Shown in pieces: positions 1-35,693 of a DNA stretch of 35,693 nt; within the stretch, counting starts at the first letter, position 1, and every line of letters begins with the position of its first letter. Location: the IMG/VR virus record IMGVR_UViG_3300032327_000515, positions 1-35,693 of that record, one strand, 5' to 3'. The notes under the pieces were generated by a model that did no database searches, was not told where the DNA came from, and saw only the letters and a program-made list of their open reading frames with translations. The stretch is from a virus (lineage: Duplodnaviria > Caudoviricetes). The position numbers and the translations under genes are program-made.

Positions 1-98
1 CATAATGTAATAATCTTTGTAATGCTCGTTAATTAATTGAGGAAGCGGTAAACCGGAATGCGCCGGAAAACCTTTGAAAATACCGTAACGACTTTGAT

Positions 99-362
99 TT
101 ATTCTCCTTCGAAAACAAGGATAATGTCGTTCTCATCTACGATCCAGAATTCTTCGTCCTCAAACTTGGATTTCTTTGCTTGTTGCCAGTTAGGTAGAAT
201 GATCTGGTCCACTTCTACCAAAGTCACATCGGAACCAATTGCAACGATGATACCTTTACTGGCTTCTTCTCTATCCACATCGGCCATAATGATACCACCC
301 TTAGAAACTTTTTCTTTTTGGATTACTTTGAGGAGTACATTCTTTTTAATAGGTTTTAACAT
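99..362 (-). CDS. groES: Co-chaperonin GroES (Cpn10)
   Basis: MLKPIKKNVLLK...KVSKGGII...GIIVAIG...VDENDIILV matches the Cpn10 pattern; start re-called at ATG 362. Confidence 0.85.
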   Translation of the reverse strand: MLKPIKKNVLLKVIQKEKVSKGGIIMADVDREEASKGIIVAIGSDVTLVEVDQIILPNWQQAKKSKFEDEEFWIVDENDIILVFEGE

Positions 363-570
363 TTTTCTCTTTCTGTTTTCTACATTCATCAATTACTTTT
401 GAGGGTACATCGGGGTGCCAACCACCGATTAACATATCACAATTATACTTTACTGGAGTGATAATGTCAAACTGTTTATGGTAATCATCATCAGATACAA
501 AGGCAAATACACCAAGTATACTTAATGTTACGAACACAATATTGGTTCGGCGAGATTGTTCTAGTGTCAT
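346..570 (-). CDS. Hypothetical membrane protein
   Basis: 74 aa ORF with an N-terminal hydrophobic segment; overlaps both neighbours. Confidence 0.65.
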   Translation of the reverse strand: MTLEQSRRTNIVFVTLSILGVFAFVSDDDYHKQFDIITPVKYNCDMLIGGWHPDVPSKVIDECRKQKEKNVKTY

Positions 571-689
571 TTTGGTAACTGTGATTGAAAGTGGTTAATC
601 AATTCATCCAATAAATTTCTTGCCATGGAACCATTAAGTGTCCATGCTCTAATCGTTTTTAATTTTGTTATTAATTCTCTAATATCCAT
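567..689 (-). CDS. Small hypothetical protein (40 aa, not in ORF track)
   Basis: MDIRELITKLKTIRAWTLNGSMARNLLDELINHFQSQLPK; fills the gap exactly with TAATG and ATGA overlaps. Confidence 0.65.
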   Translation of the reverse strand: MDIRELITKLKTIRAWTLNGSMARNLLDELINHFQSQLPK

Positions 690-958
690 TAGTTATGCTT
701 TGACCAGGTTTTTAACTTAATCCGTTTTGCTGCTCTGGCTCGTTGTACATGTGAGTCTGATAAAGTCTGTTCTATCAAAATATCAAGCATAGCCAATAAA
801 TCTCCAACTTCTTCTTCCAACTTTTCTTTGTTTGTTGGTGCTCCCTGTGGCCATTGTGCATCCATGCCAAAACGAAACACCTTACTTATTGCTTGTGTTA
901 CTTCTGCACATTCTTCTTGTGTAATTAGTAACGCTTCTTTTATTTGTTCATTCATCAT
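689..958 (-). CDS. MazG-like nucleotide pyrophosphohydrolase
   Basis: EECAEV...LEEEVGDLL all-alpha NTP-PPase motif. Confidence 0.75.
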   Translation of the reverse strand: MMNEQIKEALLITQEECAEVTQAISKVFRFGMDAQWPQGAPTNKEKLEEEVGDLLAMLDILIEQTLSDSHVQRARAAKRIKLKTWSKHN

Positions 959-1214
959 CTTGTCTACTTAAAAATTTAATCACGGGTAATTTAACTGCCA
1001 CTTCAATAAAAGCTTCACGTTTTGTTGATGCAATTGGAAAACAAATAAAGATTCCATCTTCGATCATCATGTCGAATGGTGCAATACCGGTCCAAGCCTC
1101 ATCTATGATACATCTAATTTCCCATCGTTTAACTTCTTTACATCTTTCAATTAGATCAGCATAGATTTTTTTTGGATTGAATGAATCGTCCTCAATAATC
1201 TCAGACATCTTCAC
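948..1214 (-). CDS. Hypothetical protein
   Basis: 88 aa ORF in a tightly packed operon. Confidence 0.65.
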   Translation of the reverse strand: MKMSEIIEDDSFNPKKIYADLIERCKEVKRWEIRCIIDEAWTGIAPFDMMIEDGIFICFPIASTKREAFIEVAVKLPVIKFLSRQDDE

Positions 1215-1404
1215 TCAGAAATGTTGGTCCTTTTTCTTCTTCTGAAAGAATGTAATCTTCAGCAAGGCTTTCGGCTTTTGCAAAATCTGCCATAGTTTCT
1301 TTACTTACAATCTTATTCTTCAAATAGTAAGAGATTGTATAATTATATTCTTTTCTTTCGATGATAGCTTTCTTATCACCATTTTGAAATTTAGACAGTT
1401 CCAT
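1201..1404 (-). CDS. Hypothetical protein
   Basis: Start re-called at ATG 1404 (MELSKFQNG) behind GGAG; the longer ORF's upstream part overlaps 1391..1603. Confidence 0.65.
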   Translation of the reverse strand: MELSKFQNGDKKAIIERKEYNYTISYYLKNKIVSKETMADFAKAESLAEDYILSEEEKGPTFLSEDV

Positions 1405-1603
1405 ATTCTTCTCCAAAAGCAAATTGTTCAGCATAAGTTTGTGCTTCTGCTTCATCTTTAAAAAATCTGGTTTCAATTCGGACCATACCATCACCTTCAA
1501 CACATTCAACCTCAAAGAGGTCAAATATATTTTTGAAGGCAATAGTGGCAGTTCTTTTACCGGACTTACCCATAAATGTAACGATTCTTTTTTGTTCATC
1601 CAT
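1391..1603 (-). CDS. Hypothetical protein
   Basis: 70 aa ORF coupled by TAATG to the upstream gene. Confidence 0.65.
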   Translation of the reverse strand: MDEQKRIVTFMGKSGKRTATIAFKNIFDLFEVECVEGDGMVRIETRFFKDEAEAQTYAEQFAFGEEYGTV

Positions 1604-3747
1604 TATGATATCATTCCCACAAAGCGATTTAATACAACACGGTTATTCAAACGATTGCCAGCATACTTACTAAATGCTGAAACCAAACCACGAGTAGTGG
1701 CATTCTCTTTCACTTCAAAACCAACATCATCATCAGTATCTAGGCCTTCTGCACGGAGTAAATAATACTCATCGTAACCCGAAGAAGTTACTACCATCGA
1801 TTTGTTTTTACGAAACTCTGCCTTGTACTTATCATGGTTTGTAACTGACCTTGGTAAAAAATTATATAGTTCACGACCTAATTCACGACCAGATAAAACA
1901 TAAAATCCAACAATGTTTGAATTTGTACGGAGTTTCAACATCTTAATATAAGCAGAAGTTAATTCACGGCCGTGTGGATGATCTACAATAACTTCATGTC
2001 TGGTTTTAGGATCACGAATGACCAGTTTCTTAGTTTTACCATAAGTATATTCACGGCCATAACCAGTAGTTTTATGGCCACCATCATTAGTCTGATATAC
2101 TTCACGTAATGAATGGCCATCACCATCGGTCAAGAATACAGTATTCACTATCTGTAATTTATATTGTTTCTGAAATTCAGGAACAATTGTCATAGCCGAA
2201 ACAATTGCCTCAGATAAAGGTGTGCCACCTTTCTGCATCCAGTTTGGTTTCCAGCCCCGAGGTTCACATGATGCAACCAAGGCTGAACAAGCATAAGTTA
2301 GTTCTACAGCTGACATTCTACTGGAAAGAAAATTCATCAGTTTAAAATTACGGAGTGCAATATCACCTTCTTTGAATTCACTAGAATAAGGTCTGTCATG
2401 TTCAGAAGTAAAGGCATATACTTCATAAGGTATATTTACTTTCTTACAGAACATTACCAAATTAATTAATTGTTTTACAGTATTCTCAATATGGTTACTC
2501 ATACTACCTGACCAATCTAGGAACATAACCAAACCATGTGATTTGCCATTAGGCACCACGGTGATTTTCTTAAAGATATCTTCAGCAAATCCGTATGAAT
2601 AGATTTTACTCATATTCAATTCACCAGTTTTCGAAACTGATGCACGTTTTAATTGTTCGGCATTTTTACGTAATTCAAATTCTTTGGCCAAATAACCAAC
2701 AACCTTTTTTGCATCATTACGGATCTTTTTAAATTTCTTTGCATTGATTCCATCTTTGATATCGTAATATCCACTATTGCGTTCCTGAAACGCATCAACA
2801 TCAGTACGATATTCGGACCACAATTGTTTATAAGATACAATTGCTTTTGACATATCAATATCAGGAATGTTACCATAGTAGTAACTGTCAGCATCTACAC
2901 TAAACAATTTACTTTCATTCTTACGATATGATTCATCGGTGTGTGATTTAATCTGCTCATCAGATTCACCTTCGGGATCCATACCACCACCTTGTAAATC
3001 GCCTTCTTCATTATCTTCTGGCATTTCATCAGAGTTTTCATCACCGTCAGAATCAATAGGTTTGCCGGATTCACGAATCTCGGTTTCTTCATCCCAATCA
3101 TCAGAATCTTCATAACCACTAGCATCAATTTCAATACCATCTTCATCTTCATCAAATTCATTTAATACAAGTTTGAGTTTCTTGGCGGTTTCAGCCTCTT
3201 CTTTCATGTATTGCATGATTTCTACACCAACACGAATTACATCATCATAAGTTTCGGTAGATTCAACTTTATCAACTAAACCTTTTTCATATTCATTGAA
3301 TTGAATACCTTGTGCTGCACCACCTTTAGTGTAAAGGTTAACACGGTCAATAAAATTCAAATCATTAAGGTCGGCACCTTTAGTACCAAAAAAGTCCTTC
3401 TCAATTAACTCACGATAACCTTTAACAAAGGAAGAACGAATACCAGGATATTTGTTTTTGATTTTACGTTCAATACGAGAATCTTCTACCACATTGGCTA
3501 CAGAAGCGGAAACACCGGCAACTTTTGCCTTTTCAAAACCTTCTAGTGGAGTATGCAAAGCATGGCCAACTTCATGACCTAAAAACATATCATAAAGGAA
3601 AGGTGAAATTTTAGAATCCAAAATTGGCAAAGTAAGAATACGGTCTTTTACATTAAAACTTGCTGTTTGAACATTCCTTTGTTCAACAGTCAAATTCTCG
3701 GTCGCCATAAGTTTGGCAAGTAGTGTTTTAGATTCTGTGATGTGCAT
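1603..3747 (-). CDS. CobT-like protein: N-terminal HExxH metallopeptidase-like domain, acidic linker, C-terminal VWA domain
   Basis: HEVGH motif, NVVEDSRIE, long D/E-rich linker, MIDAS DWSGS...GGTP...LTDG; start re-called at ATG 3747 after GGAG. Confidence 0.85.
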   Translation of the reverse strand: MHITESKTLLAKLMATENLTVEQRNVQTASFNVKDRILTLPILDSKISPFLYDMFLGHEVGHALHTPLEGFEKAKVAGVSASVANVVEDSRIERKIKNKYPGIRSSFVKGYRELIEKDFFGTKGADLNDLNFIDRVNLYTKGGAAQGIQFNEYEKGLVDKVESTETYDDVIRVGVEIMQYMKEEAETAKKLKLVLNEFDEDEDGIEIDASGYEDSDDWDEETEIRESGKPIDSDGDENSDEMPEDNEEGDLQGGGMDPEGESDEQIKSHTDESYRKNESKLFSVDADSYYYGNIPDIDMSKAIVSYKQLWSEYRTDVDAFQERNSGYYDIKDGINAKKFKKIRNDAKKVVGYLAKEFELRKNAEQLKRASVSKTGELNMSKIYSYGFAEDIFKKITVVPNGKSHGLVMFLDWSGSMSNHIENTVKQLINLVMFCKKVNIPYEVYAFTSEHDRPYSSEFKEGDIALRNFKLMNFLSSRMSAVELTYACSALVASCEPRGWKPNWMQKGGTPLSEAIVSAMTIVPEFQKQYKLQIVNTVFLTDGDGHSLREVYQTNDGGHKTTGYGREYTYGKTKKLVIRDPKTRHEVIVDHPHGRELTSAYIKMLKLRTNSNIVGFYVLSGRELGRELYNFLPRSVTNHDKYKAEFRKNKSMVVTSSGYDEYYLLRAEGLDTDDDVGFEVKENATTRGLVSAFSKYAGNRLNNRVVLNRFVGMIS

Positions 3748-3769
3748 AGTTTTCTCCATTTAAGATATC

Positions 3770-3798
3770 ATTATAACTGAAATATCGCTTACCGTCAA
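3770..3798 (-). promoter_or_regulatory. Sigma70-type early promoter
   Basis: TTGACG-N17-TATAAT on the minus strand directly upstream of the VWA gene. Confidence 0.85.
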
Positions 3799-3814
3799 AT
3801 GATTTCTGAAATGC

Positions 3815-3832
3815 TGTTGTTTTTTAGCAACA
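3815..3832. promoter_or_regulatory. Palindromic motif TGTTG-N8-CAACA, copy 1
   Basis: tgttgttttttagcaaca, 16 nt upstream of the -35 box. Confidence 0.6.
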
Positions 3833-3838
3833 AATTGA

Positions 3839-4000
3839 CTATTCGTATAATTCTTTGCGTTTTTGGTAGTCGGAAAGGTCTTTTTCCATGCTGGAAAGAG
3901 ATGCCCACTTGCGAGTTACAATATCCAATCGTTTCCACGCAGGAATTTCTTCATCATCTACCACGGCATCAAGCCAAATATAGTGTCCGTTGTTATTCAT
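3839..4000 (-). CDS. Hypothetical protein
   Basis: Start re-called at ATG 4000 (MNNNGHY) after AAGGA. Confidence 0.6.
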   Translation of the reverse strand: MNNNGHYIWLDAVVDDEEIPAWKRLDIVTRKWASLSSMEKDLSDYQKRKELYE

Positions 4001-4181
4001 GTGATTTTCCTTCATTTTTTTCGAAAAAATTCTGCTCAATTGCAGCTGCCAAGCGATCAGCCAGCTTCGGATCGAACTTTACTAAAAAATACGCAACATC
4101 TTCTGCTGGTACATGACGCAAATTGAACATAATTTCATCAATTCCTCGTAAAATTTGTGATTCTTCGTGTTGTCTTAACAT
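3993..4181 (-). CDS. Hypothetical protein
   Basis: 62 aa ORF in the early operon. Confidence 0.65.
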   Translation of the reverse strand: MLRQHEESQILRGIDEIMFNLRHVPAEDVAYFLVKFDPKLADRLAAAIEQNFFEKNEGKSHE

Positions 4182-4188
4182 AATTTTC

Positions 4189-4347
4189 TCATTGTAAAGT
4201 ATTTACTTCAATTGTAGTGACTACACTACCTCTTTGTTTGGCCATTCCAACAGATTTTAGCCATTCAATCTCAATTTCTAATTCCGATTCACTCAAAGTT
4301 TCCAAATATTCTTCATATTCAGCCCATTCATCTTTTGTGATACTCAT
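4189..4347 (-). CDS. Small acidic hypothetical protein (52 aa, not in ORF track)
   Basis: MSITKDEWAEYEEYLETLSESELEIEIEWLKSVG...; ATGA overlap with the upstream stop and GGAG upstream. Confidence 0.65.
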   Translation of the reverse strand: MSITKDEWAEYEEYLETLSESELEIEIEWLKSVGMAKQRGSVVTTIEVNTLQ

Positions 4348-4688
4348 CTCCGCATACTCGCAATCTCCTTTGCTTCATTATCTGTAAATACCGGCACGGC
4401 ATTTGATTTGTGCATTGTACCGATACCTTTAATTTTGTCACCTGTATATGTATTTTGGAATGATTTTGCACAAGTCACAAAACCAGTATCCAAGGACGCA
4501 ATCATAGGAGATTCACGACCTGCGGGAATATTAAACATGGAGATTGTTTTGGAATACTTCGTAGATTTATTTTTACAGAAATTGGTAGACATCGAATTAA
4601 TGGAAGCTAACCATTCTTCGTGTTGTAATTTCTTAGATTTTGAAATCTTGTGTTTTTTGGATTTTGGAATATAACCGTAAATCATCAT
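4344..4688 (-). CDS. Conserved T4-like phage hypothetical protein
   Basis: C-terminal YTG...GIGTMHKSNAVPV motif recalled from T4-like phages; GGAG RBS. Confidence 0.75.
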   Translation of the reverse strand: MMIYGYIPKSKKHKISKSKKLQHEEWLASINSMSTNFCKNKSTKYSKTISMFNIPAGRESPMIASLDTGFVTCAKSFQNTYTGDKIKGIGTMHKSNAVPVFTDNEAKEIASMRR

Positions 4689-4711
4689 AATAATTCTCCA
4701 TGTGAAGAACC

Positions 4712-4740
4712 ATTATATTACAGTTTGTTTGAGAGGTCAA
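4712..4740 (-). promoter_or_regulatory. Sigma70-type early promoter
   Basis: TTGACC-N17-TATAAT on the minus strand. Confidence 0.85.
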
Positions 4741-4746
4741 GCGGTC

Positions 4747-4764
4747 TGTTGCTAGAAAACAACA
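4747..4764. promoter_or_regulatory. Palindromic motif TGTTG-N8-CAACA, copy 2
   Basis: tgttgctagaaaacaaca; 17/18 identical to the reverse complement of copy 1. Confidence 0.6.
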
Positions 4765-4839
4765 TAATTACCAATACCTTATTATCAAAGGCGGACATAC
4801 CTACTTATGTCAAAAATTACATAAAAAAATGGTAAACTT

Positions 4840-5022
4840 TTAATTATACCAGTTATTTTCGTCATCAACCTCAGCTTCAGATTTTTCTAACATTTCTTCT
4901 TCTTCATATTGAGTTAATAATTTTTTAATCTCAGCATGTTCATTTCTACTTCTTTTTGGTGTATAATTATAATCATCATTATACTCCTTGTCCTTGCGGA
5001 ACTTTCCTACAAACTTCGCCAC
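4840..5022 (-). CDS. Hypothetical protein
   Basis: GTG start with AGGAG RBS; 60 aa charged protein. Confidence 0.65.
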   Translation of the reverse strand: MAKFVGKFRKDKEYNDDYNYTPKRSRNEHAEIKKLLTQYEEEEMLEKSEAEVDDENNWYN

Positions 5023-5032
5023 GATACAACTC

Positions 5033-5404
5033 CTATTTCATGGTTTCAAAAGTGATGCCTTTGATTTTGGTCTCCGGCATATTATTCATGTCCTCTTCCG
5101 AAATGTAAGTAATATCGGAATTAGGATAACATATTTTAATAATTTTAAGTAATTGACAAACTGTACCATCGGTATCATTGAATGAAAAGATTTCATCAAC
5201 GAATTTAAGTGATTTGATGATTTCACGCCGGTCATCATATGTTTGTACGGATCCGCCTTCAACGTAATCCATCCACCAATCTGAATGAACACCAACAATT
5301 AACCAATCTCCCTTCCTTCTACATTTCTTTAAGAAGTTTAATTCCTTAATTGTTAATGGATCGAATATTCCACAAGTTAATATTATTTTTTCTTTTTCTA
5401 TCAT
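5033..5404 (-). CDS. Cytidylyltransferase-like protein (TagD/RfaE-II fold) with degenerate HxGH motif
   Basis: GIFDPL...GDWLIVGVHSD...RREIIKSLKFVDEI. Confidence 0.8.
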   Translation of the reverse strand: MIEKEKIILTCGIFDPLTIKELNFLKKCRRKGDWLIVGVHSDWWMDYVEGGSVQTYDDRREIIKSLKFVDEIFSFNDTDGTVCQLLKIIKICYPNSDITYISEEDMNNMPETKIKGITFETMK

Positions 5405-5829
5405 TATGGCAAGAGATCGGGGAAGGCTTCTTTAACAAATTTATAAGTTAAACCTTTGACCCCTAAATTCTTGCTCAAAATACCAATAATAACTTCTGCT
5501 TCACGGGGTTCAATAGATTCTAATAGTTGTAATAATAATTGATTCCGTTTTTCTGCTGTTAATACTTCGGCAGCAGGATTTCCTTTTTGAAACAAATACA
5601 ATTTACGCAATTGTGTTGATAATGTTTGTGGTGAAAGTCCAGGTAACATATCTGTCGGTATTTTATAGTTCTCCGGCATCTCAGTAATCAACCATTCAAA
5701 ATTTGGATGGTATGCCAATTCAAATACCTGAACCAATGTTTTGGATAGATTATTTTCTATTACCTTCATTCTTTCTTGCTTATTACTAGCCAATTCAAAT
5801 TCATCAAATACTTCATAAATGTTCTTCAT
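5404..5829 (-). CDS. Conserved T4-like phage hypothetical protein
   Basis: LRKLYLF...QLLESIEPREAEVI...VKEAFPDLL; family recalled as commonly following RNase H. Confidence 0.75.
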   Translation of the reverse strand: MKNIYEVFDEFELASNKQERMKVIENNLSKTLVQVFELAYHPNFEWLITEMPENYKIPTDMLPGLSPQTLSTQLRKLYLFQKGNPAAEVLTAEKRNQLLLQLLESIEPREAEVIIGILSKNLGVKGLTYKFVKEAFPDLLP

Positions 5830-6680
5830 TAAAATTCCTCTATTACATCCATTAAATTTTTCAGTTTGTGTTCAATAAAATAATTCAGTAACTTGTTCCG
5901 TTTTGCTGGAACTGTTTCTTCAAAAGTATTTATAATCTTCTCCTTGATCTCTGTTGGAATCTGAGTTAGGTCGATAAGAACCTTATTACGAGAAAATCCT
6001 GCAACAGCATCGGCTGTCCAGTTAGAATGGGTTAACTCCTCATTCAATATCTTATCTAACACACCCTTAGTGATTGGTTTCTGACGGAGGTCACGGACAA
6101 AACAATCTGAAGGTGAGAAGATGTTTGGAATTCCGTCACCCTTGTCGCCACGGATAATCTTTTCCTTGAGTTCTAGGAGAGGGTCAACCGATTTGACATA
6201 TTTCTTTTGTGATGGATTATATTGTTTAACATTACTACCATACTGTTGTAATTGTAAGAAATCTCCGTCACTTGATAGAATCAAAATCTTTTCATGTGGC
6301 GCATGACGAGGAACTAAAGTGCCGATAATATCATCAGCTTCAGCACCTTCAACATCAATTACTTTATATGGAAAGCTTTCACGGAGTTCTTGTTTGAATT
6401 TGGCAAGCATATCAAATATCATGTGCCAATCTAAATCAGACTTCTCACGAGTTTTCTTACGGCCTGCTTTGTAAAATGGGAAATATTCTTTACGCCAATA
6501 TTTGCGATTATCACAACATAATACAATATCACCATATTCACTTTTAAAATTCTTAACATGGGTACGAATAATGTTAAGAATCATGTGACGAATTAAATGT
6601 TCATCTAATTTCCCTTTTTGGTTGGAAATCTGAGCCATAAGTCCGGCAAGTAATACTTGGTTTAAATCAATGAGAATCAT
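5829..6680 (-). CDS. rnh: T4-type RNase H (5'-3' exonuclease)
   Basis: ILIDLNQ, YWRKEYFPFYK, EADDIIG, SSDGDFLQL, GDKGDGIPN. Confidence 0.95.
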   Translation of the reverse strand: MILIDLNQVLLAGLMAQISNQKGKLDEHLIRHMILNIIRTHVKNFKSEYGDIVLCCDNRKYWRKEYFPFYKAGRKKTREKSDLDWHMIFDMLAKFKQELRESFPYKVIDVEGAEADDIIGTLVPRHAPHEKILILSSDGDFLQLQQYGSNVKQYNPSQKKYVKSVDPLLELKEKIIRGDKGDGIPNIFSPSDCFVRDLRQKPITKGVLDKILNEELTHSNWTADAVAGFSRNKVLIDLTQIPTEIKEKIINTFEETVPAKRNKLLNYFIEHKLKNLMDVIEEF

Positions 6681-6711
6681 AACAAACTTTCAATAGTTTC
6701 AATAGGAGTCT

Positions 6712-6740
6712 ATTGTATCACACTTCCGTCAATCTGTCAA
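6712..6740 (-). promoter_or_regulatory. Sigma70-type promoter for rnh
   Basis: TTGACA-N17-TACAAT with an extended -10 TG. Confidence 0.75.
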
Positions 6741-7059
6741 ATGTATTTTGAATGAATGTATTTGAGGTGGTGGTCATTCTTGCCAAAACACCAAACCAAT
6801 CAATACTTAACATTCTGGACATATAACTAACTGGATCTATCAAAACGGCATTAAATTGTTCCACATTAACAAGTTCACCTTCTTCATCTTCTTGGAATAG
6901 TATAATGTGGTAACCATCACCCAGCGATGAACCGCCAAGTTTTTCTCCTGCATGCTTATATACTGCACTCTCTAGATGTATTGTATCTTCTTCTTCGCCT
7001 GGTAAAAAAAAGAAAGCATCAAAGGGTTCTTCCTTGAGTGTCTTTGGAATTTCGATCAT
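6718..7059 (-). CDS. Hypothetical acidic protein
   Basis: 113 aa ORF filling the gap; AGGA RBS. Confidence 0.7.
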   Translation of the reverse strand: MIEIPKTLKEEPFDAFFFLPGEEEDTIHLESAVYKHAGEKLGGSSLGDGYHIILFQEDEEGELVNVEQFNAVLIDPVSYMSRMLSIDWFGVLARMTTTSNTFIQNTFDRLTEV

Positions 7060-7465
7060 TGTAGTCCTTGAGGTGTGATTTTCGTATTCTTACCATTATC
7101 CATGAGTTATAGTAATCATCGGATTCCATAACGCCACGGACAAATTGTTCTTTTGCTTCGAGATATCCACATTCACCTTTTGAACGGCAAAGATGTAGTA
7201 TCTCTCTAGAAAAGTTGTCATAACCTAATGATAACACATCTTGCTTCAATGTGTCACTACTTCCATAGTAAGTTTGCCAATCACTTGGAACTTTTAACTT
7301 CTTCTTTTTACCTTTGATTATCTTGGTTTTGGCAGAGTAAAAGAATTTCTTGCCTATGTATTTTCTACCATTCGTCAGGTTTTTAATCTGATACACGAAC
7401 CCGTAATTATCACCAATCAAATCTTCGGTAAAATCAACTTCATTATATTGCCAGTTTAGTCCCAT
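7019..7465 (-). CDS. GIY-YIG family endonuclease
   Basis: GFVYQIKNLTNGRKYIGKK...YYGSS...E...YYN. Confidence 0.85.
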   Translation of the reverse strand: MGLNWQYNEVDFTEDLIGDNYGFVYQIKNLTNGRKYIGKKFFYSAKTKIIKGKKKKLKVPSDWQTYYGSSDTLKQDVLSLGYDNFSREILHLCRSKGECGYLEAKEQFVRGVMESDDYYNSWIMVRIRKSHLKDYNDRNSKDTQGRTL

Positions 7466-7641
7466 TCTCCAGTATCCAAATCGTCATCATCCTCTATATA
7501 GTCCTCGGATAATTCTTCGATTTGTTCACCACAAAATGGACAATGTTCTGGCAATTCTTGTGATACCATTTCTTCCATAAATGCAACGCTGTAAGTTGAT
7601 TCACAACTTAAGCAATCTCCTGATAATTGTTTTTGTGTCAT
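7456..7641 (-). CDS. Small zinc-ribbon protein with acidic tail
   Basis: CLSC...CPFC followed by a D/E-rich C-terminus. Confidence 0.75.
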   Translation of the reverse strand: MTQKQLSGDCLSCESTYSVAFMEEMVSQELPEHCPFCGEQIEELSEDYIEDDDDLDTGEWD

Positions 7642-7642
7642 A

Positions 7643-8536
7643 TTAACCTTTTCTTTGAAGGATTTCTTTGATATAATCTTCTAATTGTACTTTTGGTTCC
7701 CAATGCAATTCTTTTTGAGCTTTACTGTTATCAGCCAAAGTTATTTTTGCTTCACCTATTCTTTGAGGAATAAATTTAACTGTATCTGATATCATTCTAG
7801 CTAAATCTATAACCGAATGGTTTTTTCCTGTTCCAACATTATATAAACCGGTGCAATCAGATTTCATTGCTTTAATATTAGCATTAACTACATCACTTAC
7901 ATGAGTAAAATCTCTGCGTTGCTGACCATCACCGACAATAGTTAATGCTTCGCCATCTTCTTTTTGCCTTAAAAATAATCTAACAACTGGTGCATATGGA
8001 CCTTTCGATGGTTCTCTAGGTCCGTAAATATTAAAATACCTAAACACAATTGTTTGCAAACCAAATAGTTCGGTATACATATGACATAGTTTTTCACCCG
8101 ACACTTTGGATACTGAATATGGATTCAAACAATCGTCCGGCATAGTTTCTACTAATGGTGGAGTATTTCTTCCATAAGCAGAAGATGTAGAAGAATACAT
8201 TACCTTCTTAACACCTGATTCTCTAGCACATTGTAGTATTGTTGCTGTGCCTTGCACATTGGTTCTAACAGCAAGCAAAGGATTATCAATGGTTGGTTGA
8301 ATACGAGATTCAGCTGCCAAATGAAATACATAATCCACACCATCAAACAATGGACGAATTAAATCATATTCAGCAATATCATATTTAAAATAAGTTGCCT
8401 TATCATTGTGGTAAAAGGAATCATTTGAGGTGGCCGATTCATTATCAATCACAACAACTTCATTTCCAAGTTCAACAAGTTTATCAACAATATTAGAACC
8501 AATAAACCCAGCACCACCAGTAACAATAACTTTCAT
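7643..8536 (-). CDS. NAD-dependent nucleotide-sugar epimerase/dehydratase (extended SDR)
   Basis: TGGAGFIG, HLAA, YSVSK, RYFNIYGP, RDFTHV. Confidence 0.93.
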   Translation of the reverse strand: MKVIVTGGAGFIGSNIVDKLVELGNEVVVIDNESATSNDSFYHNDKATYFKYDIAEYDLIRPLFDGVDYVFHLAAESRIQPTIDNPLLAVRTNVQGTATILQCARESGVKKVMYSSTSSAYGRNTPPLVETMPDDCLNPYSVSKVSGEKLCHMYTELFGLQTIVFRYFNIYGPREPSKGPYAPVVRLFLRQKEDGEALTIVGDGQQRRDFTHVSDVVNANIKAMKSDCTGLYNVGTGKNHSVIDLARMISDTVKFIPQRIGEAKITLADNSKAQKELHWEPKVQLEDYIKEILQRKG

Positions 8537-8545
8537 TTCAATTCC

Positions 8546-9532
8546 TCATTTTGCCCAAACGTCACCCCAATCTCCAGATAAAGCACCTTTTGCATAATCG
8601 GTTGCTCTGTTCTCAAAGAAGTTTGTGTGTGTTGGTGCGTTAATCATTTCCTCAACCCAAGGTAAAGGATTTCTTTTCACTTTAAAAACACCTTTTAATC
8701 CTAAAGAAATTAAACGGCGGTCAGCGATGTATCGAATATACTTTTTGACATCTTCAGCAGATAAATCTTCCATAGCGCCCATCTTAAAAGCTAAGTCAAT
8801 AAATTTATCTTCTAATTCGACCATTCTTTCTGCAATAGTATATAGTCTACCTTTTAATTCATCATTCCAGATTTCATTGTTTTCTTGAATGTATGTTCTG
8901 AATAGTTTAACCATATTCTCAGTATGTTGAGTTTCGTCAACGATGGACCAAGTAACGATTTGACCCATGCCTTTCATTTTGCCATGTCGTGGAAAATTAA
9001 GTAACATAATAAAAGAGCTAAACAACTGCATACCTTCGGTAAATGCCGAGAATACAGCAATGTGAGTTGCAGTGTTCTCTTTAGTAGTATTGTTTGCAGA
9101 GATATCCAAAACATAGTCATGTTTTTCTTTCATTTCGGCATATTCCATAAACTCATTATAAGTTGTGTCTGGAAGGCCTAGTGTTTCAATTAAGTGTGAG
9201 TATGCGGCAACATGTAGAGCTTCACGAGCAGCAAAGCCCAATAACATCATGCGTATTTCGGGTTGAGGGAAATAAGGCAGATAATTATTAACATAACCCC
9301 CAGCAACGTCAATGTCTCCTTGGGTGAAGAACCTAAAAATGTGTGTGAGAAATTGTTTTTCCTCTTTCGTAAGTTTCTTCTTCCAATCTTTAACATCTTC
9401 AAGCATCGGTACTTCAGTATGCAACCAGTGAGATTGCTCATGCTTAAGCCATGCATCATAAGCCCAAGCATAATTAAAAGGTTTAAAATATGAACGTTCA
9501 TCGGTCATCCTTGATTCTATTTTTTTAATCAT
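8546..9532 (-). CDS. nrdB: Ribonucleotide reductase class Ia beta subunit
   Basis: FFTQGD, REALHVAAY, EGMQLFSSF, DETQH, NFFENRATDY. Confidence 0.95.
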   Translation of the reverse strand: MIKKIESRMTDERSYFKPFNYAWAYDAWLKHEQSHWLHTEVPMLEDVKDWKKKLTKEEKQFLTHIFRFFTQGDIDVAGGYVNNYLPYFPQPEIRMMLLGFAAREALHVAAYSHLIETLGLPDTTYNEFMEYAEMKEKHDYVLDISANNTTKENTATHIAVFSAFTEGMQLFSSFIMLLNFPRHGKMKGMGQIVTWSIVDETQHTENMVKLFRTYIQENNEIWNDELKGRLYTIAERMVELEDKFIDLAFKMGAMEDLSAEDVKKYIRYIADRRLISLGLKGVFKVKRNPLPWVEEMINAPTHTNFFENRATDYAKGALSGDWGDVWAK

Positions 9533-10274
9533 TTATTAGTTTGTTCCAAGTTATTATTTCCCATTTACCATCGGTGTGTTCTACTAATGCGGTGCAAGAT
9601 TCTACCCAATCACCGTCATTCATATATGCTACGCCGTCTATTTTTTTTATTTCTGCTGTGTGTATATGTCCACAGATAACTCCATCAAATCCACGTTTCT
9701 TACAATATCCAGCCAAATTTTTTTCAAATTGAAATATAAAATCCATTGATGATTTAACTTTGTGTTTTAGATATTTGCTTATTGACCAATATCCAAAACC
9801 CATCTTATGTCTAAACCAATTCAACTTACTATTCAATTCTAAAACAAAGTCATAGGCTTTATCACCCAAAAAAGATAACCATGGAGCAATTTTACTAATA
9901 CCATCAAATAAATCACCATGTGTTATGAGATATCTTTTACCATCCATACCAATGTGTTCAGATTGGTTAACTATCTCAATCATTCCAAAAGTAAAACCAT
10001 AAGGTATCATTGGTCTTAAAAATTCATCATGATTGCCTGCAACATATATTACTTTTGTTCCACGCTTTGCATGACCTAATATCCTACGAACAACATTAGT
10101 ATGACTTTGTTTCCACTTCCATTTATTCTGTTGTATTTTCCAAGCATCAATTATATCACCCACCAAATACAACTTTTCACAGGTATTGTGTTTCAGAAAA
10201 TTATTTAATAATTCTGCTTTACAATCTCTCGTTCCCAAATGCACATCACTAATAAAAATAGTTCTGTAATGCAT
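9525..10274 (-). CDS. LpxH-like (UDP-2,3-diacylglucosamine hydrolase family) metallophosphoesterase
   Basis: SDVHLG, VGDIID, GNHD, HGD, CGHIH, NDGDWVES; start re-called at ATG 10274. Confidence 0.85.
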   Translation of the reverse strand: MHYRTIFISDVHLGTRDCKAELLNNFLKHNTCEKLYLVGDIIDAWKIQQNKWKWKQSHTNVVRRILGHAKRGTKVIYVAGNHDEFLRPMIPYGFTFGMIEIVNQSEHIGMDGKRYLITHGDLFDGISKIAPWLSFLGDKAYDFVLELNSKLNWFRHKMGFGYWSISKYLKHKVKSSMDFIFQFEKNLAGYCKKRGFDGVICGHIHTAEIKKIDGVAYMNDGDWVESCTALVEHTDGKWEIITWNKLIND

Positions 10275-10275
10275 T

Positions 10276-12060
10276 TTATCCCTCACAAGCAATACAATCA
10301 TTACCCTGAGCAATCTGCGTCATATCTAACTCTTTGATAACACTTCTTTCAATCCTCTTAGAAACTTTATCTGCTTTTCCAATCTTTTCAGAGCGGCAGT
10401 AGTAAAGTGTTTTTAGTCCTTTTTTCCATGCCATAAAATGTATTGCATGAATATATTTAATGTGTGCATCTGGTCTAAAGAATAGATTAAGTGATTGTGC
10501 TTGGTCGATGTATTGTTGACGATCAGCAGCCAAATCAATTACCCATCTTTGGTCAATTTCCATCGAGGTTTTAAATATATCTTTTTCAGCTTCATTTAAA
10601 ATATCTAAATGTTGGCAAGAACCATCGTTAGCAATAATACTAGACCAAGTATCGTTATAATCCAATTCATCTTTTGTTTTTTCTTTAATAATTTTATCCA
10701 ACCAACGATTCTTGTTTAAGAAAGAACCGGATAGAGTATCTTGTCGATATGCATTTGCACGGTAGGGTTCAATGGAAGGAGAAGTATTTCCCATGATGAT
10801 AGAGCTGGAAGCATTTGGTGCGATAGCCATAAGATGACTAAAGCGATTACCAGTACCAACAGCATCAGGCGCTTCACCTCTTTCCGATCCGAGTTCTTTG
10901 TTAGCAACATTTAATCCTTCTCGAATAGATTTGAAAATACGGTTGTTGGCAACTTTGGCCATAACACCTTCAAAAGCAATTCCGTTACGTTGTAAATAAG
11001 CATGAAACCCGAGAGCACCGATGCCAATAGAACGTTCTCGTTGAGCGGAGTACCTAGCACGAGATATAGCATCAGGAGCATTATCAATAAAGAAAGTAAG
11101 CACATTATCAAGCATTTCAGCAACGTCTTTAAGAAAAAGTTTGTTGTCTTTCCACTCATCATAATTCTCCAAATTTAAAGAAGATAAACAACATACTGCT
11201 GTGCGTTGTTCATTGGTTGGTAAAATAATCTCAGAACAAAGATTTGATTGATGTACCTTCAATCCTTTATCTTTTAACCATTGTGGCAATTCACGATTAC
11301 TTGTATCAATGAAGTGTAAGTAAGGTTCACCTGTGTGCATACGGAGTTCTAGAATCATTTGCCATAACATCTTAGCAGATACTACTTCTCTTACTTCACC
11401 CGAATGTGGATCTTTTAATATCCATGAATCATCTACTTCAGGATCCAACATAGACTTTTCGATGAGGTCCATGAAGTCGTCCGTAATATTGATACCATGG
11501 TGTAGGTTTAAACATCGCTGATTTGGATCGCCTGTCGGCTTACGCATTTCTAGAAAAGGAATAATATCAGGATGAGATATATCAAGGTAAGCGGCATAAG
11601 AACCACGGCGAGTACGACCTTGGCGATAAGCAAGAGAACTCGCATCATACATTTTAAGGTGCGGTAATACACCGGTAGACTTGTCATCAGCGGCTCGAAT
11701 ACCAAAGCCAACACCGACACCACCTCCAAGCATAGAGAGCCAATTCGTTTCAGATAGGTTATCAACTAATCCCTCTGCAGTATCTTCAATATAATTAAGG
11801 AAACATGATATAGGCATGCCACGCTTAGAACGACCAAAAGAGAGAATGGGAGTAGAATAAGAGAGCCAATGCTTACTGCTGTATTCATATAATCTTTGCG
11901 CATGTTCTTTGTTTGTTCCAAATGTTTTTGATACAAAGGCAAATCTGTATTGTGGGGATGTTTCATCTTCTTTCATGTACGATTCTTGTAATCGTTTAAT
12001 TCCTAATTCGTCAAAAAGTTTATCTCGTTCTAAATCTATATTAATGCCAAGGTATTCCAT
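10276..12060 (-). CDS. nrdA: Ribonucleotide reductase class Ia alpha subunit (no ATP cone)
   Basis: ISCFL, SNLCSEI, IAPNASSS, KTLYYCR, C-terminal CIACEG. Confidence 0.95.
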   Translation of the reverse strand: MEYLGINIDLERDKLFDELGIKRLQESYMKEDETSPQYRFAFVSKTFGTNKEHAQRLYEYSSKHWLSYSTPILSFGRSKRGMPISCFLNYIEDTAEGLVDNLSETNWLSMLGGGVGVGFGIRAADDKSTGVLPHLKMYDASSLAYRQGRTRRGSYAAYLDISHPDIIPFLEMRKPTGDPNQRCLNLHHGINITDDFMDLIEKSMLDPEVDDSWILKDPHSGEVREVVSAKMLWQMILELRMHTGEPYLHFIDTSNRELPQWLKDKGLKVHQSNLCSEIILPTNEQRTAVCCLSSLNLENYDEWKDNKLFLKDVAEMLDNVLTFFIDNAPDAISRARYSAQRERSIGIGALGFHAYLQRNGIAFEGVMAKVANNRIFKSIREGLNVANKELGSERGEAPDAVGTGNRFSHLMAIAPNASSSIIMGNTSPSIEPYRANAYRQDTLSGSFLNKNRWLDKIIKEKTKDELDYNDTWSSIIANDGSCQHLDILNEAEKDIFKTSMEIDQRWVIDLAADRQQYIDQAQSLNLFFRPDAHIKYIHAIHFMAWKKGLKTLYYCRSEKIGKADKVSKRIERSVIKELDMTQIAQGNDCIACEG

Positions 12061-12088
12061 ATATTTTTGCCTTAAAATGTTATTGTTA

Positions 12089-12736
12089 TTATTGTACTAC
12101 AAATTCTTTAATCATTGGAAAAATTGACTCAATCGCATTAGCGCAGGCAAGAGCAATTTCTCTGTGTTCCTTCTGTGTTTCTACTCCACTTCTCAGCTGT
12201 ATATAGTGTACCCATGACCGCAAAGTTCCATTCATATACATTCTTGATACTGTCATACCCTCAGGCATTACAGCTCTTGCCTGTTCTTTAGCAATACCGT
12301 TTTCAATAGCCCATTCATATGCTTCTAATGAGGCAAAAGCAACACTTTGTTGTTTCTGTTTCCATTGTGTTTGTAAAACTTTATCATCAATTTCGATACT
12401 TGCTTGACGATTCTTAATATCTTGTAATCTTGCTTCCTTTAATTCAAAACCTAATTCAGTAGCATTAGCATAACGTTGTGAAAATTCTTGGAATGAAAAG
12501 GAACGATGCCTCAATATTTGTCTTGCAATATCTCTAGTAGTTTCAATCTCTAAACATACATTGACCATTTCTAAAGGAGACCAATGTTGATGTTTAATCA
12601 AATAACGAACCAACTTTTCGGCCGATTCATCGTTGTTTTGGTTTGCTGGGTTTGATACTCTTGCTGTAAATGCTATTTGTTCTAATAAATTTCGACCTTT
12701 AGGATCTTGTGAATAATTCACTAATGATACATTCAT
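12089..12736 (-). CDS. thyX: Flavin-dependent thymidylate synthase
   Basis: RHRSFSFQEFSQRY signature, HWSPLE, EQARAV, TQKEHR. Confidence 0.95.
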   Translation of the reverse strand: MNVSLVNYSQDPKGRNLLEQIAFTARVSNPANQNNDESAEKLVRYLIKHQHWSPLEMVNVCLEIETTRDIARQILRHRSFSFQEFSQRYANATELGFELKEARLQDIKNRQASIEIDDKVLQTQWKQKQQSVAFASLEAYEWAIENGIAKEQARAVMPEGMTVSRMYMNGTLRSWVHYIQLRSGVETQKEHREIALACANAIESIFPMIKEFVVQ

Positions 12737-12737
12737 A

Positions 12738-13766
12738 TTATACTTTCTTCCAGTTCACGAATTCCATTTTAGCTCTCAAATTCAAAAAGGTATTTTTACT
12801 TATAAAATCTTCAATTTCATCCGGTGAAAAACCTGATAATATCATATCATTTACATCTTTTTCTTCTATGATCTCAGGCCAGATAACAACATTAAAATGA
12901 TTGTCAATTGCGTGTTCCATCTTAGAAACAATCTCTTTGTTACGAGGCTCGTTATCAAACACTAAAACCACCTTGGACTTGTCCAATGAATCTGTAATTG
13001 ATTCTAGGTTAGAGTCTGCTGTTGCTACTGCATTGTTGATAAACATCGAGTCAATCGGTCCTTCAAATACATAAATTTTTTGTTCTTCATCTGTAGGATC
13101 AAGATCAAGTCTATCTAAACCATAAATCTTTTTATTATCATCGTGTAACTTCAACGTGATATATCTCAACTTAGATTCACCTAAAGAACGACCTTGGATT
13201 GCGACCAACTCTTTCTCTTGGTTATAAAAAGGTATGACTAATCTTTTGTCATTCTTGTGAAGTCCTTCTTTCTCAATCCCCAAACCATATATGAAGGCTG
13301 CGAAATCTTCCGCATAGTATAGTTGCGAGTAAAGTGTCTCCGGAATCCTTCTTTGCTGAACATAGTTCTTAGCAAAATGCGCCTCTGATAACGATTCGAT
13401 TGTTGGAAGTTCAAGTGATTTTTTAAACTTTGGAGTTTCCGTTTTGAACTCTTCAAACTCTGGCTTCGGATAATTGTGTGTGCCTGTTTCTCCATTTTTA
13501 TATCGCTCTAGTTGATACTCTTGTAATAGGTTGGGATCAACTTGTTTTAAAAAATTGTAGAAAGTGGTAGATACACCACAATTATGGCACATATAAAAGT
13601 AATCATTCTTCTTACGAAAAATGTAACCTCTGGTTTTAGTTTTATTTTTCTGTGAGTCGCCACAGAGCGGGCACCTAAAGTTATAAAGATCGTCTTTTTT
13701 CTTGGCAAATCTTTGTAACTTTGGTGATAATTGCAACAGGAAGGTCCTGTCGATAAAAACACTCAT
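12738..13766 (-). CDS. T4 gp61-like DNA primase
   Basis: CPLCGDS...CHNC zinc finger, EGPIDS, TOPRIM DNEPRN, KDVND. Confidence 0.95.
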   Translation of the reverse strand: MSVFIDRTFLLQLSPKLQRFAKKKDDLYNFRCPLCGDSQKNKTKTRGYIFRKKNDYFYMCHNCGVSTTFYNFLKQVDPNLLQEYQLERYKNGETGTHNYPKPEFEEFKTETPKFKKSLELPTIESLSEAHFAKNYVQQRRIPETLYSQLYYAEDFAAFIYGLGIEKEGLHKNDKRLVIPFYNQEKELVAIQGRSLGESKLRYITLKLHDDNKKIYGLDRLDLDPTDEEQKIYVFEGPIDSMFINNAVATADSNLESITDSLDKSKVVLVFDNEPRNKEIVSKMEHAIDNHFNVVIWPEIIEEKDVNDMILSGFSPDEIEDFISKNTFLNLRAKMEFVNWKKV

Positions 13767-13793
13767 AATATATCAATTCAAAAATGGTAAAAG

Positions 13794-14222
13794 TTATTTG
13801 GCTAGATGTAGTATTGTATCAAAATTTATACGAGAAATCAAGTAAGAAAGAACAATTATACCACCGGCAACCATCCACTTCCACTCTAAAATCTTATCCA
13901 AAGATTCTTTTTCTTTTTTATTGTGTTCGGACATATCTTTTCTTAAAGATTTGAATTCATCCATAATTTTTTCATTTGAATCTTGCATCTTATCCAATAC
14001 AGTATCAATCCTTTCGTGGATCTCTTTGATATCTTTATCGGTTTCTATTCTACGCTGGTCCATGTCAGCATATACCTTCGCTATGTGTCGGTCGTGTTGT
14101 TCTACGAGTTTTTCGATAACAATATCCATTTTATTACATAAAGCAGATAATGTCAATACTTGTGTCTTTAAAACACCAATGTCTACCTGTATATCGATGT
14201 ACTCATTGTTATCGGATGCCAT
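13794..14222 (-). CDS. Coiled-coil protein with C-terminal transmembrane helix (possible lysis accessory protein)
   Basis: Heptad-rich body then WKWMVAGGIIVLSYLI; follows the endolysin. Confidence 0.6.
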   Translation of the reverse strand: MASDNNEYIDIQVDIGVLKTQVLTLSALCNKMDIVIEKLVEQHDRHIAKVYADMDQRRIETDKDIKEIHERIDTVLDKMQDSNEKIMDEFKSLRKDMSEHNKKEKESLDKILEWKWMVAGGIIVLSYLISRINFDTILHLAK

Positions 14223-14223
14223 A

Positions 14224-14823
14224 TTATTTTCCTAAAATATTCAGCGCTTTTTTATAATTCTCTTCTCGCTCAGGCAAACCAATATATCCGCCATTAATCA
14301 CTTTAGTCATTTTTTTAATATCACCGACATCTGCATATGAGTTGAGTTTGTTGTTCATCCAGAAAAAGCAGGCCGCTTCAGCTGCACCTTGCTTTGTTTC
14401 CAAATGTCCTATTACATCTTCGAGGCTCATTTTAATTGAATCGGCAAAAGCTTGATAATTATACTTGCCGGTTAATTGAATTAAACCCCTACCACGATAT
14501 TTCCATCCATCTCCACTAGATTCGTCACCATTACCTAAACGATTGGCATAAACAAAATTAGCAATCATTTCAGGTTGTCTGGCATATTTATTTGCCAGTT
14601 CAGGTGTTGTAAATCTTTTTGGCCAAGTCGTAACTAGACCAGTAACACCGTAATTTAAATTTTCGATTAATTTTTGAAAATGTCCAGATTCGTGTGAACA
14701 TTGAGCAATAAATGAAGCAATCCTCTGTGGAGAGTCTATGTTATATTTAGGCAATAGATTATTTAATATTTCACACCAATCAACGGATATACCTAATTTT
14801 TTTAAAAGTTCTGGTGTAATCAT
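14224..14823 (-). CDS. Glycoside hydrolase family 19 endolysin
   Basis: FIAQCSHES, ENLNY, YRGRGLIQLTGKYNY, INGG. Confidence 0.93.
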   Translation of the reverse strand: MITPELLKKLGISVDWCEILNNLLPKYNIDSPQRIASFIAQCSHESGHFQKLIENLNYGVTGLVTTWPKRFTTPELANKYARQPEMIANFVYANRLGNGDESSGDGWKYRGRGLIQLTGKYNYQAFADSIKMSLEDVIGHLETKQGAAEAACFFWMNNKLNSYADVGDIKKMTKVINGGYIGLPEREENYKKALNILGK

Positions 14824-14826
14824 ATG

Positions 14827-15174
14827 TTATTCTTTATGTGATGGAGTTTCTTCGCCATTTGGATCTTTAATGGCTTTACCAATTAAAGCATTGGCAACCC
14901 ACGCACCCATGTAACCAACAAAATACCATTCCGAAAGTTTATCATTTGCAATAAGGTATATGAATCCCCAAGTACTAACAATCCATGCACCAAATCTACT
15001 AAATTTGCGTTCGTTTAATTTACCATTAATAGAAACCAAGTCTATAATTGAGATTGTATTCTTTTTATCTTGATTGAGTTTCCATAAAGCATAAACAGTT
15101 GTACAAAATAGTAAAGCTAAGATAATATACATTATTTCATCCGGAGTAATGTTACTATCAAATAATTGTAACAT
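14827..15174 (-). CDS. Putative holin
   Basis: 115 aa with 2-3 hydrophobic segments, between the spanin and endolysin genes. Confidence 0.55.
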   Translation of the reverse strand: MLQLFDSNITPDEIMYIILALLFCTTVYALWKLNQDKKNTISIIDLVSINGKLNERKFSRFGAWIVSTWGFIYLIANDKLSEWYFVGYMGAWVANALIGKAIKDPNGEETPSHKE

Positions 15175-15758
15175 TATTGCACACCATCAAATATTTTTTT
15201 GTTTTCTTTATACCACGATTGCCAAGCTTTTACTATCTCAACTATTTTGTAGTAGGTTGCGTTGTTGTCGTTGACTGTGTTGAGGAGTCCAGCGATTTTA
15301 ACTTCGGAGGTTCCTGTAATAGTATTGATGGTGCTGTCGGGAAGTTCATTTTGACTGGAACTGTTGAACAAGCTGACAGAAGCATTAGACAACTTGCACT
15401 CATCAGTAATATATTTGTTAATCGCAATTTTAAGTTCATTTTGTTTATCCTTAATAATTTTTTCTTTTTCAACTATATTTTCGACCAATATGGTATTCAC
15501 TTGTGCTGATTGTGTTTCAGCTCGAGCAAGTTTAGTTTCCAATTCTTTTACTTTGAGTAACCATGAATTGTTGTTACTATTAGCACCTTCAATCCAAATA
15601 CCAAATACTAATACAAGTATTGAAATGATCTGAATTGGTAACTTATACTGATTTATAAACGGTACAAAACCAAAGAACCAACTGGCAATAATACCCAACA
15701 CACCTGCAATCACCATCAGATGGATTATGAAATCGGGTAGCCAGTTTAATAACCACAT
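15174..15758 (-). CDS. Putative i-spanin (Rz-like)
   Basis: N-terminal TM segments, coiled coil, single Cys, hosts an embedded lipoprotein ORF. Confidence 0.7.
   Translation of the reverse strand: MWLLNWLPDFIIHLMVIAGVLGIIASWFFGFVPFINQYKLPIQIISILVLVFGIWIEGANSNNNSWLLKVKELETKLARAETQSAQVNTILVENIVEKEKIIKDKQNELKIAINKYITDECKLSNASVSLFNSSSQNELPDSTINTITGTSEVKIAGLLNTVNDNNATYYKIVEIVKAWQSWYKENKKIFDGVQ
15242..15439 (-). CDS. Putative o-spanin (Rz1-like lipoprotein) embedded in an alternative frame
   Basis: MNLKLRLTNILLMSASCLMLLSA-C lipobox followed by Pro-rich STVPVKMNFPTAPSILLQEPPKL; exact start uncertain. Confidence 0.7.
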   Translation of the reverse strand: MNLKLRLTNILLMSASCLMLLSACSTVPVKMNFPTAPSILLQEPPKLKSLDSSTQSTTTTQPTTK

Positions 15759-16018
15759 TATTGTGGAAGTTTTCTTTTAAAGGTTGGTGCCATTATAGGA
15801 TTTCTCTTTTTGGACACACCAGGTTCGCCACCTTTACCACCAGTACCTGCGATAGCACCACTACCTACATTATTTGTTGGTGCACCTACTGCGCCGGAAC
15901 TCATTCCATCTTCTGTGACCGGTACACAATCAGGTACCATACGATTACCTTTTTTCTTCAAGCCTTTGGCTGTGTATCCAGTCCAACATGCTTCAGTATA
16001 TTGTTTAAATGTTTTCAT
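15758..16018 (-). CDS. Putative internal head protein
   Basis: MKTFKQYTE N-terminus; CWTGY...KKKGNRMVPDCVP module; Gly-rich tail. Confidence 0.7.
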   Translation of the reverse strand: MKTFKQYTEACWTGYTAKGLKKKGNRMVPDCVPVTEDGMSSGAVGAPTNNVGSGAIAGTGGKGGEPGVSKKRNPIMAPTFKRKLPQ

Positions 16019-16602
16019 TAGCAGTTCCATTTTCTTAGTGCTAAGGCTTTACGAGTGGGTTCACCATTAGGTTTTTTCATAGCACCTTCCATACCACCCA
16101 TGCGAGCACAAAATGATTTTCTACGATTGGCTGCTTTAGAACCAGGTTTTAACTTTGATGGCGGTGTTGTTACTGCCATTGCTAATTTTGAACCTGGATT
16201 TTCTCTACGGTAGGAAGCAATACCTTTACGATTTAAACCACCCTTAGGATCTTTACCTGCTTTTCTTTGCCAAGCGGCAGATTCTTCTATTAAATCTTCA
16301 TCACTTACTGATTCCAACCTCTCCCAAAGCAATTCAGAATCTATATTGTATTCAGATGCAGCAGCTTCAATCATTTCTTCAATAACATCAAATAATTCTT
16401 CCAGTTCAACTTCTTCTGTTCTCCAACCACCACCCATTGCTTTGTATTTCTTTGAAGCCCAACCATTTGCATAAGCGGAAGGATAAACTGCAAATTTTGA
16501 TTTAGCAGCTGATTTTGCTCGAGCCCATTTTTCTGGACTAGTAGGAACATTTTTTTCTTCTAAGTTTTGAATTTCTTCTACAAATTGTTTAAATGATTTC
16601 AT
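16018..16602 (-). CDS. Putative internal head protein (two basic modules separated by an acidic linker)
   Basis: MKSFKQFVEE; YPSAYANGW module; AAWQRKAGK...RRKSFCARM...LRKWNC module. Confidence 0.75.
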   Translation of the reverse strand: MKSFKQFVEEIQNLEEKNVPTSPEKWARAKSAAKSKFAVYPSAYANGWASKKYKAMGGGWRTEEVELEELFDVIEEMIEAAASEYNIDSELLWERLESVSDEDLIEESAAWQRKAGKDPKGGLNRKGIASYRRENPGSKLAMAVTTPPSKLKPGSKAANRRKSFCARMGGMEGAMKKPNGEPTRKALALRKWNC

Positions 16603-17060
16603 TACTTATTACCTACGTTTTCTGTTCTAACATTAATTGGAGCTCCACGGCGTTCTGGATTAGGATCTTCTCTGCGTTTTCTTTGAGCTGCACTTGCACG
16701 AGCCTCTTTGCCAATTGCATGAGCTTTGGCTTGAGGTAAACATTTTGGTTTACCTTCTCCCGGATCTCTAGCACAGTCACCTTTAATATTACCTTTGGTG
16801 TCCATCCGAACCCACTTCTGTTTAAACCATTTTCTTAAATCTTCATCTAAATTCTGTTTAATCCAATCATCCGGAGTTTTTCCATGTTTAGATACAAAAT
16901 CATCATGTAAATCTTTACCGGTAATATTACCTTTTTTAGATATGTCCATCATTAGCTTATTAATTGATTCATAACTATGACTATCCAATTTCTTCAAGCC
17001 TTTTTCTAAGGCCGTAACACAGCAGCAATTTTCTTCTAAGTATCGTTTGAATGATTTCAT
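16602..17060 (-). CDS. Putative internal head protein
   Basis: MKSFKRYLEE; EDLRKWFKQKWV...CAR...KPKCLP module. Confidence 0.75.
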   Translation of the reverse strand: MKSFKRYLEENCCCVTALEKGLKKLDSHSYESINKLMMDISKKGNITGKDLHDDFVSKHGKTPDDWIKQNLDEDLRKWFKQKWVRMDTKGNIKGDCARDPGEGKPKCLPQAKAHAIGKEARASAAQRKRREDPNPERRGAPINVRTENVGNK

Positions 17061-17443
17061 ATTTTTCGTAATATCTCTGCGATAGTTAAATCCACCGGTA
17101 TTTCTGTTGTTCTTATTGTTTTACCATTTATTCCTCTAATTACTTCTGGTAGAGTATTTAAATACAATAAGAAAGTTTTTAAAATGTCATAATCTCGTTC
17201 ATCTATTCTATAGAATAATATTCTGGCCGACACTTCAGGACCAAAAACATTATTCAATAGAATAATATGGTTAATGATTAATCGTTCTTTAAGAGTTTTT
17301 GTAACCTTATATCTACGAAACAACCTTTTTAGATATTTAGTTCTCTTAATATCTCCTTCAAACTCCGACATAATACAATTTGGTGATGAATAACACTTCA
17401 TCGCATACATCATAAAATTATCTTCATTCAATTCATCAAACAT
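17057..17443 (-). CDS. Conserved T4-like phage hypothetical protein
   Basis: LNEDNFMMYAMKCY...KYLKRLF...LKERLIINHIILLNNVFG. Confidence 0.8.
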   Translation of the reverse strand: MFDELNEDNFMMYAMKCYSSPNCIMSEFEGDIKRTKYLKRLFRRYKVTKTLKERLIINHIILLNNVFGPEVSARILFYRIDERDYDILKTFLLYLNTLPEVIRGINGKTIRTTEIPVDLTIAEILRKI

Positions 17444-17452
17444 AGTATATTA

Positions 17453-17818
17453 TTATTCTTTTAGTAATTCATCCAAACCATTTTCATCTGTAATAGTAGC
17501 AAATGTTTCATATTGATTAGATTCATTTAACGCATATTCATAGTAAAAATAATATTCAGATTCATTGAAAGTTAAGGCAATCACTTCTACGCCTTCCTCT
17601 AAATCAGAAAAAACAACCTTTGGCAAATTAATACCAAAGGTTGTTAGTGTCTTTGATGCTTGTGTCCAACCAGTATACGGATTTACTGAAGATTCACTTA
17701 AACAAATATCAAGCAATTCGTTTATTTGTTCGTATGTATCATTTACTTCTTCAGAAATGGAAACAACTTTTAAATCATTTCCAATTTCTTTAGAAATATA
17801 ATGACGAAACTCAATCAT
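17453..17818 (-). CDS. Hypothetical acidic protein
   Basis: 121 aa; MIEFRHYISKE N-terminus. Confidence 0.7.
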   Translation of the reverse strand: MIEFRHYISKEIGNDLKVVSISEEVNDTYEQINELLDICLSESSVNPYTGWTQASKTLTTFGINLPKVVFSDLEEGVEVIALTFNESEYYFYYEYALNESNQYETFATITDENGLDELLKE

Positions 17819-18477
17819 TAGATTCCGCCAAAGATTGCGTTAGCACTTGTGTTAGCAGAACTTGTGTTTGATGCTACTGGTGCAGCCAAGGCAACTAAAG
17901 TTTCTTTCAAGAAACGAACTGTACCATCAGAGTTAATCTTACGAGTAATTCTGTTCCAACCTTGATTTACGGAACCAAGTCTAGTATTAGCTACCGTAGA
18001 ACCACCACCAGCTAAAGGAGCAGTAACACCTTGTGTATTAGCCATACGAGTTGCAGTTACTAAAATAACGTCATTTGCAAACTGTGCTTGAACATTTGAA
18101 CCGTGATTAATTGCTGTAGCAAAATAGATTCTTTCGCCGGCAGCAATTGGAGCTATTGTGTTGTTTGCAAATTGAATACGAACATTTGCAGCACCAGTTC
18201 TCAATAGTGAAACAGTATTATTGGAACGTTTGAAATCAATATCATTTGCGTCAATAATAGAGGTATCAAAGAATCTTGATAGTCCATTATTGGCTGTTGC
18301 ATAAACATACATTCCGTTTGCAACACCAGCAGTAGCTGGGTTTGTTGTGAAAACGATTTCGTTTGTTCCTGCCAATGTTGCGTTAGCTGTTACCAAATCT
18401 GCTACGGAACGAACTTCTCTCATCTCTGGAAAGAGTGGTTCGCTGTTAGCTCTGTCTGTATTTCCCCATGCTGGCAT
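17818..18477 (-). CDS. Putative virion structural protein
   Basis: MPAWGNTD start, Ala/Asn/Thr-rich, C-terminal GW...ETLVA; strong AAGGAG RBS and late-promoter-like site upstream. Confidence 0.65.
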   Translation of the reverse strand: MPAWGNTDRANSEPLFPEMREVRSVADLVTANATLAGTNEIVFTTNPATAGVANGMYVYATANNGLSRFFDTSIIDANDIDFKRSNNTVSLLRTGAANVRIQFANNTIAPIAAGERIYFATAINHGSNVQAQFANDVILVTATRMANTQGVTAPLAGGGSTVANTRLGSVNQGWNRITRKINSDGTVRFLKETLVALAAPVASNTSSANTSANAIFGGI

Positions 18478-18509
18478 TTTTTTCTCCTTTTAACCTCGGG
18501 TTATCTTAC

Positions 18510-18517
18510 TATTTATC
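18510..18517 (-). promoter_or_regulatory. T4-type late promoter variant
   Basis: GATAAATA (7/8 match to TATAAATA) in an intergenic gap about 30 nt before the ATG. Confidence 0.55.
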
Positions 18518-18531
18518 GTTTTAATATCTTG

Positions 18532-20109
18532 TTATTGTTGTGAAGCTTTCTTACCCGATGGACCAAATGTGTCTGGACCAGGTCGGTTCTTCATTGATGG
18601 ATCAATCTCTACTGTATCTCTTTTTTCACCTGTCATTGTAGTTCCACCGGACATTACAATTCTAGCATCAGGCTTTTTTTCACCTAAATTCTTCTTCTCA
18701 TCAGGTTCCATAACCTTTGGTTTTTTACCATAGGTTTGAACAGATTTATCTTCTTTTTCCCAATCTGTCATGTCCTCTTTCATATTATGGTGCTTATATA
18801 AAGCTTTAATCATACGAGCAGATTTGGACAATCCTTGTTTTTTTGGTGCAACATCATTTGGACTGGTACCACAATCATTAGGTGACTGTGTTGCAGCCAA
18901 TGGATCTAATGTATCTTCACTTGTTGGTTTCATTCCTTGCTTGCGCTGCATATAACCAATTAGGCCTTTGACACGATTTTTAACAATTTTATCAGATTTT
19001 GCATGTAAATCAGCAAAACCTTTAGACATGTTTTTACCTGGTTCAGCAGCATCACGATTGGCCTGAGCATTTTTCATACTAGCTGATGATTTATCTTTAT
19101 ATGAAGATAGTGTCGATTTTGAGATTTCATCAATTTGTTCAACTTCTTCTTTATTCAGGTGTTTTTCCAACTTATCAATAGCACCTTTCATATCGCCTGT
19201 TGCAGGTTGACTGTATTTCTTTTCTCTTTCTGCTGCAGCTTTACGCCATCTTTCTAAAGCTGTTAATTTTGGCTTCTTGGCTTCAGTAATTTCAGTTTCT
19301 TCTGTAACCTTTTCATTTTTACTGGTAATGTAATTACCAACGGTATCGGCATAATCTGTAGCCAAAGTTATTTTGGCTTGTACCCATGCCGGCAATTGTT
19401 TTTCATAATCTTTACCAATATGTGACCGGATCATATCAATAGCTCTTTCCAGTTGTTCTAACTGGCTTAAAACCATACTACCTTCATCATCTAACATATT
19501 ACCCATAGCAATGGCGACATGATTTTCTTTAACCATACTTGATGTAATTGCGTCATAATCCTTCATAGTCAAAGGATATGTTTCACGCATATTGATTAAG
19601 CGTTCTACCATATTGTGGAGTTCAACGTCAGTTTTAACATCTTCACGAGTATACTCTAACACACGAATTAATAAAGGAATATCAAAACAAACTATATCTT
19701 TTTTATCAGTTTCTTCGGTTTGTAGTTCTTCAAACATATGATCTCTTTTCCACTTAATGAACTCACCAGATTTTGAATGAGAAATCTTCATATCTTTAGT
19801 TACATACTTTGGATTGATTCCTCTAGACATGAGGAACTTGTCCAATAAAGCATCCTCATCTAAAGATTCAACCGATTCAAATTGGTGATCTTGTTTCCAT
19901 TTCAAAAATGCACTCGATTTTGCATGTGAGATTTTAGTGTCTGTGGAAACAAATTTAGGATTAATACCTCTAGACAAAAGATATTTGCCTAAAGAACCAT
20001 CTTCAGCAATATTTGCTTTAGTGGACCAAGGATCCATTGGATCTACACCGAACCTGCCTTTTGCAGGTTCAGGGTTTATCCTAATTATGTCTTTTAATTT
20101 CTTAGCCAT
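18532..20109 (-). CDS. Modular putative internal head/core protein
   Basis: 525 aa, K/E-rich, modules separated by Glu-rich linkers, internal duplication. Confidence 0.75.
   Translation of the reverse strand: MAKKLKDIIRINPEPAKGRFGVDPMDPWSTKANIAEDGSLGKYLLSRGINPKFVSTDTKISHAKSSAFLKWKQDHQFESVESLDEDALLDKFLMSRGINPKYVTKDMKISHSKSGEFIKWKRDHMFEELQTEETDKKDIVCFDIPLLIRVLEYTREDVKTDVELHNMVERLINMRETYPLTMKDYDAITSSMVKENHVAIAMGNMLDDEGSMVLSQLEQLERAIDMIRSHIGKDYEKQLPAWVQAKITLATDYADTVGNYITSKNEKVTEETEITEAKKPKLTALERWRKAAAEREKKYSQPATGDMKGAIDKLEKHLNKEEVEQIDEISKSTLSSYKDKSSASMKNAQANRDAAEPGKNMSKGFADLHAKSDKIVKNRVKGLIGYMQRKQGMKPTSEDTLDPLAATQSPNDCGTSPNDVAPKKQGLSKSARMIKALYKHHNMKEDMTDWEKEDKSVQTYGKKPKVMEPDEKKNLGEKKPDARIVMSGGTTMTGEKRDTVEIDPSMKNRPGPDTFGPSGKKASQQ
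19729..20004 (-). repeat. Tandem protein-level duplication (period 49 aa)
   Basis: EDGSLGKYLLSRGINPKFVSTDTKISHAKSSAFLKWKQDHQFE vs EDALLDKFLMSRGINPKYVTKDMKISHSKSGEFIKWKRDHMFE. Confidence 0.9.
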
Positions 20110-20110
20110 A

Positions 20111-21841
20111 TTATTTGATCTTTGTTTTATCTTGAACGGATTTAAATGCCATTTTAGCTAAATCTTTTGCACGGCTCATTGGTGTATGAACAGCACCAGA
20201 TTTATCTTTTACATTCTTCTCAATTTTTTCCCAACCAGGTGTACCAGCAATAGTTGCTTCTTTAACTTCGTGTGATTTTCTTGCTGGAGTATTTTGTGGT
20301 TGAATGATTTCAGGAGTGGCATCTCCCAATTTTTGTTCACCCTCTTTAGCTAAAGGTCTAACTCTCAATTTGTATGATTTGAAAGAGTTTGATTTACCAC
20401 CAGGTAAACGACCAGCTAATGTGTCTGTTGTAATGGCAGTATCAGCTGGTTCATATGATTCTTTTTGTGCACCATAGTAAGCACCGAGAGCCATCTTCTT
20501 GCGTTCTGCTTTAGATTTACCAGCAAATTTAGGATTATCAGAATGAACAAAGTCATGAATCCAATCACCAGCAGATGCATCTTTAGAAAGAACTTCATTA
20601 ATCATTTCATCGAGTTGTTCTTCAGTTAATTCAACTTCTTCTTTGTTGAAGTTTTTATTCAAAAGTTTAAGTGTATCTTTTTTAGCTTTGGTTGCAGTAA
20701 CTGGTTTACCTGTATATTGTTTTTTACCAGCGTCAGTATCATACTCACTATTACCATCACGACCTGGAGGAGTTTGAGTTTTATCCATCTCAACAACAAC
20801 TTCTTCACGCATACTAACTCCAGCAGAATGCCTAATCTGACTAACAGCATCATGATGGCTATGGAAGTCATCAATTTGGCCATAATCTTCGTCATCTTTG
20901 TCACCTTGAGGACTATGATATGCGGTATGAACTCCGTGTTTTTTGTTGTGAACCACATAGCCAATTTTTTGGCCATTATGGTAGACGCCATGTTCAGCTT
21001 CTTTTTTATCATCATATTCTTTTTTAACTTCAATACCTTTAGCTTCAGTAACAACTTCTTCTGGTAACTTGCCAGTAGGACCATGCTTACCGGCAGAACC
21101 CCTAATCTTATCTTTTAATGATTGAGTTTTTTTAGCAATTGTTGTTGCTCTTGGTTTAGTTCCATATTCATGTGCTCCTGTTCCACCCCTTTTAGTTGGA
21201 GCTCCCGGCGCATATAAACTGCGAAAGGCTAATTGGTCACCTGGAGTAAATTGAGCAAAACGAGCCTTTTCATCCAATTCTTCAACTTCTTCGTTACGAG
21301 CTTTAGCAAGGTTCTCAGGAGCAGAGATAGAATCTTTCTTAGGAGCTTTAACATCAGCAACAGTCAATGGTGTGTCACCTTTAGCTTTACGGAGATAAGC
21401 AGGCACATCAGACTTACGGACTGTTTCTAAAAGTTTTTCGGTAAACTCACGACCTTCTTTAACTTTCTTTTTACCACGGAGAATTTTGAAATCCTGAGCA
21501 TCAATCTTATTGTTGTTATTGGCATCAATCTTATGTTGGTCACCTTTTAATTCTTCTTGCATTTCTTTTTCTTTAGGACCTTTGAGTTTGTCAATGTCCT
21601 TTTTAGTTTGGTCAGCACGAGCCTTTTTAGAATTGCCATAAGAAGAACCGTAAACTTTCATTCCTGTTGGAGTCGCCACCTTCTCAGAAGCTTCCGATAA
21701 ATTTACTTGTGTTCCAGCCGGTGCCATTGGTACCCGTTGACTATCTGATGGTTGTACTGTGCTCTTTTCTTCAACCTTAACTTCAAGGACTGAATTAACG
21801 GCATCAATTACGGCTTGACTTACTTTAGATTTTCCAAACAT
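20111..21841 (-). CDS. Modular putative internal head/core protein
   Basis: 576 aa, Lys-rich modules separated by EEV...E linkers; EF-hand-like loop. Confidence 0.75.
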   Translation of the reverse strand: MFGKSKVSQAVIDAVNSVLEVKVEEKSTVQPSDSQRVPMAPAGTQVNLSEASEKVATPTGMKVYGSSYGNSKKARADQTKKDIDKLKGPKEKEMQEELKGDQHKIDANNNNKIDAQDFKILRGKKKVKEGREFTEKLLETVRKSDVPAYLRKAKGDTPLTVADVKAPKKDSISAPENLAKARNEEVEELDEKARFAQFTPGDQLAFRSLYAPGAPTKRGGTGAHEYGTKPRATTIAKKTQSLKDKIRGSAGKHGPTGKLPEEVVTEAKGIEVKKEYDDKKEAEHGVYHNGQKIGYVVHNKKHGVHTAYHSPQGDKDDEDYGQIDDFHSHHDAVSQIRHSAGVSMREEVVVEMDKTQTPPGRDGNSEYDTDAGKKQYTGKPVTATKAKKDTLKLLNKNFNKEEVELTEEQLDEMINEVLSKDASAGDWIHDFVHSDNPKFAGKSKAERKKMALGAYYGAQKESYEPADTAITTDTLAGRLPGGKSNSFKSYKLRVRPLAKEGEQKLGDATPEIIQPQNTPARKSHEVKEATIAGTPGWEKIEKNVKDKSGAVHTPMSRAKDLAKMAFKSVQDKTKIK

Positions 21842-21842
21842 T

Positions 21843-23738
21843 TTATTCTCCGGTTTTCTTCTTTTTCTTAATGGTCGTTACTTCTAATGCTTTAATTTTC
21901 ATGTCTGATGTTGTGCTCATCGGTTCTTTATTCGATGCACCACCTAATGTTCCACCTACACCCATATCACAGGCACCTGGATCATCGATAGCTTCTTTTA
22001 CTTTTCTAAACTTCTTAAACTCTTTTTTAGTACCATAATCACTACTCAAAGTATTAGGTGATCCACCTGAAGGCATTGCCGTGCTGGCAGGATTTGCATT
22101 ACTAAATTCTTCACTCTCACTATATGTTTGGTTACCCAAACCAGCACCACCTGTTAAACCTGAACCGTTTGTTCTTGTATTCCACTCTGAACCCAAAGAT
22201 GATGGTGGTTCATTACGAGGAACCCCTAAAGATTTATCACCTCTTTTTAATCTTTTTTCTTTGTCGTTATCTTTGCTGAAGTTGGTTTCTTTTGGCTCGG
22301 ACGTGGCTTGGAGGATTTGACCTTCTGCGTAGACGCCGGCGTTTTGGCCGAACGTGTAGGTTTTACCGTTGGGGTTTTTTCTTGGGAAGGTATTTCCTTT
22401 GATTTCGTCTCCGTTACTGGTTTCACCAGGTCTGTTGTCTGGAGTGGCGTCTGCTGGCCCTCTTGACCGTAAATTGTTATTAATGTCGATTTTAAGAAAT
22501 CGGTTATACGTTTTAACATTTTTTTCTTCTTTAAATAATGAATTAACATTCAATTGTTTTCTACGATTCAACCAATCTTCGGCTGTTTCTCCAAAAGTGT
22601 TCGAATCTAAAAAATTCTTTGTGGATTCATACACTTCACCAATATCTTCTTCTTTACTATCTAGGTCACCAGTATTATCAAATTCAATAAAGGTTTTAAA
22701 TGACTCGGTGAAATATTTAGTATTCCTTTGCGATTTAGACCATTTGTCCTGACGGATTGATTCTACCATCATTCTAGATAATAATGAATTTCTTTCTTTA
22801 CTGACTTCATTGGTGGTATTGACGAAAACCATCATGGTTTCATATCCTAACTCTTCCAATTCTTCTTTAATATAAGAAAGTCTGGTTTTATCATCAGCAG
22901 GTCCATTAATAATCAAAGGACCACGGTTACGAATACCTTCTCTACGTAAATCATTAGTTTTCTCCGACAACTTTCGTTTATCAGCCAAATACTCCTGTGC
23001 TTGTACAAAATTGAGTTCTACAATACGAGATTCTGCAATGGCTTCACGGATGATAATATCTTTACCTGAACCCGGACCACCAGTTACAAAGATTGCACAG
23101 AATTTACCACGGTTGAAATCCTCATGTAAACCCATACCCTTACGAGTATCTTGCATAAGTTCTTTTGCGTGTTTATCTGAAACGTGGTCAGGAACACCCT
23201 TACGAAACTCTCCAAAATTATTATTTTTAGCGTGTTCTCTCATTTTGGTACCAGACATACCTTCAGAACCTTCAGAATCAGGATCTCTCTGGCCAGCAGA
23301 ATGAACAGTAATTTTCTTGAAATGATATGGTACACGACCTTCTTTATTTGGTTTACCATTATATTTGTTTAGAGAATCTTTAAATTCTTTAACACGGTCG
23401 GAACCAACAACTACATGAAGATGTGTTACACCTTGGTTATGTAACTTTTCCGCATGTTGAAAAATAGATGGATGTTCTTTTGTGGAGGATTCAATATTTG
23501 TACCAGGTGAATATCTTTGTAAATGTTTTACTTTTTGTTTACCGGACAAAGGATTCTTTTTACCATCTTGTGAATGTGAAACAATAATGTGGTGTGAACC
23601 ACCAACTCTAGCCGCAACTTCCTTAACCTTATCAATTACTTTTAAATGGCCCGTGGTTGGAGGATTCATGCGACCAAAGGTCATCACGGCATGTTTGCCG
23701 GATTCTTTTTCTTCGACTAGTTCTAAAAAACTTTTCAT
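21843..23738 (-). CDS. Nucleotidyltransferase (HIGH/TxGH class) fused to a P-loop kinase-like domain with disordered tail
   Basis: FGRMNPPTTGH, VVGSDR, MSGTKMR; then FVTGGPGSGKD Walker A; N-terminal MKSFLELVEE. Confidence 0.85.
   Translation of the reverse strand: MKSFLELVEEKESGKHAVMTFGRMNPPTTGHLKVIDKVKEVAARVGGSHHIIVSHSQDGKKNPLSGKQKVKHLQRYSPGTNIESSTKEHPSIFQHAEKLHNQGVTHLHVVVGSDRVKEFKDSLNKYNGKPNKEGRVPYHFKKITVHSAGQRDPDSEGSEGMSGTKMREHAKNNNFGEFRKGVPDHVSDKHAKELMQDTRKGMGLHEDFNRGKFCAIFVTGGPGSGKDIIIREAIAESRIVELNFVQAQEYLADKRKLSEKTNDLRREGIRNRGPLIINGPADDKTRLSYIKEELEELGYETMMVFVNTTNEVSKERNSLLSRMMVESIRQDKWSKSQRNTKYFTESFKTFIEFDNTGDLDSKEEDIGEVYESTKNFLDSNTFGETAEDWLNRRKQLNVNSLFKEEKNVKTYNRFLKIDINNNLRSRGPADATPDNRPGETSNGDEIKGNTFPRKNPNGKTYTFGQNAGVYAEGQILQATSEPKETNFSKDNDKEKRLKRGDKSLGVPRNEPPSSLGSEWNTRTNGSGLTGGAGLGNQTYSESEEFSNANPASTAMPSGGSPNTLSSDYGTKKEFKKFRKVKEAIDDPGACDMGVGGTLGGASNKEPMSTTSDMKIKALEVTTIKKKKKTGE
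22247..22519 (-). CDS. Putative overprinted Lys/Thr/Pro/Ser-rich protein (90 aa) nested in +1 frame
   Basis: MLKRITDFLKSTL...KPTSAKITTKKKD; host-frame codons end in C in about 36 of 91 codons here versus about 2 of the next 50 (hand count). Confidence 0.6.
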   Translation of the reverse strand: MLKRITDFLKSTLITIYGQEGQQTPLQTTDLVKPVTETKSKEIPSQEKTPTVKPTRSAKTPASTQKVKSSKPRPSQKKPTSAKITTKKKD

Positions 23739-23741
23739 ATT

Positions 23742-25145
23742 TTAATGTGAGTATGCTGGAGTTACATTCCAGTTTGATGTATTGGATTTCAAAGCGTTAC
23801 TATTAGTTTTTGGTCTATAATGTGCTAAAGCTGTATGTGAACCGTCTTTTTCAACCTTATGTAGCGTTACTGTGGCACCGTTTCTAGAAACTGCATATTT
23901 TGTTTTTTTACTATTAAATACTTTGTTTAGTGGATGTTCACTTCCCGGTGTAACTGTTGCTTTAGTTTTTTGCTTAGTGTCACCTTTTACACTCACTTTA
24001 GACCAAGGCATTTTGGTTTTCGGCGTTAAATGATGACTTAATAATTTACCAACCATTCTATGACCTTCGTCACCGACATTATGTAATAAGTGGTGGATGT
24101 GGTCATGTAATTCTCTTGCTGTATCAGCATGAACCGGTCTTGTTAATTCGTTTGCCTTTTTTTCAATAGAAGAATGATTGTCAACACCTTCTTTTTTTCT
24201 AACTGAGTCAATTAGTCGTCCTCTTTCAACTGCAGACTTATCTCCGTGTCCCATTTCATTATGTACTTTTGTCAAACCTTCTCTAGCAACTTTTTCTGTT
24301 CCTAATTTTCTTGTGGGGTGATCCAATGTATTATCAAAGTGAATTGCTGGATTTTTTGCAGTGATTGTTTTTTGTTTTTCGGAAGATTTTAATGAAAAAC
24401 CTTCATGTTGTATTTCATGTCCTTCACCAAAAGACTCTTTTAAATGTCCTGGAACATAAGAACTGACACTAACATCCGATGGATTAGTTTGGTCATCATT
24501 ATATTTTCCTTTAGTGAATTTTCCAATATCACCATTCTTAGCTGTGTGTCCCACAGAAGCAATTCTAACATTCGGTCCGTGCTTTTGTTTTAACGTTTCT
24601 AGTATAGCATCAGCTGCTACTTTTCCGTGATGTTCACGAACTTGAGCTTGAGATTTTTGTTTTGGGTTTATTGCATATTTCTTTTTAATATCATCAATTG
24701 CTTTTTTATGTGGAGCTATATCATTCTTATGTTCTTCTGATCCATAAGATCCATGTTGTGCGTGCATATGGTGAATTAGATGGACAATGGTTGAATGTTC
24801 TGTTATTTTTCCGGCCGGATCACCAAGAAGTCCTTTTTCTTTTATTTCTGCTTCATGTAATTCTTGTTCATCATCATCGTGGCCGGATTTTTCTAAATCT
24901 TTTTTGGTTGGTTCATTTGTATTATGATCCCAATGTACCAATTTTGTTATACCATGTAAATTCTTATTGAAGAAAACTGCATGTTTACCATTAGGATTAT
25001 TAAAAACGTGCACATCAACTTTATGACCATCTTTTGTTGAATATGTGTGGAAAGGTTTTAAACTAGAAAAATCATGGTCATCACCAAAATTTTCTTGAAT
25101 AGGAACAATGTAAGATTCTTTTAACCAACTTTTAAATTTTTTCAT
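23742..25145 (-). CDS. His-rich protein with possible PD-(D/E)XK nuclease-like core
   Basis: MKKFKSWLKE; E...NPSDVSV...GFSLK...KN. Confidence 0.6.
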   Translation of the reverse strand: MKKFKSWLKESYIVPIQENFGDDHDFSSLKPFHTYSTKDGHKVDVHVFNNPNGKHAVFFNKNLHGITKLVHWDHNTNEPTKKDLEKSGHDDDEQELHEAEIKEKGLLGDPAGKITEHSTIVHLIHHMHAQHGSYGSEEHKNDIAPHKKAIDDIKKKYAINPKQKSQAQVREHHGKVAADAILETLKQKHGPNVRIASVGHTAKNGDIGKFTKGKYNDDQTNPSDVSVSSYVPGHLKESFGEGHEIQHEGFSLKSSEKQKTITAKNPAIHFDNTLDHPTRKLGTEKVAREGLTKVHNEMGHGDKSAVERGRLIDSVRKKEGVDNHSSIEKKANELTRPVHADTARELHDHIHHLLHNVGDEGHRMVGKLLSHHLTPKTKMPWSKVSVKGDTKQKTKATVTPGSEHPLNKVFNSKKTKYAVSRNGATVTLHKVEKDGSHTALAHYRPKTNSNALKSNTSNWNVTPAYSH

Positions 25146-25855
25146 TTTGCAAACCTTGGATTGTTTAAAATTGCATTTGAAACTTTAACTGGAACCAACT
25201 TAGTAGTAGGTCTCATTTTGCCTTCTTTATCTTTCTTTTGGAGAACAATACCTTCACCCGCAGATTTCTTACCATCAATACTTGTTTCCATGTCAGGATG
25301 TTTAACACCCCTCAATACATGTTCGGTGGCTTGACCCAAATGATGGCGAATATCCAAAGACCGTTGAAAATGATGAGCATTTTTATCAACATGATCTGAT
25401 AGTGATTTAAATTTTGATTTGGTTTTTTCTTGGCCGGCCGCAGTTTTTAATTTTCCAGCAGCTTTTTCACCTTCGTCATGTAAATGTTTTTTATATCCTT
25501 CAACAGAAGCAGTTTCACCACGGCGAGTGGTCCTATTTAAATAGGTAGTAAAATGGCCACCTTTTTTGGCGTCAATGTGTTCTGGAGTTAAATGGTGTGT
25601 AGTATGATTCTTCATTAATGCTTCAGCAGCATTAAGATGGTGTTCCGTTGCATCTCTATCTTCTTTTGAATATGTAGAAGGTTCTGCTTTATATTCATGT
25701 TGTGGAACAAATACGTTTTTACTGGGTTTCAAAGCACCTTTGGTAACACCATGTGCTACGCCATGAGTTATTTCTGTATGTACAGCAATTCCTAGTGGAG
25801 CATCAGTTTTTGCTTTGTAAGTAATTCTATTAGGTGTTGTGGTCGTTGTGGTCAT
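25142..25855 (-). CDS. C-terminal part of a DUF6267-like (ligase-fold) protein
   Basis: TPNRITY, GIAVHT, EGIV, KLV. Confidence 0.65.
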   Translation of the reverse strand: MTTTTTTPNRITYKAKTDAPLGIAVHTEITHGVAHGVTKGALKPSKNVFVPQHEYKAEPSTYSKEDRDATEHHLNAAEALMKNHTTHHLTPEHIDAKKGGHFTTYLNRTTRRGETASVEGYKKHLHDEGEKAAGKLKTAAGQEKTKSKFKSLSDHVDKNAHHFQRSLDIRHHLGQATEHVLRGVKHPDMETSIDGKKSAGEGIVLQKKDKEGKMRPTTKLVPVKVSNAILNNPRFAK

Positions 25856-26286
25856 GATTTTGTTCCTGGTTCTACTGGAGTATGTAGCAAATCTCCCTGG
25901 ACATGATGGCCTTTATTAACAAATTCGTGGCCGTGTTTTAATAGATGTTTTAATGATGTTGCATATTCTGGCTGGTGACCAAAATGTTTATCAATTTCCT
26001 CTGGAGTTCTAGCAATAACTCCTCTAGCAATACGATGTTTATCAGAAACACCAACACCTTTATCATCATGAATCACATGAACAGAGGCACCACCATCAGT
26101 TTTTAAAGATGCTCCAACGGTACTTGGTTTACCCATACGTTTTTTATGAAACTGTCTAAGTAAATCTAAAGCCATCTGACCATGTTTAGGATCTTCGTGA
26201 GGCAAGTCTTTTGTATGCGTAAGATGACCAAGCATCTCATCGTCAACAGACGTTGCTTCGGTTAAAAAAGACTTAAATGATAACAT
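25852..26286 (-). CDS. N-terminal part of a DUF6267-like (ligase-fold) protein
   Basis: MLSFKSFLTE; HLTHxxD, KTDG, QGDL. Confidence 0.65.
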   Translation of the reverse strand: MLSFKSFLTEATSVDDEMLGHLTHTKDLPHEDPKHGQMALDLLRQFHKKRMGKPSTVGASLKTDGGASVHVIHDDKGVGVSDKHRIARGVIARTPEEIDKHFGHQPEYATSLKHLLKHGHEFVNKGHHVQGDLLHTPVEPGTKS

Positions 26287-26332
26287 TGTAATTTCCTTCT
26301 GATTTGCAACACACTCTGGTTGCCGATTACCT

Positions 26333-26340
26333 TATTTATA
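26333..26340 (-). promoter_or_regulatory. T4-type late promoter
   Basis: Exact TATAAATA in an intergenic gap at the head of the putative head-protein block. Confidence 0.85.
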
Positions 26341-26344
26341 CAAC

Positions 26345-26387
26345 ATCAAACCTTTCTGGTTCAAAACCTAGAAAGATTGGGTTTGAT
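26345..26387. other. Long imperfect stem-loop
   Basis: ATCAAACC/GGTTTGAT outer arms, TTTCT/AGAAA and GGTT/AACC inner arms. Confidence 0.55.
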
Positions 26388-26411
26388 ACATAGTGCCTAA
26401 AATGTTGGATT

Positions 26412-26954
26412 TTAAACGATTACAAACGCTTTTCCTGTTGGACTTACTTTATGATTATCGCCAAACAATTCTAACATAGCCCAATGAGCACCATTAACGC
26501 TACCTTTTTGAACAGTTTGGCCAGGAGCTGCATCATCAAACCAGATGATACAACCAGGAACCAGATTATCCTTCAGGTATGCAATCGAATCAACGACAGA
26601 TTGATACTGGTCACAATCTAAGTGTAAGAAAGCGATTGGTGGCATTTCAACGGCGGAGGCAGGAAACAAACCTTTTACTACAGTAGCATAAGGGAGTGCA
26701 TTTTTAACTGTTTCGTAATCGGTATCATTAAAATCTCCAACCTTATGGTAGTCCATATCTGAGGTATAAGGAATCCCCTCAAATGTATCATATAAGAAGA
26801 TTGGACGATTTTGTTCTTTACACAACTCTGTCAGATGCCAAGCAGTACCACCTTGGTAAACTCCAACTTCAACAAAGGCACCAGATGGTGCTGTTTTTGC
26901 GGGTGTGATTAAATCATCAATACAATATTCTGGAACTGCTGATGGTAAACTCAT
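26412..26954 (-). CDS. TylF/MycF-family O-methyltransferase
   Basis: VEVGVYQGG, YDTFEGIP, VKGLF, LHLDCDQY, FDD; start re-called at 26954. Confidence 0.85.
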   Translation of the reverse strand: MSLPSAVPEYCIDDLITPAKTAPSGAFVEVGVYQGGTAWHLTELCKEQNRPIFLYDTFEGIPYTSDMDYHKVGDFNDTDYETVKNALPYATVVKGLFPASAVEMPPIAFLHLDCDQYQSVVDSIAYLKDNLVPGCIIWFDDAAPGQTVQKGSVNGAHWAMLELFGDNHKVSPTGKAFVIV

Positions 26955-26958
26955 ATTT

Positions 26959-27672
26959 TTATGTCCATGAAGTGTTTTCAAAATCCAACCAATAGGTTGC
27001 CATTTTTCCCTTGCCACTTAGAAGATAGAATGGTAATGTATGAATTAATCCTCGACTGGAATTATAGTATATCTTATCTTTTGGTCCTCTGTCAAGTACC
27101 CATGCAAAATGGCTTGATCCCGTGTCACCTCCTACAAAGACTTCGGCTGTGGTAATGTGGTAATAATTCTGTACGAAGTTGGTAGAATATCGCCACCCCA
27201 CAAACGGACAACCTTCCGTTGGTGCACCCTTTTTACAAATAATTTTTTCATAATCTTTGTATTCTTCTTTATCGTAAACCTGTAGTATCTTTTCATATAC
27301 ATGTTGTGGCCAATTTCTATATGTGTTATATGGTGCATCAAATAAAGGAAACACAACAATTTTCTTCTCCATTGGCGCATTATTATGGATCTTCACTAGA
27401 TCACCACTAATATCTCTAAAGTCCCAAACATTAACCTTTCTCCAAGGTAAAGATTCCGTACCTTCTTCTTTCGTAAAATAGTTAGTCATCTTCAACATTA
27501 TCTCATAGAATGTTTGACAATGTGTGTCTGAGCTAACATTTCCTGGTTTTAAATGGAATTGGATTGTTGGATCGTTATTAACTTTTCTAACATGCTCTAA
27601 CACATTTGCAACAGCAATCATATCACCGTTACGAATCGTACCAAAGGTACCAGGTTCAATATTAATAATCAT
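26959..27672 (-). CDS. GT9-like (GT-B) glycosyltransferase-like protein
   Basis: N-terminal RNGDMI and C-terminal FVGGDTGSSH resemble heptosyltransferase motifs. Confidence 0.6.
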   Translation of the reverse strand: MIINIEPGTFGTIRNGDMIAVANVLEHVRKVNNDPTIQFHLKPGNVSSDTHCQTFYEIMLKMTNYFTKEEGTESLPWRKVNVWDFRDISGDLVKIHNNAPMEKKIVVFPLFDAPYNTYRNWPQHVYEKILQVYDKEEYKDYEKIICKKGAPTEGCPFVGWRYSTNFVQNYYHITTAEVFVGGDTGSSHFAWVLDRGPKDKIYYNSSRGLIHTLPFYLLSGKGKMATYWLDFENTSWT

Positions 27673-28394
27673 ACAACAATATCTTTCACATGGACCAATT
27701 TAGATTTACGATTACCATAATAATGCCTTGAAAAGTCAAACTCAACGGGATGGCCATCCCAAGTTCTCATATCTTCATCCCAACCAACAATCGTTTCTTT
27801 AGTCATCAGGTCAGCAATAATACCAATACCAGTAAATGTTGTAATCAATGGATTTGGATTATTCTTTATTAAGTTTAAATTGTACATCAAAGGTTTCGTA
27901 TAATCAAGATAATGTACCTTTGTTATATCAGGATTAACTCCGTTTTCGATAACATTGGTATTTCTTCTTGTATCAATTGTCGGATCTTGTTTTAAAGACC
28001 ATCTATCACCAATAATTGTTTTACTTGATAAGTCATCGGTAAATTGAGGGAAAACTTTAATTTTCACATCATCATCAACCTCAAAATCAATACTGTAGTT
28101 GTCACGAATCCAATTTTCATAACGGCAAGTTTCAATTGGACGATTCGGATCATTTCTATCCATTCTAGTCCAAGAACTAAGAACAACTACATTACCAGAT
28201 ACAAAGACTTCATCTTCAAAAGATATAGTATCAAAAATATCTTGATACATTAGAAACTCTTTGATGCCATTAAACTTACGCATCTCATTTCGAATTACGA
28301 GTTTAATCTTTTCTCTTTTAGCCAAACCAGATAAAACTGGAAAAGCGTTCATGAAGTCACCAAGATTGGCAGTACAGTTTAGATTAATTATCAT
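27669..28394 (-). CDS. GT9-like glycosyltransferase-like protein (divergent)
   Basis: NLGDFMNAFPVL N-terminal motif; ITTFTGIGIIA at the DS/TG-equivalent position. Confidence 0.5.
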   Translation of the reverse strand: MIINLNCTANLGDFMNAFPVLSGLAKREKIKLVIRNEMRKFNGIKEFLMYQDIFDTISFEDEVFVSGNVVVLSSWTRMDRNDPNRPIETCRYENWIRDNYSIDFEVDDDVKIKVFPQFTDDLSSKTIIGDRWSLKQDPTIDTRRNTNVIENGVNPDITKVHYLDYTKPLMYNLNLIKNNPNPLITTFTGIGIIADLMTKETIVGWDEDMRTWDGHPVEFDFSRHYYGNRKSKLVHVKDIVV

Positions 28395-29181
28395 TATATT
28401 CCTTGAAAGCAACAAACCAATCTTGTTCGGATACTTTATGTAATTCGAACAGTTCAGGTCTAGATAGATATGACATCAACAATAAAGTTTGGTCATCATC
28501 AATTAAATTATTTTTGAGTAATTCTATAGTGCTATGGTAAACTAATGCTTCAAGTTTTGGCCACAATTCTTTGCCTGCAATGATACATGGTCCAGTAACA
28601 TGAACATCATTGTTTGCAATGATATCTTGAATATATGTTCCATCAACATAATCTTTGACTGTAAAGAAATGAATCTTTTCCTTATCAAAATTATATTTCC
28701 ATTCCTTTACACCATTGAGCGTAGATTCTTCACGGCAGTAACCAAAGTCCAACCAAGCAACCAAATCGGTCTTGATGATCTGACTATTAATTGCTCTTGT
28801 AACAAAAGAAGATTTCAAAGCATTCACCACAACATAATCAGCATTCCAATATTCTGGATTACGAATTTGTGTAGGATTAATTTTAGATTGGTATTCTGAA
28901 TCTTGTTGAACTTTAATTACCGCTTCTCTTAGTTCTTTGAATGATTCTTTAAAATCAATCGTAAGAATATCGGTAGGTTTACCTTCTCGTAAAGTTTTAA
29001 CTTGTTCAACAAATTCTTTTGATGTATAAACAACCATTGGATTTTCGAGTTTTGCCATAATAGCAAATCTGTCCATGTATGTTTGTGTTGTGCGCTGAAG
29101 GTAGTGTGGTAATCCTTTATCTGGAGTCCAATCACCACGGCCAATGTCAAAGAAGGCCGTTACAATAGTAATTTCATTCAT
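28384..29181 (-). CDS. HtrL/YibB (WlaTC)-family glycosyltransferase
   Basis: ITIVTAFFDIGRGDW, NPEYWNADY, AWLDFGY, DDDQTLL. Confidence 0.8.
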   Translation of the reverse strand: MNEITIVTAFFDIGRGDWTPDKGLPHYLQRTTQTYMDRFAIMAKLENPMVVYTSKEFVEQVKTLREGKPTDILTIDFKESFKELREAVIKVQQDSEYQSKINPTQIRNPEYWNADYVVVNALKSSFVTRAINSQIIKTDLVAWLDFGYCREESTLNGVKEWKYNFDKEKIHFFTVKDYVDGTYIQDIIANNDVHVTGPCIIAGKELWPKLEALVYHSTIELLKNNLIDDDQTLLLMSYLSRPELFELHKVSEQDWFVAFKEYNDN

Positions 29182-29908
29182 AATAGTATTTTTTATAATT
29201 GTTAATAATCTCAATTTCACTTGGCTGATTACTTATGAAGATTTCATAATCAAATCCTGGTGTGTGGTTGTGGGTATCTGTCCTATGAGGATTTGCGGAA
29301 TAATCTCTACCAGCAATATAATAACACACATTCATGAAACAGTCAATATATCCAATAGTAGGATAGTATTGTTGTATGGAAGTAAAGTGATGAATAAAGA
29401 ACTTGACAATGTTATCATATTCATTCAAGAAAGTGGATACTTTAAAGATTGTTCCGCCACCCGCACCATATTGTTTAAATGTTGGTCTTTTACCACACCA
29501 ATTTTCAATTGCATCATGAACCGCTTCTGGAATTATATTGCCAATCTTTGTATCTGCACCAGCATGCTCATAACCATCTTCAGTTGTAATTGGTTTAATA
29601 ATCAATACATCATCTTCCATCATAATAATATGTGAAGTATTACATCGCTTACATGCTTCATAGAATCTCTCTAAGAACCTAAGTGTGGTTTCAAGATTAT
29701 AACCATGAGGTGAAACTGGACCACCAAGAGGTTCTTTGTATAAAACATAATCAAGATTAAATTTCTCGACAAGATTCATATACTCAATTCTTGGACCATC
29801 GATTGCTAAAAAGTAGTAATTATCTGGATGATGCTTCCGAACATTCTCTATGACAACCTCAGTAGCTTTAGGATAAACTGAAGCGATATGAAAAAAAGAG
29901 ATGCTCAT
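29174..29908 (-). CDS. GT-A-like glycosyltransferase
   Basis: HIIMMEDDVLI acidic motif, GGGTIF; cluster context. Confidence 0.55.
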   Translation of the reverse strand: MSISFFHIASVYPKATEVVIENVRKHHPDNYYFLAIDGPRIEYMNLVEKFNLDYVLYKEPLGGPVSPHGYNLETTLRFLERFYEACKRCNTSHIIMMEDDVLIIKPITTEDGYEHAGADTKIGNIIPEAVHDAIENWCGKRPTFKQYGAGGGTIFKVSTFLNEYDNIVKFFIHHFTSIQQYYPTIGYIDCFMNVCYYIAGRDYSANPHRTDTHNHTPGFDYEIFISNQPSEIEIINNYKKYYYE

Positions 29909-29911
29909 AAA

Positions 29912-30472
29912 TTATTTCCAAACAACGAATACGAGATTATCATAACAACCAGTTTGACCTCTGAGGTCATAAAATGCCCACTTTAAATCTCCAACCAATT
30001 CTTTGAATTTAGGAAGAACTTCCATTAAGTGAATATCTTCGATCACCAACAATCCACCTTTTTTTACTTTTGGAATATACAAGCGTAAAAAATCATACCA
30101 ACTTTCTTCGGTGTGTGGACCATCATCAATGACAATATCCAATTCAGGTAGATTATCAACAAATTCCTGTGAGTAAGCATTGGCAATGCAAGGTTGAATT
30201 CTTGGATATTTCACCATTATGTCATGGTTGTATAACTTATCCTTATCAACACCACCAATTGCTGCATTTGCAAAATAATCATGCCACATATACAAACTAC
30301 CACCATTAGCAATACCAATTTCTAGAAATGCAATCTGTTTATCTTTATATGGTGCAAAAAGTTCATCATAGATTTGACTACAATATTGATGACGATATTC
30401 CTTATCTGTAATAAAACCAGGACTCAACTCTGCGTAGTTATTATTCTTTTGTAATAGTTCAACTAAAGTCAT
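29912..30472 (-). CDS. Class I SAM-dependent methyltransferase
   Basis: LEIGIANGGS, DIVIDDGPH, GGLLVIED. Confidence 0.85.
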   Translation of the reverse strand: MTLVELLQKNNNYAELSPGFITDKEYRHQYCSQIYDELFAPYKDKQIAFLEIGIANGGSLYMWHDYFANAAIGGVDKDKLYNHDIMVKYPRIQPCIANAYSQEFVDNLPELDIVIDDGPHTEESWYDFLRLYIPKVKKGGLLVIEDIHLMEVLPKFKELVGDLKWAFYDLRGQTGCYDNLVFVVWK

Positions 30473-31002
30473 TATGCAACTCTTTTAAGAATAGTTAATC
30501 CATTATTGTTGGTTCTTCTTTCGAGCATTTGCCATTCAGGATGAGTATCCATAAATTCTTGAATTGCTGGCCAGATTCCTTTACCACCAAATTCGCCATT
30601 AATTTCATAAGAAGTGGTATCATGAAAACCAATATACTTTCTTGCCTTGTTGGCATGTAAGCTTAGTTCTGTTTGTACTTGCTCATAGATATGTAAACTA
30701 TCCACAAATAGGAAATCGGTTTCTTCAATTTCAACTTTTCTGGTATCAGCAATATGCAAAGCAACATTACGACCAGCATTTCTGGCTTGAATGAAGAAAT
30801 CTACAATTCCTGGTTGTGGAAGATATTCATAACTATGTAATGTAACATCATGGCGGAGAAATGCTCTTGTACTTTGAGCCCAACCAACACCCAATTCAGT
30901 AACATGTTTACATTCAGATGTAAGTTGTGATAGAACCGGAAGATGTTCATTGATGTCGGACATCTTTGTACAAGATTCCATATATTCTAATTCAAAATTC
31001 AT
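30472..31002 (-). CDS. Class I SAM-dependent methyltransferase
   Basis: VTELGV, DFLFVDSLH, IGFHDT, NNNGLTIL. Confidence 0.8.
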   Translation of the reverse strand: MNFELEYMESCTKMSDINEHLPVLSQLTSECKHVTELGVGWAQSTRAFLRHDVTLHSYEYLPQPGIVDFFIQARNAGRNVALHIADTRKVEIEETDFLFVDSLHIYEQVQTELSLHANKARKYIGFHDTTSYEINGEFGGKGIWPAIQEFMDTHPEWQMLERRTNNNGLTILKRVA

Positions 31003-31004
31003 TT

Positions 31005-31844
31005 TTATGTCCTATAAATAAAATACTGCGATTCATCTTCTTGTCCATATTTCTCTTGGACAAACTTCTTCAAAACTGGTACTCGGTCATATTGGTGTAC
31101 AATTGAGTAAATAAAACCAGTACAATCTTTTAGTAAACCATCTTCAAATACAGGCTCAGAGAATATTAGATTTGGTCTAAACTGTTCAATTTTGAATGGA
31201 TCCATGGTAGTACCCAACTCAGCAGCCCATGAGTCTGTTTTAGTTACAATATCTTTGAACGGTTGTGTGTTGATTAATACATTGAATACGGCTTGATCAA
31301 CGATAGGAATGGGTCGGTTGATTCCATTGGTGAAGATATGAAACACCATATCTTTTACATATTCTGATTTGCCACCGAATGTTCCAACATTAAAGATTTC
31401 GTTATTCTTAAATTCTTCATATACATATTGGCCATAAGCTTGATATAAATTCTCATTGCCCCAAGGCTCATCTTTATATTTTAAACCTTCTGAAGCAATA
31501 ACAAGCTTATTTCCAACAAGAGATTTAAATGGATCTGCTTGAAAGTAAACATCTTTGACATCTGTTGTAACAACGTATTGGTAGTCTTTATAATGACTTC
31601 TCAAATAATCATAGATTGATAAAAATCGTAATACATGAATTGGTACATTCTGAACTTGTAACATAGGAGCAATAATAACACCTTGTGTTTCCAACCAATC
31701 TAGTGTTTCATCAGATGCATTACCATAAACTAAAACAACATCATCGTTATCACCCGCATGCACCTTTGCGGATAATACCCAAGGCTTTAACTGGTTAGCG
31801 TTATAGTTTGTGAACCCACCGATGATAAGATTTTTTTGCGCCAT
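31005..31844 (-). CDS. GT-A-like glycosyltransferase
   Basis: TTDVKDVYFQ, FNVGTFGG, DQAVFN, VHQYDR. Confidence 0.7.
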   Translation of the reverse strand: MAQKNLIIGGFTNYNANQLKPWVLSAKVHAGDNDDVVLVYGNASDETLDWLETQGVIIAPMLQVQNVPIHVLRFLSIYDYLRSHYKDYQYVVTTDVKDVYFQADPFKSLVGNKLVIASEGLKYKDEPWGNENLYQAYGQYVYEEFKNNEIFNVGTFGGKSEYVKDMVFHIFTNGINRPIPIVDQAVFNVLINTQPFKDIVTKTDSWAAELGTTMDPFKIEQFRPNLIFSEPVFEDGLLKDCTGFIYSIVHQYDRVPVLKKFVQEKYGQEDESQYFIYRT

Positions 31845-32548
31845 GGGAACTCTCCATTATATTTTTTATTCATTACTGCATTTCCATTGATAAAGAAATC
31901 GGATGTAACCGAACCTTTACCACCATCAACACGATAGTTTACTGTATATTCATTAGTACAATCAAATTTTTGAAAGTGCTGTGATATAGCTCCTAAGAAT
32001 ACTCTATCTTGGCCCCAACCACCATGCCAAACAGAGGCTAATTTTACAGCAATATTTGTTTTTAGGCAATAGGTATTTGTATCAACATGATTAACTCCAT
32101 GATAAGTTTGCCATTTACCTAAAGATTCACAATCATCATGACAAACAAAAGTACCATCTTTATTATAAACATCACGCAAAGAATAACACCAATCTAAGTT
32201 TTTAGATTCGATAGTGTTTACACAAGATTCAATATGGTTTGGTTTTAACCAATTATCTTGGTCGAGATAGGTAACATACACAGTATCAATTAAATGAGTA
32301 AATGCAGCATAGACACGGTGGCCATAAAATCCATTGGCACCAACATTCAAAGGCAAATTACAAACCATTATTTTTTTATAGTTTGGATGAGTTTCGAATA
32401 TTTTTATATGATTTCTTACTGCATGAACAAACTCAGGACCATCACACACAATGTAACATTTAGTATCGTAAGTTTGGTCTAATACAGATTTAATAGCAGT
32501 ATAAACATCAGCCGAACCGGTGGTTGGTATAATAACAGTTGCACTCAT
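31787..32548 (-). CDS. GT2-family glycosyltransferase
   Basis: VIIPT, SVLDQTY, YLDQDNW (DxD), GQDR. Confidence 0.85.
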   Translation of the reverse strand: MSATVIIPTTGSADVYTAIKSVLDQTYDTKCYIVCDGPEFVHAVRNHIKIFETHPNYKKIMVCNLPLNVGANGFYGHRVYAAFTHLIDTVYVTYLDQDNWLKPNHIESCVNTIESKNLDWCYSLRDVYNKDGTFVCHDDCESLGKWQTYHGVNHVDTNTYCLKTNIAVKLASVWHGGWGQDRVFLGAISQHFQKFDCTNEYTVNYRVDGGKGSVTSDFFINGNAVMNKKYNGEFPWRKKILSSVGSQTITLTS

Positions 32549-33150
32549 TAATATTTCCAAAACATTTGGTAACCATTATGTAATAGTGGATTATTTACTT
32601 TTGACATATAATCAAAGATAAATTGTCCTTTACCCATTAGATGGTTTTGATTATTCTTTACTTCAATCCAATTATCATCAACACCAATTAAGGTACCTTG
32701 CTTGAGCGATGGTGCAATGGTAAGTAATTCATAAAGGTGATGTAGTGCGCTCTGATAACACACTTCCGGTTTATCACGAGGTGCATCAAAAGAATCCAAA
32801 TAAAGGAAATCAATTTTTCTATTTTCTTTTTGGAGTTGTTCGTTTAGTATTTTTAAACGTGTGATACTATCATCCGTGTATACATGACTATTAGATGAGG
32901 TCATTCTACTCTTACAATAGTCAGTACTTTCGGTAGCAATATCTACTGTATGGAATTCTCCACCATATTGATTGATATATTTGTCGAACAATAAACTACT
33001 CTGTCCGTCACCACCATAATTATCTAGTTGCCTTGCACAACCAGTTTCTACAATTAATGGATCTTTAATACCTTTTAAATAATTAAAAATAAAATCAAAT
33101 CCATCAGTCCTATGTCCAAGTTTACTTCTCACATCATCATAAAATTGCAT
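32548..33150 (-). CDS. Class I SAM-dependent methyltransferase
   Basis: IVETGC, HTVDI, IDFLYLDSFD, IGVDD, GKG. Confidence 0.75.
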   Translation of the reverse strand: MQFYDDVRSKLGHRTDGFDFIFNYLKGIKDPLIVETGCARQLDNYGGDGQSSLLFDKYINQYGGEFHTVDIATESTDYCKSRMTSSNSHVYTDDSITRLKILNEQLQKENRKIDFLYLDSFDAPRDKPEVCYQSALHHLYELLTIAPSLKQGTLIGVDDNWIEVKNNQNHLMGKGQFIFDYMSKVNNPLLHNGYQMFWKY

Positions 33151-33152
33151 AA

Positions 33153-33437
33153 TTAATCCCTTGTCAGTTTCAATATTTTCTCTATTTGTTTTTCAATAAT
33201 TGGTTTACGCTTCGGCCAATATATATATTCTTTATCTCCGGTCGTTTGTAATTTCATGAGAAAAGGAATAATTAGTTTTTCAACTTCTTGTAATCTAGTT
33301 TTATAATCATCAGCCGTTTCAGCTGTTTTATTGATAACAGAATTATATTCAGCTTCAGATACAGCAGAGAAACCAAAGTCATCTTCCACATTATCATACT
33401 CTTTAGCGAGTTTATCAAAATCTATTAGTGCCATCAT
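33153..33437 (-). CDS. Conserved T4-like phage hypothetical protein
   Basis: DDFGFSAV...PFL...KEYIYWPKR. Confidence 0.75.
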   Translation of the reverse strand: MMALIDFDKLAKEYDNVEDDFGFSAVSEAEYNSVINKTAETADDYKTRLQEVEKLIIPFLMKLQTTGDKEYIYWPKRKPIIEKQIEKILKLTRD

Positions 33438-34702
33438 TTAACTCCATTAAATTTAATAGCTAAATTTATAAATTGGCCAAGTTTGTGTTCGGCTCCTACT
33501 TTATTTGTCCTAACCGCAAACTCTAAATCTGTAGTTTTTGCTCTGCAGGTCATACTTATAGTGAAATTTTGTTTTGATGTTGTTGATTTACTTGTTTTAA
33601 ATCCGCCTTGTTTTTTAACTCTACCTAAACAAGCTCCAACAACATCATCATCTTTAAGTTCTTTAACTTCTGTTCCGTAAGCTTTCAAAACAACAAGAGG
33701 TATATCACCTAATTTTGAATCGTCGCCTACAATTTTTGTAGACAACCATTTTTTTGTTAAAATTTGTTTTTCGTTAAAAAAATCAATCAATTTTGTTCTC
33801 AACCAATCCAATTGATCATTGTATAGTTTTTCATATGATGTTAAATTTTTTCTTTCAAATTCAGCTATTACCTTGACCATTGCAGCTTTTCCATATTGAT
33901 CATATGATGGAATGTTTGGAATTGACTTATAAAATTTCTCATATGATTCTTTTTTCCAAGATTCATATAAATCCAATTGGTCAATGTCTTTCATCAAACT
34001 ACCAACATAAGTATTTAATTTTGGTTCTTTTGTTTTTTCTCCTCCGGCTTTTAATGAAACTCCAATCATAGAATTATCTTCGTATTCTATAAAAATATCT
34101 CCAGGATGTTTTACTGGTACACCAGTCGGTTTTGCTCTATACCCCCAAAATAAATTTTTAATTGATTTACCTTTATTTTGAAATTTAATCCATTGGTAAA
34201 TTGCAATTGCGTTTTTAGTTTTCTCAACAAATTTTGTTGAGTTAATAGATTCGTCAATAAATTTTTTTCCCGCTGCAAAATCCCCCGGAAGATAACAACT
34301 TAATTTTGAATTGTTATTTGACGCTATTTTTTGATAAAAAATATTTGGATCAGTTTCATCTATACCCGTTAAAAAAGCAATACACGGAAATAATTCTGTA
34401 ATTGAAGCATTAAGTGTTGTGTCTTGTTGACCTCCTGATCCAGCCTTCTTCTTATAAAGAATTTGGCAGTCCATAGGAAGATGAGTTCCTAATTCAGAAG
34501 ATCCTTTGACTATATCTTCTTTATTTTGAATTTTATTTTTTGTAAGAGCCTTTTGTAAAGTTACTCTAGCATCTGGTCGATCACCTACACATTCAACAAT
34601 TATTTTTTTGCCTTTAATTTCTCGTATTGAAATTTTTGCGACAGAAGATATTGAATTAATTACTTTAATAGCGTTTGCAAGGACTTCTTCTTTATTTGCC
34701 AT
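33434..34702 (-). CDS. Putative PD-(D/E)XK (restriction-endonuclease-like) nuclease
   Basis: TE...HPGDIFI...IGVSLK...KLNT. Confidence 0.6.
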   Translation of the reverse strand: MANKEEVLANAIKVINSISSVAKISIREIKGKKIIVECVGDRPDARVTLQKALTKNKIQNKEDIVKGSSELGTHLPMDCQILYKKKAGSGGQQDTTLNASITELFPCIAFLTGIDETDPNIFYQKIASNNNSKLSCYLPGDFAAGKKFIDESINSTKFVEKTKNAIAIYQWIKFQNKGKSIKNLFWGYRAKPTGVPVKHPGDIFIEYEDNSMIGVSLKAGGEKTKEPKLNTYVGSLMKDIDQLDLYESWKKESYEKFYKSIPNIPSYDQYGKAAMVKVIAEFERKNLTSYEKLYNDQLDWLRTKLIDFFNEKQILTKKWLSTKIVGDDSKLGDIPLVVLKAYGTEVKELKDDDVVGACLGRVKKQGGFKTSKSTTSKQNFTISMTCRAKTTDLEFAVRTNKVGAEHKLGQFINLAIKFNGVK

Positions 34703-34703
34703 G

Positions 34704-35693
34704 TTATCTTATAATTTGAATTTCTTTACCTGAAGTCCAGATTTCTAATTCTGTTCTTAACCTACCCTCAGTTTTAAGGGTTTCGTATCTATTTATAGCT
34801 TTAGTCCGCCACCACTCAATGATGTTCTTTAACTCATGTTTCTCATAATTAGGACCAGGAACTAATGTATCGGTTTTACAATTCATATAATCAACAGAGT
34901 TATTATACCCAAAATCGGATGTATAATATCTTTTCTTCTCTGTCAACTTTTTAGCGTTCTCAATCGTTAAATTGAAAGCATCACCTTCTGGTGTTCCTTT
35001 AAGTGCTGATTTTGTTAGAGCAATCATCTTAGTAAAACTTCTCAATTTTCTACTGGTCGATGAAGTATCTCCAGCCAATAAATCTCCAACAATATTTTCC
35101 ACATAGTTTTTCAAATCGTGATATCTTTGACCATGCATCATAGGTACCATATCAGATTCAGTTAAACCTCTAAATCGAATATATGGTTTCATACCGTCAT
35201 ATTGAGATACAGTTTTGGTTGAACCATACAAACTGGTAGTTTCAAATAAACAGATATTCATACCATATTTCTTATTACAGATTTCTCTAACGGTATGACT
35301 GGTACAAATGGCAGATAGAAGTTTACCACCAAGATAATTAAATCCAAATGGTTGTGCTGGTACAATAACAAAACCCATAACACAAGCTGTATTGAATCGT
35401 TTGGCAGTATCTTCCTGTTGAATCCAGACCTGTCCCAAGAGTTCATTTCGGGGTTTCATATAGATGACTGGTGAACCTAACCGAATGAATCCTAGAATCT
35501 TTCCTGAGTTCTTTTCTCTAACTGCCAATTGTATATTCTTACCAACTGGTGCTTTGTTGATATGAGAAGAGGTAATGGCAAGTAATGATTCCCAAGTTTC
35601 ACCAGCAATTTCACATACCTCAATGTCCATATCATTTGGGTGCATGGAGAAATCCGAGAACAAATCATCTTCAATTGGAAATAGAGAAGATGG
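34704..35693 (-). CDS. DUF4338/DruA-like protein, 5'-truncated by the window edge
   Basis: GFIRLGSP, IVPAQPFGFNYLGGKLL, FETTSLYG, SQYDG; frame stays open to the window end. Confidence 0.75.
   Translation of the reverse strand, partial: PSSLFPIEDDLFSDFSMHPNDMDIEVCEIAGETWESLLAITSSHINKAPVGKNIQLAVREKNSGKILGFIRLGSPVIYMKPRNELLGQVWIQQEDTAKRFNTACVMGFVIVPAQPFGFNYLGGKLLSAICTSHTVREICNKKYGMNICLFETTSLYGSTKTVSQYDGMKPYIRFRGLTESDMVPMMHGQRYHDLKNYVENIVGDLLAGDTSSTSRKLRSFTKMIALTKSALKGTPEGDAFNLTIENAKKLTEKKRYYTSDFGYNNSVDYMNCKTDTLVPGPNYEKHELKNIIEWWRTKAINRYETLKTEGRLRTELEIWTSGKEIQIIR
34790..34797 (-). promoter_or_regulatory. Possible T4-type late promoter
   Basis: Exact TATAAATA inside the 3' end of the DUF4338-like gene, about 90 nt upstream of the nuclease-like gene. 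Confidence 0.45.

Follow-up and report, generated by a model that had tools for sequence, protein, structure and literature searches.

The well-supported fully nested genes of large tailed phages are mostly spanins. In T4, the product of gene 30.3' is small and basic and is read in the +1 frame inside another T4 gene, one different from the host gene considered here. Embedded +1 genes are described for phages in PMC6139136, among them the o-spanins such as lambda Rz1 in Rz, which are short, Pro-rich +1-frame proteins located within a longer phage gene and missed by gene callers. At the protein level, two bacterial systems combine an amphipathic helix with DNA binding. Bacillus subtilis Noc, as presented in PMC4331003, recruits DNA to the membrane by means of an N-terminal amphipathic helix that is short and conserved and precedes a variable spacer, and the Pseudomonas putida phasin PhaF, as presented in PMC3574117, is mostly disordered, binds a hydrophobic surface through an N-terminal amphipathic helix and binds DNA through its C-terminal part. 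The T4 internal head proteins are late, basic and begin with a short N-terminal targeting segment.

The locus reported here resembles each of these systems in part. It lies in a 35.7-kb virus record (the window, i.e., the whole stretch of 35,693 nucleotides that was analysed) carrying T4-like genes for ribonucleotide reductase subunits, a primase, a peptidase-like protein, an endolysin and spanins. The host gene is a gene of uncultured T4-like phages of the nucleotidyltransferase-kinase type, and its product comprises, in order, a capsid-targeting-like leader, an HxGH nucleotidyltransferase, a P-loop kinase-like domain and a predicted disordered tail. The best fold matches of its AlphaFold model are ATP sulfurylase-APS kinase and NadR; the tail is modelled with low confidence from residue 381 (pLDDT < 50 across most of 381-631), and searches against cultured phages gave domain-wise matches only, none covering 80% of the protein. 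The 90-codon +1-frame ORF reported by the first-pass annotation was found at the position given in Table 1, overlapping host residues 407-497, inside the disordered tail. A second in-frame ATG is present at 22549, 10 codons upstream of its start. The stretch is spanned without a single difference or gap by a contig from run X1, possibly the source of the window DNA, and there is thus no sign of an assembly frameshift; the sequencing runs listed for the stretch include no RNA run. The nested ORF is not a spanin: unlike the o-spanins, it has no lipobox, its host is an enzyme gene rather than a spanin partner, and it has a candidate promoter of its own.

Table 1. Positions in the window of the nested ORF, its host gene and the associated signals
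Feature	Position	Strand	Basis or location
Host gene, 631 aa	21843..23738	(-)	PF01467, phrog_3041 cytidyltransferase; structure model; leader comparison
Nested +1-frame ORF, 90 aa	22247..22519	(-)	Sequence; ATG and open frame kept in 94/121 homologues; stop depletion; helix
Predicted cationic amphipathic helix, codons 1-13 of the nested ORF	22481..22519	(-)	Residue selection; AlphaFold
Ribosome-binding-site position, AAAGAAG (AAGGAAG in the closest relative, L001)	22526..22532	(-)	Duplex energy
Candidate internal late promoter, CTAAATA	22714..22720	(-)	194 nt upstream of the nested ATG, within the host kinase coding sequence
Possible T4-type late promoter, consensus TATAAATA	26333..26340	(-)	Head of the gene block holding the host gene

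In the first-pass annotation, the host frame was seen to switch to C-ending codons over the overlap and then to revert. Counting confirmed this: 36 of the 92 host codons in the overlap end in C, compared to 2 of the next 50, 49/406 before the overlap and 10/134 after it. When third-position C content (C3) was scanned across the 44 genes of the window (1684 sliding windows of 60 codons), the overlap gave the strongest excess, with a z of 8.4. The second-ranked excess (z 6.5) corresponds to the nested o-spanin of the window, which has a lipobox, matches phrog_456 and displays the same C3 signature; it therefore serves as an internal positive control. A scan that catches both the nested ORF and the nested spanin provides a cheap detector of hidden genes for AT-rich phage genomes.

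Homologues of the host gene were collected in three scans (80+3, 65 and 80 loci), the third with a query enriched for ORF-negative genes, so that the ratios given below are not prevalences. The scans yielded 182 distinct genes, of which 16 were truncated and were dropped, and 121 remained at <95% identity; these share common ancestry, and the counts are not independent trials. A gene was scored ORF-positive when it had an ATG within four codons of the aligned column and at least 60 open codons, C3 not being used to classify. The 121 homologues split bimodally by C3 and open frame: 94 are ORF-positive, with a stop-free frame of 72-128 codons and a C3 of 0.33-0.58, and 27 are ORF-negative, with 1-7 stops in the +1 frame and a C3 of 0.02-0.27. 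The first-pass annotation had named +1 stops or a missing ATG in homologues as evidence against the gene; ATG and open frame are kept in the first class, and +1 stops are indeed found in the second. The ATG is aligned in 47 of the 49 non-redundant genes collected first (one was cut by the contig end), and across 80 genes nine different host dipeptides overlie this invariant nested ATG. In this first homologue set, the nested N-termini also follow a recurring pattern and the C-terminal ends are rich in Lys. In 42/46 genes the nested frame terminates at host residue 494-497, and a fixed alignment window contains 0 +1 stops in 3746 codons.

The demands of the host protein were modelled with a recoding null, in which this protein was held fixed and its codons were redrawn from the rest of each gene. 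For the 46 full ORF-positive genes, recoding predicts 123 stops and 2.2 open frames, whereas 0 stops and 46 open frames were observed, a marked depletion of +1 stops. Likewise, C3 in the overlap is 40%, compared to 13.5% under recoding. The Cs had been interpreted as second positions of Thr, Pro, Ser and Ala codons of the nested frame, and the homologues bear this out: Ser/Thr/Pro/Ala make up 50% of the nested body instead of the 15% obtained by recoding, and hydrophobic residues 11% instead of 41%. As +1 stops require a T in the middle of the host codon, the C bias cannot stem from the avoidance of stops; host third positions are C-rich because Thr/Pro/Ser are selected over Ile/Leu/Phe in the nested linker. 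The C bias, the ATG, the ribosome site and the open frame are all absent together in the 27 ORF-negative homologues, which thus provide natural loss controls; these genes retain a related host linker, indicating that the host frame is under a constraint of its own. The conservation of ATG and open frame beyond the demands of the host protein strongly supports a functional overlapping, i.e., dual-coding, gene, and from the sequences compared here a real nested gene is highly probable.

Synonymous divergence gave a less clear answer. Among 31 close ORF-positive pairs, synonymous third-position differences amount to 274/2205 (0.124) in the overlap; the corresponding values are 0.215 for the enzyme core and 0.141 for the downstream tail. 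The overlap is below the core in 27/31 pairs, and below the host tail in only 18/28 (p=0.08). Ten ORF-negative pairs show no such drop (0.188 in the overlap region, 0.195 in the core and 0.158 in the tail). At the amino-acid level, the overlap differs by 0.139 when read in the host frame, compared to 0.184 in the nested one. The proposed test of synonymous-site conservation therefore backs dual coding when the core is the reference, and only weakly when the tail is.

We then considered the signals that might drive expression of the nested ORF. Shine-Dalgarno duplexes were scored against an anti-Shine-Dalgarno core, with a cut-off of ≤ -3.5 kcal/mol. This level is reached by 97% of 80 nested starts, compared to 18% of 1909 other out-of-frame ATGs. 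The purine-rich stretch noted upstream of the ORF is present in the window, but without the GGA core common to nearly all homologues: being one G short, the site scores -1.8 kcal/mol, compared to a family median of -6.1, and is weaker than the median of the 44 ORF-finder starts of the window (-3.2). RNA structure at the nested start did not exceed that of shuffled sequences in 4/4 cases tested. Overall, translation of the nested ORF, along with transcription from the internal motif described below, is very probable for the family as a whole and, despite the weak ribosome site, probable for the copy in the window.

The exact consensus TATAAATA was found within 70 nt of the nested start in 0/94 ORF-positive genes; this form was rejected, and TAAATA was tested in its place. 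The test was widened post hoc, after the shorter core had been seen at the late tail genes of these phages, where it precedes 32/40 genes. CTAAATA is a late promoter described for the T4-like phage Aeh1 (PMC1524935) and NATAAATA is given as the late promoter motif of cyanophages (PMC2984593). TAAATA occurs within 260 nt upstream of the nested start in 85/94 ORF-positive genes, compared to 32.4 expected (sd 4.1), and is absent upstream in the other 9/94. The controls gave 4/92 for control windows, 2/94 for the opposite strand and 6/27 for ORF-negative genes (1.7 expected). The core is seldom seen in earlier parts of the gene and clusters at three places, at about host residues 340, 370 and 395; in the 40 ORF-positive genes with the host peptide NTKYF, window included, it is in place in 40/40, compared to 10.4 expected by recoding. 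This is strong, yet post hoc, evidence for a putative internal late promoter. TATAAATA matches the window 4 times, compared to 4.7 expected by chance, and for the match listed in Table 1 only its position upstream of gene 25852-26286 suggests promoter function. Neither the internal late-promoter motif nor the free-standing family described below figured in the first-pass annotation.

The predicted nested protein consists of an amphipathic helix (about residues 1-13), a Thr/Pro/Ser/Gln linker and a Lys-rich tail. The helix, already proposed from the single sequence, is borne out across the family: hydrophobic residues occupy positions 2, 5, 6, 8 and 9 at fractions of 0.79-0.91, compared to 0.44-0.55 under recoding (n=94), and are depleted relative to the null from position 13 on. 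AlphaFold (pTM 0.18) predicts a helix over residues 2-17, with a mean pLDDT of 81 for residues 1-10, and models the rest as coil. The hydrophobic moment of the helix is 0.49-0.81 (Fauchere-Pliska scale), and the median net charge goes from +3 at the N-terminus through -1 in the middle to +9 over the last 25 residues. With a hydrophobic face and basic flanks, the N-terminus fits the amphipathic membrane-targeting design of the Noc/MinD type. The description of the tail as basic and histone-H1-like was right as to its charge; the tail is Lys/Ser/Thr/Pro-rich, without Pfam or PHROG match and without PAKK/AAKP-type repeats, and the likeness to histone H1 is thus not supported. Part of the basic tail is imposed by a conserved host motif in the other frame.

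Database searches gave no named relative. The nested protein of the window has no Pfam or PHROG match, and across 46 members a single PHROG match was obtained (E 0.0096). The ESM Atlas returned three unnamed viral clusters at 0.84-0.86, under the trust level, and tblastn against cultured phages gave nothing useful, with one match at E=2. A profile search of 1.84 billion representatives yielded 12 matches, all nested-family-like, and the 10 looked up are unnamed singletons. A search of the open literature found no description of the nested ORF or its family. The gene is conserved over about a hundred diverse uncultured T4-like phage genes, in which it is rarely called as a gene.

A gene of the same design was found in free-standing form. 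In the architecture scan, one ORF-negative record carries, directly after the major capsid gene, a 62-aa gene provided with a late motif and a ribosome site of its own. The corresponding family (alignments A5 and A6) has 513 matches; the 120 listed are all unnamed or hypothetical bar one 'monoamine oxidase' label, the family has no Pfam or PHROG match, and tblastn in cultured phages gave nothing useful. Through the nested ORF an unnamed family thus comes into view, comprising hundreds of small late proteins of predicted membrane/DNA design. The free-standing proteins share with the nested ones the helix-linker-basic-tail layout and a putative late promoter. Both N-termini are hydrophobic at 1, 2, 5, 8 and 9 and have Lys3/Lys12. 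They differ in being encoded by an independent gene, in their Val/Ala/Glu-rich linker and in their frequent PAKK/AAKK tail repeats. A short motif, HPL[DE], links the nested proteins to one subfamily: it is present in 24/26 aligned members of the free-standing subfamily adjoining the capsid gene, and in 7/94 nested proteins, over differing host residues (0.022 expected).

The evidence for full-length homology is mixed. The A6 profile matches one nested ORF (E 2.2e-4, positions 1-68 of 72), but middle-shuffled controls score alike, the shuffling barely reducing the cross scores between nested and free proteins. hhalign of the nested against the free family aligns 12 N-terminal columns only, with a probability of 33%. 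A presence filter recovering 94/94 nested and 131/134 free proteins was used to ask which records carry which form. Only the nested form is present in G008, G009 (complete) and G007 (82%), bar one filter match without a ribosome site. G002 and the complete G011 have only the free form; in G012, which is complete and ORF-negative, a profile match revealed the free gene. Neither form was detected in the ORF-negative G001, G004 and G005, which are 31-43% complete, and G001 carries a different gene at the capsid-gene site. The free gene occupies the capsid-tail junction in 4/5 ORF-negative records, these four carriers being one lineage, and in 0/9 ORF-positive records. Additional capsid-tail junctions gave 0/45 (nested status was readable in one of the 21 records searched), and no host gene was found in records of the wider free-standing family, which are mostly short fragments.

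The nested gene is likely equivalent in function to the free-standing late gene of the same design in relatives without the nested form, and some relatives appear to have exchanged one for the other. That the two forms are interchangeable is a hypothesis, as the free carriers represent one lineage and the likeness is one of design. A wider proposal would be that a widespread and undescribed late membrane-to-DNA tether is made from exactly one gene per genome, in two interchangeable forms: a free gene that follows the capsid gene, or one fully nested in an unrelated virion enzyme gene and equipped there with a separate promoter and ribosome site. We advance it tentatively and think it somewhat doubtful in this full form; if true, the family records a gene moving into or out of overlap, or the same design arising de novo in a second frame.

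The explanation that best joins these observations is a selected second frame that would be transcribed late from within the host gene and translated into a protein with a membrane helix and a DNA-binding tail, a combination for which we see an even balance of chances. In this scheme, late RNA polymerase would initiate at the internal motif and ribosomes would begin at the nested ATG. The cationic amphipathic helix would anchor the product at the inner membrane, and the lysine-rich tail would grip DNA, for instance keeping phage DNA near membrane-bound assembly sites. Membrane-DNA tethering, with phage DNA or assembly sites held at the membrane late in infection, is the likeliest role, though its chances come slightly short of that balance. 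Such a design is plausible since Noc (PMC4331003) and PhaF (PMC3574117) are described as working in this way. These analogies have limits: Noc is a folded ParB paralogue binding specific DNA sites, whereas all that the nested protein offers is a basic tail predicted to be disordered; in PhaF the helix is long and a leucine zipper is present, and no sequence match to PhaF was found.

Alternatively, the product could be a DNA-neutralising peptide inside the head, packaged like the T4 internal proteins, with the helix as a capsid-targeting leader. The late motif fits this view, as do the abundance of capsid-targeting-like leaders in the gene block, on the host gene and its neighbours, and the position of the free counterpart directly after the major capsid gene; in T4, lysines of internal proteins are reported to touch packaged DNA (PMC3012670). 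However, a Glu at the position of prohead-protease cleavage, which closes the typical 10-residue leader (defined in PMC5694885), is present at positions 9-11 in 99% of 111 host leaders, compared to 4% of 94 nested proteins (positions 9-13) and 0/107 free-standing proteins, so that the nested helix is not a typical capsid-targeting leader. The helix is also cationic (net +2), unlike the host leaders (net -1), and exceeds them in mean hydrophobicity (0.72 compared to 0.38). On this evidence we consider packaging in the head unlikely.

We give less credit to a lysis accessory that would weaken a membrane in the manner of the disruptin gp28, a 56-aa cationic amphipathic peptide (10.1101/515445). 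The nested protein is small, cationic, amphipathic and putatively late, and nested phage genes are often lysis genes according to PMC6139136. Yet the window already has an endolysin, a small membrane protein and a nested spanin pair at 14224-15758, and the amphipathic part covers ~13 of the 90 residues, the remainder being selected to be non-hydrophobic. In addition, neither lipobox nor transmembrane segment was found in the nested protein, which has no Cys in the window and 0.2% Cys in the family. A lysis function is thus improbable. A shade less probable again is an adaptor whose helix and short motif would bind a protein partner or a non-membrane hydrophobic surface, such as a storage granule, while the tail binds another polyanion such as RNA or polyphosphate. 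The amphipathic helix of PhaF is described as serving granules (PMC3574117), and short motifs do follow the helix, HPL[DE] in some nested proteins and PYK in 94/107 free-standing ones; but the motifs tested are all absent from 84/94 nested members, and nothing points to a partner.

Two readings that would dispense with a separate gene are both highly improbable. Programmed frameshifting into the +1 frame, giving the enzyme an alternative C-terminus, would suit the A-rich run that precedes the ATG in many homologues, but it is the ATG that is invariant and not the run, the host dipeptide over it varies, the Shine-Dalgarno spacing suits initiation, a separate promoter motif lies upstream, and the helix begins exactly at the Met. 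An untranslated shadow frame, with a C bias due to RNA structure or host codon choice, can draw on the scarcity of +1 stops that hydrophilic linkers have by construction (one homologue, L082, is open in 85% of recodings) and on the low synonymous divergence of the host tail, but it accounts neither for the failure of host-preserving recoding to reproduce open frames and C bias, nor for the joint loss of all signals in genes with a related linker, nor for the ordinary RNA folding at the start.

Finally, we examined the history of the two frames. Placing the ORF-negative genes takes at least 3 changes on a kinase tree of 62 rows and at least 4 on a tree of 73 rows, and the AU test rejects their grouping in one clade (p=0.027). 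As the ORF-negative genes do not form one clade, the frame appears to have been lost several times; because the start position is a single, shared one, this pattern is most simply explained by repeated loss. It follows that the nested gene is not universally needed at the host-gene site. A tree rooted with distant outgroups was set aside because its root was not trusted. The first-pass annotation had called the gene overprinted, which is supported as to dual coding but not as to a nested frame younger than its host: by the codon-usage approach to frame age presented in PMC8227390, the codon usage of neither frame correlates with the rest of the gene and is thus uninformative, and both frames extend to the base of the sampled family. 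Lineages with the nested form, with the free form and with neither open the origin and dissolution of gene overlaps to testing, and one ORF-negative record still retains a stop-interrupted remnant of the nested ORF.

The nested o-spanin of the window matches phrog_456, and its overlap bears a signature in the share of host-frame codons ending in C (C3; z from sliding 60-codon windows over the window's genes) like that of the 90-codon nested ORF, with z at 6.5. C3 is also raised around codons 160-220 of gene 5829-6680 (-) (z 4.3), and neither the +1 nor the +2 frame is open under this excess. The complete relative G008, whose host-gene homologue retains the nested frame, shows further C3 excesses in other genes (z 5.3–6.0); the +1 frames at these loci are partly open over 50–75 codons, and the excesses may mark either more nested ORFs or genes with high expression.

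Features discussed in the text
Feature	Location	Strand	Remarks
Nested o-spanin	window 15242-15403	-	+1 frame of i-spanin-like gene 15174-15758 (-); lipobox
Endolysin gene	window 14224-14823		adjoins o-spanin/i-spanin-like pair
Small membrane protein gene	window 14827-15174		adjoins o-spanin/i-spanin-like pair
61-aa ORF	window 6121-6306	+	overlaps C3-rich stretch of gene 5829-6680
TATAAATA	window 5927-5934	-	within gene 5829-6680
C3-excess loci	L229:3153-4052, L230:9066-9953, L225:7244-8959		G008
Free-standing family member	L234:5648-5842	+	record G002 (ORF-negative)
Further free-standing family loci	L253-L255, L259, L261

The free-standing family comprises unnamed late proteins of 55–85 aa (513 database matches) built of an amphipathic helix, a PYK or HPLD motif and a PAKK/AAKK tail; it is found too in other phages, which are probably larger and hold it in a different gene context. 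A complete nested-type sequence also forms the C-terminal end of P0125, a 242-aa database protein from an 836-nt contig, in which the N-terminal stretch ahead of it looks unrelated; its frame may have been miscalled or broken.

The host tail (residues about 500–631; 21843-22246, -) had lower synonymous divergence than the enzyme core in both ORF-positive (0.141 vs 0.215) and ORF-negative pairs (0.158 vs 0.195), which might reflect further constraint or recombination. Capsid-targeting-like leaders are present at the start of at least six genes within 15758-17818 and 21843-26286 (-), and a leader look-alike lies internally in the host tail, near residue 570. The junction between capsid and tail genes (L269, L274, L323, L365, L367, L379) is an insertion hotspot: as labelled by inspection rather than by family scan, it variously carries homing-endonuclease-like genes, a gene resembling a methyltransferase or small genes with leaders, or is empty.
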